This document shows positions 1-64,000 of a stretch of DNA of 64,000 nucleotides, one piece after another. The stretch spans positions 1,728,001-1,792,000 of the forward strand of contig CAWGLD010000001.1 of the NCBI GenBank assembly GCA_963823335.1, given 5' to 3'. Position 1 is the first letter of the stretch; each line of letters begins with the position of its first letter. Both the position numbers and the translations under genes were made by a program. Under the pieces are notes generated by a model. It made no database searches. It was not told the DNA's origin and was given only the letters and a program-made list of their open reading frames with translations. The stretch comes from an uncultured delta proteobacterium. GTDB lineage: Bacteria; Desulfobacterota; Desulfobacteria; Desulfobacterales; B30-G6.

Positions 1-604
1 CATAGTGGCTGCCGGGTATCTACCCGGAAAGGATATCGGTCTGGCACTGGATGCGGCCGCCAGTGAGTTTTATGTTAAGAAAAAATATGTTCTGGCATCA
101 GAGAACAAGAAACTGACCGCCGATGAGATGATCACCTACTATGAGCAATTGATCGACACATATCCCATTTTGTCCATTGAAGATGGACTGGCAGAGCAGG
201 ACTGGGCCGGCTGGGAAATTATGACCGACCGTCTGGAGGGAATGATCCAGATTGTGGGTGACGATATATTTGTGACCAATCCAAAAATATTCAGCAAAGG
301 GATACAGGAAGGTATTGCCAATTCCATATTGATCAAGCTCAACCAGATCGGTACGGTTACGGAAACACTCGATGCCATAGAGATGGCCAAGCAGGCGGGA
401 TATACAACGGTCATATCTCACCGCTCCGGTGAGACAGAGGATACATTCATATCCGACCTGGTGGTCGGTGTAAATGGCGGCCAGATAAAAACAGGATCCC
501 TCTCACGCAGCGATCGAATTGCCAAATACAACCAGCTCATCAGAATTGAAGAAGAGCTTGGCAGTGCGGCATTGTTCTCGGACGAAATATTTATCGCTCA
601 GTGA
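1..604 (+). CDS. eno: Enolase, 3' part (5' end outside window)
   Basis: Motifs [39 protein letters not shown]. Confidence 0.97.
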
Positions 605-638
605 ATCTACCCCGTGCTTACGCACGGGGTAGATTCAC
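601..638. repeat. Perfect 17-bp-stem palindrome at eno stop (REP-like or terminator)
   Basis: GTGAATCTACCCCGTGC-TTAC-GCACGGGGTAGATTCAC; no U-tract. Confidence 0.6.
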
Positions 639-717
639 ATTCGGAAAGTACATGGCATTTTGCAGAACGCTGCCTTGGGCGGCTTTAGTTCGCCATTCGT
701 TTTTATTGGCCCCGGGT

Positions 718-840
718 TATTAGCCTGGCAACTAAATAGCGCATAACGTCATGCCGGACTTGATCCGGCATCCAGTCTCTTCCTGGATTCCCGCCTGCGC
801 GGGAATGACAGCTTTAGGGTATTTAATTGTCGGAGTAATA
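718..840. mobile_element. MITE-like element carrying a dRS3/REP-like palindrome
   Basis: Imperfect 21-bp terminal inverted repeats (TATTAGCCTGGCAACTAAATA / TATTTAATTGTCGGAGTAATA, 16/21); internal ATGCCGGACTTGATCCGGCAT and ATTCCCGCCTGCGCGGGAAT hairpins. Confidence 0.6.
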
Positions 841-873
841 TTGTGTCGACATGACGGGATTGGGTTATTTAAG

Positions 874-1758
874 ATGTTTTCAACGTTGCGTTGCATTGTT
901 AATGTAGCAGTTTATCGATGGTTTGCCGCAATACTGATCTGCGCTTTGTTCATGATATTCCCCGGCCAGGGGTCTTATGCATATATCCTGAGGGGACCTC
1001 ACCTGCTCGAGCTGATGACACAGCAGTACGGCAAATCCAAAAGCTTGATGGTGGTTCAAAAGGTTCTGTTTTACGATGCGGTCTCGGGCAAGGTGATCGT
1101 GGAGGCCGATGAAACCCTTCGCTATCTTTTCCCTGATACTTTCCGGTCCGATTCGAACTCTCAGCATGCCTCCAGGGTTCAGCTGGTATCCGGAGGAAAA
1201 ACGCTTACGGTTATCGACCAAAAAATTGTGGCAAACGATGAAACTTTATTTGACTTGTATAAGGACATTCTTTTATACCGGTCCAGGGAATCGTTGGGGA
1301 AAAGACTGGCTGCCGCCGGCGTCGACACCTCACTTACCTGCCTGGGTCGGTTCGAAGGCCGTATCGCCGTGATACTGGGTTCCGAACAACCGGGCGAAGG
1401 GGTCTCCCAGGTGTGGGTGGACAAGGAAACATTTCAACCCATGCGCTGGGTGCTGGTGGACGGAACAGATGATACGCCGGGAATGGTCGTGGAGATTCGA
1501 TACAATGACTGGCGGCAGGTCAATCGCAGCTGGTATCCCATGCACGTCGCTATTTACAAAGATGGCGGGATGGTGAGGGAAATCAGGGTGGAATCACTGC
1601 GCGTGAATCCTTCTTTTCCAAGAGAACTCCTGGATGCCGAACAGCTGGAGAGCAAGTATTTCCATTCAATGCCCGAAAAATCGGATACGTCTGTGGAAGG
1701 TGAGCTGAGCGAAATCGAGAAAACGATTAATGAATTCAGAAAACGAATAGAAGAATGA
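874..1758 (+). CDS. Exported LolA-like / outer-membrane lipoprotein-sorting-fold protein
   Basis: Signal-like N-terminus, WVDKETFQPMR and RYNDWRQV..WYP patterns; start moved to ATG 874 because the first ORF codons lie in the MITE. Confidence 0.65.
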   Translation: MFSTLRCIVNVAVYRWFAAILICALFMIFPGQGSYAYILRGPHLLELMTQQYGKSKSLMVVQKVLFYDAVSGKVIVEADETLRYLFPDTFRSDSNSQHASRVQLVSGGKTLTVIDQKIVANDETLFDLYKDILLYRSRESLGKRLAAAGVDTSLTCLGRFEGRIAVILGSEQPGEGVSQVWVDKETFQPMRWVLVDGTDDTPGMVVEIRYNDWRQVNRSWYPMHVAIYKDGGMVREIRVESLRVNPSFPRELLDAEQLESKYFHSMPEKSDTSVEGELSEIEKTINEFRKRIEE

Positions 1759-3414
<1,656 letters not shown>

Positions 3415-3613
3415 TGTGGCCGTTCCAAGTGCATATCTAAACCGGTGTTTGCAAAAAATTGTCATGGTGGTGGCGGTACCTCCCTTGACACGAAACTTTT
3501 TAAAGCTCATCACCGAAAGACTGCGCCAGACAAACGTCAGGTTTGAAAAATCGGTCCTTAGGGGGCGTGAAACGGAACTCTTTTTGCGTGGGCGCAGCTG
3601 ACAGGGGAAAAGA

Positions 3614-4384
3614 ATGCAAAGCAGAACATCTGGATCACTGGATTTTGCCACCGGCAGTTGGCCGCTCCGTGCAGACAAGCCAACACTGGTGTTTATCCAC
3701 GGCTCTTCCCAGAATCGTCTTTTCTGGCGGAGGCAGGTACAGGACCTGGTGGACGTGGCCAACACCATTGCCGTCGATCTGCCCGGACATGGGACCAGCC
3801 CGGGCCCCGGGAAAAATCATGTGACCGACTATGTCCAGGACGTGATGGATTTTATCGATGAGCTGAAAATCCCCCGTCCCATTTTGTGTGGTCTCAGTCT
3901 GGGAGGCGCCATCACCCTGGAACTGCTCATCGACCATGGCGAGCGTTTTTCGGCCGGCATTCTTATGAACACCGGTGCCAGACTGAAGGTCAACCCCCTC
4001 ATATTCGAGACCATTCAAAAAGATTTTAACATGTTTTTAGCGTCAATCATGAGCATGGGAATTTCTGCAAAAAGTGACCCAGACAAACTTGGACCGGCTA
4101 TCCAGGAAGCTTCCACTTGCCTACCCGAAGTGGCCTTGGGTGATTTTCAGGCCTGCAACCACTTCGATGTTTCGGACAGGCTGCATCTCATCAAGACCCC
4201 GGTTCTGGTGTTGACAGCTGTCGATGACGTCCTGACGCCGGTCAAATATGGTCTTTACATGGCTGAAAAGATCGCCGGGGCAAGCGTGCATACCATCGCA
4301 GATGCCGGACATTTGTCGCCCCTGGAAAAACCGGATGAAGTGAACAGTGCCATACGGGATTTTGTGCGCCAGCTTCCGGACTGA
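3614..4384 (+). CDS. Alpha/beta-fold hydrolase
   Basis: FIHG, DLPGHG, GLSLGG nucleophile elbow, AGH. Confidence 0.9.
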   Translation: MQSRTSGSLDFATGSWPLRADKPTLVFIHGSSQNRLFWRRQVQDLVDVANTIAVDLPGHGTSPGPGKNHVTDYVQDVMDFIDELKIPRPILCGLSLGGAITLELLIDHGERFSAGILMNTGARLKVNPLIFETIQKDFNMFLASIMSMGISAKSDPDKLGPAIQEASTCLPEVALGDFQACNHFDVSDRLHLIKTPVLVLTAVDDVLTPVKYGLYMAEKIAGASVHTIADAGHLSPLEKPDEVNSAIRDFVRQLPD

Positions 4385-4429
4385 TATCTGAAATCATGAA
4401 ACACGCACGTTGGGTGAAAGAGAGAAGAC

Positions 4430-4585
4430 ATGGGTGAGGAGAGAGGTGGAAAAGACCGTCGTTCCGGAAAGGAAAGACGCAAGGGCGGGAGCTCGGGTTA
4501 CAAGGGCCCGGAGCAAAGAAGTCAGAAATACCGCAGAAGCGATGTCGAAAGACGAAAAAGACAACCAAAAGAGATTAATAAATGA
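4430..4585 (+). CDS. 51-aa Arg-rich microprotein (DRRSGKERR...YKGPEQR), not in ORF track
   Basis: Translated by hand: MGEERGGKDRRSGKERRKGGSSGYKGPEQRSQKYRRSDVERRKRQPKEINK; stop overlaps yedF start (ATGA). Confidence 0.7.
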   Translation: MGEERGGKDRRSGKERRKGGSSGYKGPEQRSQKYRRSDVERRKRQPKEINK

Positions 4586-5193
4586 CCCAAACGATAGATG
4601 CCAGGGGATTGGCCTGCCCCGCACCGGTATTGATGGCCAAAGAGGCCGTGGAGAAGAACCATCTGGATGCGTTGGAGGTGCTGGTGGACAATGAGGCCGC
4701 CCGGGAAAATGTGTCCCGTTATCTGGGATACCAACGGTTTTCCATCAGCGCGGTGCCGGACGGAAATGATTTTAAAATCAGCGCCCGGCGTGAGGGTGAT
4801 GCACCGGAAGCCATCCAGGAGCCGGAATTTTCTTGTAAGGCCTCCACCGAGCACACACAGAGGATCATGGTTCTGATCGCCACCGACCGCCTGGGGTCCG
4901 GTGATGATGAACTGGGCCGGAAACTGTTGATCAGTTTCATTAAAACCCTCAAGGAGATGGGGGATGAACTCTGGCGTCTGGTGCTGGTAAACAACGGTGT
5001 CAAGTTAACCATTGCAGGCTCACCTGTGCTGGCGGATCTGATGGTTTATGAAAAAGAGGGCCTGACGATTCTGGTCTGCGGTACCTGTCTGACCCATTTC
5101 GATTTGCTTGAAGCCAAACGGGTAGGGGTAACCACCAATATGCTGGATATCGTCACGGCCATGCAGTTGGCGGACAAGGTTATCAATATTTAA
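4582..5193 (+). CDS. yedF: Sulfurtransferase-like selenium metabolism protein YedF (TusA + DsrE domains)
   Basis: IDARGLACPAPV N-terminus; GSGDDELG, NNGVKL, CGTCL. Confidence 0.9.
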   Translation: MTQTIDARGLACPAPVLMAKEAVEKNHLDALEVLVDNEAARENVSRYLGYQRFSISAVPDGNDFKISARREGDAPEAIQEPEFSCKASTEHTQRIMVLIATDRLGSGDDELGRKLLISFIKTLKEMGDELWRLVLVNNGVKLTIAGSPVLADLMVYEKEGLTILVCGTCLTHFDLLEAKRVGVTTNMLDIVTAMQLADKVINI

Positions 5194-5199
5194 CCTGTT

Positions 5200-5322
5200 C
5201 CTTGTAACCGGAATAAACGCCATTCTTGCCCGCCAGCCGCCCATTTTCACCTGGGTTAAAGCAAAATAGGTTTTCCCGGCTTCAAGATCAGCTTCGAGAC
5301 CGCGTTTGTTTTTATTGGTCAT
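5200..5322 (-). pseudogene. Remnant resembling the C-terminal part of a DUF2846-type lipoprotein
   Basis: LEADLEAGKTYF...KMGGWRAR..FIP; no N-terminus. Confidence 0.35.
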
Positions 5323-5335
5323 GAAATGTTCTGAG

Positions 5336-6190
5336 CTAACCCAGGTTGATTAGAAAAACGGACACACTTGCCAGGGCCAGGAATGCGTAGTTGGCCGGAC
5401 GCAGTTTCTCGTGCCAAACTAGCAGACTTGCCAGGGTCGTGAGGGCAATGACTCCCAGACCCAGCATAGGATAAGCCACCGAGCCGGGTAGATAGGTCAG
5501 GGTACGGATCCAGAAATACGTGGTCAGGACATTCGTAATCCCAAGAACGGCGCCCCAGAAAAGACACTGTCTGCCGGGCCGGGTGCCTTTGAAGAGTTGG
5601 GGAAAGGTGAGAAACAGCGCCGTACCGAAAATGGTGGCCATGAAACTGCCGGGATTGGTCAAGGGCTCCAGTTCAGCCTGGATTTTAAAAGTGAAATCCG
5701 TCAAACCGTAAACCGCAAAGAGCAGCATTCCCCAGAGCATGCCTTTCCAGACCTCTTTGCCGGCCTGACTGAAACGCATGGGTTCTTTACTTGCCAGAGG
5801 TAAACAGGCAAAGGCCAGGACGAGCCCCAGAACCTGATAGAGATTCGTGTGCTCGGCGAAGAAGATCAGGGAACCCAGGGTGGGGAGGGCTGAGGACAAA
5901 CGCATCAGGGTTGTGGAGAGGGCCAGCCCCGCAACCGAAATGGACCGGTTGAAGAGCCAGAGCGAGAGCACATACATCACACCGATAAAGATGCCCAGAG
6001 CCCAGATAAAGAGCGAATTTGAAACAGGTTTTTGCCAGATGCTCCCCGTAAGAAGGGTCAGGAGGCACACGATATAGTTGACGGCCAGAAATTGCCCCAG
6101 CCTCAGTTTATTGGCATTGGCAACCTTCATGGTAATGGCCACGCCACTGGAACAAATGACGGCCAGGATTAAAAATGTTATGCCGCGCAT
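5336..6190 (-). CDS. DMT/EamA family transporter
   Basis: About 10 hydrophobic segments in two repeats, FFAE and WHEKL motifs. Confidence 0.85.
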   Translation of the reverse strand: MRGITFLILAVICSSGVAITMKVANANKLRLGQFLAVNYIVCLLTLLTGSIWQKPVSNSLFIWALGIFIGVMYVLSLWLFNRSISVAGLALSTTLMRLSSALPTLGSLIFFAEHTNLYQVLGLVLAFACLPLASKEPMRFSQAGKEVWKGMLWGMLLFAVYGLTDFTFKIQAELEPLTNPGSFMATIFGTALFLTFPQLFKGTRPGRQCLFWGAVLGITNVLTTYFWIRTLTYLPGSVAYPMLGLGVIALTTLASLLVWHEKLRPANYAFLALASVSVFLINLG

Positions 6191-6420
6191 GACATCCTTT
6201 TGCTGAATTTATCGTGTACCATGTTTGCAGGCTATTCCAAATATTTTATGAAACCTGACAAAGAATTCTTTAATTGCCTTTGGATATTAGCAAATTGTCA
6301 AGATATTGCAAATCAATCAAAAGGGTGCAGTTCGTCATACAGGAATGGCTGTCTGTTTGACTTGTCACGTTTCACCCTTCGCGCTTTTCTGATCAGCCTT
6401 GGCAGTAAAATCCTGCGGCT

Positions 6421-7311
6421 TCAGGCTGAAATGTCTTGCGCTGGAACCGATACGGTTTGTAAATGCTCGGGTGAGGCGTTCCGACCGATTTTTTTGCGTT
6501 CGGATGCAAGCATTTCCGTAAACCGCAAGCCATCCTGGTAGGCATATCCGAGAAACGCCTCTTCGGAATCAAATTCGGCATTTGCAGTCATAAGCTCCAT
6601 GCTCACGCACCTGTCATAGGCGGATCGTGCCATGACCGCTGCCAGCCCCTTCCAATCCACCGTACCACTGAAGAGCGGTTTGTGCTGATCAGATAAGCCG
6701 TCATTGTCATGCAGGTGAATTGAGATGAGACGGTCCTTGACCGCTTCAAGGTCTGTAAATGCCTTGTCATAAAGATTCCCGTGACCAGAATCGTAGCAGA
6801 AACCTAAAAAATCGGGACTATACTCTGAAAAGAGTTTTTGGATATGTAAAAAGTTGCTCCTGTTCAGATTCTCAAGGGCGATTTTGACCCCCTGAATTCG
6901 GGCATAAACCTGCAGTGAGTCCAGTGATTTTCGGACCTGCCTGCCAAAGAGTATCTTTTCCGTCGCTTCCGACGGTTCACCCGGCACATGCAGGATCACG
7001 ACACCACTGTTGAGCCGGGCTGCCATTTCGATCCTGTTTTTGACCAATGCCACCCCTGCCAGCCGCTCATATTCCCGCAGGGAGTAATATTTTTTTTCAA
7101 CCCCGGAAGAGGCGTGCAGGTCGAGAAGCGCAAGACCATATTCTTTCAACCACGCTTCTATACGATCCACTTCGCATCTGGAGTAGATAAAATCGGTGTT
7201 GAAGTGATAGGCCCAGTGAACATGACTGAACCCGGCGTCGGCAATACGACGGAGATAGGGTTCCGGGCACCCTTCGCTTGTCAGATAATCGGCAGTTATG
7301 GAAAGTTTCAT
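6421..7311 (-). CDS. Sugar-phosphate isomerase/epimerase (TIM barrel)
   Basis: IALEN, CYDSGHGN, HLHDNDG..DQH; start at MKLSITAD after GAAGGA. Confidence 0.85.
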   Translation of the reverse strand: MKLSITADYLTSEGCPEPYLRRIADAGFSHVHWAYHFNTDFIYSRCEVDRIEAWLKEYGLALLDLHASSGVEKKYYSLREYERLAGVALVKNRIEMAARLNSGVVILHVPGEPSEATEKILFGRQVRKSLDSLQVYARIQGVKIALENLNRSNFLHIQKLFSEYSPDFLGFCYDSGHGNLYDKAFTDLEAVKDRLISIHLHDNDGLSDQHKPLFSGTVDWKGLAAVMARSAYDRCVSMELMTANAEFDSEEAFLGYAYQDGLRFTEMLASERKKIGRNASPEHLQTVSVPAQDISA

Positions 7312-7460
7312 CGACGTTCCTTCATCAGTATCCTCATAGGTGCCTGCACCCGTGACCAGCAGATCCACGCCTTTCCCTTTGTTATATAACTTGCCTATAT
7401 GTCTTAAACTTTAAGTATAACGTGCATACGCAATTTTTCGATTGTTTGCAACCGGCCATG

Positions 7461-7542
7461 TTGAAACACGCAGCAAGCCAAGAGGAATCTTTGACCATAA
7501 GCAATTTTGTCTGATTCAGATTCGCTCGCTGTTGCGGTTCAG
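7461..7542 (-). repeat. Copy of TTGAACCG..TTCAA palindromic element
   Basis: Reverse complement aligns to 36966-37084 with one hairpin deleted. Confidence 0.7.
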
Positions 7543-7720
7543 GTTCAGGATTGCGAGATCGAAATCTGTCCAGGATAGCGCCCATCTGAACGATTAACCA
7601 TTGACAAGCCATTTCCAGGATACTACCTAAATAAAAGCATTTTTTAATATCATATGGTTGTTTTCAATACTCCTCAGGTGCAACCCCGATATCTTTCCAT
7701 CTCTTAAACAGGAGCCGTTT

Positions 7721-8806
7721 GTGAAACAGTTAAAAGGACATCTGGAAATTCTGGACCGGGGCTTCGGTTTTTTACGGTCTCTCGAAAAAAACTTTTCGCC
7801 AGGCACGAATGACACCTTTGTGCCTGAGGCGCTGATAAAAAACCACAACCTTCCCGAAGGGGGGTATATTGAAGGCAGGGGCAAGAAACAGGACGCCGGC
7901 AGCCCGAACGCACAGCTGCATTCTGTGGAAACCATCAATCAGATTCCGTTGAGCAATTTTTCCGGATTTAAACCACTCCAGGATCAAACCAGCATCAATC
8001 CCACAAAACAGTTGATCATGACCCAGGCGGACAATGATTTTACCGGCAGGACCCTCGACATGTTCAGCCCCATCGGTAAGGGGCAGCGCGGGTTGATCAT
8101 CTCACCGCCTAAATCAGGAAAAACCACCATACTAAAGCACATGGCCGCGTCCATTATTGCCAATCATCCGGATGTGGACGTATTTATTCTGCTGGTCGAC
8201 GAACGTCCCGAGGAGGTAACGGATTTCAAAAGAGGCCTCAAAGGGGCGCATGTAATTTATTCTTCTGCGGATCAAAGTATCGCGATGCACATGCGTATGA
8301 CACGGCTGGCCCTGCACACTGCCATCCTTTGTGCTGAAACAGGCCGGGACAGTGTGGTTCTGATCGATTCGTTGACGCGCATGTCACGGGCATTCAATGT
8401 GGAAACCCCAAGCTACGGGCGGACCATGACCGGTGGCCTAGGGGCCGGTGCACTGGCCGTACCAAGAAAAATCTTCGGTGCCGCACGTAATGTCGAAGGC
8501 GGCGGATCGCTGACCATAATTGCAACCATTCTGGTGGATACCGGATCGAGAATGGACGATATCATCTACCAGGAATTCAAAGGCACCGGCAATTCCGATA
8601 TCGTGCTCAGTCGGAAATGTGCTGAAAATCGAATCTGGCCTGCTGTCAACCTCAACGCATCAGGCACACGCCGGGAGGAGCTTCTCCTGAGCGACGAGAC
8701 ATATCAGGAGGTGACCAGGATCCGGAGTCTGCTTTCATCCCTGGATGAGACCACCGCCATGTCGACCCTGCTGGAGTATTTTCAGCGGGATAGTAAAAAT
8801 TCGTAA
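7721..8806 (+). CDS. rho: Short transcription termination factor Rho homolog (361 aa)
   Basis: [54 protein letters not shown] start after AGGAG. Confidence 0.9.
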
Positions 8807-8850
8807 ATCTACTCTCCATATCCCGGCGGAAGGTCGGAACCCTTAAGTTC

Positions 8851-8908
8851 TTGAACCGCAACAGCGAGCGCATCAAAATTAGATAGAGTTCCTTCTAACA
8901 GAGAATTA
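8851..8908 (+). repeat. Deleted copy of TTGAACCG palindromic element
   Basis: TTGAACCGCAACAGCGAGCG-CATCAAAATTAGATAGAGTTCCTT matches 36966-37084. Confidence 0.6.
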
Positions 8909-9057
8909 AATGTCTTGTTTCGTCTGGACATGGTGAAGATACGAAGAGAGCCAAATGTCAATATATCACCATCGTCCCCAAGTTGTACATAGAACCCGTT
9001 AAATGAGGTCGCGAACGATGCGTATGCGCCGCTGCTGAACTGGAGTGTTACGTACAG

Positions 9058-9222
9058 CTCCAACAAAACGGTAGATATCAGGCCCCTGAAATTTTACCGG
9101 TGTGCGATTATAATAACAACAGACCAAATATTGCATTCATAGGGTCTCCCGTGGTACCGTGGGAATGACCAAATGTTATCGGCAATTATAAGGGAGAGAT
9201 TGATAACTGGACTTATCTCCAT
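9058..9222 (-). repeat. TGGAG-bounded spacer, type A (165 bp)
   Basis: Minus strand ATGGAGATAAGTCCAGTTATCAA...TGATATCTACCGTTTTGTTGGAG; homologous to 33708-33872 and 35330-35496. Confidence 0.9.
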
Positions 9223-9291
9223 GTATCTTTAACCAGCTGTAAAGAAGGCTAAATAACCAACAGATAGTTCAAATATCAGGAGGGGGAACGA

Positions 9292-10089
9292 ATGAAAAAC
9301 AATTTAAGCAAATTGAATGCATGGCTGAGATGTGGCATATTCGTTTTTTTAGGGTTGTGGATGATCCTGGGTAGCAACCCAGCCTATGCTGAATGGAATT
9401 TTGGCATCGGAACCGGTCTTTCCAGGTTAAGTATTAACGGTGATATGGGGTGGGAAACGAAGTTGGCTGGTCCCGTGAAAGCGGATGTGGATCTTTCACC
9501 AAGTGATACTAGCGATCTTATGGAATCAGCCTTTGGATTTGGCGGTTATGCAACCAACGGCACTTGGACCATCAACTATTCCTTTTTGCAGTTGACGTTA
9601 GGCGACGAGGGTAAAGCGTCACTGCCTGACGGCTCCAAACTAAAGTTTGATATGGACTTTGAAGTAACCAGTGCAGTAATGCTCGTCACGCGGAATGTTT
9701 ATAAATCAGAACATATCCATCTGGGATTGCAGGGGGGTCTCCGTTACACCAAACATGACCTTACAACAAAACTCGAATTCGGCGGTAATAAAATTAAGAA
9801 CAATCCTGATAACGATTGGATAGATGCAGTGATCGGTGCAACCCTTACGGTGCCGATCACCGATAAATGGAGCTGGAACAATGTTGCCAACGCCGGATAC
9901 GGTGGGTCTGATGGAACCTATTTTGGCTCTACGGGTATAACCTGGCGTTTCCTGAAGCATTGGTCAGCAACGGCTTCCGGTACGTATACCGCCGTCGATT
10001 TTGAGGAAGGCAATAAGGGTGACTCGGATTGGTATCGATATGATGTCGACGAGACTACCTATGGCATCACCATTCTTTTCAACTGGTAA
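9292..10089 (+). CDS. Outer-membrane beta-barrel protein
   Basis: Signal peptide ending AYA, alternating beta strands, aromatic C-terminus FNW; RBS AGGAGG. Confidence 0.8.
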   Translation: MKNNLSKLNAWLRCGIFVFLGLWMILGSNPAYAEWNFGIGTGLSRLSINGDMGWETKLAGPVKADVDLSPSDTSDLMESAFGFGGYATNGTWTINYSFLQLTLGDEGKASLPDGSKLKFDMDFEVTSAVMLVTRNVYKSEHIHLGLQGGLRYTKHDLTTKLEFGGNKIKNNPDNDWIDAVIGATLTVPITDKWSWNNVANAGYGGSDGTYFGSTGITWRFLKHWSATASGTYTAVDFEEGNKGDSDWYRYDVDETTYGITILFNW

Positions 10090-10141
10090 TAGTGTAGACT
10101 GCATATATTCAGATCATACGCTGCACTGATTACGGGAAAAC

Positions 10142-10170
10142 TGATACTTGGACTTATCTCCATCAATCAC
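10142..10170 (-). repeat. TGGAG spacer left-end motif only
   Basis: Minus strand GTGATTGATGGAGATAAGTCCAAGTATCA. Confidence 0.75.
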
Positions 10171-10547
10171 CCCCCCCCCTCCACCCGAAATGTCGTCTGG
10201 CCACAAAATGTAGCGGTACTTGGAATTAGCCTCGATCCAAGTTTTTGGCAAATGTAAACACAGATTTTGACAAAGCAGGAATTGTCTATACATTTTAGAG
10301 ATTGCGGCATCCAAAATGACGTCGGGATGTTTTTAGGAAAATATTATAGGTCACATTTTTTCTATAAAGTTTTTAACCACAAAAACTAAGAAAAAGACTC
10401 TATATTTCTTGGTTAATTGATGGATATATTTTTCAGTCGTTACGCAATGCGGCTTTTCATGTGTACTTTCAACATCAACAGTAGGTTTGTAATACACAGT
10501 CGCATTTAGAATGCTAAATTTAATAGTAGCCGTGGGCAATTCTGTGG

Positions 10548-11183
10548 TTACTCAATCTTTTTAATATTCAATCCAGGGTAAAGTTTTTTTGTACATTCTG
10601 GACAGATACTATGGGTAAATTCTGCCTCTGAATGATCTCTGATATATGATTCAATTTGATTCCAGTATCCCTTGTCATCACGGATATTTTTACAGGATGA
10701 ACAAATCGGCAGGAATCCTCTTAATTTTTTAACTTCAGCCAAGGCATTTTGCAATTCATCGATCAATCGTTCCCTTTCTTTTTCGGTGGATTTTCGTTTG
10801 CTAATATCATGAATAACTGAACAAAGTAGAAACTTTTTTCCAATAACAATAGGACCACTAAATACTTCCACATCTTTAATCACCCCATTAGAAAGGCGAT
10901 GCTTAAAATTGAAATAATTCCTCTTTTCAGATTTGGCCCTATCCATCTCCATAAATATTTCTTTCCTAGAGCGCGTGTTAATATCTGTAATTTTCAATTT
11001 TATTAGTTCATCTTTTGTATAACCGTAAAACAAACAAGCCGAAGGATTCGCATCATTGATGGCACCGGTTTCTGGATCAATCAAAAGCATAACCGAATAG
11101 TTATTTTCAAATAAGGATCTATATAGTTGTTCTCTATCGGAATCATTTCGTTCTAATTCTTTATGTGCATGATTTGAAGCCAT
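10548..11183 (-). CDS. PAS-domain protein with C-terminal LPICxxCK...HxICPxC domain
   Basis: PAS (DANPSACLFYGY, DISKRK), coiled coil, Cys/His tail. Confidence 0.85.
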   Translation of the reverse strand: MASNHAHKELERNDSDREQLYRSLFENNYSVMLLIDPETGAINDANPSACLFYGYTKDELIKLKITDINTRSRKEIFMEMDRAKSEKRNYFNFKHRLSNGVIKDVEVFSGPIVIGKKFLLCSVIHDISKRKSTEKERERLIDELQNALAEVKKLRGFLPICSSCKNIRDDKGYWNQIESYIRDHSEAEFTHSICPECTKKLYPGLNIKKIE

Positions 11184-11217
11184 AATTTTCCCTTCAGTTA
11201 GAAAGTATCACTTTGAT

Positions 11218-11300
11218 ATGGAGAACATTTCCACCTTTGCACAATTGCGGGTAACATCATTATCAGCTTTTTCAGCCGGACAAATTATGCTGATGTGGAG
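11218..11300 (+). repeat. TGGAG-bounded spacer, type C (83 bp)
   Basis: ATGGAGAACATT...TTTGC...GTGGAG; similar to 11796-11875. Confidence 0.65.
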
Positions 11301-11369
11301 ACATCTGGTTCAGAAACACAACGCATTAGCAATCGTGATATGCTGTCTCAATTTGTTGCTATTTTCCAT

Positions 11370-11759
11370 CTATTTTTTATTTCTAAGCCATTGTAGTGCC
11401 TTCTCTCGTTCTCTAAAAATATCTATATATTGGGAAGAACTATGAGCAAAGGCACTGTACATCCTGGCTAAACCAAAATTTAGTATTTTAGGAGCATATA
11501 TAGCAGTTTTTTTCATATAAGTATTATTATTCTCTGTGGCCATATCATTAAAATAGTAAGCAAGTGCTTTTATTCCATCATTTGAAAGACTGCTTAAATC
11601 GGCTTCGCTTAAATCAGCAAGCTCATTTTTGTCTGGTCTCCAGACACCACTATTAAAAATAGATTTCCAGTCATTCAATAAATCCGCATCTGCTATTGCC
11701 CCTTTATAATGACTTACGAAATAGTCAGCCTCATGATTTATTTCAATTGTAATCGACAT
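11370..11759 (-). CDS. Small STAS/SpoIIAA-like protein
   Basis: LADLSEAD, KTAIYAP..FGLARMY, IFREREKALQWL; RBS GGAGG. Confidence 0.7.
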   Translation of the reverse strand: MSITIEINHEADYFVSHYKGAIADADLLNDWKSIFNSGVWRPDKNELADLSEADLSSLSNDGIKALAYYFNDMATENNNTYMKKTAIYAPKILNFGLARMYSAFAHSSSQYIDIFREREKALQWLRNKK

Positions 11760-11795
11760 CCTTCCTCCAATAAAAGAGCATGTTATTAAAGATGC

Positions 11796-11875
11796 ATGGA
11801 GAACATTACCCTTTTGCCAAGATTACAGATAGCATCAACTGGACTGTCAATTCAGATATATCTTACAAAGTGAAG
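11796..11875 (+). repeat. TGGAG-bounded spacer, type C (80 bp)
   Basis: ATGGAGAACATTACCCTTTTGC...CAGATATATCTTACAAAGTGAAG. Confidence 0.6.
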
Positions 11876-11917
11876 AGGTAAAGGAATGTTCGTCTTCTGA
11901 CAATTCTATGTTTATGT

Positions 11918-12760
11918 TCAAAATTTAGTAAGACTTGGATCATAAACAACTACTTGATCACGACCTCTTTCCTTTGCTTGATATAATGCCATATCAGCAT
12001 TTTCTATGAGCTTATTTATATCTCTATTTTCATCCTGTATACTTGAGACTCCTATACTTACAGTGATACCGCCTATTGGTTTGCCACCGGACTCATCACT
12101 GCCAATTATTAGTTTTTTTAAAACTTGATTGCGACAACGTTCTGCCATGAGGGCAGCTGCAGAAATCGGCGTGTTGGGAAGAACGATAACAATTTCTTCG
12201 CCGCCATATCGTGCCACAAAATCTGTTTCACGTGCCAGATCAACGATAATTTGAGCAAGTTTTTTTAATACGATGTCACCTATTTGATGACCGTAGGTAT
12301 CATTAACTTTTTTAAAATGGTCTACATCCAACATAAGTAGAGATAGTGAAAGGTTGTATCTCTTGGACCTGTTGATTTCTTCATTCAAGCGACGTTCAAG
12401 GTAACGACGATTAAAAATGCCCATCAGTGGATCATTAATGTTTTCCTGTTCAAGTATATAGATTCGTTGAATATCATTAATTGTTGTTAAAGTTAGAAGA
12501 CAAACAATAACCACGAATATGCTACCGCCGAATAATATACCTGCCACAATTAGATTAGTAAACGTAAAATCGGAGTTCCAAATTTGAATCGCATAACTTA
12601 AATAGCCAATAATAAACAATAAGATTAAACCGAATAGAAAATTCCATTGTTTCCGCAATATTTCTTTCGGAAGTAGCCGAATTATTTTTATGCAAGGGAA
12701 TAGAGATATCGCAAGGATGATAATTCCACCAATTGTTGCTCCAAAAGTTAGAGAATTCAT
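11918..12760 (-). CDS. Membrane-anchored diguanylate cyclase
   Basis: 3 TM segments; DPLMGIFNRR, DVDHFKKVNDTYGHQIGD, RETD-x5-GGEEI. Confidence 0.92.
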   Translation of the reverse strand: MNSLTFGATIGGIIILAISLFPCIKIIRLLPKEILRKQWNFLFGLILLFIIGYLSYAIQIWNSDFTFTNLIVAGILFGGSIFVVIVCLLTLTTINDIQRIYILEQENINDPLMGIFNRRYLERRLNEEINRSKRYNLSLSLLMLDVDHFKKVNDTYGHQIGDIVLKKLAQIIVDLARETDFVARYGGEEIVIVLPNTPISAAALMAERCRNQVLKKLIIGSDESGGKPIGGITVSIGVSSIQDENRDINKLIENADMALYQAKERGRDQVVVYDPSLTKF

Positions 12761-12952
12761 TTAATCTATAATTCCTATTCTGATTAATTGTTGTAATGAA
12801 TGGATTTGACTTTATCAATATTGATAAACGTTATCCACTACTCAACTGGATCAAATATGCAGATATCATTTTTCTTACGAAAACGCAAAATTCGATGGGT
12901 TATATGGGATTTTGAGACAAAATTTTGAGGTGGGTGAACCGTTAAAACAAAT

Positions 12953-13150
12953 ATGTTATCTGTGGGAGTCGATAAGGCTCATAGAGACCTGATTTTGGGT
13001 CACAGCTTACAAGGAATGGACGCTCATTACTTAAAGCAAACCGATGAAACTTTAAAAGAGGCAATTGAAAAATACACAGTTTGGTTAGATAATCAAATGA
13101 AAATGGTTTTGGAAAATGTTGACCAAGGTGTTGACCAAGCCATTATTTAA
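12953..13150 (+). pseudogene. C-terminal remnant of a tyrosine recombinase/integrase
   Basis: GVDKAHRDLILGHS...MDAHY (LGH...Y catalytic segment); ends next to tRNA-Arg 3' duplicate. Confidence 0.7.
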
Positions 13151-13264
13151 AGTAATAATTTTTATTCAACTTTCTAAATATATTATATTTTCAACGTTTA
13201 AAAATCATAAAATACAAATAAATAAGGGTTTCAAAAAAAACTACTTGTAACTCCTTGATATCAT

Positions 13265-13309
13265 TGGTACGCCCGGCAGGATTCGAACCTGCGGCCTACG
13301 GATTCGAAG
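13265..13309 (-). repeat. 45-bp exact duplicate of the tRNA-Arg 3' half (att site)
   Basis: TGGTACGCCCGGCAGGATTCGAACCTGCGGCCTACGGATTCGAAG identical to 17596-17640. Confidence 0.93.
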
Positions 13310-13616
13310 AGCAGGAATCTCGTAATAAAAAATGCATATAATTAAAAACACTTGATTCTATTGCGCTTTTTCAACTAACTTTTGGTTTCGTTTGGAAATG
13401 TTTGGAAATATTTGACCTTGACGGGCACTAGTTGGGCACAATCCCCTTTTAAAATATTTCATTTATAATACACCAATATCTTGCCGTCAGATGAATTTCC
13501 ATGCCACCTTCATCGAGCATCCGAAAAGTAAATGAAAATGAAAAATAATTTAATAATATCATAATTCTATACATTATAACGGTCACGATTATTTAATCTT
13601 TCTGAGCGCTGAGATA

Positions 13617-13645
13617 TTGACGTACCCATTGCTTTGGAATAAAAT
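13617..13645 (+). promoter_or_regulatory. Sigma70-type promoter
   Basis: TTGACG-N17-TAAAAT upstream of the YgiQ-family gene. Confidence 0.55.
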
Positions 13646-13675
13646 CCTTCTTTTTTGACGCCCATGGGCCATATT

Positions 13676-15415
13676 ATGGAGTACATCATTCAAACCCCGA
13701 TATTTATCCCCACCACTGCACAGGAGGTGCATTCCCTTGGATGGAAGCATCTGGATGTGATCTTGGTCACCGGGGATACCTATATAGACTCCTCTTACAT
13801 CGGAGTGGCCGTCATCGGCAGAGTTCTATTGAACGCAGGCTACCGGGTCGGCATTATCGCCCAGCCCGATATTCACAGCGACCGGGATATTGCCAGGCTG
13901 GGGGAACCTGCGCTTTTCTGGGGCGTTACCGCCGGTTGTATCGACTCCATGATTGCTAATTACACTGCTTCAGCCAAACGGCGCAAAAGCGATGATCTGA
14001 CCCCGGGCGGGTTGAATACAAAACGTCCGGACCGGGCGGTCATCATCTACAGCAACCTTATCCGGCGCTTTTTCAAGAAGACCCGACCCATCGTTCTGGG
14101 TGGCGTTGAAGCAAGCCTCAGGCGCATCTCCCATTATGATGCCAGGTCTGATTCGGTCAGACGATCCATCCTCTTTGACGCCAAGGCCGACATCTTGATC
14201 TACGGAATGGCGGAGCAGAGCATTCTAGAGCTTGCGCAAAAATTCAAATGTCAGGAAGACATCCGCTCGATCCGGGGCATATGTTACATCAGCCCGCAGT
14301 TTCCGGAAGCAGCGTCCGACTTTGAAGGTCCGGATATCGAACTTCCGGACCATGGCAATGTGTCGCGGGATAAAGAACTGTTCATCCAGATGTTTAAGGC
14401 TTTTTATGAGAACGCGGATCCGTTCACAGCCAAACGGCTCTGTCAGAGGCAGGACACCCGTTATCTGGTCCACAATCCGCCCCAGTTTCCACTTTCCAGC
14501 GATGCCCTCGACCGGATTTACGAGCTGCCCTATACCCGGGACGTGCATCCCTTTTACAAAAAACAAGGCCAGGTGAGGGCACTCGACACCATCCGGTTTT
14601 CCCTCACGACCCACCGAGGGTGTTACGGCGAATGCCGCTTCTGTGCCATCACGGTCCATCAGGGCCGGCATGTCGTGTCACGCAGCGAGGCTTCCCTGTT
14701 ACGTGAAGCGGCCACTTTCACGACACATTCCGATTTCAAAGGGATCATCGCAGATGTGGGGGGCGCCACCGCCAACATGTACGGCATCGAATGCGACCGC
14801 AAGCGGGTCCAGGGCGCATGCCGGGACAAGGGTTGTATCTTTCCAAAGCCTTGCAAACATCTGCCCGTCCATCACGCTCGCCAGATCCATTTGTTGAGAG
14901 CGCTTCGCGGCCTGCCGGGGATTCGCAAGGTCTTCATCGGATCCGGCATTCGCTACGACCTGATCCTTAGCGACCGCGACCACGGTGCGCTTTATCTGGA
15001 AGAAATATTGCAGCATCATGTCTCCGGTCACCTCAAAATCGCCCCAGAACACGTGCAGAATCATATCCTGGAGCTGATGGGCAAACCCGGCCGTGAGTGC
15101 CTGGAAGCGTTCATTCGCTTATTTGACGAAATTCGCCATAAGAGCCCCCACAAGCTGTTTTTGACCTATTATTTAATGGCTGCCCATCCCGGATGCATTC
15201 TTGAGGATATGCATAAACTGCGAACGTTTGCCATTCAAACGCTGCGGTTGCTTCCGAAGCAGATTCAGATATTTACGCCTTCACCCTCCACTTACGCTAC
15301 ACTGATGTATTACACGGAAACAAATCCGTTCTCGGGTCAAAAGATTTTTGTGGAAAAAAACACCGCAAATAAACAGAAGCAAAAACGCCTTTTACAAAAC
15401 CGCCGTAGCTTTTAG
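13676..15415 (+). CDS. YgiQ/UPF0313 family radical SAM protein
   Basis: DVILVTGDTYID, GGVEASLRRISHYD, HRGCYGECRFC, LKIAPEH. Confidence 0.92.
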   Translation: MEYIIQTPIFIPTTAQEVHSLGWKHLDVILVTGDTYIDSSYIGVAVIGRVLLNAGYRVGIIAQPDIHSDRDIARLGEPALFWGVTAGCIDSMIANYTASAKRRKSDDLTPGGLNTKRPDRAVIIYSNLIRRFFKKTRPIVLGGVEASLRRISHYDARSDSVRRSILFDAKADILIYGMAEQSILELAQKFKCQEDIRSIRGICYISPQFPEAASDFEGPDIELPDHGNVSRDKELFIQMFKAFYENADPFTAKRLCQRQDTRYLVHNPPQFPLSSDALDRIYELPYTRDVHPFYKKQGQVRALDTIRFSLTTHRGCYGECRFCAITVHQGRHVVSRSEASLLREAATFTTHSDFKGIIADVGGATANMYGIECDRKRVQGACRDKGCIFPKPCKHLPVHHARQIHLLRALRGLPGIRKVFIGSGIRYDLILSDRDHGALYLEEILQHHVSGHLKIAPEHVQNHILELMGKPGRECLEAFIRLFDEIRHKSPHKLFLTYYLMAAHPGCILEDMHKLRTFAIQTLRLLPKQIQIFTPSPSTYATLMYYTETNPFSGQKIFVEKNTANKQKQKRLLQNRRSF

Positions 15416-15446
15416 ACGTGCGATTCAAACGCCAACGACAATTGCC

Positions 15447-17432
15447 ATGAAAGTTGCCCTGATCTATCCGCCCACATGCGATCCAACCGGCCCTTATCTT
15501 TCCGTTCCCATGCTTACGGCGTATTTGCGAAGGAATGGGATAGATGTGCTCCCCATCGATGCCAATATTGAGGTCTATGACCGGCTTTTGCGCCGTGCCG
15601 CTTTGAATGAAATGGCCGGAAGGGTTGCCAAACGCCTGGAGCGCCTGGAACGCCAAGCTTCGCTGGCTCATACCGATCAACTGCTCTATGCGCGTCTGTG
15701 GGAAGTGCTGCCGGATCTGGCACGGGTCCCGGAAGCGGTTGAAGATGCCGTTGCTGTGCTTCGAGACCGCTCTGGTGTTCGGTTTTTTGACCCATGCCAA
15801 TATGAGAAGGCGGTCCAGACCGTTAAGGGCGCCCTGCGAATCATCAGTGCCGCCTACAGCCCATTGGTGCTGGATTTCAGCGTTTACCGGACGCCCTTTT
15901 CCCTGCTCACGCCGGAAACAATACAGGCGGATTCCCAACCTGGAAAAAATCCCTTTCACGGTTACTTTTCCGGCGAACTCGCCGATTTGCTATCATTTCA
16001 TTCCCCGGATGTGATCGGTATCTCGCTGGCCTTTCCAGGACAGGTTCAGCCCGGTTATGCTCTGGCATACACCCTGCGGCAGTCGCTGCCCGCAGCTCAT
16101 ATTACCGTAGGCGGACCAGCCATCTCTCAGATACTTGCCCGTCTCGCCCCAGAAAAGATTCCGCAGCTGCTCGGCCCCTTTCATTCGGCCGTGCTGTACG
16201 AAGGCGAAGAGACACTGCTTGCTCTCGTCCGAACCCTGGCCGGCGGCCAGACCCCGCCTCGGGTGCTTTATGGTGAACGGGGCATGGATCTTAGCCTGCT
16301 TCCGTCACCCGATTTTGAAGGACTGCCACTGGATAAATACCTTTCACCCGAACCGGTGCTGCCCTACGATCCGACCCGTGGATGCTACTGGGGCAAATGC
16401 GCCTTTTGTCATTATGGGCTGAGCCCCCGGGGCACGGCCGTATATCGGCAGCGTCCCATAAATCGGGTGGTCGCCCACCTCGCACAGTATAAAGAACGCT
16501 GGGGATGCCGAACCGTATATTTCTCCCAGGATGCCTTTGCCCCCCGAACTGCCAGAAAACTATCGCTGAAACTGCGATCGGCTGGAACATCGTTGCGGTG
16601 GGCCACCGACATGCGACCTGAACCCGACCTGACACCGAAATGCTGCCGGGATCTCAAAGACGGCGGAGCCCTGTCAATGGCACTGGGAATCGAAACCGCT
16701 GCCCCCCGTCTGCAGCGGATGATCGACAAAGGGGTTTCTCTCAAAGAAATGCAAACCGCCGTCAGGAACCTGGCGGCTGCTGACATCGCGGTGGAAGCCA
16801 TGTGTTTCACCGACTTTCCCACCGAAACCTATTCGGAAGCCAATGCCACCGTTGATTTTTTGGAGGAGATGCGGGGTCACATCTCGCTTTTTATGTGCGG
16901 GCGCTTCGGATTGTGCCACGGCTCCCGTGTCGCGCACTTTCCTGAAGACTATGGTATTCAAAAGATATGGCACCTGAAAGGCGATGAATTGAAGACGGCT
17001 CTTTTTTATGAAGAGCGCTTCCCATCGAAAAGCGATTTCGAGCGGAAAAAGCTTGATCAGACCATCAATAGGCTTTCAGCCGGTTGGTGGCTTCACGATT
17101 ACCCCTGGGCCGGCGCGCTGTCCACCGCACATACGCTGCTGTGGTATGCGCGATATGGATCAGACGTTTTCAGGCGCTTTGCCGATACCCCTCGCCGGAT
17201 AGCCAGGCCGCAAAAAAAATCTTTTCGTCCTAAGCGCTTTGATATCGACCAGATGGCGCGAGTCGCCGGTCGTCACGAGGCGGAGATCTGGCATACACTT
17301 GTTTTTGATCACAAAGCAGTGACTCCTGAGCTTTACGCCCGGTGCAGCAGCGATTATCCAGCGGAATTGCCGAAAAAGATAAAACCATCTCGCCGGCGTC
17401 TCCCCAATAAGAAGCAGAGGCGTTCCAAATGA
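15447..17432 (+). CDS. Cobalamin-binding-domain radical SAM protein
   Basis: MKVALIYPP start, DVIGIS/ITVGGP B12-type domain, TRGCYWGKCAFC. Confidence 0.88.
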   Translation: MKVALIYPPTCDPTGPYLSVPMLTAYLRRNGIDVLPIDANIEVYDRLLRRAALNEMAGRVAKRLERLERQASLAHTDQLLYARLWEVLPDLARVPEAVEDAVAVLRDRSGVRFFDPCQYEKAVQTVKGALRIISAAYSPLVLDFSVYRTPFSLLTPETIQADSQPGKNPFHGYFSGELADLLSFHSPDVIGISLAFPGQVQPGYALAYTLRQSLPAAHITVGGPAISQILARLAPEKIPQLLGPFHSAVLYEGEETLLALVRTLAGGQTPPRVLYGERGMDLSLLPSPDFEGLPLDKYLSPEPVLPYDPTRGCYWGKCAFCHYGLSPRGTAVYRQRPINRVVAHLAQYKERWGCRTVYFSQDAFAPRTARKLSLKLRSAGTSLRWATDMRPEPDLTPKCCRDLKDGGALSMALGIETAAPRLQRMIDKGVSLKEMQTAVRNLAAADIAVEAMCFTDFPTETYSEANATVDFLEEMRGHISLFMCGRFGLCHGSRVAHFPEDYGIQKIWHLKGDELKTALFYEERFPSKSDFERKKLDQTINRLSAGWWLHDYPWAGALSTAHTLLWYARYGSDVFRRFADTPRRIARPQKKSFRPKRFDIDQMARVAGRHEAEIWHTLVFDHKAVTPELYARCSSDYPAELPKKIKPSRRRLPNKKQRRSK

Positions 17433-17552
17433 CAGACGGGGATGGGATTACAAATTGTATCGATCAGATCATTACAATTTTTTGATATCCTTGATCTTGG
17501 CGAAAGATAACCTCCTGGGTTGGAAAAGCCGCTGAACTGCGCTCATCTGGAT

Positions 17553-17587
17553 AAAAAAAGGACTTGGTGGTTTCACCCAAGTCCTTG
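17553..17587 (-). terminator. Intrinsic terminator after tRNA-Arg
   Basis: AAGGACTTGG...CCAAGTCCTT stem, U-run on minus strand. Confidence 0.7.
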
Positions 17588-17595
17588 GTATTTCA

Positions 17596-17672
<77 letters not shown>

Positions 17673-17821
17673 TTGTCCCGGCAGATTCACCGATCATGGC
17701 TTCCTATAACAAATCGAACGGTTGTGCAAGAAGAAACGGGCACGGAAACCAAGCGCTGGAATACGGTTGAAACCAAACAAAGACCTGAGCTTCCAATTGC
17801 GAGGAGACCCATGCCGGTGAT

Positions 17822-18226
17822 TTAGTTCGAAGCGTCAATCAAAGGGCGTACATCGGTAATCTTGAATCGGATGGCCGCAACGATGGCATTGGCAGATGCG
17901 TCTCCCGCAGCATCGCGGATTTTTTTTCTGAAAGAATCCAGCAACTCACCATATCGTTCGTGCGCCTCCACCTCCAGATACAAGCGGATTCCGTTCCACT
18001 CCCGGGGGGATTCACCGGGCTCGATAACGATGAAACTGGCCTTGGGGTTTTCCTGCAGGTTTCGAAAGGACCGGTTGTCGCCGATGGCCATGATGACCGT
18101 GTTCTCGTCGATCATGCGGGGTGATCCAAAAACGGCTGCGTTCACATTGCCGTTCTTGTCCGCCGTCGCCAATGCGCCGATGCGTGTTTGTCGATTGAAC
18201 ATCTTCATAACCTGTTTTCTGTCCAT
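17822..18226 (-). CDS. Pyridoxamine 5'-phosphate oxidase-like FMN-binding protein
   Basis: LATADKNGNVN, RSFRNLQENPKA; RBS AGGAGG before MDRKQ. Confidence 0.85.
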   Translation of the reverse strand: MDRKQVMKMFNRQTRIGALATADKNGNVNAAVFGSPRMIDENTVIMAIGDNRSFRNLQENPKASFIVIEPGESPREWNGIRLYLEVEAHERYGELLDSFRKKIRDAAGDASANAIVAAIRFKITDVRPLIDASN

Positions 18227-18387
18227 GTCGCCTCCTTTCTCGATTGTGTTGGGGCGCCCTTTGGTTACGTTCCAGCGCCCGCCTGCTAAAGGTGTTGTCC
18301 AGGCATTTTCACATACGGCCCTTTTCACCATGTCTCAACATAATGGGCATTGCCGAACTGTCAAGACAATGGGAAATAAGGCATGCA

Positions 18388-18424
18388 AAAAAAGAGGCCG
18401 TGGTCAAATGACCACGGCCTCTTT
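18388..18424 (-). terminator. Intrinsic terminator after tRNA-His
   Basis: AAAGAGGCCGTGGTC-AAAT-GACCACGGCCTCTTT. Confidence 0.8.
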
Positions 18425-18434
18425 GATTTCAGAA

Positions 18435-18511
18435 TGGGGTGAGTGATGGGACTTGAACCCACGACAACCGAGGCCACAACCCGGCGCTCTACCAACTGAG
18501 CTACACCCACC
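18435..18511 (-). tRNA. tRNA-His(GTG)
   Basis: G-1 plus GTGGGTGTAGCTCAGTTGGTAGAGC, anticodon GTG, GGTTCAAGTCC, CCA end. Confidence 0.95.
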
Positions 18512-18672
18512 ATATCTTAGGCGAAGGTTTTACCCCTCGCCAGTGGAAGAAAAATAAAATATCAGACAGATGTCAGCTTTTCAAGCAGAAAAAGCAGGTC
18601 GTCTAATTTTGCTGGAATAAACATGTCATGATATTATCTGGCTATTGACCATAAATGCCTACTACTATACAA

Positions 18673-18715
18673 ATAAAATCGTGGAGACGATTTTATCAGA
18701 CGCGACATTGTCGCT
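18673..18715 (+). repeat. 43-bp double-hairpin repeat
   Basis: ATAAAATCGT-GGAG-ACGATTTTAT-CAGAC-GCGAC-ATT-GTCGCT; 5 full copies in window. Confidence 0.8.
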
Positions 18716-18824
18716 ATATCTCGAATCCCAGAACTGTGGAAGGTCCGACTAAACTGAGCGTTGTGCACCCTTTGTGAGATTTTGCCGCGCAGATAGCTGT
18801 AAACAAACGTTAATAAATTTTGCT

Positions 18825-19001
18825 ATGAATCGATTCTTTATTTTCATCATGCGCGCTGTTCTGGCGGCTTTCTTTGCTGTCGTCATCACCCGTTTTTTTT
18901 ACGGTAGCGTGGCACCGCTCTATGTTGCCGGTCTTGCGATATTCCTGATGGGAATGTCCTATGTCACTGAATATTACAGGCGGAAGAAACAAAAAAAATA
19001 G
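18825..19001 (+). CDS. Small two-TM membrane protein
   Basis: Two hydrophobic helices and a basic tail. Confidence 0.65.
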   Translation: MNRFFIFIMRAVLAAFFAVVITRFFYGSVAPLYVAGLAIFLMGMSYVTEYYRRKKQKK

Positions 19002-19095
19002 AAAAAAGGAGAATCGGTTAGGCATGGCATATTATGATTAAATTACAGGTAGTTAGGCAACTTAAAGCCTAAAACTTAAAACGGGTTTTGTAATT

Positions 19096-21009
19096 ATGAA
19101 ACAGATTATTCTCGGGACGGCCGGGCACATCGATCACGGCAAAACCAGTCTTATCAAGGCGGTTACCGGCACCAATACGGATCGGCTCAAAGAAGAGCAG
19201 TTGCGGGGTATTACCATCGAGCTCGGTTTTGCATCCCTGGATCTGCCCAGCGGCAGACACCTGGGGATCGTGGATGTCCCCGGTCATGAAAAATTCGTCA
19301 AAAACATGGTGGCCGGGGCCACGGGAATCGATATGGTAGCCATGGTGATCGCAGCCGACGAGGGTGTCATGCCACAGACCCGGGAGCATATGGAGATATG
19401 TTCGCTCCTGGGGGTCGAGCATGGTCTCGTGGCGCTTACCAAAATCGATATGATCGACGAAGAATGGCTGGAACTTGTGGAAGAGGATATTCGCGAGTTT
19501 GTAGCGGGAACTTTTCTGGAAGACAAGGCCATCGTTCCGGTGTCCTCAGCCAGCGGGGAAGGTATCGATGCCTTTGTTTCAGCTCTGGATGATCTGAGCG
19601 GCCGGATTCCGGAACGCTCATCGTCCAACCTGTTCCGTCTACCGGTGGACCGGGTTTTTACCATGAAAGGATTCGGTACGGTTATCACCGGTTCTCTCAT
19701 GTCCGGCAGGGTCAAGATCGGTGACAATGTCATGATCTACCCCTCTGGAATTCCTTCCAAGGTCAGGGGTATTCAGGTCCATGGAGAATCTGTGGACACA
19801 GCCCATTCAGGTATGCGGACAGCCATTAATTTTCAGGGTCTCGAAAAGGCGTCCATCGAGAGGGGGCAGGTTCTTTCCACGGCCAATGCCTTACTGCCCA
19901 GTTACATGGTGGATGTCTCCCTGCATTATCTTGAGAGCAATAAGAAAAAGATCAAGAACCGCAGCCGCGTCAGGTTTCACACGGGCACCAGCGAGATCAT
20001 GGGAAACCTGATTCTGCTGGAGCAGGAGGATCTTCGTCCTGGTGAAGACACGGTTGCCCAGATACGTCTGGATGTACCCGTGGCAGTCGTACGGGACGAT
20101 CGTTTTGTCCTGCGAAGCTATTCGCCTGTCAGAACCATCGGCGGGGGTCAGGTGCTCAATCCGGTCCCGGAGAAGCATAAACGCTTCCGGCTGGAGGTCA
20201 TCGAGGGACTGAAAGGTCTCATAACCCATGACCCGGAAGAAATCATCGCCTACCATGTGCTGGTCGCGGGGGTCAGGGGCGTCTCTTTTTCAGCACTCAT
20301 GATCATGACCAATCTGTCTGAAAAGCCACTGGATAAATACCTTCAGGCCATGCTTTCAAGAAAGGATGTCCTCCAGATCGATAAGGAGCAACGGCTGTTT
20401 GTCCATAAGGCTGGTTTTGAGGGGCTCCAGAAAGACATGGCCACGCATCTGCGGGTATATCACGATAAAAACCCCTTGAAAACGGGTATGCCCAAAGAGG
20501 AACTGAAGTCGAAACTTCCGGCCACCGTTGGAACCAGGGTTTTCACCATGGCCCTGAATCAGATGACAGTGGATACGACGATCGTCCAGGAGGGGGATTC
20601 CGTCAAGCTGACAGCCCACAAGGTCTCGTTGGGGGAAGATCAGGCCGGCATGAAGAAAAAAATAGCGGGTCTCTACCTGGAAAACGGCCTGCAGCCGCCC
20701 TATTTCAAAGAAGTGGTGAACACCCTTGACTATGATTCCTCCTACGCAAAGGATGTCCTGATGGTTCTGGTGGCGGAAGGCATTCTTATCAAAGCCAAGG
20801 AAGATCTCTATTTTCATACCGAGCCCATGCGTGGATTGAAAGAGAAATTGATCGCCTTCCTTCAGACACATGGTGAAATCACCACACCCCAGTTCAAGGA
20901 AATGACCCAGGCCTCACGGAAGTACGTCATCCCGTTGCTGGAATATTTTGATGCCAAGCATGTGACGCTTCGGGTGGGGGACAGCCGAAAATTGAGACAA
21001 CAGCATTAA
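19096..21009 (+). CDS. selB: Selenocysteine-specific elongation factor
   Basis: [23 protein letters not shown], winged-helix C-terminus [13 protein letters not shown]. Confidence 0.97.
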
Positions 21010-21028
21010 AATCGTGCAGCGACTTTTT

Positions 21029-22219
21029 TTATCGAATCAGGCGGGACACAATGCTCTCGTGAAACAGCATTCCCTCGGGTGTCAGAGCGCAGCGGTCATT
21101 TTCAAGAATTACCAGCTTTTCTTCCCCGAGTTCCTTCAGGGTATCGCCGTACTGCTGATTGAAATCCATCTGAAATGATTTTTTGAAATGGGCCGTGTCG
21201 ATACCGTCGGACGTACGCAAGCCCAGGTATATGGCTTCGGTTATCTGCTGTTCAGCCGTGGTTTTTTCCCTTTCTTTTATGGGTAAGCGCCCCTGGGCGA
21301 GCGCTGCTGTATATAGCCCTATATGGCGTACATTCCAGTACCTGAAAGGCGGTGCATAGGAATGGGCCGAAGGACCCAGACCCGTATAAGGTGCAAAGGA
21401 CCAGTATTTCCGGTTATGCCGGGAGCGCCAGGTCCTATCCCTTGCGCTTATTCTTGCATAATTTGAAATTTCATATTGCTCATAGCCAGCATCGCTTAAG
21501 ACTTGTTGGGTGATCCGGAAAAGATCGGCAATACCCTGTTCGGGTGGAAGATTGAAAGCATTGCTTTTCCTCATTTGATCCAGGGGTGTTCCTTCCTCAA
21601 ATGTGAGTATGTAACAGGAAAGATGTTCGGGCGAAAAGACCAGGGCTTTTTTCAGGTCATCCTGCCACGCGGAGACGTCCTGGCCGGGGACACCGAAGAT
21701 CAAATCAAGGCCCATATTGTCAAAGCCGGCTTTTCGGGCATACGCAATGGCCTGGGTGGCATCTTCCGGTGAATGGATGCGTCCCAGGAAAGCCAAGGTG
21801 TCACGTGAAAACGACTGTACCCCGATATTTATGCGGTTGATTCCGATTTGTCTCAGAAAAGTCAGATGATTCTGGGTAACGGTTCCCGGATTCACCTCTA
21901 TGGTGATTTCAGTTTCGGGTATGAGGTTGAACAGGCTGTGGGCTTGTTGCATGAGTGTCTCGATCTGCCGGGGCGTAAGGACGGAGGGGGTCCCGCCACC
22001 GAAATACAGGGTGTCACTGAGGGTATCATGGGCGTCGACCAGAGCCATCTCCTGTAGGAGAGACTCGACAAAGGGTTGTCGCAGTGTCAGGTCGGTCAGG
22101 GAGTAGAAGTCACAGTATGCGCATTTTCTCAGGCAAAAGGGGATGTGGATATATATACCGTGCTTTGGGTTGCAAGAAGTTTCAAAAAGGTTGGGCTTGC
22201 CGACATCCGAAAAATTCAT
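21029..22219 (-). CDS. hemW: Radical SAM heme chaperone HemW
   Basis: YIHIPFCLRKCAYCDF, GGGTPS, YEISNYA, HNRKYW. Confidence 0.9.
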   Translation of the reverse strand: MNFSDVGKPNLFETSCNPKHGIYIHIPFCLRKCAYCDFYSLTDLTLRQPFVESLLQEMALVDAHDTLSDTLYFGGGTPSVLTPRQIETLMQQAHSLFNLIPETEITIEVNPGTVTQNHLTFLRQIGINRINIGVQSFSRDTLAFLGRIHSPEDATQAIAYARKAGFDNMGLDLIFGVPGQDVSAWQDDLKKALVFSPEHLSCYILTFEEGTPLDQMRKSNAFNLPPEQGIADLFRITQQVLSDAGYEQYEISNYARISARDRTWRSRHNRKYWSFAPYTGLGPSAHSYAPPFRYWNVRHIGLYTAALAQGRLPIKEREKTTAEQQITEAIYLGLRTSDGIDTAHFKKSFQMDFNQQYGDTLKELGEEKLVILENDRCALTPEGMLFHESIVSRLIR

Positions 22220-22230
22220 GACTGTACGGA

Positions 22231-22779
22231 CTATTTGGTTTTGTATGTCTTGCCGAGTTTCATACCGATGTCCAGTGCTTTTTGGTTCAGTTCCAGAAAA
22301 CCTTTCGGTATGCGGGTTTCAATCACTTTCATAACCGATTCGGGCTGGACCAGGTCTGTCAGAGCCAGCAGGGCGCCCAGCATGCAGATGTTGAACACGA
22401 TGGGTTTGCCGATTTTCTCCATGACAGTGACATAGATGGGTATTTCCAGTTGCTTGGCATCGGCCTTTCGTTGGATTTTGACGTATCGGGAGTCGGTCAT
22501 CAGCAGACCTCCCGGCCGGATGATGGTATAAAACTTGTTGTAGGCTTCCTGGGTCAGGCAGACCAGCACATTGGGCTGGATAACCTTGGGATAATTGATG
22601 GTAGTGTCCGAAATGATGACATCGCTGCGGGTTGCCCCTCCTCGTGCCTCGGGGCCATAGGCCTGGGATTGTACAGCTGTCAGGTTGTCATAAAGGACTG
22701 CTGCCTCGGCCAGAATAATGGCTGCCGTGATGACGCCCTGTCCCCCCGAACCTGAAAAAACCATCCTGCATCGTTCCAT
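22231..22779 (-). CDS. korC: 2-oxoacid:ferredoxin oxidoreductase gamma subunit
   Basis: SGSGGQGVI, YGPEARGG. Confidence 0.9.
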   Translation of the reverse strand: MERCRMVFSGSGGQGVITAAIILAEAAVLYDNLTAVQSQAYGPEARGGATRSDVIISDTTINYPKVIQPNVLVCLTQEAYNKFYTIIRPGGLLMTDSRYVKIQRKADAKQLEIPIYVTVMEKIGKPIVFNICMLGALLALTDLVQPESVMKVIETRIPKGFLELNQKALDIGMKLGKTYKTK

Positions 22780-22781
22780 AG

Positions 22782-23586
22782 CTATTTTCCTTTCATCGCC
22801 GATGCGATGATTTTGTCGTATTCATTACAGTACTCAGGCGCCTCCACCTCATGCAGTATGCCGCGTTCTATGAGATCGGGATTTTCCTGCTTGGCCTTGG
22901 ATCCCTTGGGGGTGGTGTTTTCCTTGTAGGCCGTCATCATGTCCGCTGCCGATCCAGCGCGGTTCCTGCGGCCGAAATAGGTTGGACACTGGGTTAGAAT
23001 TTCCACCACGGAAAAACCTTCGTGCAGGATCGCCTTCTTGATAATTTCTGTCATCTGCTGGACATGATAGGTGGTTGTCCTGGCAACGAATGTGGCACCG
23101 GCTGCCTTGGAAATCTCGGCCACATCGAAAGCGTGATCGATATTGCTGAAGGGGGCTGTGGTGGCCAGGACCCCTAACCCTGAAAGGGGCGAGAACTGGC
23201 CGCCGGTCATGCCGTAGATGCGGTTGTTCATAACGATGGCCGTAATGTCGATATTTCGACGGGCAGCATGAATAAAATGGTTTCCACCGATGGCCAGGGC
23301 ATCACCATCACCCATGGGCACGATCACGTTCAGATTCCGGCAGCCCAAGTTTGACGCCGGTTGCGAAGGCCAGGGCCCGGCCGTGGATGGTGTGCAGGGT
23401 GTGAAAGTCAACATATCCGGATATCCTGGAGGAGCACCCAATACCCGAAACCATCACGATTTCGTTTTTGCTCATGCCGAGCTGCTCGATGGCCCTGAGC
23501 ATGCTGTTCAGAATGATGCCGTGGCCGCAACCCGGGCACCACATGTGCGGGAAAAATCGTTCGCGTAGATAATCTTTAATCGCCAT
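22782..23586 (-). pseudogene. korB: 2-oxoacid:ferredoxin oxidoreductase beta subunit, frameshifted near 23332-23350
   Basis: WCPGCG/SGIGCSS in one frame, GDGDALAIGGNH/NNRIYGMTGGQ in another; one extra base. Confidence 0.85.
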
Positions 23587-23589
23587 GGT

Positions 23590-24738
23590 TTAGGCCCCTT
23601 TACCCTGTACATATCTGAGAATATTGCGAATGTCTGTCGGAGTGATGAATACGCCGTCAACCCGGTTGACTAGGAAGACTCTTTCGGGATTGTCCACGGC
23701 CCTCTTCACGGCTCTCAATATTTGACCCGAGTTTAACTCTACGACGGCGATGGATCTGGCGTTTTTACATTTTTCCCTGACCATCTGATAGGGGAACGGC
23801 CAGAGTGTCTGGAGTTCCAGAAGACCCAGTCGTTCGCCGCGCGGACGCCTGCCCTGCACCACGTGGAGTGCCGAGCGGGCTGCCGAACCGTAGGAGATCA
23901 AAATGCATTCGGCATCCTCCAGAAAGTATTCCTTGTAGCGTGCGATCTGGTTGACATTGTTGGCTATCTTGTCAATGAGATGCCGGTGAAGCCCCTGGAC
24001 CACGGAAGGAACGGAGGATGGAAACCCCCACATGTCGTGATAGAGCCCCGTGACGTTGTAGCGATGAACCCCTCCGAAATCAGACATGGGCAGCCGGCCG
24101 TCTTCTCTGGGGAGGTAAGGGTGGTAATCGACGCCTTCCTTGACCGAGGTTCGAAGTCGTTCGACAATGGGGATATCACCTTCTTCGGGAATAACCAGTT
24201 TTTCCCGCATGTGTCCGATTACCTCGTCAAAAAGAAGGATGACTGGTGTTCGATAGGTTTCGGCAAGATTGAAGGCATCCACGGTTATGGAGAAGACATC
24301 CTGGTGATTGGATGCCGTGAGGGCAATAATCTCGTGGTCACCGTGTGTGCCCCAACGGGCCTGCATGACATCTCCCTGGCCCACGCTGGTGGGCAGGCCG
24401 GTGGATGGACCGCCCCGTTGCACATTGACGATGACACAGGGTATTTCGGTCATGATGGCATAGCCCAGGGCCTCCTGCATCAGTGAAAACCCGGGACCGC
24501 TGGTGGCGGTCATCACCTTTTTACCGGTCAGGGAGGCACCGATGATGGCGGCCATGGATGCGATTTCATCCTCCATCTGAATAAACTTGTCCCCTTGTTG
24601 GGGGAGCCTGCTGGCCAGGTGTTCTGCGATCTCGGTGGAGGGCGTGATAGGATACCCGGCAAAAAAATTGAGCCCCGCGTAAAGGGCTGCCTCCACGCAC
24701 ACCTCGTTGCCCTGGATGAACTTTATCTTTGGGTCCAT
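23590..24738 (-). CDS. korA: 2-oxoacid:ferredoxin oxidoreductase alpha subunit
   Basis: AGYPITPSTE, QMEDEI, TATSGPG, QRGGPSTG. Confidence 0.93.
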   Translation of the reverse strand: MDPKIKFIQGNEVCVEAALYAGLNFFAGYPITPSTEIAEHLASRLPQQGDKFIQMEDEIASMAAIIGASLTGKKVMTATSGPGFSLMQEALGYAIMTEIPCVIVNVQRGGPSTGLPTSVGQGDVMQARWGTHGDHEIIALTASNHQDVFSITVDAFNLAETYRTPVILLFDEVIGHMREKLVIPEEGDIPIVERLRTSVKEGVDYHPYLPREDGRLPMSDFGGVHRYNVTGLYHDMWGFPSSVPSVVQGLHRHLIDKIANNVNQIARYKEYFLEDAECILISYGSAARSALHVVQGRRPRGERLGLLELQTLWPFPYQMVREKCKNARSIAVVELNSGQILRAVKRAVDNPERVFLVNRVDGVFITPTDIRNILRYVQGKGA

Positions 24739-24809
24739 TGTTGCCCCTTTTTTTATTTTCGCGTCATGAAAAATCTGGTTCTATGGGCCAGGTCAAAATC
24801 ATGCGGCTG

Positions 24810-24888
24810 TTGAAGAACCTGGCTATTTTCGATTCGTTTGCTAACCCCACGGCAGGTTACAGGGAATATGCCAGCTATTGGGGTTCAA
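24810..24888 (-). repeat. Degenerate TTGAACC..TTCAA palindromic element overlapping korD stop
   Basis: Minus strand TTGAACCCCAATAGCTGGCATATTCCCTG...GGGGTTAGCAAACGAATC...GGTTCTTCAA. Confidence 0.7.
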
Positions 24889-25084
24889 CAATTACCTCGA
24901 TAGCAAGGTCCGGACACCGCAGTTCACAGAGTTTACAGCAGATGCAGTCTTGAGGACGGGCAGCCACAACTTTGTCGCTATCATCGAGTTCCAGGACCTT
25001 TTTGGGGCAGAAATGAACACAGATGCCGCATCCCTTGCACCATTCCCTGTTGATGATGTGTTCTTTGAGTTTGGGTTTTGGCAT
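24875..25084 (-). CDS. korD: 2x[4Fe-4S] ferredoxin, delta subunit
   Basis: CKGCGICVHFCP and CICCKLCELRCP. Confidence 0.9.
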   Translation of the reverse strand: MPKPKLKEHIINREWCKGCGICVHFCPKKVLELDDSDKVVAARPQDCICCKLCELRCPDLAIEVIVEPQ

Positions 25085-25337
25085 ATGGATTCCCTTGACA
25101 ATCGCGACTCAGGCGGTAAACAGATGGCGTCACGGTTTATTATAATTTTTTACCAATATGTTAATCGGCAAATTACTGCCAGATAGAAGCATGGTTGTTC
25201 AATCCCAATCCCTATGACCCAGAATCCACGCTTCTATTTGAATATTGATTTTGAGGACTATTGTCAATATGATAGAAAAAAAATCGAAGTTCAGTGATTG
25301 CCGAGCTTGTCGCAGCTACAAGGAACATGTTGTAATC

Positions 25338-26342
25338 ATGAAAAAAACCATCGCGATCATAGCCATTCTCGTTCTCGGTACCGCTGCACTGCTGGGGATC
25401 CCGGCCTGGAACGTCTTTGATTATGCCGCCCAACCTTCAGGGAACGATATTTCCGAAAAATTAATCACTGTGTTGCCGGGGCAGCATTTCAAGATGATTG
25501 CGCATCAGCTGGCGAGTTCTGGAATTATTACGGATTCCATAAGGTTCAAACTGTTTGCGCGATTCAAGGGCTATGACAAGCGCATCAAGGCCGGCGAGTA
25601 CAGACTTTCAGCCGCTCTTTCCCCGAAGCAGATCCTGGAAATCATGGTCAGCGGAAAGGTTGCCCTTTACAGGATTACCATCCCGGAGGGGTACAACCTG
25701 GTCCAGATCGCCGACATCGTCTCGAAAATGGGTCTGGCAGAAGCAGCGGGGTTTATCCGGTCCGCCACTGACCCAGAAGTTGTCAATGCACTGGGGTTGG
25801 AGACTGGTTCGTTGGAAGGATATCTGTTTCCGGACACCTATCATTTCCCCAAAGGATTGCCCCTGGATGAGATCATGGGCACCATGGTGAATCGATTTTG
25901 GGATATATTTTCAACAGAGTGGCGGGAGCGGGCCCGGCAGATGGATATGAGTGTGCATCAGGTCGTCACCCTGGCATCTATTATCGAAAAAGAGACCGGT
26001 GCGGCATTTGAACGCCCGTTGGTTGCCTCGGTTTTTCACAACCGACTGGTAAAGGGGATGCGTCTGTCAAGTGATCCGACGGTGATATACGGCATCAAAG
26101 ATTTCGATGGCAACCTGACCAGAAAGCATTTAACAACGCTGACTCCCTATAACACCTACCTGAACAAGGGCCTGCCCCCGGGACCCATCGCCAATCCAGG
26201 TCTTGCATCCCTGGAGGCGGCATTGTATCCAGCCGAAACCGATTATTTGTATTTTGTCTCGAAAAAAGACAGTACCCACCACTTTTCCACCACGTTCGAG
26301 GAACATAGCCGGGCGGTGAGAAAGTATCAGTTAAAAAAATAA
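25338..26342 (+). CDS. mltG: Endolytic transglycosylase MltG
   Basis: TIPEG, LEGYLFPDTY, LASIIEKE, NRL..GMRLSSDPTVIY, PPGPIANPG. Confidence 0.95.
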   Translation: MKKTIAIIAILVLGTAALLGIPAWNVFDYAAQPSGNDISEKLITVLPGQHFKMIAHQLASSGIITDSIRFKLFARFKGYDKRIKAGEYRLSAALSPKQILEIMVSGKVALYRITIPEGYNLVQIADIVSKMGLAEAAGFIRSATDPEVVNALGLETGSLEGYLFPDTYHFPKGLPLDEIMGTMVNRFWDIFSTEWRERARQMDMSVHQVVTLASIIEKETGAAFERPLVASVFHNRLVKGMRLSSDPTVIYGIKDFDGNLTRKHLTTLTPYNTYLNKGLPPGPIANPGLASLEAALYPAETDYLYFVSKKDSTHHFSTTFEEHSRAVRKYQLKK

Positions 26343-26382
26343 ATTCGCCTCGGCGATTTTATTTTAAAGCGGCGTTGCCGCT
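26339..26382 (+). repeat. Double-hairpin repeat at mltG stop
   Basis: ATAAATTCG-CCTCGG-CGATTTTAT...GCGGC-GTT-GCCGCT. Confidence 0.75.
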
Positions 26383-26473
26383 TTTTTTTAATAAGACTGG
26401 ACAATTTTTCCAAACGAATTGAGGGAAGAACCATTACCTTTAACAGCTTATAGTTTAAAGCGAAACCTCTTGG

Positions 26474-27475
26474 ATGATCTCAATGAAATTGACGGACGAA
26501 CAGATGGCAGGGCAGCGGTTGATGGTTGGGTTTGACGGCAACGACCTGAGTACGGATGTGAAATTTCTAATCAGGGACCTGCATGTGGGTGGCCTAATCC
26601 TCTTTCGGCGCAACATTGCAGAACCGGAACAGGTTCGGCATCTGTGCCTTTCTTCCCAGGAATATGCAAGATCGTGCGGAGAGCCGGCCCTGTTTATTGC
26701 CATTGACCAGGAGGGAGGAACCGTTGCCAGACTGAAGAGCCCCTTCACGGAATTTTCCGGCAATGTGCACATGAAGGGGACCCAGGACGCTGTCTCCTTT
26801 GCCAGGGTATCGGCCAAAGAGCTCCGGGATGTGGGCATCAACATGAATATGGCCCCGGTCCTGGATGTGGCCGTTGATCCCCGGGTCAGTATCATGAAAG
26901 ATCGTGCTTTCGGGTCTGATCCGGAATGGGTGTCCCGTCTTGGGATGGCCGTGATTCAGCACCTTCAGGAAGGGGGCGTCATGTCGGTTGCCAAACACTT
27001 TCCCGGGATCGGCAGGACCACGCTCGACTCCCATATGGATCTTCCTTTTCTGGAAACCGATGCCCAGGATCTAACTGCCATCGATCTTGCTCCGTTTCAG
27101 GATGCCATTGATAATGGTGTGGCCGGTATGATGCTTTCCCACATCTGCTACCGTTCCCTGGACGACCAGATGCCGGCCAGTCTGTCGAAGAAGATTGCCC
27201 GGGACCTCCTGAGGCATCGTCTGGGGTATGATGGCGTGGTCATGACCGACGATCTGGATATGGGTGCCATCAAAAAACACCATGATGTGCAAGCATCCAT
27301 GCAGAAAATTCTGGCTGCCGAGATTGACATTGCCCTGATCTGCCACCGCAGTCCGGATATGGAAACGGCTTTCGAAACCATCCGGTCGTTTCAGTCCACG
27401 TCACCAACGAATAGAAGATTGGGTGAGCAATCAGTGCGACGGATCATGGCCTTGAAGAAAAGGTATCTGGCCTAA
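26474..27475 (+). CDS. nagZ: Beta-N-acetylhexosaminidase (GH3)
   Basis: IDQEGG, APVLD, KHFPG...DSH, TDDLDMGA. Confidence 0.93.
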   Translation: MISMKLTDEQMAGQRLMVGFDGNDLSTDVKFLIRDLHVGGLILFRRNIAEPEQVRHLCLSSQEYARSCGEPALFIAIDQEGGTVARLKSPFTEFSGNVHMKGTQDAVSFARVSAKELRDVGINMNMAPVLDVAVDPRVSIMKDRAFGSDPEWVSRLGMAVIQHLQEGGVMSVAKHFPGIGRTTLDSHMDLPFLETDAQDLTAIDLAPFQDAIDNGVAGMMLSHICYRSLDDQMPASLSKKIARDLLRHRLGYDGVVMTDDLDMGAIKKHHDVQASMQKILAAEIDIALICHRSPDMETAFETIRSFQSTSPTNRRLGEQSVRRIMALKKRYLA

Positions 27476-27500
27476 GATGAGCATTTCAATTTTTAAAATA

Positions 27501-27543
27501 AGCGACGAACGTCGCGTCAGATAAAATCGTTTTACGATGTTAT
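27501..27543 (-). repeat. Double-hairpin repeat at tsaD stop
   Basis: Minus strand ATAACATCGT-AAA-ACGATTTTAT-CTGAC-GCGAC-GTTC-GTCGCT. Confidence 0.75.
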
Positions 27544-28530
27544 TCGTGAGTACACATCGCTGTCCAATTGGGAGGTGTGGCCCTGGATTAGATGGTGATA
27601 ACCGGCAGCGGCAATCATGGCGGCATTGTCACCGCAGAGGCTCAAGGGAGGGATGTGAACGGTTATTCCTTTTTCCTTTGCCGTTGTTTCTATTTTATTT
27701 CTCAGGTTTGTGTTGGCGGCAACCCCCCCCACAACGGCCACGTGCCGGCAATCCATTTTTTCAGCTGCGGCAAAAAGTTTGAAGGAGAGGACATCCACCA
27801 CTGAGGCCTGGAACCCGGCCGCGATGTCCGGGATTTCCTGGCTCAGATGCTGCAGGTTCTTTTCGATATATCGACGCACGCCCGTCTTTAGACCGCTGAA
27901 ACTGAAGTCGAATTCGTTTTTATCGAGATAGGCTCGTTTGAAGAAAATTTTTTCGGGATCTCCCTTCCGGGCTACCTCATTGATGATTTTTCCTCCTGGG
28001 TAGCCGAGATCAAGCATTTTGGAGACCTTGTCAAAGGCTTCGCCGGCTGCATCATCTCGTGTCTGACCCATTAAAGCCCATGTGGTGTGCGAGGTGACAT
28101 GGTAAACAGCCGTGTGCCCCCCTGATGCCAGGAGTGCGATAAAGGGAAAGGGGGGAGGTGTCCGGGTGAGAAAAACTGAATTGATATGCCCTTCCAGGTG
28201 GTTGATGCCTATCCAGGGTATACTTAGGGCATAGGCAAATGCTTTGGCAAAAGAGAATCCGACCAGAAGGGATCCCACCAGACCGGGTCCCTGGGTGACA
28301 GCTATGCCATCCAACTGGGGGGTTGTGATTCCGGCCGACTGGATGGCCTCGTCCACCACCGGCACGATAGACTCGATGTGTTTGCGGGAGGCCAGTTCGG
28401 GTACGACCCCGCCATAGGGGCTGTGGAGCTTGACCTGGGATGCCACGATGGAGGAAAGAATTCGATTGCCGTCCTCAAGAATTGCTGCCGCAGTTTCGTC
28501 ACAGGATGATTCAATGCCGAGTGTGATCAT
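27532..28530 (-). CDS. tsaD: tRNA t6A threonylcarbamoyltransferase
   Basis: LGIESSCDET, GGVVPELASRKH, HLEGH, DDAAGEAFDK, DNAAMIA. Confidence 0.97.
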   Translation of the reverse strand: MITLGIESSCDETAAAILEDGNRILSSIVASQVKLHSPYGGVVPELASRKHIESIVPVVDEAIQSAGITTPQLDGIAVTQGPGLVGSLLVGFSFAKAFAYALSIPWIGINHLEGHINSVFLTRTPPPFPFIALLASGGHTAVYHVTSHTTWALMGQTRDDAAGEAFDKVSKMLDLGYPGGKIINEVARKGDPEKIFFKRAYLDKNEFDFSFSGLKTGVRRYIEKNLQHLSQEIPDIAAGFQASVVDVLSFKLFAAAEKMDCRHVAVVGGVAANTNLRNKIETTAKEKGITVHIPPLSLCGDNAAMIAAAGYHHLIQGHTSQLDSDVYSRITS

Positions 28531-28757
28531 GATGAAAAAATCGTGTAATAAAGTTTATACGCGTGCGTTAGCGTCTATTCCTGTGATCTTGTTTCTTTGT
28601 GCTGGCCACCTGCCCGGTGCCCGGTACTTTTGCTGTTCAACTGCGGCAAACAGCGCCTCGACGCTGACCGTTCGCGAGCCATGTCAGAAATCGCCGACAT
28701 GGGGTTTGGAGGGTATGGCGCCAGAGCCACCCTGGACGAAAAGAGCGCTTAACGGGG

Positions 28758-29801
28758 TTATGCCCATACGATCCGGTCTGTACCTGCTTTTCGATCGACA
28801 ATTTCTCCAATGAAATAGGCCTTTTCGTCCATGGCGTTGATGCGTTCAAAAACATCCTGGGCTGAGTTTTCCGGCACAATCGCGATCATCCCCAGACCGT
28901 TGTTGAATGTGTGTTTCATTTCCTTGTCTTCGACACCGCCGGCTTCCTTTAGAAAGGTGAAGATGGGCGGAATTTCCCAGCTGTTTTCCTTGATGATGAT
29001 ACCGCAGGCTTCGGGAATGATTCGGACTAGATTGTCTTCGAAACCGCCTCCCGTGATATGACAGAGTCCGTTAATCGGCAAGTCCCGCGATATGCTCAGG
29101 AGGGTTTCGGTATATATTCTGGTGGGTGTCAACAGTTCTTCGGCCAGGGTTTTACCCAGTTCGGGCAGGTACTCATCCAGATTCATTTTGAGCATATCGA
29201 AACAGATTTTTCGTACCAGGGAATACCCATTGCTGTGCAGGCCGCTGGAAGCGATGCCGATGAGCTGGTTTCCGACCCGTATATCAGATCCGTCGATGAT
29301 TTTGTCATTGTCCACGACACCGACGGTGAATCCGGCAAGATCATATTCGTTCTCCTGGTACATTCCGGGCATTTCCGCGGTTTCACCACCTATGAGGGCG
29401 CAATTGGCAATTTTGCAGCCATCACCGATACCGGTAATGATTGCCATGGCAGTGGTATTGTCGAGTTTGCCCATGGAGATGTAATCGAGGAAGAATAGCG
29501 GCTTGGCACCCTGAACGGCAATGTCGTTGACACACATGGCTACCAGGTCGATTCCAATGGTGTCGTGTTTTCCCGTGAGAAAGGCGATCTTGAGCTTGGT
29601 CCCCACGCCATCGGTGGAGCTAACCAGTACAGGTCTATTTAAGTTGTCAAGGTTCAGGGAGTACATGCTGCCAAATCCGCCGATGTCACTGAGGACGTTG
29701 GACTTGAATGTACTTCTGGCAATTTTTTTTATCTGGCCTACCAGTGTGTTGGCCTTGTCGATATCAACACCGGCATCGGCATATGTGAGTGGTTTTTTCA
29801 T
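28758..29801 (-). CDS. purM: AIR synthase
   Basis: YADAGVDI, DGVGTKL, GGETAEMPG, SSGLHSNG, HITGGG. Confidence 0.97.
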   Translation of the reverse strand: MKKPLTYADAGVDIDKANTLVGQIKKIARSTFKSNVLSDIGGFGSMYSLNLDNLNRPVLVSSTDGVGTKLKIAFLTGKHDTIGIDLVAMCVNDIAVQGAKPLFFLDYISMGKLDNTTAMAIITGIGDGCKIANCALIGGETAEMPGMYQENEYDLAGFTVGVVDNDKIIDGSDIRVGNQLIGIASSGLHSNGYSLVRKICFDMLKMNLDEYLPELGKTLAEELLTPTRIYTETLLSISRDLPINGLCHITGGGFEDNLVRIIPEACGIIIKENSWEIPPIFTFLKEAGGVEDKEMKHTFNNGLGMIAIVPENSAQDVFERINAMDEKAYFIGEIVDRKAGTDRIVWA

Positions 29802-30046
29802 CTTGATAATCGCTTTCTCCTGGTCCTGTCAGTCAGGATACGGATGTTTGCACACCTGCGAATTGCCCTTTTACGATTGCCGATATTCCTGAAATCGGCT
29901 GTGGCGATGGGTCGATTTATGTATGCTGATAAATTGGAAATCTAATCCGCAGGCGTCTAAAAGTCAAAACAAATTTTTGGTCTTGTCCTGGACTGTTAGG
30001 ATTTTAAATCTTGACTTGTGGCTGGAAAGCTAAGAAAGTAGCTATT

Positions 30047-30098
30047 TCGAACCGCTACAATGAGCGCATTCCCCGTGGCTTGTTGCGGGGTTCTTCAG
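30047..30098 (+). repeat. 52-bp short copy of palindromic element in the hom leader
   Basis: TCGAACCGCTACAATGAGCGCATTCCCCGTGGCTTGTTGCGGGGTTCTTCAG. Confidence 0.75.
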
Positions 30099-30132
30099 TA
30101 GAAAAACATTATTTCCGGTTTGTCCGGGCAGG

Positions 30133-31461
30133 GTGATACAAATGAGAAAGTCTATACAAATAGGTCTGCTGGGCTTGGGAACGGTGGGCACCGGTGTCGT
30201 CAGGATGTTGAGGGAAAACAAGGAGATCCTGGAGGCGCGTGTGGGTATGCCCCTGAAGTTAAAATATATCGCCGATATCGATCTTGAAAGGGACCGGGGT
30301 CTTCAACTGGACAAATCCATACTGACGTCGGATGCCTTTCAGGTGGTAAATGATCCGGAAGTGGACATTGTTGTCGAGATGATCGGTGGAGAGGGTATTG
30401 CAAGGGCATTGATTCTGAAAGCCCTGGAAAACAGGAAGCAGGTCGTTACCGCAAACAAGGCCCTCCTGGCCAAGCATGGCAACCAGTTGTTCAAAAACGC
30501 CATGGACAGCGGTGTGGACCTGGCCTATGAAGCGAGTGTGGGTGGCTGTATGCCCATCATCAAAACGTTACGGGAGTCGCTGGTGGGGAACCGTATTCAG
30601 TCCATGACAGGCATCCTGAACGGCACCTGCAATTACATCTTGTCCAAGATTACCGACGAAGGTATCGAATTTGATGCCGCCCTGGCCAAAGCTAAAGCCA
30701 ACGGCTATGCCGAAGCCGATCCGACATTGGATGTTGAGGGGTTTGACACCGCCCATAAACTGGCGATATTGACATCCCTGGGGTACGGTATGGAGATCAA
30801 CTTCGACGATATCTATATCGAGGGTATTTCCAAAATAACACCGCTGGACATCGCATTTGCAGGGCAGTTCGGCTACCGTATCAAACTTCTGGCCATCACC
30901 AAGGCCGGTGACAATACGGTAGAGGCGCGCGTGCACCCGGCCATGATACCCTTTGACAATCTTTTGTCGAATGTCAACAGCACGTTGAATGCCATCACCG
31001 TTACGGCCGATGCCGTGGGTGATATCCTTTTATACGGGCATGGTGCTGGTATGATGCCGACGGCCAGTGCCGTTGTCGGCGATATCGTGGACATTTCCCG
31101 GAACCTCCTGATGAACGCCAGCGGGCGTGTGCCCCTGATGTCTTACCAAATGGATCGAGTAAAACGGATTCCGGTGACACCTATCAGGGATATCACTACC
31201 CATTATTATTTTCGGTTTTTCGCCCAGGACAAGCCCGGGGTCTTATCCACCATCTCCGGAATTCTAGGCAAACACGGTATCAGTCTCAAGTCGGTGAATC
31301 AAAAGGGGCGTAAGACAGAAGGATCCGTGCCAGTTGTCATGCTGTCGCATCTGGCCCGGGAAGAGGACGTCCAGAATGCCCTGGCAGAGATAAAGGTTCT
31401 GGATGTTGTCAGCCGGGCACCCATGCTTATTCGTATCGAGGATGACAACTACGAAGAATGA
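30133..31461 (+). CDS. hom: Homoserine dehydrogenase with ACT domain
   Basis: GLGTVG, TANKALLA, EASVGG, GILNGT, AEADPTLDV. Confidence 0.96.
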   Translation: MIQMRKSIQIGLLGLGTVGTGVVRMLRENKEILEARVGMPLKLKYIADIDLERDRGLQLDKSILTSDAFQVVNDPEVDIVVEMIGGEGIARALILKALENRKQVVTANKALLAKHGNQLFKNAMDSGVDLAYEASVGGCMPIIKTLRESLVGNRIQSMTGILNGTCNYILSKITDEGIEFDAALAKAKANGYAEADPTLDVEGFDTAHKLAILTSLGYGMEINFDDIYIEGISKITPLDIAFAGQFGYRIKLLAITKAGDNTVEARVHPAMIPFDNLLSNVNSTLNAITVTADAVGDILLYGHGAGMMPTASAVVGDIVDISRNLLMNASGRVPLMSYQMDRVKRIPVTPIRDITTHYYFRFFAQDKPGVLSTISGILGKHGISLKSVNQKGRKTEGSVPVVMLSHLAREEDVQNALAEIKVLDVVSRAPMLIRIEDDNYEE

Positions 31462-31495
31462 GAATAAAGTGTTGAAAAGAAAGGAATCGAACTTA

Positions 31496-32116
31496 ATGAT
31501 GAAAATCATTTGTGCGGACATGGAAGGTATTTTTACGCCTGAAATTTGGATTCGGGTTGCCAAGAAAACCGGCATCGAGGAGTTGAAACTGACCACCCGG
31601 GATATATCCGACTACGATGTGCTGATGAAAAAACGCCTGGGGATTCTGGCTGAAAACGGTCTCAAACTGAAAGATATCACGGATGTCATCGAGACCATGG
31701 ATCCTCTCGAGGGTGCATTGGATTTTCTAAACTGGGCCCGGGAGCGGACCCAGATCGTTGTCGTGTCCGACACCTATGTTGAATTTGCGCGGCCTCTTTT
31801 GCGAAAGCTGGGTTGGCCCACGCTTTTCTGCAACACCCTGACCATTTCACCGGAGGGGGACATTTCCGGTTACAACCTGCGTCAGAAGGACGGCAAGCGT
31901 CAGACGGTGCTGAGCCTGAGACGTCTCAACTACCACATCCTGGCCGTAGGCGACTCCTACAATGATATCACCATGCTCAAGGAAGCGGATGCGGGCGTGC
32001 TATTCAAGCCCCCCGAAAACGTCAGGAGCGAGTATCCGGAACTGCCCGCAACGTACAATTATGACGAACTGAAAGAGGTCATGGGACCGCTTCTGGCCGA
32101 GGGCACCAATGCATAA
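31496..32116 (+). CDS. thrH: Phosphoserine phosphatase/homoserine phosphotransferase
   Basis: DMEG...PEIW, TTRD..DYDVLM, GDSYND. Confidence 0.92.
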   Translation: MMKIICADMEGIFTPEIWIRVAKKTGIEELKLTTRDISDYDVLMKKRLGILAENGLKLKDITDVIETMDPLEGALDFLNWARERTQIVVVSDTYVEFARPLLRKLGWPTLFCNTLTISPEGDISGYNLRQKDGKRQTVLSLRRLNYHILAVGDSYNDITMLKEADAGVLFKPPENVRSEYPELPATYNYDELKEVMGPLLAEGTNA

Positions 32117-32558
32117 TGGTAAAGGGGATGGGAGAGTGGGAGTGTCCGTGAAATCCCATCGAACTGAATACCGTGTTATCTACGGTGACACAGACAACAT
32201 GGGGGTGGCATACCATGCCAATTACCTGCGCTGGTTCGAGATCGGCAGAGCCGAACTGTTCAGGTCACTTGGCATGACCTATAAGTCCATCGAGGAGAAG
32301 GGCTATTTCCTGCCGGTGTCCGAGGTTTACTGCAAGTTCGTCGATTCGGCCCGGTATGACGACCTTATTGTCATCGAAACGGCCGTGGACAGCAGTCTGC
32401 GGGCAGGGATGAAATTCAATTACCGGATCCTGCGCAAAGATGATGAGACCAGGCTGGTTCAGGGTTTCACCAAGCATGCCTATGTGGATCGCAGCGGTCG
32501 CGTGATCCGCCCGCCCCGGTTTATAACCGACATCCTGAAGCAGTACGATTTTTTTTAA
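32109..32558 (+). CDS. YbgC-family acyl-CoA thioesterase
   Basis: RVIYGDTDNMGVAYHANYLRWFE. Confidence 0.9.
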   Translation: MHNGKGDGRVGVSVKSHRTEYRVIYGDTDNMGVAYHANYLRWFEIGRAELFRSLGMTYKSIEEKGYFLPVSEVYCKFVDSARYDDLIVIETAVDSSLRAGMKFNYRILRKDDETRLVQGFTKHAYVDRSGRVIRPPRFITDILKQYDFF

Positions 32559-32738
32559 CCGACCTTACCGCATCAACTGTGTTGTGGACCATTCGCGGTA
32601 GAGGACTACAGCTTCATGGTCCGATGCCTTGCGGCTGCGCAAACCTCGGTTAAAAAAGGAACACATCAAATCATTTTCTATATGTGTTAAACTTTCTAAT
32701 TGCTCATAGCTTTCCGTTTAAAGCTTCAAGGAGGATCC

Positions 32739-33053
32739 ATGTTGAAGATTGATGAAGACAAGAACGGTCTGAAATTCAACATATACGTACAACCCAGGTC
32801 CAGCCGAAACCAGGTTGTGGGGCTGCACGGGGATGCCCTTAAGGTGAAAATCAAGGCGCCGCCTGTGGAAGGGGCTGCCAATAAGATGTGTATCGCTGTT
32901 CTGGCAAAGACCCTGAACGTTTCCAAATCTGCCATCGAGATTGTTTCCGGGCAGACCTCAAGGACCAAGCGCGTTCAGGTTTGCAGGGAGAAAGACAGGG
33001 ATTTCCGTGAAGAAACCGAGCGCCTTAAACAGGTTGTCCAGTCGTTGGGTTAG
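32739..33053 (+). CDS. DUF167/YggU family protein
   Basis: VQPRSSR, LKVKIKAPPVEGAAN, GQTSRTK; RBS AGGAGG. Confidence 0.9.
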   Translation: MLKIDEDKNGLKFNIYVQPRSSRNQVVGLHGDALKVKIKAPPVEGAANKMCIAVLAKTLNVSKSAIEIVSGQTSRTKRVQVCREKDRDFREETERLKQVVQSLG

Positions 33054-33068
33054 ATTTTTTATGATGGG

Positions 33069-33111
33069 AGCGACAACGTCGCAAATTTTAAAATCGAGAT
33101 AGCGATTTTAT
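33069..33111 (-). repeat. Double-hairpin repeat
   Basis: Minus strand ATAAAATCG-CTATCT-CGATTTTAAAATTT-GCGAC-GTT-GTCGCT. Confidence 0.7.
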
Positions 33112-33121
33112 TGGAATTGCC

Positions 33122-33150
33122 TTGACACCGACATGTTTCAGTAATATATT
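33122..33150 (+). promoter_or_regulatory. Sigma70 promoter of tRNA-fMet
   Basis: TTGACA-N17-TATATT. Confidence 0.7.
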
Positions 33151-33166
33151 CCTCTTTTACAAATGA

Positions 33167-33243
<77 letters not shown>

Positions 33244-33465
33244 ACAAAATCAAAGGGTTACGATCGATAAGTCGTAATCCTTTTTTAGTTTGCTACCCTA
33301 TTGCTACCCAGGTGCGATTTTTTACAATTCCATACTTCCACAACTACCTAAGACAACCTGCTTATATTATAAAGAAATCAATGCTATATTGAAAATTTAC
33401 ATAATTTCGTTTAATATGAGGAAAGGAGCTTACAACCTGGAGGCTTAAACACATCAATAATGAGG

Positions 33466-33666
33466 CTAACATTTCAAATTGTCCACCACCTGGCGGACAT
33501 CACTTAAACATCATTTTCCTTTCAGGCTTTTGGTGGAACACTGACAATTTCCAAACCTTTTCTCCATTTTAATCTTTTCCATTATCGTGGACATGCCATT
33601 TTCCAGATAGTCTTTTTGGATGTCAACTAAGGAGTACTCGAAACAGTAACAAATTAAATCGTTCAC
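33466..33666 (-). CDS. Probable selenoprotein: small BFD/CopZ-N-terminal-like Fe-S/metal-binding protein (66 aa, Sec at TGA 33513-33511)
   Basis: LICYCF...CQCSTKSLKGK-U-CLSDVRQVV; hairpin TGTCCGCC-AGGT-GGTGGACA 11 nt after UGA; GTG start after GAAGGA. Confidence 0.8.
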
Positions 33667-33707
33667 AATATGGTCCTTCAAAATATGCTTTTCCAAGATG
33701 TTGATAG

Positions 33708-33872
33708 ATGGAGAGAAGTCCAGTTATCAATTTTGATGTAAATTTTACCGATACCATACGGTTATGTCAATCGTGCACCGGAAAGCCCCATGAGTACAAT
33801 AAACGACCGACTGTCATTATATTCGCACATCGTTACTTTTTAGGCCACCTGATATCTACCGTTTTGTTGGAG
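33708..33872 (+). repeat. TGGAG-bounded spacer, type A (165 bp)
   Basis: ATGGAGAGAAGTCCAGTTATCAA...TGATATCTACCGTTTTGTTGGAG. Confidence 0.9.
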
Positions 33873-34037
33873 TCATCGGCAATGGCCAGTTGGAGACTTA
33901 TGCCAGTAATCTTTAAAAAATGATAGATAGCAAGACACCCATATATGGTATGATAGCCTTTTTAGAGGTTTCCCGTTTCGTTAATGTGTTGGAATCGGGA
34001 CTTCGCCCGGAGCAAAGTTCGGGTTACACCCAGCTTG

Positions 34038-35084
34038 TCATGCCGCCGGTCTTTTATCCGTAACTTTTGAGATGAAATCAACCTGCATTCTCACGACCTT
34101 ATCAAACCATTCACCCTCGTATATCTCGAAGTGGTCAATTGGTAGCGTATGGAATATGCCCAGGTTACCTGTTACCTCCGCAATTTTGACGTGAGAATTT
34201 GGTGCAACGATCTGGTCGTTCTCACATTGGAAAAAGACCATGGGACAGGTGACCCTTTTGGCAGCCTCAATGATATTTGGACCATGTGGCTCCACGATTG
34301 TGCGAGCAACGATTTCGTTGCGGAACAATTTTGAGCTTTTCACCAGTCGAGCATATCCTTCGTATGCCCCAGGCACATTGAGAATCGCTGTAGTTCCTGG
34401 AACGCCAATAGCTGGCAACATGTGGGGAGAAAGACCAAATCGAGAGCGCCCCTTATCGCGCTGAGCATGTATCAAAAGTTTGAGCATCCAAGCGATACCA
34501 ACCTGTTTAAGGACATGCTTCCCATCGACTCGATGATCCAGCGAAGAACATTGGCCGATCACACCGGCAATTCTGTGGTCCTCGGCTGCCAGCGCAATGC
34601 CGTAGTTACCCCCTGCCGATGTCCCCCAAACAACGATTTTGTCTGGGTCGATCTCTTTAAGTGAGCGCAGGTGAACTATCGCTCCACGGGCATCCTCAAT
34701 CTGCTTGCGAACAGAATAGAGTTGTCTTGGCTCCCCATCACTTTCACCGAAATGTCGATAGTCAAAGGAAAAGGCTGCAAACCCGGCCTCTACGAAGCGG
34801 AGTGCGTATTGCTCTATAATCATATCTTTCGTACCACAAAACCCCGTGTTGAGTAGGATACACGGGACTTTGACGGTGGTTTCCTCTGGAATATACAACC
34901 ACCCGCTAAGTGCAAGACCGTTAACCTCGAAAGTAACATTCCGTCGGCACGGCGGCGTGGAATACTTAGAAGTAATCTGCGGCATCGGCTGTCTCTTCAC
35001 CCGCAAGATGGGAAACATAATGATAACTATTAGATAAGTAGCGATTAACACAATTAAGGAACCAAGGATTTTTATCGCGATCAT
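34038..35084 (-). CDS. Membrane-anchored alpha/beta hydrolase
   Basis: N-terminal TM, FDYRHFGESDGEPR, WGTSAGG, DHF. Confidence 0.88.
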   Translation of the reverse strand: MIAIKILGSLIVLIATYLIVIIMFPILRVKRQPMPQITSKYSTPPCRRNVTFEVNGLALSGWLYIPEETTVKVPCILLNTGFCGTKDMIIEQYALRFVEAGFAAFSFDYRHFGESDGEPRQLYSVRKQIEDARGAIVHLRSLKEIDPDKIVVWGTSAGGNYGIALAAEDHRIAGVIGQCSSLDHRVDGKHVLKQVGIAWMLKLLIHAQRDKGRSRFGLSPHMLPAIGVPGTTAILNVPGAYEGYARLVKSSKLFRNEIVARTIVEPHGPNIIEAAKRVTCPMVFFQCENDQIVAPNSHVKIAEVTGNLGIFHTLPIDHFEIYEGEWFDKVVRMQVDFISKVTDKRPAA

Positions 35085-35329
35085 GCGGCAGATCCTTTCT
35101 CAACAACATAGTGGAGCAAGGTTGGTTAAAGAAAATGCTTCTGTTCACTGGTGTCCGCTCATAACTATTTTAATGAAAACAATCATACATGCATAAATGT
35201 ATAAGGAAAAATGTTGATGAAGATAATCACCCGTCATACAAAATTGCTGATGCCATATCTTGGGGTCAAAGAAAATAATGCATAACTCAACATTTCGCTA
35301 ATAAGCCTTCAAACCGGAAACTGCGATTG

Positions 35330-35496
35330 ATGGAGAGATGTCCAGTTATCAAGCTCAACCAAATTATTAGCGATACCATCTGGTTATCCCCACGGTATCA
35401 CGGAGGAGCCTATGAATACAAGATACAGTCTGTTGTGATAATTTTTTTGCACACCGGTAAAATTTAAGGCGCTTGATATCTACCGTTTTGTTGGAG
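35330..35496 (+). repeat. TGGAG-bounded spacer, type A (167 bp)
   Basis: ATGGAGAGATGTCCAGTTATCAA...TGATATCTACCGTTTTGTTGGAG. Confidence 0.9.
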
Positions 35497-35578
35497 CAAT
35501 CTGTAATGCACAATAAGAATGCAGGGCCATTTCAGAACTGATCGATTCCTACGGATCATCACACTCCTAAATAACAAC

Positions 35579-35635
35579 TTGACAACAAGCGTATGAAACC
35601 ATATATTAACTCTAACGTGGATATTGGTTATCCAC
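35579..35635 (+). promoter_or_regulatory. Sigma70 promoter plus palindromic operator (probably for the adjacent Rrf2 regulator)
   Basis: TTGACA-N17-TATATT then GTGGATA-N5-TATCCAC at 35617-35635. Confidence 0.65.
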
Positions 35636-35670
35636 ATAAGTGATATTGCATAAAATTTTGGAGGATCATT

Positions 35671-36042
35671 ATGTTTGACGAAACGTTTATGACGGTTGTT
35701 AGTAAAGAGGGTGTTGTTTCCATAGTATCATGTTCCGATAACGAAGCTCATGTAGTGAATACATGGAATTCTTACTTGGCTTTCCCTGGAGAGGACCGAA
35801 TGCTTATCCCAGTGTTTGGAATGAGAAAGACCCAGAAGAAAGTTGAGAAAAACCCCAACGTATTGCTTACTTTAGGCACTAAAGAGGTCGAAGGAAAAAT
35901 GGGGCCAGGCACCGGGTATCTTATCAAGGGAACAGCGAAATTCATGAAATTCGGCCCGGAATTTGATATGATGAAGCAAAATTTCTCTTGGGCTAATCGT
36001 GTTCTTGAAGTAACAGTTTCATCTGTAAAACAGACGATTTAG
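35671..36042 (+). CDS. FMN-binding split-barrel protein
   Basis: HVVNTWNSY, LTLGTKEVEG..GPGTGYLIKGTA. Confidence 0.85.
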   Translation: MFDETFMTVVSKEGVVSIVSCSDNEAHVVNTWNSYLAFPGEDRMLIPVFGMRKTQKKVEKNPNVLLTLGTKEVEGKMGPGTGYLIKGTAKFMKFGPEFDMMKQNFSWANRVLEVTVSSVKQTI

Positions 36043-36266
36043 GCTTACATTTCCCTTGTCTTTACGCAGAGCGACTCCTCCTGATCATTAATGCTTGAAA
36101 AGAGGATCTAAGCAGCGTGTATTCGTAGGTAGTCGCTCTAAGCAATAATTCATGTCCGGGAAGACAACCTTTACGTTTACATTTTGTAATTACTATCCTG
36201 TTACTGAAACTGATATAAGAAATGTAAGGTAATAAGAGTCATTCCCTTTTGGTATAGGAGGGTCCA

Positions 36267-36755
36267 ATGCAGTTCAGTGTTGGAGTTGAGTACGCATTTC
36301 ATTCGTTGTTTTATATGGTTGATCTTCCTGAAGATAAGACTGTTGGTATCAAGAAAATAGCGGAATTAAATGCAATCTCAGAAACTTACCTATCAAAATC
36401 TTTCGCTAAACTGAGAAAGTTCGGTATCGTTCGGTCAATACCCGGAGTTAAAGGTGGCTATGAGTTAGCTAAACCTGCAGAGGATATTTCTTTTTGGGAT
36501 ATCATTGAAGCTATCGAAGGTCCCTCTTACTTTTTTCAGTGCGCTGAAATACGAAAAAAGAATATTTTTGTGGATGACCCTTCTGTGTTTACATCTGAGT
36601 GTCCTTGCCTGATAAAAGTGGTGATACAGGAAGCGGAGGAGTTGTTTCGTAATAGGTTAAAAACCAGGTCTCTACGTTGGTTATATGATCAAGTACACAA
36701 TGATTTTTCAGAGGAGAAAAAAAAGGCCATAACTGAATGGATTGATTCAATCTGA
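36267..36755 (+). CDS. Rrf2 family transcriptional regulator
   Basis: SVGVEYA, YLSK, GVKGGYELA, FQCAEIR, CPCLI. Confidence 0.92.
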   Translation: MQFSVGVEYAFHSLFYMVDLPEDKTVGIKKIAELNAISETYLSKSFAKLRKFGIVRSIPGVKGGYELAKPAEDISFWDIIEAIEGPSYFFQCAEIRKKNIFVDDPSVFTSECPCLIKVVIQEAEELFRNRLKTRSLRWLYDQVHNDFSEEKKKAITEWIDSI

Positions 36756-36880
36756 TTTTATCCAGTAAGTGTTGAATATGAATACCTTGGGCAGTAGCCA
36801 ATTTAGTACCCACCAAGGATGCGGCTCAATTTAAGATATCATTGCTGATTCTGAAATTATCGGAGAATCCTCTGCACTGG

Positions 36881-36909
36881 TGATGAATGGAGAGAAATCA
36901 AGAATATCA
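36881..36909 (+). repeat. TGGAG spacer left-end motif
   Basis: TGATGAATGGAGAGAAATCAAGAATATCA. Confidence 0.7.
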
Positions 36910-36965
36910 GTCTACCAGCACCAGGGCCAACGCTATCGTCAACGTCAAAGTCAAAGTCACCACCA

Positions 36966-37084
36966 TTGAACCGAAAAAGCGAGCGCATTCCCCGTAGCTT
37001 GCTGCGGGGTTAGCGAGCGAATCTAGATTAGACAGAATTCCTTACGGTCGAAGATTCCTCGTAGCTTGCTGCGAGGTTCTTCAA
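36966..37084 (+). mobile_element. Longest copy (119 bp) of a palindrome-bearing non-autonomous element (IS200/IS605-end-like)
   Basis: TTGAA...TTCAA ends; two ATTCC(C/T)CGTAGCTTGCTGCG(G/A)GG hairpins; about 9 copies in window. Confidence 0.7.
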
Positions 37085-37168
37085 TAGAGGGACATTTTTA
37101 CTAGTCCAGACCACCTTACCGCTGTTATTAATCTGCGGATCTTGATCATCATAGTCGTTGTCGGTTAA

Positions 37169-38797
37169 TTATCCTAAAATGGCTTTAAGATCCTCTTCAG
37201 CTGATGAGATCGGTTTAATTTCAAAATTATCTACAAGAGTTTGCAGAACATTCGGGGTAATAAAGGCTGGTAGAGAAGGCCCTAAGCGGATATCTTTAAT
37301 GCCAAGATGAAGCAGTGCCAGTAAAACGCAAACAGCTTTTTGCTCATACCAGGAAATAATCATAGAAAGCGGCAATTCATTGACCCCAACACCAAATGCG
37401 TTTGAAAGCGCAAGGGCAATTTGAACAGCTGAATAGGCATCATTGCACTGCCCGGCATCTAAAAGACGAGGTATGCCGCCGATATCGCCTAGATCCTGGT
37501 CAAAGAAGCGGTATTTACCGCAGGCAAGGGTCAAGACAATGCAATTCTTGGGCACTTTTTCAACAAACTCAGTGTAGTAATTTCGGCCGGGTTTGGCACC
37601 ATCACAACCAGCTACCAGAAAGAAATGTTTTATATCACCTGATTTAACGGCTTCGATGATCTTGTCGGCAACGCCCAGAACGGCATTGCGGGCAAAACCG
37701 ACAGTTACCTCCTGTGTGACATGATCTTCCCCAAAACCTGGAAGCTCTAAAGCCCTATCAATAACCGGCTGAAAATTAAGGTCCGGGATATGAGGTATGC
37801 CCGGCCAGCCAACCATGCCGCTAGTAAATAGGTTTTCTTTATAGTCATTTTTAGGCCGCTGGATACAATTGGTGGTCATCAAAATGGCACCCGGAAAATC
37901 AGAAAATTCTTTCGTCTGTTTTTGCCAGGCCGTACCGAATTGACCGTAGAAATGTGGATATGCCTTTAACTTGGGGTAGCCATGCGTCGAGAGCATCTCG
38001 CCGTGGGAGTAGATGTTAATATCTTTTCCTTCTGTTTGTTTTAAAAGTGCCTCAAGATCGTTCATATCGTGTCCTGAGACAAGAATGGCTTTTCCCTTCT
38101 TATACCCCAGCGGAACCTTTGTCGGTACAGGATGACCAAATTTTTCTGTATTGCCTGCATCAAGAAGCTCCATGGCTTTATAGGCGGCCTCCCCACATCT
38201 GAGTGCCATCTGGACCCAGTCTTCAACGCTAAGGTCATCGCCCTGAATAGCGGCCAGCCCCTCATGCACATATGCGTAAACACTTTCATCTTCCTGCCCT
38301 AAAATCAGCGCATGGTCCGTGTAAGCACTAACGCCCTTAATTCCATAGAGCACTGTATGTTTTAAGGATAGGATATCCGGATTTTCACCTGGATACGATT
38401 TTATTCCGACTTGTTCCCCTTGTTTCACCAACTCTTCCAAGCCGGTTTTTGCTTGGAAAACGGCAGGTCCGTCAGGCCATCCATTATTACCGCCGGCAGC
38501 CTCAACTTGTGTTTTTAATTTTTCACGCAACCTAATGGATTGCTGGATCAAATCCACAAATCGATCAGGGTCAAAATCAACATTTGTCAGGGTGGAGAAG
38601 GCTGCCTTGACCGTGAAAACGTTTACATCACTGTCTGAGACACCAACTTTTCGCCCTTCCACGGCAACTTGTGACAGTCCCATTAATGAATAAAGAAGCA
38701 GATCCTGCAAAGCTGCGATTTCCGGTAATTTTCCACAAACGCCCTGTACGGTGCAACCTGTCCCCTTAGCGGTTTGTTCACACTGGTAACAAAACAT
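37169..38797 (-). CDS. hcp: Hybrid cluster protein (hydroxylamine/NO reductase)
   Basis: MFCYQCEQT..GC...GVCGK, SGHD, TTNC, GCDG, GQCND, SWYEQKA. Confidence 0.97.
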   Translation of the reverse strand: MFCYQCEQTAKGTGCTVQGVCGKLPEIAALQDLLLYSLMGLSQVAVEGRKVGVSDSDVNVFTVKAAFSTLTNVDFDPDRFVDLIQQSIRLREKLKTQVEAAGGNNGWPDGPAVFQAKTGLEELVKQGEQVGIKSYPGENPDILSLKHTVLYGIKGVSAYTDHALILGQEDESVYAYVHEGLAAIQGDDLSVEDWVQMALRCGEAAYKAMELLDAGNTEKFGHPVPTKVPLGYKKGKAILVSGHDMNDLEALLKQTEGKDINIYSHGEMLSTHGYPKLKAYPHFYGQFGTAWQKQTKEFSDFPGAILMTTNCIQRPKNDYKENLFTSGMVGWPGIPHIPDLNFQPVIDRALELPGFGEDHVTQEVTVGFARNAVLGVADKIIEAVKSGDIKHFFLVAGCDGAKPGRNYYTEFVEKVPKNCIVLTLACGKYRFFDQDLGDIGGIPRLLDAGQCNDAYSAVQIALALSNAFGVGVNELPLSMIISWYEQKAVCVLLALLHLGIKDIRLGPSLPAFITPNVLQTLVDNFEIKPISSAEEDLKAILG

Positions 38798-39112
38798 AGC
38801 GGCTCTCCTTGTTAGCTTTTTGAATATTTAAGAATTGGAACTCATTAGATTTATGATTTCTTGCATTATGGTTAAGTATTCTCGAACTCAAGAATAGTGA
38901 TGCTATTGTGAAGATCAAAAGAGAAATGATCAGACGTGTCGAGATGTGTTTGAAAATCAGAGCAGGTACAAGCCTGATTCATGATTTAAGATACAATATC
39001 AGGAAATTATTGAAACCACAAGATATGGTTATTTTAAGATCGATGCAGAAGATGTGATATGCTCGGAAATGTCGGCTGAAAACCAAATATCAACCCGGTG
39101 ATGATACATGGA

Positions 39113-39420
39113 GAGACTGTCGAAAAAGCTTTTATGACAAACCAGGCTATCTCTCATATTCAGATCATACCACTTTTAGCGACTTGAGCCTATCAATCTC
39201 CCAATTCAGTCTATGCGAAACCATAATTGGCCACTTTTTCTATGTTGTGGACCATACAATAAAGCAGCCACTGGATATTTACTTTCACCTTACCTCTTAA
39301 GTTAAACTTGTCCATTCGTTTTTGAGTCCGAATGTTGGCAAACACAGGTTCAACGATTGCGATCCGTCGGGGATAGATCTTACGCCCTTTTTCTGAGTCG
39401 ATCTTTTTGATGTAGTCCAA
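39113..39420 (-). mobile_element. IS1182-family transposase 3' remnant with terminal repeat
   Basis: KIDSEKGRKIY.RR..IVEPVFANI....F.LRGK.KV..QW.LYCMVHNIEK; end GAGACTGTCGAAAAA abuts ATGGAG at 39108. Confidence 0.75.
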
Positions 39421-39572
39421 ATTAGGAGATCTTTTCAATTTGAGGTTAATTGCTAAGAGTTGATAACACGAAAACACAACTTTTCCAGAATAGGACTTGT
39501 ATTACGCGTAATGATGGTGCCACAGGTTTGTCTAACCCGCTGATAAGACATCGCAGGTATTAAAGCGGTATA

Positions 39573-41117
39573 TTAGTAATTTTCATAAGATTTTTTTAAT
39601 ATTTCAATAGGATGCTGAACCGGGTAGTTACTCATTTGGTTGAATTGTAGTCGGCAACTTAAGCAATCAGTGATCAGATAGTTTGGATCCAATTGTCTAA
39701 CTTTTGCCATCAATCGGCTACCCATTTGTATGGAAGTTTTATGAAAATCATGTTTGAAACCCATGATCCCTGCAATGCCGCAACAGTAAAAAGTGCTCTG
39801 GAAAGTCTCCACCGAGATATCAGGAATCTGGGCTAATAGGTCCAGATAGGGCATGCCCACACCCTGTTCCCTTAAGTGGCAAGGCGGATAATAGACCATC
39901 TGCCCAAGGACTGGTCCCAACTTGGTGTCCAATTTACCTCTACGATATAAATCTAATAGGTATTCTCCAAGGTCATAGGTGTTTTCTGCGACTTTGATTC
40001 GTTTCAACGGATCTATAACCGAGAAATATCCATTGTCTTTTAGGATTTCTCCATAGATGGATTTATCGAGTACGCGATGCTCTGCCATTTTACAAGAGCC
40101 ATTTAATGCATATTCAAAGTTCACGGTTTCCTGCGTTTTATTGTTCTTGCCGAGCGCTGCTTTACTTCCAGCGGATACTTTGGATTTATCAATACTGCTC
40201 CCTTTGAATGGTACTTTTTCTGGGATTTTCATATGCCGATCGTCGCCACCGGCAAGATCCTGGTATTCATTTGAGTAGTATGCACACTCCCGGAGTGCGT
40301 ATTTCAACATATAGCCGCAAGTGGGACAAGAGCAGACTACATCATACCCCCCTTCCACCACCTCTGCCAGTTGCGTTATCGTTCGCTCTGCAAACGTCAA
40401 TGTCAACTTTCTGTCACCTTCGAGCATACTCGGCATTCCGCAGCAATTCTGTTCCGGATAATAGACACTAATATCGTTTCTCTCGAGAATTTCGATGGCA
40501 GCTTTGGGGACGTCCGGGAATAAATACCGGGCAGTACAACCTGCAAAGTAGGCTACTTTGCGCCCCTTTTTCGATTGGGGCTTTTCATCCAACTTACGAC
40601 GTTTAGCCCATGACGGAAAATTCTCTTTCGGGAAAATCGGAAGCTTGCGTTTAGGGTTTATTCCTGCAATCCTTTTAATAAAACGACTCGTATGTTTGTT
40701 TTGAAGGAAAAAATTGGATATCTGGGGAATGGCACCACACAACTTCCCCACTCGCTCCACATCTTCAAGAGTTCGGATGTATAAATCGAGTCCATCCCTA
40801 TCTATAAAAAGAGTTTTAGCGGTGATAATATCCTCACGGATATTAGGACAAGGGCATAATGCGCAGTAGTTGCATAAATCTGCAACATGCCGCAATTCCT
40901 GGGAAGTAATCTGTTCACCAGTTTCTTTTTCCCTGTCCCACAGTTTGTATATCTCTGGAAATAATAAGCAACTGGTGTCCATAATGTGCCGGCAACAATC
41001 ACAATCCGTGCAGGCGTCAACGACCTTCCTCATCATGTGTTCCGCATTATCCATCTCACTTGTAGATAAGAACTTGCTATTTGGCATGCTGTGTATCCTG
41101 AATCTCGATTTGTACAC
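39573..41117 (-). CDS. Fe-S oxidoreductase with CCG domains (GlpC/Hdr-related)
   Basis: CTDCDCC, CNYCALC, YFAGC, CCGMP, YYPPCH, CCGIAG, DCLSC. Confidence 0.85.
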   Translation of the reverse strand: MYKSRFRIHSMPNSKFLSTSEMDNAEHMMRKVVDACTDCDCCRHIMDTSCLLFPEIYKLWDREKETGEQITSQELRHVADLCNYCALCPCPNIREDIITAKTLFIDRDGLDLYIRTLEDVERVGKLCGAIPQISNFFLQNKHTSRFIKRIAGINPKRKLPIFPKENFPSWAKRRKLDEKPQSKKGRKVAYFAGCTARYLFPDVPKAAIEILERNDISVYYPEQNCCGMPSMLEGDRKLTLTFAERTITQLAEVVEGGYDVVCSCPTCGYMLKYALRECAYYSNEYQDLAGGDDRHMKIPEKVPFKGSSIDKSKVSAGSKAALGKNNKTQETVNFEYALNGSCKMAEHRVLDKSIYGEILKDNGYFSVIDPLKRIKVAENTYDLGEYLLDLYRRGKLDTKLGPVLGQMVYYPPCHLREQGVGMPYLDLLAQIPDISVETFQSTFYCCGIAGIMGFKHDFHKTSIQMGSRLMAKVRQLDPNYLITDCLSCRLQFNQMSNYPVQHPIEILKKSYENY

Positions 41118-41219
41118 CTAACTACATACTTGATAAGAACCATTTAACCTTTCACGATTTCATGGCTCCTCAAAACATGTGCTCTATAAATGAAATCACA
41201 ACTGAAAGCCATTCAATTC

Positions 41220-41290
41220 CCTGTACAGATATAGCATTTCTGACAAAAATGCAAAAAAGGGCAAATCCATCTAAATGGTATTGCCCTTTA
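41220..41290 (+). repeat. Internal part of type B spacer with terminator-like hairpin
   Basis: TACAGATATAGCATTTCTGACAAAAATGCAAAAAAGGGCAAA...TTGCCCTT. Confidence 0.65.
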
Positions 41291-41466
41291 CGATTCAAAT
41301 CACAAGAAATTATATGCTCAAAAAATATTAATATTTCTTGGATTATGTCAACTGAGTTATAAGGTAGTTACATGAATTGACGAAATGGGTCAAGAACTCA
41401 TCGATTTTATTGGTGGTGACTTTTGATACCCTGTTTGAAAGCCAAGTATCACTGTAATACCGATAT

Positions 41467-41705
41467 ATGGAGAGATCCTAAGGTTATCACCCCGCCAAAA
41501 AACTTGCGATAACATCACATTTTGGGCTGAAAATAGCCTGGAACGCTATTACTGATACCATTTTTCTTACAATTATGCAAAAAAGGGAAAACCGCTGAAA
41601 CGGTTCTCCCTAATGATAACATAAAAATACAAGTCGCTTAAAAACGGCTATGGTGGTGATGTGCTATAAAACCTGAAAATGTCGTTAAATACCGATGAGT
41701 TGGAG
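41467..41705 (+). repeat. TGGAG-bounded spacer, type B (239 bp)
   Basis: ATGGAGAGATCCTAAGGTTATCAC...TTCTTACAA.TATGCAAAAAAGGG hairpin...AAAACCTG...GTTGGAG. Confidence 0.8.
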
Positions 41706-41712
41706 TAATCTG

Positions 41713-43332
41713 CTATTCAAATGTCAGGCTCTCAACTACTGACGCAATTTTTTCTGGGTTTCGTCCGGTGTGGATAACAAGATAAACACATTTATTATCT
41801 CTGTATGAAGATACGACCAGCGATGTCAATTTAATATAATCGTAATATGTCCATTTGATATCTGTCCTATATGCGCGTGAGCCACAATTCAAAGTTATTT
41901 CCTTATTGGCTATAACCTCAGCATCAGAACCTATGATTTGAAGATATTCCATATAAAATTTTGGTCCGAAATCCTCTAATTTGAGCTTATCCGGAATGGC
42001 AATTACAGATGCTTCAAAATTTGCCCTGTTTGGTGTTTTCATTCTCATTATTTGTCCCGGAGAAGTGACACTTTGCTTTTCGCTCCCAATAGGATACTCA
42101 AACATAAATTTTGGAGATTTCGCTCGCCTGAATATACCGTCCTTTGCTATACCCTCTTCTCTGGATAACCAGACAAAACCATCTGAAAAAGAAGTGGACA
42201 CGCTTTTTACCAATTGATCAAGTCTTTCGGCTTCTCTCGTATTTGCTGGCAACGACTCAGAAGATACAACTGCAGGAAATATATATTTCTTCGTTAATTC
42301 AAGCGGAAGAGAAGTTTTCCCGACGGGTAAGTCAGCGGTAAATACCACAACCATATTCATCTCCGCTGCCACCATAATATACTGACCATTAGAGCCGATA
42401 GCAGAATAATTGCCGTCATCATCCACCCACCATTGATACCCGTATTGCACAGCTGGTTTAGCTTCAATATGTCCACGCGTTGATTTTTCTACCCAAGAAC
42501 TCGATACAAGTTGCTTCTTCTCCCACCTTCCCTTATTGAGGTAAAGCCATCCAATTTTGGCCATGTCATGGGGTTTTAACCACATCCGACCATATCCAAC
42601 ATCAATACCCTGCGGGCTTTTTTCCCAATCAATTTCTGAAATACCAAGGGGAGTGAATAGATTCTTTTCAGCAAATTCTCTGGTTTTCATTTTCGTTGTA
42701 GTGTTGATGATTACCGATAAAAGATGTGATAAGCCGTTGCAGTACACGTATTTACTACCTGGAGGACGGACCATCGGTAGATTAAGGACATGTTGCCCCC
42801 AATCACCGCTGCGCCTCATTTCGAATAATCCTTTCCAATTGTAATGATGAGAGTCCCTGCAATCTAAACCAGAAGCCATAATCAACAAGTGCTCAAGTGT
42901 AATTGACCTTTTATTGCCACCTAAGCTATCAATTATATTATGCGGTAATAATTCAACAATAGGTTGATCGACACTTTTTATATACCCTCTATCAATCGCT
43001 ATGCCTATCAGGATCGACATAATACTCTTTGTACAGGAACGAATGATGTGTCTCTGGCCTTTTGAAAATGGGTAAAAGTAGGCATCAAGAACCATGTAAC
43101 CATTGCGGATTATTGATATGCTATCTATGTTGTAACCTTTCATTTTTATCTCTTCAATCATATTGGCAAGCACTTGAGATTGCATGCCCTGTTCCTCAGG
43201 AGTGGAGGTCTGCCATCCATTTGCGGGGTAAGTGTTAACGGCTGCGGGCGAGAGTGAATAGGAAAATGTAGTAATCAAAAAAGCAAGAAGGGTGTAAAAT
43301 AAAATGTACCATTTATCTTGAATCAAATTCAT
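41713..43332 (-). CDS. Exported serine hydrolase (class C beta-lactamase-like family) with extra C-terminal domain
   Basis: SCTK, YCN, YGYQWW; signal-like N-terminus. Confidence 0.85.
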   Translation of the reverse strand: MNLIQDKWYILFYTLLAFLITTFSYSLSPAAVNTYPANGWQTSTPEEQGMQSQVLANMIEEIKMKGYNIDSISIIRNGYMVLDAYFYPFSKGQRHIIRSCTKSIMSILIGIAIDRGYIKSVDQPIVELLPHNIIDSLGGNKRSITLEHLLIMASGLDCRDSHHYNWKGLFEMRRSGDWGQHVLNLPMVRPPGSKYVYCNGLSHLLSVIINTTTKMKTREFAEKNLFTPLGISEIDWEKSPQGIDVGYGRMWLKPHDMAKIGWLYLNKGRWEKKQLVSSSWVEKSTRGHIEAKPAVQYGYQWWVDDDGNYSAIGSNGQYIMVAAEMNMVVVFTADLPVGKTSLPLELTKKYIFPAVVSSESLPANTREAERLDQLVKSVSTSFSDGFVWLSREEGIAKDGIFRRAKSPKFMFEYPIGSEKQSVTSPGQIMRMKTPNRANFEASVIAIPDKLKLEDFGPKFYMEYLQIIGSDAEVIANKEITLNCGSRAYRTDIKWTYYDYIKLTSLVVSSYRDNKCVYLVIHTGRNPEKIASVVESLTFE

Positions 43333-43370
43333 GGTTCCCCCTTGGGCAAATATTAGACGATTGCAGATAC

Positions 43371-43564
43371 ATGGATTCTGCAAATATTACTTCGCCCAGA
43401 TAACTGTGTCTTTCGAGCATATCTGCAATCTGAGTCCCCCACAATTCTATTACAGATATCCCATTTCTTACAAAAATACAAAAAAGGGGAAATTCAGCTG
43501 AACCGATCTTCCCCTTGATATGATAAAAAACCTGTAAACATCAAGAAACTGTCATGTGTTGGAG
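43371..43564 (+). repeat. TGGAG-bounded spacer, type B (194 bp)
   Basis: ATGGATTCTGCAAATATTAC...TACAGATATCCCATTTCTTACAAAAATACAAAAAAGGGG...AAAACCTG...GTTGGAG. Confidence 0.8.
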
Positions 43565-43665
43565 AGTTGTGGAGACTCCGCGAGCTACACCCTACGGGCT
43601 CGCTCGCCTCCACAACAGCTATCTATAGGAAAGGTACCAGACATCAACGGTCAAAGTCGTGTACT

Positions 43666-44502
43666 TTATTTCTCTCCAATGATAGCAATTTCTGCCGAAT
43701 CCGGAGTCAGAGGTTTACCGGCAACATCCGAGTATAACGCTTTAACTTTTAGGCCGTTTTCTTCAAATTCGTTTCTCAGCGAATCTTTGTTGAAGTACTG
43801 TAACCAATTATAAACCGTACGCTTCCGGTTTTTTTCTATCACGGTATATTTATCAAGAATCACCAGTTCGTTTTCATATTTAAACGTGTTTACAAAGCAG
43901 TAATAATCGTCAGGCGACCAGAAACCGTTTAGCTGATTTAGTTGATAAGCTGCCAATTCTTCTCTCTGCTTGAAAGCGTTTATAGAATATACATCAAGTA
44001 ACACGGAACCTTCCGGCTTCAGTAGCGACCGAAATTTTGAGAGTATCGTTTTCCTTTGTTCGGGACTCAGGGCGCAGAAATCACACATTATCATTATGAT
44101 AAGATCGAAACGGTCTGTTGTATCAAAATCAAGATAGTTCATCAGAAGGTAACTGATTTCAAGTTCTTTTCGAGTAGCCTCCTGCTTAGCATATCTGATA
44201 GAATTTTCAGAGAAATCTATACCAGTCACAGTTGCACCACGTTCTGCCAGTTTTTCTGTGTAGAGACCCGGTCCGCAGCCGAAATCTGCAATTTTAGTGC
44301 TTTCACCCACTCCGAATCGAGAGGCAATCCATTCTGCGGAACATTCAATAAAATTTCTGTTCCGGGATGACATATCAACTGATTCGTTCAGGTGATATCC
44401 GAGCATCTGTTTTGATGTGTGTTCATCTGTCCAAAGTTCATCAGCTGTATAGAACTGAAAAGGTTCGGGACGTGAATTTATTTCTTTGAGTTCCTGAAAC
44501 AT
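43666..44502 (-). CDS. Class I SAM-dependent methyltransferase
   Basis: ADFGCGPGLY, GIDFS, LKPEG. Confidence 0.92.
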   Translation of the reverse strand: MFQELKEINSRPEPFQFYTADELWTDEHTSKQMLGYHLNESVDMSSRNRNFIECSAEWIASRFGVGESTKIADFGCGPGLYTEKLAERGATVTGIDFSENSIRYAKQEATRKELEISYLLMNYLDFDTTDRFDLIIMIMCDFCALSPEQRKTILSKFRSLLKPEGSVLLDVYSINAFKQREELAAYQLNQLNGFWSPDDYYCFVNTFKYENELVILDKYTVIEKNRKRTVYNWLQYFNKDSLRNEFEENGLKVKALYSDVAGKPLTPDSAEIAIIGEK

Positions 44503-44636
44503 AATTAATCCTATATTGATTTCTAACACATAGCGATTTAATCCTTGGCTCGTCTTTTTGAGTGATGCTCTGTGGTGTGAACAGATGCCTTATTAAAGTC
44601 GATGCATTATTCATTTTTTAGGTTGACCTTTGATTG

Positions 44637-44785
44637 ATGGAGAGATCCTGCAGATATCACCTTTGCCAGATATCTGTGTTTTCCAAGGGTATCTGCAATA
44701 GCGACCTGCCTCATTACCCTTACAGATAGCCCATTTCTTACAAAAATGCAAAAAGGGCAAATCCTGCAATAGAATTTAGTCTTTC
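44637..44785 (+). repeat. Type B spacer, right end missing
   Basis: ATGGAGAGATCCTGCAGATATCAC...TACAGATAGCCCATTTCTTACAAAAATGCAAAAAGGGC. Confidence 0.8.
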
Positions 44786-44856
44786 CGGTAAGATCGCCGG
44801 TGTTCGGCTCCGGTTCATTAGGCTATTCAGCCCCGCCGCAGAATGAAAAATTTACA

Positions 44857-44898
44857 TAAAAAAAGCCCTTCAATCTTATTTGAAAAGATTGAAGGGCT
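44857..44898 (-). terminator. Intrinsic terminator downstream of B12-box remnant
   Basis: AGCCCTTCAATCTT...AAGATTGAAGGGCT followed by U-run on minus strand. Confidence 0.75.
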
Positions 44899-44974
44899 GC
44901 ACCCAGCTTTCTTGGCCCTTTCTATTTTTAACGATTGCTCTCTGTATCACCGCAGAGAGATGGCTATTTACCAA

Positions 44975-45023
44975 GGCAGGTCTTCTGACTCCCGATTCAA
45001 TCTAATTTCCGCGCCTTTCCATC
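44975..45023 (-). ncRNA. 3' half of a cobalamin riboswitch
   Basis: Minus strand GATGGAAAGGCGCGG...GGGAGTCAGAAGACCTGCC (B12 box); no 5' half recognisable. Confidence 0.65.
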
Positions 45024-45045
45024 TGGTTGTCTGTCAAGTTTTTAC

Positions 45046-45191
45046 TAGAAGCCATCTCAAAAAAAGGGTTTTGGCTCAAGTTCAAGGCGGGCCCGAACTT
45101 CAACCCGCAGGCATACTGAAGTATTCCGAGGAGTTGAAGCAAGGGACCAACACAGAAATTGGGTCAAAAAACTTTTTTGAGATAGCTTCTA
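45046..45191. mobile_element. 146-bp MITE
   Basis: TIRs TAGAAGCCATCTCAAAAAA / TTTTTTGAGATAGCTTCTA; partial second copy 56190-56247. Confidence 0.8.
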
Positions 45192-45230
45192 ATCAAAAGG
45201 ATCAACCATCTGGACCCCCTTGCCTAACCT

Positions 45231-45797
45231 CTAAAACCGCAACAGTGGAACTATTTCAGGCGTTTCATCCTTATCGATAGGAAAGAACTTAAGGGATTTG
45301 CCGTGAAAAACTTCCATCTGCTCCTCATTCACCTTTTGGGATAGCGGCAAATAGTAAAAGCCCAGTTTCATGCTGTAGTTTTTTTCGTTTGTTTTCAGTT
45401 TTATCTTGACCTCATTATGATTCCACTTGTAAACGGTTTCGCCGGTTTTTGCAGAAAAACTCTTATCAGGGTTGCCGTATTTCGATTTCAAGTAATTACG
45501 AAACTCCCCGAAAACCTCTTCACTTTCCAGCGTGATATACACCGCAAAAAACTGGTCTTCGTAGAAACCATATACTACATCGGGGACCGGGATCTCATTG
45601 ATTGTGTGAACGATATTGGGCTGGGTGTAATAGACCACATTTTCTTTCTCGTACAACCGAGCCAACCTTTCCTGATGAGCCGCGGGTGAGGCCCATTGGA
45701 TTCCCATGAACCCGTCTTTCAGATCCTCGGCGCCTGCAAAGCCGACGGCAAGGCAGATAGCGACCAGGACGCAACCTCCCGCAATTAGCGTTTTCAT
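45231..45797 (-). CDS. Exported hypothetical protein
   Basis: Signal peptide MKTLIAGG...AGA; DGFMGIQW, KYGNP; RBS GAGGA. Confidence 0.75.
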   Translation of the reverse strand: MKTLIAGGCVLVAICLAVGFAGAEDLKDGFMGIQWASPAAHQERLARLYEKENVVYYTQPNIVHTINEIPVPDVVYGFYEDQFFAVYITLESEEVFGEFRNYLKSKYGNPDKSFSAKTGETVYKWNHNEVKIKLKTNEKNYSMKLGFYYLPLSQKVNEEQMEVFHGKSLKFFPIDKDETPEIVPLLRF

Positions 45798-45857
45798 GTC
45801 AGTATTCCTCATCATTAAAGGTTGATGATTTCGCAAAAATCCATCGTCAAAATCATA

Positions 45858-45909
45858 TTGAACCGAAATAGCGAGAGCTTTCCCCCCTGCTTGCGGCGGG
45901 TAGTTTCAA
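45858..45909 (+). repeat. 52-bp copy of TTGAACCG..TTCAA element
   Basis: TTGAACCGAAATAGCGAGAGCTTTCCCCCCTGCTTGCGGCGGGTAGTTTCAA. Confidence 0.65.
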
Positions 45910-45918
45910 CTGATGGTT

Positions 45919-46104
45919 TTAAAACTTTTGAGGATCACAAAGATTTTCAGAGCTGTTTGCTACACGTCCACAACCACCACAAACATAGTGTCCGTTCGAT
46001 ACCAGTTTTTTCCACTCTTCAAAATTATCTTTTAACAGTCCATCACCGTGCAGAGCACATAGATGTTTATCATGTCCTTCATGTGGCATTTCTTTTTTGC
46101 TCAT
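45919..46104 (-). CDS. Small Cys/His-rich putative metal-binding protein
   Basis: HDKHLC...YVCGGCGRVA....NLCDP; RBS GGAGG. Confidence 0.75.
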   Translation of the reverse strand: MSKKEMPHEGHDKHLCALHGDGLLKDNFEEWKKLVSNGHYVCGGCGRVANSSENLCDPQKF

Positions 46105-46239
46105 AATTACCTCCAATGCATTCTAATAAACTACTATTTAGGCAGTTTTAAATTCAGTGGTTTTTTAAGGATCTTGGTAACCTTCAAAAAATAGGTTGCT
46201 AAAGGCCACTTGTCAAATATTTTAATTAATGAGTTTGTC

Positions 46240-46325
46240 ATGATAACACAAAAACACAACATGGCTAAATTTGTCTATGGTGGTGATATTATAAAAAACC
46301 TGTAGATATCGTGGAATTGTGATAT
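46240..46325 (+). repeat. Right half of type B spacer
   Basis: TGATAACACAAAAACACAAC...CTATGGTGGTGAT...AAAACCTGTAGATATCG aligns to 41614-41690. Confidence 0.7.
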
Positions 46326-46344
46326 GTATGATATCGGCAACTGG

Positions 46345-46672
46345 TATCTGACGCCGATATTGCTTCCGGAAATAGTACCAACCCAAGTTATTCTGTCGGT
46401 TTTTTCACTATAAGTATCGGCAATGAAATGAGTTGTATCCCCTTCAACAGTTGTTGTATAGGAGCCAAATCCATATTTCGCACAGTTCACTGAGGTAAAT
46501 TGGTTATTATCAAATTTAAACCAATCTTTTTCCGAAGATTATTTACCCATTTTTTTCCAGATGTTCCAGAAAAATTGTTTCCATCCAAGATTCCTGCATA
46601 GGCGCTTATAATTGCAAAAACAAAGATTACGGCGATCACAATTAAAAGGCTTGCTCTAATTGGATATTTCAT
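46345..46672 (-). pseudogene. Frameshifted, 3'-truncated exported protein
   Basis: Signal peptide (..SAYAGILDG) in one frame, FKFDNNQFTSVNCAKYGF...WVGTISG in another. Confidence 0.55.
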
Positions 46673-46935
46673 AATATCAATATGTGTTAACACATTGTGA
46701 TATATATCGTACAAAATATATTATATGCCACTGGTGTGAAATACATTGAAATTCCAATTCGCCACATCTCTATTTATGGTACCGCTAAAAAGGTAATGAC
46801 ACACATTTCTTTTTGTCTTTTTTGCTTGACCTGACTTGACCTGACTCGATCGCTTACTAAACTTGTCACTTCGAATTTCTCTCTGCCGCTAAACAATTAA
46901 ATATGGCCTCGGTACCAAATAAATTAAGGTAGACC

Positions 46936-47727
46936 ATGTTGTGGGGGTATATCACAAAAGAGAGCCCATACACGAAATGGGAATTTTGGCTCGATCATCA
47001 AGGTATGCAGCCGGGTCGGGCTCCCCATGGTCCTTTGCACAAGGTATTTGTAAATGATAGAGCGTTGGATTCTTCACAACCTCCCGTCCAATATGGGTCG
47101 ATTGCGGTCAAGGAAAACTATGGGAAAGACAAAGAACTCAAAGCAATTACAGTTATGTACAAAGTTACTGGTTACAATCCGGATGCAGGTGACTGGTTTT
47201 GGGCAAAATATTCACCTGAAGGAAAAGCTGATAAGTTTGGGAAACCAGAAGGGTGTGTTAAGATGAAGTTGGGGTTGGCCCTTGTTTTGGTACTTTTACT
47301 ATTTGTTGTTGTGTTTGAAAGCACCCGGCGTAACCAAGCAAATTTCTTCTTATTGCTGTTGCATTTGTTTTGCTTACTGCTGGTTATAGGAATCGGCTAT
47401 TTTGGTGGCGAGCTTGTTTTTGGGAAAAAATTGGCTGTCATTCAAACTACCGACAAAACTGTTACAGATACAAAACTGGTGATTGCTGGAGAAAAGTTAT
47501 TCGAGAAGAAATGTTCTTTTTGTCACGTTACAGATAGCACCGATACCAAAGTTGGTCCTGGGCTTAGAGGACTATTCGATAGGGAAAAGATGCCTGTCAG
47601 TGGTTGGCCTGTTTCTGCTGAAGGATTACGGCGACAACTAAAATCGCCATATAGTCAAATGCCTCCTTTCAAAGACCTTACCGAAGAGGAAATTGAGTCT
47701 TTGACAGGCTATTTACAATCTCTTTGA
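46936..47727 (+). CDS. Chimeric ORF: cytochrome P460-like fragment + two TM helices + monoheme cytochrome c
   Basis: VKENY, TVMYK..GYNPDAGDWFWAKY, GC without CxxCH; later CSFCH..GPGL..MP. Confidence 0.6.
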   Translation: MLWGYITKESPYTKWEFWLDHQGMQPGRAPHGPLHKVFVNDRALDSSQPPVQYGSIAVKENYGKDKELKAITVMYKVTGYNPDAGDWFWAKYSPEGKADKFGKPEGCVKMKLGLALVLVLLLFVVVFESTRRNQANFFLLLLHLFCLLLVIGIGYFGGELVFGKKLAVIQTTDKTVTDTKLVIAGEKLFEKKCSFCHVTDSTDTKVGPGLRGLFDREKMPVSGWPVSAEGLRRQLKSPYSQMPPFKDLTEEEIESLTGYLQSL

Positions 47728-47892
47728 TGCCAATAATCATTAAGCAGCAACCTGTAAGCACTCGAAAAAATTCACTAGCGCCAACGCATCGGTAGAACGA
47801 TCTTCCCTCTACACTCTGTGATATCAGAATTCCATGAAAAATTTTGTGGACCGGTCCCCATAGTGAAATACGATGGCCAACCGGAAAACAAA

Positions 47893-48588
47893 TCAAAAAC
47901 GAAATGCGACACCGAAATAGTACTGCAATCCTTCGATGTCAACATTTCCAGTTGTATCCTCAAAACTCAGTGTTGTTTCGTTAATTCGGGTTCCGATATT
48001 TAAGCCAAATTGTTCCGATAAAAAGATATCAATACCTGCTCGAGCGTATAAACCAACGCCAAACTTGATTTCTGAATTAGAGCTAAGTTCATCGGAATCT
48101 GAGTCTTTCGGTTCGGTGGACTGTATTCCCCAGATAAGCAGGGGTCCGGCACCCACATATAACCGAAGCCATTTTGATGGTTCAAGACCGAAATACCCAC
48201 CGAAAAAATAATCCATTATAAATGAGTCCACCTCCACTGCAACCGCGGCCGTGCCGCCGTTGCTTCCGGAAGATGCACGAAAATGTTGAACATCGCTGTC
48301 AACGCTGAAGATGGCGCCGGTTTCGATGCCGTACTTTAGCAGCCCCCCGCCGAATGGGCCTTGCGCATCAGCGCCGAAAATACTGGTGTCGAAGTCTTTT
48401 CCTTCAATGTCTGAATTATTGTACGAAATGGTCATCTTGCCGTAGAAAGCATGGCCGGTTGTTGGCTCTATTGCTTCTTGCGACAACACTTTGCCCATCG
48501 GTACCAGGCACATCCCTGTACAGATTATCAGAATAATTCCCAGCTTGATGCTCAGATTCACATGCATTTTCGGTCTATCTAAAAGCAA
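47893..48588 (-). CDS. Outer-membrane beta-barrel protein
   Basis: Signal peptide, LYVGAG, GLYARAG, C-terminal FRF. Confidence 0.78.
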   Translation of the reverse strand: MLLDRPKMHVNLSIKLGIILIICTGMCLVPMGKVLSQEAIEPTTGHAFYGKMTISYNNSDIEGKDFDTSIFGADAQGPFGGGLLKYGIETGAIFSVDSDVQHFRASSGSNGGTAAVAVEVDSFIMDYFFGGYFGLEPSKWLRLYVGAGPLLIWGIQSTEPKDSDSDELSSNSEIKFGVGLYARAGIDIFLSEQFGLNIGTRINETTLSFEDTTGNVDIEGLQYYFGVAFRF

Positions 48589-49349
48589 CTAAATCCACCA
48601 TCAATGACAACGGAGTCACCAGTGTGATATGAACTGGCATCGCTTGTAAAATAAATAGCAATCGGGCCAAAATCTTTTGGTGCTCCCCAACGCCTCTGAG
48701 GAATACGTTTCATCATCTTTTCTGTAAACGTATCGTTTTCAAAGAGGGGTGCTGTCATATTGGTCTCAATCCATCCGGGTAGAATTGCATTTGCTCTAAT
48801 ATTATATCGTGCATATTCAACGGCAATTGACCTGACGATAGCTGTCACACCGGCTTTGGTGGCTGCATAGTGTTCTCCAGTAGGCATGCCAAACTTAGCT
48901 GAAAGACTACTTGTTATCACAATTGACCCACCTTTTCCTTGCTCCATCATGTGCGCCAATGTAGGCTTCAATGTGAATAGAACACCGTCTATATTGACAC
49001 CAAAAATGGTATGCCACTCTTCCAGGGTCATCTTGTGAAATGGCGTACCAAGCCATGAAGTACCGGCATTGGCGAAGCAGGCGTCTACCTTCCCGAGCAA
49101 ACTGATTGTCTGCGAAAAGCATTCTTCAACCTGCTTTTGGTTTGAGACATCGCATTCCAAGGAAAAAACCTTATGCCCATGCAGTTTGAGTTTATCGACT
49201 GCAGTTCTATTCCTTTTCTCATTTCGGCTCCAAATACAGATGTCAGCACCGGCCGCTGTAACTGCTTCAGCCATCCCAAACCCTATGCCGCTGTTGCCAC
49301 CTGTTACAAGGACTGATTTCCCGGTAAGATCAAATGTTGAATTTGTCAT
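48579..49349 (-). CDS. SDR family oxidoreductase
   Basis: TGGNSGIG, NAG, YAATK, PGWIET. Confidence 0.93.
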   Translation of the reverse strand: MTNSTFDLTGKSVLVTGGNSGIGFGMAEAVTAAGADICIWSRNEKRNRTAVDKLKLHGHKVFSLECDVSNQKQVEECFSQTISLLGKVDACFANAGTSWLGTPFHKMTLEEWHTIFGVNIDGVLFTLKPTLAHMMEQGKGGSIVITSSLSAKFGMPTGEHYAATKAGVTAIVRSIAVEYARYNIRANAILPGWIETNMTAPLFENDTFTEKMMKRIPQRRWGAPKDFGPIAIYFTSDASSYHTGDSVVIDGGFSCF

Positions 49350-49372
49350 GTGTCGACCTCCCTAATAGTGCA

Positions 49373-49648
49373 CTACCGTTTCGATCTTTCAAGTTTGATT
49401 GTTACGAGGTTCTGGTAGTCTGGACATCGCAGACTAATAGTATCCCCATCCCACCATGGCAAGGAGCCACCAAACTGGAATGTTTGGAGACTTGGGAAGA
49501 TATCATGGTAGAACCAGCCACATAAGCCTGCTGGGTTATGACAGCTTATTTCAAAGGAGTCACCTATTTTGTGCCCGGCGTCACATCTGCCTTCTGAGCC
49601 TGTAATGCTTGCAACAACTTTGTAACCTAACTTTGGATCATTTGCCAT
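49373..49648 (-). CDS. TIGR04076-like small Cys protein
   Basis: GRCDAGHKIGD, GLC, FGGSLPW, CPD. Confidence 0.75.
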   Translation of the reverse strand: MANDPKLGYKVVASITGSEGRCDAGHKIGDSFEISCHNPAGLCGWFYHDIFPSLQTFQFGGSLPWWDGDTISLRCPDYQNLVTIKLERSKR

Positions 49649-49908
49649 ATTGTCATCCCTCCTTCTCTTGTTGATGGTATCCGGTTTTATAAATCAGCGT
49701 CTGTTGTTTATATTCTAAGCAGATGAACATACTTATTTCATTGCCTGTATATTTTCCGGTAAATTCTTCTTTTCCGAATTGACCTGCTTGAATACGGGAA
49801 TGCTGATAAGTTCAGTGTAGATTTGAGTCTGAATGGTCTTTGCAAGATTGCCACAGAATGTGCAGATGATCTTTTCCTGCGCCATGAACCCTCTCTCTTG
49901 TCCAGCCA

Positions 49909-50205
49909 TTACAACAAAGAGAGATACAGAAAAATATATTCCCCATCGTTGATATTGATAGCGATGTCGGCGCCCCTTGATTCCGCAAATATGATCCATG
50001 GTGGCTTGTCTGATCTACCACATTCAGTCTTTGGATAATATTCGCCTGTCTTACCGCAGTACCATGACAACATCATTGGATCGTCACTCAGTTCCCTAGC
50101 CTTTCGTTTTGCAATATCCGTTGCCGATGCAATATCAAGGTCCTTATGGTTTACTGACAGTTTGATATGGTTGCCCTTGAAACCAATTAAATTATCTGGT
50201 GTCAT
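49909..50205 (-). CDS. AF1514-like small protein
   Basis: DPMMLSW, EC...KPPW..FAESRG..I.INDGEY.F. Confidence 0.7.
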   Translation of the reverse strand: MTPDNLIGFKGNHIKLSVNHKDLDIASATDIAKRKARELSDDPMMLSWYCGKTGEYYPKTECGRSDKPPWIIFAESRGADIAININDGEYIFLYLSLL

Positions 50206-50805
50206 TTTATTTCTCCCGTATGTGTTTATTGTGATCGCGCGCCACAAACCCGTAGTCTTTGATAAAAAATCCGACACAGTTGCTGAGCAATAGCATCAAT
50301 ATCGAGAAGAAAACGATTGTTGTTCCGCGGACTTTGATTGTTGAAATATGCATAGATCAAACCAGGCTGAGAAATACTAAACAAAAGAAAATACCATCTA
50401 AGAGAGGCAATACTGATATATAACAAAGAGGCTGAGAACGTTGCAATATGTTTATAACGCCAGATTGGATGCGCTCCAAAGAGTCCAAAGGATTTGCAGG
50501 CCATTTTTTCAAGCAGGTTCCATGTCGTGCAAGCATGTTTAAGGGCATTCTTTTCAACGTTGGGCAGCGCCATTATTGGAGGGACGTCCTTGACTAATTG
50601 GATGAATCTATTTCGATCCGGAAAAGGTTTTTGATAAGGACTGATTCGTTTATCAATTTAATAAAGAACGTCCCTTATTTTGATTCTCGCAATCTTTATC
50701 GAATCTTTACACAACTCCACACAAATCGTGCTTATAATGGGTCTAAGGTATGATTCCATGAAACCGGGTGCGATTGCCGGCTATGAAAGAAAGAGGGTGA
50801 ACGGG

Positions 50806-51591
50806 ATGAAAAAAAGAGATTACGGGCGTAATGGATGGTTTTACGTCCTATTGGGTTTGGTGCTGTTTTTAGGGGCCTGTTCCCAGGCCATGGAACCCGC
50901 AACCAGCCATGAATCAACAAAAAAGGAGTTTTCCATGAGTGTTGAAAGTGACCTGCCCGCCATTGATTCTATAGCGACACCCATAGTTGAAACAGCATCT
51001 TTCGGGCTGGGGTGATTCTGGGGTATCGAATCCCGGTTCGGGATTATCGAGGGTGTCATCCGTACGCGTGTGGGGTATGCCGGCGGCGAAATGGCGGGTC
51101 CCAGCTACGGGCAAATGGGAGATCACACGGAAACCGTACAAGTGGATTTTGACCCCGGGCGTATCACCTATGCTCAGTTGCTGGAGATTTTCTGGGACAC
51201 CCACCGACCGACCAGCCGAAACGGGTCCCGGCAATACATGAACGCGATATTTTACCAGGATGATGAGCAGCGCCGGGTGGCAATGGAATCCAAAATTGCC
51301 ATGGAGCAGAAAATCGACGGAACCATACGATCACAAGTGCTACCGCTTCGATTGTTTACCATGGCAGAGGACTATCACCAGAAATATATTCTGAAACAAA
51401 ATGCCAAACTCAAAAATGAGATGTCGCGTATTTATCCGCAGCACCGTGATTTTGTAGCATCCACAGCTGTGGCGCGTTTGAATGGATATGCAGGCAGGAA
51501 TGGTACCCGTGATCAATTGTCACGGGAAGTGGAAACACTGGGACTGAGTGCCCAGGGGAAACGAATATTATCGGAGATGGTAAGGCAGTGA
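50806..51591 (+). CDS. msrA: Selenocysteine-containing lipoprotein methionine sulfoxide reductase A (261 aa, Sec70 at TGA 51013-51015)
   Basis: Two in-frame ORFs join as FGLG-U-FWG; TRVGYAGG, HTETVQV, AEDYHQKY; lipobox LGAC; hairpin AATCCCG-GTT-CGGGATT after UGA. Confidence 0.9.
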
Positions 51592-51689
51592 AACAGGGTT
51601 CGAGAGTCAGAGGGTGATACAAGAGTTGCAGGGCAGCTGACAGCTGTAAGCGGCTTCCCAGTTTCCCAGCATCATAGCTTTCCAGCATA

Positions 51690-51974
51690 TTATTTCTTTC
51701 GTCCGGTAAACACCCAGTACAACAGCCAGCCCAACAGCACCGGTCCCAGACCGGCATATAGAAAAAGGATCCAATCTTTCTGCCAGGGCTGCAAAAATGC
51801 GGCAGCGACAGCTGGATAGATCACGGAAGCGGCAATTGCCACTCGCATGCTACGCGATATCACCACAGCCAGCCGGGGTGATGTCTGTGTATCCCGTCTT
51901 TGCAGCATGCGTGGTACGAATAAGATACCCAAAAGAATAACGACAACAAGCAATATTTCCTGAAAACCCGACAT
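51690..51974 (-). CDS. Small membrane protein
   Basis: Three hydrophobic segments; RBS AAGGAGG. Confidence 0.7.
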   Translation of the reverse strand: MSGFQEILLVVVILLGILFVPRMLQRRDTQTSPRLAVVISRSMRVAIAASVIYPAVAAAFLQPWQKDWILFLYAGLGPVLLGWLLYWVFTGRKK

Positions 51975-52059
51975 CCGCCCTCCTTGTTTAAATCTGCTGC
52001 GGGTATTTCAACTGTCGATAATTATTGTCCCCCATTTAGATCAAAACTCCGATTTGGTA

Positions 52060-52185
52060 TCATGAAAGGATGGTGGATGTAAACATCAAGGGCTTTCTTT
52101 ACTGCATTGCCTTGGATCTGCAGGGCATGCCGGATTACCACCAGGCCATATCATCCATGAATCCTCGGTGGCCGGTTACGTCGGC
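52060..52185 (+). pseudogene. SDR oxidoreductase fragment
   Basis: ERMVDVNIKGFLY and, shifted, GHIIHESSVAG. Confidence 0.5.
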
Positions 52186-52227
52186 AATAGAAAATACCAG
52201 GAATGATTTTGTCGAACATGACGGGGG

Positions 52228-53280
52228 TTATTGTACCTGGACGGTCACGGCGTGTTCTTGGACAGCATTGTTGCAATATCCGAGAACATTCCAGGACGCG
52301 GTATGCGGTTGCTTTTGGCCATGGATGTCGGTTGCCCGGGCAAAAATTGTATAGAGGCCTTTTTCTTTGACCTCCCACAGGTATTCCCAGTGTCTCCAGG
52401 CATAGGGGGTGTCCAGACCGATCAGTTTCGCCGGTTTCCAGGTGTTGCCTTGGTCCAGGGAGATGTCAACTCCCTGGATAGCGGTGTCACCTGCGTAGGC
52501 TGCACCTCTTATGGGGATGATACCGGCTGAGAGCCTTGCTTCATGCAGTGGTTGGGTAATAATGGCCTTGAGACCTATGTTGGTGATGGGTTCTCCGGTT
52601 TTAGGGTCATCTTCTTTCTGAAAAACCCGGTACACATTGTCCATGAAAAACCCTTCGAAAGGCGATGGAAGCAGTGTGATTTTGTGCAGCCATTTAACAC
52701 AATTTGCCCCGGTCCATCCCAGGGCCAGTGCACGCAAAGGGAAGCCGTGTTCTATGGGCAGAGGTTCTCCGTTCATTTCATAGGCCAGAAGCGTCGAGCC
52801 GATGGCTTTGTCGATGGGGATACTTCGAATGAACTTTATTTGTGCCTTGCCTTTGGGAATATCGAATCCTTCAAAACAGACATGCCTGGCATCCTCATGG
52901 AGACCTGCTTCTTCAAGAATTCCCTTGAGCCAAACCCCTCCCCATATTGCGTTGCCGACACCGCCAATGGTCCAAGGATTGCCGGAAGCTTTTTTCTGGA
53001 GAAGGGACCGGCTGTTTCCGGAGCATTCCAGGGTGTTGGCCAGTTCAACTTTTGGCATACCCAGGATATGATCGAATGTCAGATTCAATTCATTGTCAAC
53101 ACGTCCATCCACCACCAGTCTCCAGGCGTCTAAATCGATAGGTGCGTTCGGGATCTGACCCTGGTTACGTTTGAAAAATACATTGTTGTCTGTAATCCAG
53201 GTACGCAGACGTTCGACCGGTGTTTCCGCGTTGAGAGGGTTTTCTGTCATGATACGCATTGTCTTATCCATGATACGCAC
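52228..53280 (-). CDS. Sulfite-oxidase-family molybdopterin oxidoreductase
   Basis: NAETP, LECSGN, LAYEMNGEPLP.EHGFPLR, VKWL. Confidence 0.92.
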   Translation of the reverse strand: MRIMDKTMRIMTENPLNAETPVERLRTWITDNNVFFKRNQGQIPNAPIDLDAWRLVVDGRVDNELNLTFDHILGMPKVELANTLECSGNSRSLLQKKASGNPWTIGGVGNAIWGGVWLKGILEEAGLHEDARHVCFEGFDIPKGKAQIKFIRSIPIDKAIGSTLLAYEMNGEPLPIEHGFPLRALALGWTGANCVKWLHKITLLPSPFEGFFMDNVYRVFQKEDDPKTGEPITNIGLKAIITQPLHEARLSAGIIPIRGAAYAGDTAIQGVDISLDQGNTWKPAKLIGLDTPYAWRHWEYLWEVKEKGLYTIFARATDIHGQKQPHTASWNVLGYCNNAVQEHAVTVQVQ

Positions 53281-53391
53281 CTCATATTATGATCGGCATA
53301 AATTTACGGACGGATATTACATTCATAGTTAGCATACATGGCAATTGAAAGCAAATTAAGCTATAATCTTTGAGCTGCTTACGCTTACAGC

Positions 53392-54630
53392 CTAACACTT
53401 TGAGCTCTTTTCTCCATGCAACACCAGTCCCAGGGCGAAGCCTGCAGAGGCCAGAAAACAGAATCCCATGACGTAGAATACAGTCTGCAGGCCAAACAGA
53501 TCGGCAAGGTGACCGCAAACTGCGGCAGCCGTGGATCCGACCCCGAAGTTGAGAATAAAGAGCGTGCCGTATCCCAGGCCCTGCCGATGTTGGGGCATAT
53601 ATTTTGAAACGATAAAGTTTTGAGCAGGCTGAGCCGCGAATGAAAAAAAAGCATAGCCGACAGATGCCAGCAGCAGAATAAATCCCCTGGAAAAAGACAT
53701 GCCAAAGACAAAAACAGTACCTATGCAGACCGTGCCGAGATATATCTTTTCTGCCGGATAATTGTCGGTAAGGCGACCGGCCACATATTGCCCAAAAGCG
53801 CCAGATACCAGAGCAAGGGATGCAAAGGTGCCGCCCATGGCTACGATGTTCATTTTCAGAAAGCTCAGCTGGATGTTTTGTCCCATGTAGATGGGAAGAA
53901 AGGTCATGATGCCCTTGTAGGACAGTCCCAGGGCGGTGGCTGACAAGAAGAAATATGTCAGGGAGAGGAAGGAACTTTTCCTTTCAGGATCAGTTCGGGG
54001 GCCTGTTTGTGGCGTTCTCACGTCTTGAATCGTTGGATGCCTGGGCAGGGTCAAGGAAAAGAATCCCAGACCGATACCGATCAAACCGAAAAAAACATGC
54101 GGCATCCGCCATCCCAGCAGCGTGCCGATCCAGGCCGACAAAGCCGGCACCACGGCCACCCCGATGCTGCCGGCGATACCATTTATTCCGAAGGCAGTTC
54201 CTTTTTCTTTGACACCCAGGGAGATCAATGTGTTGGCTGCAGGGTGATAGGTGCTGCAGAAGGCACCCATCAGTCCCATGGCGACGCCGTAGAATACCAG
54301 GGAACCGGCCGGCATAACAAGGACACCAGCAGTACCGGCACCAAACAGATAGAGGCTGATAAGGCGTCGGGGTCCTATCTTGTCGGCCAGGATTCCAGCC
54401 GGTAGGGATCCGAGCCCAAAGGCATATGAGAATACGGTAACCAGAATCCCCATGGTAAAATAGTCGGCACCGAACTCAGCCATGACCAACGGCAGGAGGG
54501 GTGGCAGAACACCTTCATACAGATGGACCAGACTGTGGGAGGTGGTTGCGAGGCCCATGATTTTTTTTTCTTCGGGGTTCACGCAAAATCCTTTCCGGCA
54601 CTGATACAAAACAGCCTGTTTTGTATCCAA
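53392..54630 (-). CDS. MFS transporter
   Basis: About 12 TM segments, GILADKIGPRR, YHP. Confidence 0.9.
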   Translation of the reverse strand: MDTKQAVLYQCRKGFCVNPEEKKIMGLATTSHSLVHLYEGVLPPLLPLVMAEFGADYFTMGILVTVFSYAFGLGSLPAGILADKIGPRRLISLYLFGAGTAGVLVMPAGSLVFYGVAMGLMGAFCSTYHPAANTLISLGVKEKGTAFGINGIAGSIGVAVVPALSAWIGTLLGWRMPHVFFGLIGIGLGFFSLTLPRHPTIQDVRTPQTGPRTDPERKSSFLSLTYFFLSATALGLSYKGIMTFLPIYMGQNIQLSFLKMNIVAMGGTFASLALVSGAFGQYVAGRLTDNYPAEKIYLGTVCIGTVFVFGMSFSRGFILLLASVGYAFFSFAAQPAQNFIVSKYMPQHRQGLGYGTLFILNFGVGSTAAAVCGHLADLFGLQTVFYVMGFCFLASAGFALGLVLHGEKSSKC

Positions 54631-54798
54631 AAACCGGGTGTTATGGCAATTCGACGCATGAGCTTATACGGGCATACTCGAAGAATCAACCTAAAACGTG
54701 ACAAGCAGAACCGCAACAGCGAACGCTAACCCTGCGGGTTCTGCCGTTCGGCAGTGCTTCGCATGCTGTGAGGGTGTTCAATAAACGTATCAAAAGTT

Positions 54799-55901
<1,103 letters not shown>

Positions 55902-55989
55902 CTATTACGTCTTAAAACAAGTCTGGTTCATTAGAACTTGGAATTTTTCGATTTCATGTCATTCACCGCGAATCAGGACCAGGAGCATC

Positions 55990-56041
55990 TTGAACCGAAA
56001 AAGCGAGCGTATTCCCCGTAGCTTGCTGCGAGGTTCTTCAA
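55990..56041 (+). repeat. 52-bp copy of TTGAACCG..TTCAA element
   Basis: Near-identical to both ends of 36966-37084 with the middle removed. Confidence 0.85.
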
Positions 56042-56189
56042 TCGCTCTTTGGCATGCAGGGCATGGGTAATGTTGGCCGGCATGGCTTGCCAGGTTGAAG
56101 GGAACGCCCTTCTGGGTATCTGTATTTTCGCTCATGATGGTCTCTTTTTATTGTTCTACAAACCGCGTGCCAAGCACACGGTTCCGTAC

Positions 56190-56247
56190 TTGAACTGCGG
56201 GATCAACACAGAGATTGGGCCAAAAGACATTTTTGAGATGACTTCTA
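56190..56247. mobile_element. Right-end fragment of the 146-bp MITE
   Basis: CAACACAGAGATTGGGCCAAAAGACATTTTTGAGATGACTTCTA. Confidence 0.7.
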
Positions 56248-56447
56248 ATAAATAGCAGTTTTAATGCTGAACCGCAACATTGAACACATTTCCAATTGCC
56301 TGCTGTGGGGAATCTTCAATCTCGAAAATTGTCACAGGAAAGTTTGGGATGAATATGAGATAATCCTGCCGGGTTTTCTCTGAAAAGGAGGGATTCATAT
56401 TTTGGTGTTGACAAAGGGCAAGGTTTTTCAGTAATGCTTGGGTCATC

Positions 56448-56585
56448 ATGCAAACATCTCTCATGGATAATAAGGAACGGCGCTCCGAAGGCGATAGACG
56501 CCAGTTCTCCTATGCATTTCACATACCGGAACGGAGAACCGGCGAGGAACGTCGCAACAGCGCCGACCATCAGGAATCCAGATAG
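56448..56585 (+). CDS. 45-aa Arg-rich repeat microprotein, not in ORF track
   Basis: MQTSLMDNKERRSEGDRRQFSYAFHIPERRTGEERRNSADHQESR; TTGACA at 56408 upstream. Confidence 0.75.
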   Translation: MQTSLMDNKERRSEGDRRQFSYAFHIPERRTGEERRNSADHQESR

Positions 56586-56762
56586 CGCCAACGTGCGCGG
56601 TCTTTCGGTGAACCTCCGATCAAGTCTACAGCTTTTTTATCAGTCCCACGTACTCACCGCTCTGTTTTTTTCAAGGAAAAGCCATTGAAATCGTTTGCAG
56701 TTCTGTGTTAAATAAACCCACGCATACTTCAAATTTCGAATGGCCCAACCAGTCTAATCAAA

Positions 56763-57680
56763 ATGATGACGATAAAATCGATTGATGCGAAGAAGTATTA
56801 CGGGATGGACATCGGTACCGCCACGGTTTTGAAGGAGCTTGGCCGAGGGAGTATGGCCGTGGTGTTCGAGGGATATCAGCGGACCCTGAAACGTAAGATC
56901 GCCGTGAAAATTTTACCCAAGGCACTCATGACACAGACTGCCGCCGAAAGGTTTCAACAGGAAGCCGAAGCAGCGGCCATACTTTCACACCCCAATATTA
57001 TCCCGATCTACGAAGTGGGGGAAACCGACGAGTTTCTCTTCATGAGCATGCAGCTGGTCCAGGGAAAAGACCTGCAGGTTTATATCAACAAATCCAAGAA
57101 AAATGTAATCCCGTCCAAAAGAGTGTTACCTTTGGTACCAACGTTCAATGTGGTTATCCATATCCTGGAAGCCCTTGGCTACGCGCACGGGCAGGGGATT
57201 GTTCACCGTGACATCAAACCACCCAATATCCTGATCGAGGCGCATACACGGCGACCGCTGATTTCAGATTTTGGAACAGCCAGGTTTGTCAGGGGAGATG
57301 CGCTGGGAAAGGAACTTATTCTGGGTACCCCGCTCTACATGGCGCCCGAGCAGATCGCCACGACAGAAGTGGACGGACGGGCAGATATTTATGCCGTGGG
57401 GGTGATGCTGTTTCAAATGGTCGTGGAAACACTGCCCTTCGTGCGCTATCCCTCGATGATGGCACTCATGTCTCACAAACAGAAAGATCCCAGGGGTATT
57501 TTTCTGAAAAAGCCATCACAACTCAATTTCCATCTACACGAAAGTCTGGACCGGATTATCGGCAAGGCCATGGCATATGATCCGGACAAGCGTTTTTCCA
57601 CCTGTTCCGAACTTGTTCAGGCCCTGAAGTGGTACCGCAAGAACCATCTTCATCAACGCAATCGTGAAGGAATCGAATGA
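56763..57680 (+). CDS. Stand-alone Hanks-type Ser/Thr kinase
   Basis: LGRGSMAVV, AVK, HRDIKPPN, DFG, GTPLYMAPE; no TM segment. Confidence 0.93.
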   Translation: MMTIKSIDAKKYYGMDIGTATVLKELGRGSMAVVFEGYQRTLKRKIAVKILPKALMTQTAAERFQQEAEAAAILSHPNIIPIYEVGETDEFLFMSMQLVQGKDLQVYINKSKKNVIPSKRVLPLVPTFNVVIHILEALGYAHGQGIVHRDIKPPNILIEAHTRRPLISDFGTARFVRGDALGKELILGTPLYMAPEQIATTEVDGRADIYAVGVMLFQMVVETLPFVRYPSMMALMSHKQKDPRGIFLKKPSQLNFHLHESLDRIIGKAMAYDPDKRFSTCSELVQALKWYRKNHLHQRNREGIE

Positions 57681-59839
57681 TGGATAAAGCAAGCCTCCAA
57701 AAACAGCTTTCAGATACCATCGGCAGAAATGTCAATTTGGTGTTTAATCAGATTTCCATGTATAATGTTTACCACAAGTCGGTTATCGGATCGTTGGAAC
57801 GGGTCTACGAATCGTTTCTGGAGGGGTTCAAGATTTTACCCACCATTGCCCTGTCACTTCACCAGAACCAGTTGTTTGTTGAAGACGAGGCCCTTGATTC
57901 CCGCATCAACACCAACCGGCTGACAGCCCATTTCAAGAAAGCCGACATTCAGTCCCTGGCCTTTGAGACCGGCCTCACCTTGGCGGACTTGACTCAGTTC
58001 CTGGAGATTCTGACAGATCTCAATCGATATCCCAACGCGGACGCCATGAAAGAGGCCTTGCAGGAAAAGGGTTTGGATAACATTCTGATTAACTATTTTG
58101 TTTACCAGAAGATTAAAAACGATGAGCAGGTGGTTAAAAGCAGCCAGGTTGCAGGGGAGGGGGAGGGAGGTCCGACCACGGAAGACCTCCTGGCTATTAT
58201 GGCTGCCGATATCCTTTCGGAAGAGGCTCAGAAGAACATTTCGGTTCAAAACCTGATGCAGGGACCGGCCGAGTTTTCCCGGATGCTCATCGAAGAAGAC
58301 CTGGCAGCGGCTAGGAAAATTGAAGACGGGAGCGTTCAGCCTGGTACCGCCCTGGTGCAAAGCCTCAACCGTTTTCACAAGGAAGTTAACGGGGTTATAG
58401 CAAGCAAGACCGATGTCAACATCACCGAGCTCGCAGAAGACATTTTTAACCTGAAACGCCAGCTGATCCAGGGTATCGAGGCACAAAAGGCCCAGGGCGT
58501 TGTTTATCTCGACCAGCACATTATCGATCGTGAGGTGGACGAGGTCGCGGACAATGTGCTGATCCGACTGATTACCGATGAGTACAACCAGGGGGCGGTA
58601 TCCATCAAGCGCCTGGCACAGATTGTCCTGCGGATGACGACGGATACGGCAGAACTGCAGCGGATCATACCGAAACTCAAGCGGACGCTTCTGGGTGCCG
58701 GAATGCCCATGGCGGACTACCTGCAATTCGTTCAGGAATTAAAAGAGGAACTTCAGAGCGACGAACTGACGCGTGTTTTCGAACAAAGCGCCGAGGCCAT
58801 TGGTCTGGAAGGGGAGGACCTGATTCAGGAAATCCTAAAGAACCCCCAAGGGACTGCAGAGCTCATCTACCTCGCAGCCGAGATACGCAAGAGCGGTCAG
58901 GACGATCGTATTCTGTCCGATCTCCTGGTGGACTATGTCGAACGAGCCGGTACCGAGCTCTCCCTGGAAGCCATCAAAGAGACCGGTGATGCTGCCGGGG
59001 GTAAGGTCAACAGCATTTTTTCACGAATTCGGACAGAACTGGTTGACAAACTCAAGCGTAAGGATATTGACCTCGATGTTTTGAAAAAAATGGAAGAGCG
59101 CTTGAACGAACGGATGGAGGACAGCATCCGTCATCTTAAGTCCAGCATGGTTTTCAACCAGATGCGCTCGGAAGATGCCCGTCCGCCGACAAAAGCGGAC
59201 ATGTTGAAACTGCTAAAAACCCATGCAAAGGACGACGACGAATTAGCGGCGATCGTTCTGCAGGTCAAGGAAACGCTGGCGGAACGAGGTGTCCATGAGG
59301 GTATGTTTCAGGAAATCTATGATGAGATCATGACCAAACCGGTTAAAGAGGAGAAGGAAAAGTCAAAACTCACCCCACCAGGCAGTCTAAACCGGGGGAG
59401 TACTCTCTTTGTGCTGGAAAAGGAGGTTCTAAGGGCCAATCGTTACAATACCCCCTTTTCGATGCTCTCCTTTACGGTGGTAAAGGCGGTCCCAAAAGAA
59501 CTTGCGAAGCCAGGCAGTGTCACACCGGAAGACATTATCGCAGCGTTTATCGGTGTCCTGACGAATATCGTCAGGGAGACCGATCTCGTGGGGCTGCTGG
59601 GGCCCAAAATGGTGGTCGTGATTCAACCCATGACCCCAGGTGACAATGCCAAGATTGCCCTGGAGAGAATTTCAATTTTATTGAAATCCAACGAGATGAT
59701 GGTAAACGAAATCCCGTTTAATATCACCTTTGCGGCAATCGTGACCCCCTTTGATGCAGAAGAGACGGTTGATCTGAAAACGTTTGTAAAGGTGGCTCAG
59801 ACCGATCTGAAAAATCTGGCCGAGCGGACATCTATATAA
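57677..59839 (+). CDS. Large helical protein with C-terminal degenerate GGDEF-like domain
   Basis: LEKEVLRANRYNTPFSML, VRETD-LVGLL-GPKMV; ATGA overlap with the kinase. Confidence 0.75.
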   Translation: MMDKASLQKQLSDTIGRNVNLVFNQISMYNVYHKSVIGSLERVYESFLEGFKILPTIALSLHQNQLFVEDEALDSRINTNRLTAHFKKADIQSLAFETGLTLADLTQFLEILTDLNRYPNADAMKEALQEKGLDNILINYFVYQKIKNDEQVVKSSQVAGEGEGGPTTEDLLAIMAADILSEEAQKNISVQNLMQGPAEFSRMLIEEDLAAARKIEDGSVQPGTALVQSLNRFHKEVNGVIASKTDVNITELAEDIFNLKRQLIQGIEAQKAQGVVYLDQHIIDREVDEVADNVLIRLITDEYNQGAVSIKRLAQIVLRMTTDTAELQRIIPKLKRTLLGAGMPMADYLQFVQELKEELQSDELTRVFEQSAEAIGLEGEDLIQEILKNPQGTAELIYLAAEIRKSGQDDRILSDLLVDYVERAGTELSLEAIKETGDAAGGKVNSIFSRIRTELVDKLKRKDIDLDVLKKMEERLNERMEDSIRHLKSSMVFNQMRSEDARPPTKADMLKLLKTHAKDDDELAAIVLQVKETLAERGVHEGMFQEIYDEIMTKPVKEEKEKSKLTPPGSLNRGSTLFVLEKEVLRANRYNTPFSMLSFTVVKAVPKELAKPGSVTPEDIIAAFIGVLTNIVRETDLVGLLGPKMVVVIQPMTPGDNAKIALERISILLKSNEMMVNEIPFNITFAAIVTPFDAEETVDLKTFVKVAQTDLKNLAERTSI

Positions 59840-60055
59840 CATCGCACAGCGATGTTATTCCTGGTTTTTCTTGACATTACCAAGCAATACCCATAATTAC
59901 AGAAGACACATCATCTGAGCACAATGTTGACCTGTTTTGCTTATTTCTGCAGTAACCGGATACATGACAGGAGCTCCAAAAAATAGATTTCCTCTTTCTA
60001 TATCAATATTCGTTAATCAGCCAACATGCGAAAATAACCAAAAAGGAGGCAACCG

Positions 60056-61798
60056 ATGGACAAGATTTTACGCGTGAAAATGGGAAAGCAAGGAGGCCCC
60101 CAGGTCGTCGTTGAACCACTGGGCGATTACGCCGGATTGGGCGGTCGGGCCATGACGTCGACGGTCGTGGCAAAGGAAGTGCCACCATTATGCCATCCCC
60201 TGGGAGTCGATAACAAACTCGTGATTGCACCCGGAATGCTCAGCGGTTCTGCAGCAGCCATGTCCGGTCGTCTTTCCGTGGGGTGTAAAAGCCCGCTGAC
60301 TGGTGGTATAAAGGAGGCCAACTCGGGTGGTCAGCCGTCACAGATGCTGGCAAGACTCGGGTATGCTGCCATTATTATAGAGGGACGACCCGCAGACGAT
60401 ACGCTTTATAGAATGCTTATCAACAAAGATGGCGCAAAAATAGAGGCGGACAATAGCCTTAAAATGCTTGGCAACTACGATCTGGTTGCAAAAATGAAGG
60501 CCGCATACGGTGACAAGGTTGCCTGTATCAGCATCGGACCGGCCGGGGAGATGAAGATGTCGGCTGCGTCCATCGCCTTTACGGATATGGAACAGCGTCC
60601 GACCCGGCATGCCGGCCGGGGGGGCGTCGGCGCGGTCATGGGGTCCAAGGGACTCAAGGTGATCGTCGTTGACGACGAAGGCACAGCCAGACGTGAAGCC
60701 GCAGACCCCGATAAGTTCAAGGAAGCCAACAAGGCCTTTGTCGCCGGTTTGAAAAAACACCCGGTAACAGGGGAAGGCCTGCCGGCCTATGGCACCAATG
60801 TCCTGACCAACGTCATCAACGAAGCCGGTGGATATCCCACCAACAATTTTACCACAGGTCAGTTTGCCGGTGCATCCAAGATCAGTGGTGAGGCACAGGC
60901 GGAACTGGAAAACAGCAGAGGCGGCGAAGGCTCTGCCACCCATGGATGCCACCGGGGATGCGTCATTCGCTGTTCCGGTACCTTTTACGGCAAGAACGGC
61001 AATTTCCTGACCAAGCAGCCCGAGTATGAAACCGTCTGGGCCCATGGCGGCAATTGCGGCATCGATGATCTGGATGCCATTGCCGAAATGGACCGTATGG
61101 ATGACGATTTCGGGCTGGACACCATCGAAATGGGCGCCACCATCGGGGTTGCCATGGAAGGGGGTGTTGCCAAATTCGGTGATGCCGCGGCTGCCATCAG
61201 TCTCCTCAAGGAAGTCGGCCAGGGCACGCCTCTGGGGAGAATCCTGGGCAACGGTGCTTCCGTGACCGGCCAGGTTTTCGGTGTGGAGCGGGTTCCGGTG
61301 GTCAAGCGGCAGGCCATGCCCGCCTATGATCCCAGGGCCGTTCAGGGAATCGGTGTCACCTATGCCACAACCACCATGGGCGCCGACCATACTGCCGGTT
61401 ACTCTGTCACGGCAAACGTGCTGGGTGTGGGCGGGACTGTGGACGCCACCAAACCCGAAGGCCAGGTGGAGCTTTCCCGGAATCTTCAAATCGCCACGGC
61501 AGCCATCGATGCAACGGGCATGTGCCTGTTCATTGCTTTTGCCATCCTGGACCAGGCCGAAACGTTTCAGGCGCTCCTGGATGTGATCAGCGGATTCAGT
61601 GGACAGCCCTGTAGCGCGGACGATGTTTCGGATCTGGGTAAGTCGATTCTGAAAAAAGAGCGGGCGTTCAATGCCGCTGCCGGGTTTACATCCAAAGATG
61701 ACCGGCTGCCCGCCTTCTTCAAAACAGAATCCATCGCGCCACACAATGTGACCTTCGGCGTAAGCGATGAAGAGCTGGACAGCGTGTTCAACTTCTAA
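60056..61798 (+). CDS. aor: Aldehyde:ferredoxin oxidoreductase (tungsten AOR family)
   Basis: KSPLTGGIKEANSGG, IGPAGE, GRGGVGAVMGSK, CHRGCVIRC, EYET, DDFGLDTI. Confidence 0.93.
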   Translation: MDKILRVKMGKQGGPQVVVEPLGDYAGLGGRAMTSTVVAKEVPPLCHPLGVDNKLVIAPGMLSGSAAAMSGRLSVGCKSPLTGGIKEANSGGQPSQMLARLGYAAIIIEGRPADDTLYRMLINKDGAKIEADNSLKMLGNYDLVAKMKAAYGDKVACISIGPAGEMKMSAASIAFTDMEQRPTRHAGRGGVGAVMGSKGLKVIVVDDEGTARREAADPDKFKEANKAFVAGLKKHPVTGEGLPAYGTNVLTNVINEAGGYPTNNFTTGQFAGASKISGEAQAELENSRGGEGSATHGCHRGCVIRCSGTFYGKNGNFLTKQPEYETVWAHGGNCGIDDLDAIAEMDRMDDDFGLDTIEMGATIGVAMEGGVAKFGDAAAAISLLKEVGQGTPLGRILGNGASVTGQVFGVERVPVVKRQAMPAYDPRAVQGIGVTYATTTMGADHTAGYSVTANVLGVGGTVDATKPEGQVELSRNLQIATAAIDATGMCLFIAFAILDQAETFQALLDVISGFSGQPCSADDVSDLGKSILKKERAFNAAAGFTSKDDRLPAFFKTESIAPHNVTFGVSDEELDSVFNF

Positions 61799-61829
61799 TA
61801 CCCGCTGATGAAGTGTGTGTGAAAATACG

Positions 61830-61860
61830 AAAAGGGGAGACGCAGATCGTCTCCCCTTTT
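61830..61860 (+). terminator. Intrinsic terminator after aor
   Basis: AAAAGGGGAGACG-CAGAT-CGTCTCCCCTTTT. Confidence 0.8.
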
Positions 61861-61912
61861 AACTGTGGTTTTGCGGATCAAAAATCGGATCCCTGCCAAA
61901 AGGATGTTTCCC

Positions 61913-62569
61913 ATGAAATCAAATCAGGAGAATGCTTCCGGTGACATGCCCCAACCTGGTCTGGTCCTGATCCTTAACGTCGATGACGATTCTAAATTCG
62001 TAAGCCTGCTCAATGGGGGGTTCATGATCAAGGCCCGGATGGGGGAATCGGTGCAGGCACTCCTTTGTGATCGACTTGGTCTGGACAAATCTTATTTCGA
62101 TGAACGGATTCAAACACTTTTTCTGAACAGCAAGCCTGTGGATGACCCTGCAACGGCAGCTGTCAAAAACAACGCCGTTCTGGCGCTTTCGGCTGCCATG
62201 CCGGGTCTTGTGGGAGCGACCTTCAGGAAAGGGGGCAAGTACCGCTGGATGCGCGGCAGTATTTCCCACCCCGATGACGGTGAGATGACCACCGGAAAGA
62301 CCGGCTGGGTAACGGTGAAGCTTTTCAACCTGATCCTGAAGGAGCTGGGGCCTTTTTTTCTGGAAGCGGGCATCTGGTTAAAGGGAGATACGATTCAGGC
62401 CTTTTTCGCGGAGCGGGCCGGCAGTCTGGCTGACGTGATCCAGTCCGCCTTATGGAACGGCCGGGAAATTATCCCGTCCGCCATTTTGGAAATCGAGTGG
62501 CCTGATGCACCCATATTCATTAAGATTGTTAACTCAACTTTCAGGATTCAGCGACCGCAAAATGAATAA
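61913..62569 (+). CDS. Hypothetical protein with a possible MoaD/ThiS-like segment
   Basis: IQTLFLNSKPVDD...V.NNAVLALSAAMPG. Confidence 0.65.
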   Translation: MKSNQENASGDMPQPGLVLILNVDDDSKFVSLLNGGFMIKARMGESVQALLCDRLGLDKSYFDERIQTLFLNSKPVDDPATAAVKNNAVLALSAAMPGLVGATFRKGGKYRWMRGSISHPDDGEMTTGKTGWVTVKLFNLILKELGPFFLEAGIWLKGDTIQAFFAERAGSLADVIQSALWNGREIIPSAILEIEWPDAPIFIKIVNSTFRIQRPQNE

Positions 62570-62794
62570 TCCCCTGGCGCTTTGCGAACTCGCCGCAAGG
62601 GCTCCTAACATCAGCGCCGGCCATATAATTAAGCAGGAATTCTTACTAAATGACCATGTTTTCATATTGGATTGTTCATTATCATGCGCTGATGTAAGGT
62701 GCCCTAATTGGCTCAAACAGCGCAAATCGCCATTGGATCACCCATTTCGCTCTATCTATGGTGAAAACCGAAAGTTGAGTTGTTAACCCGAAAT

Positions 62795-62825
62795 AAAAAA
62801 GGTTGCCGAGAAGGCAACCTTTTTT
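62795..62825. terminator. Bidirectional terminator
   Basis: AAAAAAGGTTGCC-GAGAA-GGCAACCTTTTTT. Confidence 0.8.
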
Positions 62826-62832
62826 ATTAAAA

Positions 62833-62876
62833 AGCGGCAACGCCGCGTCTCATAAAATTTCGGCACGAAATTTTAT
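62833..62876 (-). repeat. Double-hairpin repeat at thiolase stop
   Basis: Minus strand ATAAAATTTCG-TGC-CGAAATTTTAT-GAGAC-GCGGC-GTT-GCCGCT. Confidence 0.75.
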
Positions 62877-64000
62877 TCGCATAACTCAAACAACGCGGCA
62901 GCACCCATACCCCCGCCGATACACATGGATTCCACACCGTAGCGGGCACCTTTTTTACGCATATTGGTCAAAAGGGTCGCGCATAGTTTGGCACCGGTAC
63001 ATCCCAGGGGGTGACCCAGGGCGATGGCCCCCCCATGAATATTCACCTTGTCCATGTCGATACCGAGTTCCCGGGTGCAGTAGATAGCCTGGGAGGCGAA
63101 GGCCTCGTTGATTTCAAAAAGTCCTATGTCGCTTATTTCCAACCCAGCCAGTTTGAGCAGCTTGGGAATGGCCACCAGGGGGCCGACGCCCATCTCGTCC
63201 GGGTGACAGCCTGCGGTCGCATAGCAGAGAAATTTTGCCACCGGTTTCAGACCTAGCTCCTGGATTTTTTCCTGGCTCGCCAGAATAGTGGCTGCAGCCC
63301 CGTCTGTCATCTGCGACGAGTTGCCGGCCGTTACAGAGCCGTCAGCAGAAAAAGCAGGTCTCAATTTTGCAAGGCCCTCGGCTGTAGTGGAATCCCGAAT
63401 GCCGTCATCATGATCCTGGATAAAGGTTTCCTTGCGAAACGTGCCGTTTTTTTCCTGGACGAAGCGCGCGGCCGGGGTCGGCACGATTTCCGTAAACCAC
63501 TTGTTTGCCCGCGCTGCGGCAGCCTTCTGCTGGGAGAGGGCCGCAAATTCATCCTGCTGCTTCCTGGTGACATTGTATCGCTTGGCCACATTCTCGGCCG
63601 TCAGCCCCATGGAAATATATAGCTCTGACTGTGTTTTGGCGAATGTCGGGTGTGGCCGCGGTATGGATCCGCCCATGGGGACATAGGTCATGGACTCGAC
63701 ACCCCCGCCAATGGTCACATCCGCCCATCCCGCCTGTACTTTCAACGCGGCCAGGGCAATGGCTTCCAGACCGGATGAACAGAACCGGTTCACTGTGGCA
63801 CCGGTCACCTCGTTGGGAAAACCTGCCATCTGGGATGCAAGACGGCCGATATTGAGCCCCTGCTCCGCCTCCGGAAAAGAGCATCCGATCATGATGTCGT
63901 CAACATCCTTTTTCTCGAGGTTTTCTGTTTTGTCGACAGCGGCAGCCAGAATAAAGGAGAGAAGATCATCGGGTCTCGTGTCCTTGAAGGCGCCTTTGTT
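62873..64000 (-). CDS. Thiolase (acetyl-CoA acyltransferase), 5' end outside window
   Basis: NRFCSSG, NEAF, GAIALGHPLG, CIGGGMG. Confidence 0.95.
   Translation of the reverse strand, partial: NKGAFKDTRPDDLLSFILAAAVDKTENLEKKDVDDIMIGCSFPEAEQGLNIGRLASQMAGFPNEVTGATVNRFCSSGLEAIALAALKVQAGWADVTIGGGVESMTYVPMGGSIPRPHPTFAKTQSELYISMGLTAENVAKRYNVTRKQQDEFAALSQQKAAAARANKWFTEIVPTPAARFVQEKNGTFRKETFIQDHDDGIRDSTTAEGLAKLRPAFSADGSVTAGNSSQMTDGAAATILASQEKIQELGLKPVAKFLCYATAGCHPDEMGVGPLVAIPKLLKLAGLEISDIGLFEINEAFASQAIYCTRELGIDMDKVNIHGGAIALGHPLGCTGAKLCATLLTNMRKKGARYGVESMCIGGGMGAAALFELCE

Follow-up and report, generated by a model that had tools for sequence, protein, structure and literature searches.

A chromosomal array of repeat-bounded gene cassettes and a linked Xer-like recombinase in an uncultured delta proteobacterium

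What separates, and perhaps moves, the unrelated accessory genes that follow one another beside a tRNA-Met gene in this genome? The window analysed here is a stretch of 64,000 nt (CAWGLD010000001.1, positions 1,728,001-1,792,000; assembly GCA_963823335.1). An initial annotation had noted related non-coding elements between these genes, bounded by a left-end and a right-end motif containing TGGAG, and had read them as recombination sites of an unrecognised gene-capture system rather than attC. The observation is confirmed and extends far beyond the window, and our data support the interpretation. We put at about 0.6 the probability that this region belongs to a chromosomal system of gene cassettes, integron-like in its working but built from other parts.

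Repeats and cassette arrays

The window motifs are the two ends of one repeat of 165-250 nt, which occurs as types A and B and reads in gene sense 5'-CTCCAAC ... TTGATAACTGGACTTnTCTCCATnTATC-3'. In this sense the left-end motif is CTCCATnnATC, whilst the right-end motif is CTCCAAC (GTTGGAG on the other strand) and forms the 5' boundary of the repeat, on the stop-codon side. Type A copies measure 165-178 nt (33703-33872, 35325-35496, 9058-9227) and type B copies 195-245 nt (41462-41705, 43366-43564; also 44632 to about 44800). As annotated, the left-end motif is present on the minus strand at 33708, 35330, 36887, 39108, 41467 and 44637 and on the plus strand at 9222 and 10163 (9217-9227 and 10158-10168), and the copy described as degenerate at 43371 was found at 43366-43376. 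The site at 11796 is motif-like (11791-11801, minus strand) but is a weaker variant, and that at 11218 lacks the nnATC spacing. GTTGGAG ends at 33872, 35496, 41705 and 43564, and starts at 9058 on the other strand. The pattern GATNATGGAGA matches neither of the named motif sites, the gap there being two bases. The features of the window are as follows.

33167-33243, plus: tRNA-Met gene, bounding the hypervariable island; homology with relatives ends shortly beyond it
33703-33872, minus: type A repeat closing the alpha/beta-hydrolase cassette (nhmmer 180.9 bits); core CTCCATCTATC at 33703-33713, 5' boundary CTCCAAC at 33866-33872
34038-35084, minus: cassette gene, alpha/beta hydrolase (Pfam Hydrolase_4 and Abhydrolase_1), flanked by two type A repeats
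35325-35496, minus: type A repeat, core at 35325-35335 (nhmmer 186.8 bits)
35671-36755, plus: PNPOx-like FMN protein gene and Rrf2 regulator gene (Pfam PNPOx_N, Rrf2)
36882-36892, minus: core-only site CTCCATTCATC downstream of hcp, without the long repeat
37169-38797, minus: cassette gene hcp, hybrid-cluster protein (Pfam Prismane, E 3e-170)
39103-39128, minus: core CTCCATGTATC at 39103-39113 and an abutting solo terminal inverted repeat of a DDE insertion sequence at 39113-39128
39211-39477: transposase fragment, DDE_Tnp_1_6 match
39573-41117, minus: cassette gene, Fe-S oxidoreductase with CCG domains (Pfam CCG)
41462-41705, minus: type B repeat closing the serine-hydrolase cassette, core at 41462-41472 (nhmmer 173 bits); terminator-like hairpin and T-run on the gene strand at 41584-41611; 5' boundary CTCCAAC at 41699-41705, 8 nt past the stop codon
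41713-43383, minus: cassette gene, serine hydrolase of beta-lactamase/esterase fold (Pfam Beta-lactamase)
43366-43564, minus: type B repeat closing the methyltransferase cassette, degenerate core ATCCATGTATC at 43366-43376 (nhmmer 192 bits)
43666-44529, minus: cassette gene, SAM-dependent methyltransferase (Pfam Methyltransf_25)
44632-44800, minus: type B repeat, core at 44632-44642, 5' end ill-defined (nhmmer 147.6 bits)
46240-46327, minus: 5' fragment of a type B repeat without core (repeat families D4, D5)
9058-9227, plus: type A repeat of the second island, core at 9217-9227, next gene from 9292 (nhmmer 189.9 bits)
10123-10168, plus: 3'-module fragment, core at 10158-10168 (repeat family D10)
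11791-11801, minus: weak core-like site CTCCATGCATC between the GGDEF and STAS-like genes; no long repeat detected here by nhmmer

Pfam matches bear out the unrelated gene modules named in the initial annotation, and its single exception to a common reading direction, the FMN/Rrf2 pair, is indeed the sole array module in opposite orientation. Of the hcp cassette and its surroundings, the gene alone is common to two relatives (G004 and G006).

A profile built from 48 copies gave 85 type A matches across the genome (E<1e-5), 57 of them near-full copies, lying mostly in co-oriented arrays. These form 20 clusters, and the two largest hold 20 and 13 repeats, each all on one strand; on the ORF map, each repeat is accompanied by about one ORF. 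A median of 78 nt separates the stop codon of a gene from the repeat behind it, and a leader of median length ~211 nt connects that repeat to the next ORF start. The ORF upstream of a near-full copy is co-oriented with it in 53/57 cases and that downstream in 49/57. The cargo of one cassette bears no relation to that of the next.

CTCCATnnATC occurs 115 times in the genome, compared with ~33 occurrences expected on a uniform-composition estimate, and 64 of these sites abut an nhmmer repeat match on the expected strand. Across the 64 aligned sites, information content falls off directly 3' of ...CTCCATnTATC. The terminal core of the repeat, TTGATAACTGGA-CTTnTC-TCCATnTATC, can be read as an inverted repeat, imperfect and of 10-6-10 layout, such as Xer-like tyrosine recombinases use.

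One alternative is an ordinary integron, or a cluster of very long attC sites whose integrase was lost to incomplete assembly. An array in which every gene has such a site at its 3' end is integron-like. Integron integrases are frequent in this order and the assembly is 93.9% complete. However, attC sites are 57-141 nt long with inverted RYYYAAC/GTTRRRY ends, whereas the repeats are longer, their ends are direct rather than inverted and GTTRRRY is absent. RNAalifold on the 48 copies returned -0.15 kcal/mol for one strand and -4.0 kcal/mol for the other and did not pair the termini, and single-copy folding z-scores averaged about -1.2 to -1.3. The best TIGR02249 score in this genome, 88.5 bits, falls short of the cut-off of 265. 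Moreover, the repeat was found in 15 of 41 relatives, and IntI above cut-off is present in only 2 of these 15 (absent from 13) compared with 15 of the 26 others, a distribution largely complementary to that of IntI. The features of attC and IntI are thus absent, the initial annotation having already set the sites apart from attC, and we regard an integron origin as highly improbable.

Breakpoints at the repeat core

Comparison of duplicated and cross-genome cassettes places their boundaries at the core (TCTCCAT, the 3' end of the repeat) in 7/8 cases upstream and 3/7 downstream. In a 1.27-kb cassette duplicated on contig C7, identity begins at TCTCCATGTATC of the upstream repeat and runs to the same motif of the cassette's own repeat. 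The whole cassette of the serine hydrolase gene at 41713-43383 in the window is 92% identical to one in another genus (G013:C307), where its neighbours differ and homology extends from TCCAT to TCTCCAT. One of the eight upstream boundaries lies ~170 nt beyond the core. The remaining downstream boundaries (4/7) are internal to the repeat or coincide with its 5' end. The repeats are thus mosaics, and exchange also proceeds through homologous recombination or at a second point.

These data refine the earlier proposal of TGGAG as the crossover. The left-end motif (ATGGAGA/TCTCCAT) is the usual breakpoint, but the right-end motif GTTGGAG, the 5' boundary of the repeat, is an exact breakpoint in one comparison only. 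Likewise, the elements are supported as recombination sites but not as spacers: the moving unit consists of leader, gene and repeat, and the repeats are therefore the 3' ends of cassettes.

Might the repeats instead be passive intergenic modules, such as terminators, promoters or REP/BIME-like elements, shuffled by homologous recombination among ~90 similar copies without a dedicated recombinase? Type B repeats carry terminator-like hairpins at the same place with stems that differ between copies, leader families are common to several cassettes, and mosaic repeats that break after the best-conserved internal block are the outcome expected of homologous exchange. However, most upstream boundaries fall within a core of 7-12 nt at the extreme end rather than across 170 nt of homology, and the repeats that lie upstream of moved cassettes frequently share just ~60-70% of their sequence up to the core. 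Moreover, in metagenome contigs the core alone, without the long repeat, parts co-oriented genes near the recombinase gene described below, whose tight linkage to the core passive modules leave unaccounted for. We consider this explanation unlikely.

A linked tyrosine recombinase

As previously noted, the 64-kb window holds no tyrosine or serine recombinase match. Elsewhere, a small XerA-like tyrosine recombinase of 268 aa (YR268) is encoded in or beside the core-bearing part of a repeat. In this genome (G000), G001 and G015 the gene lies antisense within a split type A repeat, flanked by its 5' module (model positions 30-95) and its 3' module (141-215), and takes the place of exactly the central 45 nt. 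The units of G000 and G001 are 93% identical until 5 nt from the core, after which different cassettes follow. We sampled 80 metagenome loci, of which 46 had at least 66% identity and enough flank; in 29 of these 46, the recombinase gene has the core-bearing 3' module upstream of it, at a distance of 70-99 nt. By identity, the counts are 10/18 (at least 79%), 19/28 (66-78%) and 0/19 (below 66%). The core motif is on the strand opposite to the gene in 59 cases and on the same strand in 5 among loci of at least 66% identity, as against 0:3 in the others, and neither repeats nor cores surround the more distant homologues (45-63% identity). YR268 homologues occur in 11/15 repeat-bearing genomes and 5/26 others; the four repeat-bearing genomes in which none was found are all fragmented or incomplete.

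The catalytic residues of YR268 (R, K, HxxR, H, Y) are conserved, and its score on the IntI model is 38-47 bits, where the cut-off is 265. In G000, G001 and six metagenome contigs its reading frame is broken at a conserved A9 run, such that expression would depend on slippage or on a start within the gene. Given its linkage to the core, we infer that YR268 catalyses the exchange.

Alternatively, the repeats could derive from a small integrative element (5' module, YR268, 3' module) as miniature, non-autonomous versions of it. Each repeat would insert itself behind a gene, using as core the CTCCA common to both ends, and the cassette pattern would be a by-product of repeat build-up in permissive islands. 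Both ends do carry (T)CTCCA as a direct repeat, the gene substitutes for precisely the centre of the repeat, isolated half-repeats of ~65 nt are frequent and the one comparison that breaks at the 5' boundary fits. A single-copy gene flanked by a repeat that it may mobilise is also the layout described for REPIN-RAYT systems (PMC3337134). Against this, moved or duplicated units contain the gene and end on both sides at the 3' core, which independent insertion does not predict, and we found no empty-site pair (a gene with and without the repeat, CTCCA kept). The 53/57 co-orientation and the complementarity to integrons also suit a cassette platform better. Of the alternatives this is the most credible, yet still improbable.

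Lastly, an IS91-family rolling-circle element with its own tyrosine recombinase (YR296 and a Y2 transposase) might mobilise cassettes by one-ended transposition or by YR296 acting on cores. Three 2.57-kb copies in G004, 99.9% identical, each start right after TCTCCATnn and finish in ...CTCTAATCAT, followed by nnATC, and a related copy in another genome abuts a cassette exactly at the position of the 5' repeat boundary in G000. YR296 homologues (at least 67% identity) are confined to repeat-bearing genomes. However, the unit is present in just 5 of these 15 and was not found by tblastn in G000, despite its 85 repeat matches, nor was the Y2 transposase; it behaves more like a site-specific parasite of the core. 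We think it distinctly unlikely to be the agent. A DDE insertion sequence and a group II intron occupy cores in the same way.

Proposed mechanism and comparison with known systems

We favour a gene-cassette system in which each cassette comprises a leader, usually one gene and a 165-250-bp repeat with the core at its 3' end. Two directly repeated cores would recombine to excise the cassette as a circle, whose core could then recombine with any resident core, leading to insertion; repeated rounds would build co-oriented arrays in hypervariable islands, such as that beside tRNA-Met. Among public contigs, only two joints between the two type A repeats were found, both short-sided and of a kind that repeats can yield by chance. 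The most likely catalyst is YR268, encoded antisense in a "master" repeat copy, with ~70-100 bp between gene and core. The rest of the repeat, ~150 bp preceding the core, is probably accessory or architectural DNA and in type B may also include an intrinsic terminator, by which each cassette would be insulated. A role for this accessory part is hard to explain, since an arm-binding domain is lacking in Xer-like recombinases. In this bacterium of sulfate-reducer type, accessory genes would be stored as movable one-gene cassettes, with the last few bases of the repeat as the swap point. We found no published description of this system.

In Xer sites of the cer/psi type, ~160-180 bp of accessory sequence flank the core on one side. 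These sites resemble our repeat in layout only, with a short core at one end of a conserved flank of ~150-180 bp. They serve to resolve multimers of plasmids, for which they require accessory proteins of the host; to our knowledge they have no role in gene capture. IS91/ISCR rolling-circle elements are known to pick up neighbouring genes, and an IS91-family unit sits at cores in relatives, but cassettes here have defined ends on both sides. The dif modules of Acinetobacter have inversely oriented sites and no long accessory repeat, whereas here directly repeated sites make up long arrays in the chromosome, with a dedicated recombinase linked to them. Accounts of these modules describe pdif sites and XerC/XerD (PMC6449649, PMC13141974): short double-stranded Xer-type sites of two arms and a 6-bp spacer bound modules that shuffle among contexts, as here, but those modules are plasmid-borne and use the host XerC/XerD. 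Their sites are also reported as targets of insertion sequences (PMC10132070). REPIN-RAYT systems share a single-copy enzyme gene flanked by a repeat with many gene-less intergenic copies, but RAYTs are HUH Y1 transposases acting on palindromic REP hairpins scattered genome-wide (PMC3337134, PMC3116915). Here there is a tyrosine recombinase, a non-palindromic repeat and ordered gene-carrying arrays.

Integrons provide a further comparison. In both systems, cassettes that mostly hold one gene and carry unrelated cargo form co-oriented arrays in hypervariable chromosomal islands. Each gene has a recombination site at its 3' end, with the crossover at the extreme 3' end of that site; the tyrosine-recombinase gene is directed away from the adjacent site, and insertion sequences and a group II intron target the sites. 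In contrast to attC, the site here spans 165-250 bp, is unstructured and conserved in sequence, and has direct repeats at its ends instead of an RYYYAAC/GTTRRRY pair. Its recombinase is XerA-like, far under the IntI cut-off, and is encoded within a repeat copy. Moreover, leaders are long and type B repeats contain terminators, and a common Pc-type promoter is therefore unlikely. Finally, the system occurs largely where IntI does not.

Cassette-closing repeats in the window and in the genome

The two motifs that the initial annotation had described as bounding spacers between unrelated genes are the ends of long repeats, a point on which direct reading, repeat finding and alignment agree. The motif as written there runs opposite to the direction of the genes; in gene sense, each repeat ends 3′ in a TCTCCAT-type motif, the core. 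The repeats come in two forms, type A and type B, which have both ends in common and differ in the interior, that of type B holding a hairpin and a T-run on the gene strand. The core was scanned with the pattern CTCCATnnATC; GATNATGGAGA, which has another gap length, gives no match at the named sites. Pfam bore out the gene content that had been reported between the repeats, and profile searches found no tyrosine or serine recombinase match in the window, in line with the earlier statement. The hypervariable island listed below is low in G+C, and its flanks are kept in relatives while its content is not.

Repeats, core sites and associated features in the window (window positions)
9058-9227, + strand, type A repeat
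33167-33243 (tRNA-Met) to ~50.6 kb, hypervariable island
33703-33872, gene sense on the - strand, type A repeat (165-178 nt)
35325-35496, gene sense on the - strand, type A repeat (165-178 nt)
36882-36892, core-only site
39103-39113, core-only site
39113-39128, solo end of a truncated DDE insertion sequence, abutting the core
39211-39477, C-terminal transposase fragment of the same truncated copy
41462-41705, type B repeat (195-245 nt)
43366-43564, type B repeat (195-245 nt)
44632 to ~44800, type B repeat (195-245 nt)
46240-46327, 5′ fragment of a type B repeat

Other repeated sequences were seen in the window. The 3′ 45 nt of a tRNA-Arg are exactly duplicated 4.3 kb apart (13265-13309 and 17596-17640), bracketing a radical-SAM gene and a 694-aa ORF with no integrase between them, a layout that resembles the duplicated attachment site left by an integrated element. 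A repeat of ~150 nt at 45044-45194, found at many sites in this genome and in related genomes with 92-99% identity, is probably a miniature transposable element. A family of short hairpin repeats (...CCCCGTAGCTTGCTGCGGGG...) lies at 30047-30092, 36965-37086, 45858-45903 and 55990-56035; it reaches 98% identity in related genomes, has a REP-like character and is separate from the cassette-closing repeats.

The initial annotation had suggested a profile scan of the genome. A profile first made with the three window copies and later remade with 48 was run over the 4.37-Mb genome under study (G000) and returned 85 type A matches, 57 of them near full length; a separate profile gave 11 type B matches. 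These fall into 20 clusters, the largest of which hold 20 repeats (contig C7, 199783-235833) and 13 repeats (contig C1, 85955-117302), each on a single strand, and neighbouring repeats are separated by about one ORF. The gene-sense consensus reads ...CTCCAACAAAA ... TTACCGGTGTGCGAAAATAATCACAAC ... GATGACCAGATGGTATCGGTAAT ... TTGATAACTGGACTTnTCTCCATnTATC. A co-oriented ORF lies upstream of 53 and downstream of 49 of the 57 near-full copies, with median distances of 78 nt from stop codon to repeat and 211 nt from repeat to next start. The cargo is unrelated: ten proteins of the C7 array include URO-D, a DnaJ domain, Ni-SOD, YceI/rhodanese, an acyltransferase and MFS, and two of the ten have no family assignment.

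Exchange points at the core

The same annotation had proposed that breakpoints between strains be compared with the position of the motif. Within the C7 array a 1.27-kb unit occurs twice at 95.7% identity. Each copy is preceded by a repeat, and these two repeats are just ~60-70% alike; identity begins at TCTCCATGTATC, spans the leader, the gene and the entire downstream repeat, and ends after the TCTCCATGTATC of that repeat. Moreover, the serine-hydrolase cassette of the window is 92% identical to a contig of a genome of another genus (G013), where its neighbours are different; here homology runs from TCCAT of the upstream core to TCTCCAT of the cassette's own type B repeat. Further boundaries came from cassettes common to G000 and other metagenome-assembled genomes. 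Upstream boundaries lie at the core in 7 of 8 cases, the sole exception being ~170 nt past it; one of the seven is a repeat that bears a recombinase gene, whose copies in G000 and its relative G001 diverge 5 nt from the core. Of seven downstream boundaries, three lie at the core, three lie inside the repeat and one falls exactly at its 5′ boundary. Two of the three internal boundaries could be placed, one immediately after the conserved block ...AATAATCACAA and the other ~40 nt short of the core. On these counts the core is the main exchange point, and the repeats themselves are mosaics.

Across 64 aligned sites, conservation drops abruptly after CTCCATnTATC. We infer that the core consists of GATAACTGGA, CTTnTC and TCCATnTATC, a putative imperfect 10-6-10 inverted repeat whose arms agree at 8 of 10 positions. 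The fragmented contigs available from public sequencing runs showed no excision product; two joints between the type A repeats of the window, from 33731 to 35449 and from 33734 to 35361, have sides of just 21-24 nt, may come from other repeat copies and weigh neither way on excision. Some candidates were rejected: the pair at C1 111298 and 1513822 shares a protein domain and is not a duplicated cassette, the pair at C7 231150 and C4 537268 is a DDE insertion sequence, and the match at C1 96189 is a group II intron with its flanking repeat.

A candidate recombinase and other elements at the core

Eleven tyrosine-recombinase matches were found in G000, six of them in or beside arrays, and no serine recombinase was found in this genome. 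Looking beside the repeats for a recombinase, as had been advised, leads to YR268, a XerA-like protein whose gene is nested in a type A repeat between a 5′ module (model positions 30-95) and a core-bearing 3′ module (141-215). A second copy, on contig C9, is truncated. The nested arrangement is also present in G001 and in G015, a genome of another family (79-82% protein identity). The other array-adjacent tyrosine recombinases of G000 are mutually unrelated; they are fragmentary, except for a phage-type integrase that lies 5 kb outside an array.

Recombinase gene and other elements at the core (contig or locus, position)
C1:163935-164738, antisense within a type A repeat, gene of YR268 (Xer-like, 268 aa)
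C7:231150-232953, DDE insertion sequence
C4:535465-537268, DDE insertion sequence
L066, L067 and L068 (related genome G004), IS91-family unit
L069 (G001), IS91-family unit
L065 (related genome G005), IS91-family unit
C1 ~96372-97003, group II intron
L028 168-945, group II intron
L020 and L042, group II intron

YR268 belongs to the tyrosine recombinase superfamily (PF00589, E 1e-17 to 3e-19); R132, K155, H214, R217, H241 and Y250 show little or no variation across ten sequences, and HxxR is present. Its closest solved structure is Pyrococcus XerA (4a8e, E 6e-18). Among the family models it is closest to archaeal XerA, yet it stays below the equivalog cut-offs of the chromosome-dimer resolvases, which act on a single dif site: 105-110 bits against 220 for XerA, and 41-52 against ~330 for XerC and XerD. 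On the IntI model, whose members carry an extra domain, this protein of only 268 aa reaches 38-47 bits (cut-off 265). Two separate Xer-like genes lie on contigs C3 and C5 of G000, and the wider YR268 family comprises 4340 clusters at E<=1e-20. The YR268 gene opens with a 23-codon frame ending just after an A9 run, and the main frame continues in +1. This interruption is present in 8 of 8 contigs inspected (C1 of G000 and L070, L097, L099, L100, L105, L107 and L112); homologues at ~62-64% identity have a single uninterrupted frame. Judged from the frames, the A9 run looks like a site of programmed slippage or frameshifting.

At C1:162441-162540 (positions 2441-2540 of locus L096), Rfam also detects an mttB-type pyrrolysine insertion element with a score of 73 bits; the cassette in which it lies is the one next downstream of the repeat with the recombinase gene. 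Therefore, a Pyl-containing methyltransferase may travel as a cassette.

Linkage between YR268 and the core was followed in 80 metagenome loci with YR268 homologues, counts being limited to loci with enough flank. At >=79% identity, 10 of 18 loci carry the 3′ module on the opposite strand, 70-99 nt upstream of the recombinase gene; at 66-78% the figure is 19 of 28, and below 66% it is 0 of 19. In the same three classes, the 5′ module follows the recombinase stop codon in 16 of 20, 5 of 27 and 0 of 19 loci. The recombinase-adjacent core is mostly TCTCAATnTATC. On both sides of the recombinase, co-oriented cores part single ORFs in metagenome contigs, even where no long repeat can be recognised. 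Cores on the strand opposite the recombinase gene outnumber those on its own strand 59:5 in loci at >=66% identity; below 66% the ratio is 0:3, with ~1.4-2.2 expected per strand. Around more distant YR268 homologues, which share 45-63% identity and come from six other genomes, neither repeats nor cores occur within ~10 kb; the linkage is thus confined to the clade at >=66% identity.

Three further kinds of element are found at the core. The DDE insertion sequence, which matches DDE_Tnp_1_6 and DUF772 and has terminal inverted repeats of 16 bp, lies inside the cassette core. The IS91-family unit, of 2.57 kb, encodes YR296, a tyrosine recombinase of 296 aa, together with a Y2 rolling-circle transposase; its three copies in G004 are 99.9% identical and each stands right after TCTCCATnn. 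That this unit is the catalyst of cassette exchange is a minor alternative: it carries a tyrosine recombinase and stands at the core, and it was found in 5 of the 15 repeat-bearing genomes and not in G000. The group II intron lies directly 3′ of the core, separated from it by a few bases that vary among genomes, and in L028 it matches RF02012 and RF00029; such a position recalls the attC-targeting introns of integrons. We read all three elements as parasites of the site.

Comparison with integrons and other known systems

As in integrons, the cassettes are co-oriented, a site lies 3′ of each ORF and crossover falls at the end of the site. The repeat is not attC, as the initial annotation had held. 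RNAalifold on 48 copies gives -0.15 (sense) and -4.0 kcal/mol (antisense) and no consensus structure, with local helices of only 3-5 bp; single-copy folding z-scores have means of -1.2 and -1.3, and the hairpin pairing of R′′ with R′ and L′′ with L′ that marks attC is not predicted. An attC site has inverted ends, RYYYAAC ... GTTRRRY, with crossover in GTT. Here the 5′ end, CTCCAAC, resembles RYYYAAC and the 3′ end, TCTCCATnTATC, is a direct repeat of it; the ends are direct repeats of (T)CTCCA, as first described. IntI above the curated cut-off is absent from G000, the best TIGR02249 match scoring 88.5 bits against a cut-off of 265. Thus the system works like an integron and lacks every integron-specific feature for which it was tested.

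Other identities for the repeat were also considered. An antisense frame (MEISPVIKF...AHR*) is free of frameshifts and looks protein-like because indels are rare, but 25 of 48 copies contain internal stops and the repeat is therefore not a gene. Rfam over the window matched tRNAs alone. Miniature transposable elements or insertion-sequence ends were rejected, the repeat having no terminal inverted repeats and its copies being tied to the 3′ ends of genes; genuine insertion sequences, which do have such inverted repeats, also occur and are distinct from it. Modules bounded by dif carry inversely oriented 28-bp XerC-XerD sites, whereas the cores here are directly repeated, on a single strand within arrays and 59:5 on one strand around YR268. 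A REPIN-RAYT system requires an HUH Y1 transposase and palindromic REP doublets; here, in contrast, the associated gene encodes a tyrosine recombinase and the repeat is not palindromic.

Among the 41 related genomes compared, G000 counted, the repeat occurs in 15; it is carried by 7 of the 9 genomes of the genus, by 12 of the 14 of the family and by 2 genomes outside the family. A YR268 homologue is present in 11 repeat-bearing genomes out of 15, against 5 of the other 26. Integron integrases above cut-off are common in the order (17 of 41 genomes) and nearly absent from repeat carriers (2 of 15, against 15 of the other 26). All these counts serve as description and not as a statistical test, since the genomes are related to one another.

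To our knowledge, integrons are so far the only bacterial system of their kind that is well understood, one in which single genes are accumulated and rearranged through site-specific recombination. The folded single-stranded attC site is their defining trick and is regarded as essential to the logic of the platform. No prior description of such repeat arrays was found by full-text literature searches or in passages from a classification paper (PMC8138268).

Taken together, the arrays seen in the initial annotation are confirmed, and its interpretation of them as an unrecognised gene-capture system is supported and made more precise. We give even odds (about 0.5) to a joint reading in which they form a second, independently assembled integron-type platform for gene capture. 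A dedicated XerA-like recombinase would be encoded inside its own recombination element, with expression throttled by the conserved A9 run, and promoter-bearing cassettes would be shuffled through a double-stranded dif-like core, TCTC[C/A]ATnTATC, instead of a folded attC. Such a platform would be widespread in marine-sediment Desulfobacterales, would largely replace classical integrons in the family and, like attC, would have parasites of its own at the core (the IS91-type unit, the DDE insertion sequence and the group II intron).

If this reading is true, gene-cassette platforms arose more than once, here around a Xer-like enzyme whose site is double-stranded and unstructured, and the recombinase and its site would make a compact new pair. 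Moreover, it would reveal cassette pools missed by surveys based on attC or IntI: this single genome gives ~90 repeat matches when types A and B are counted together, and related arrays occur on many contigs from sediment metagenomes. Lastly, the apparent complementary distribution with integrons within one order would make replacement of, or competition between, the two platforms directly testable.
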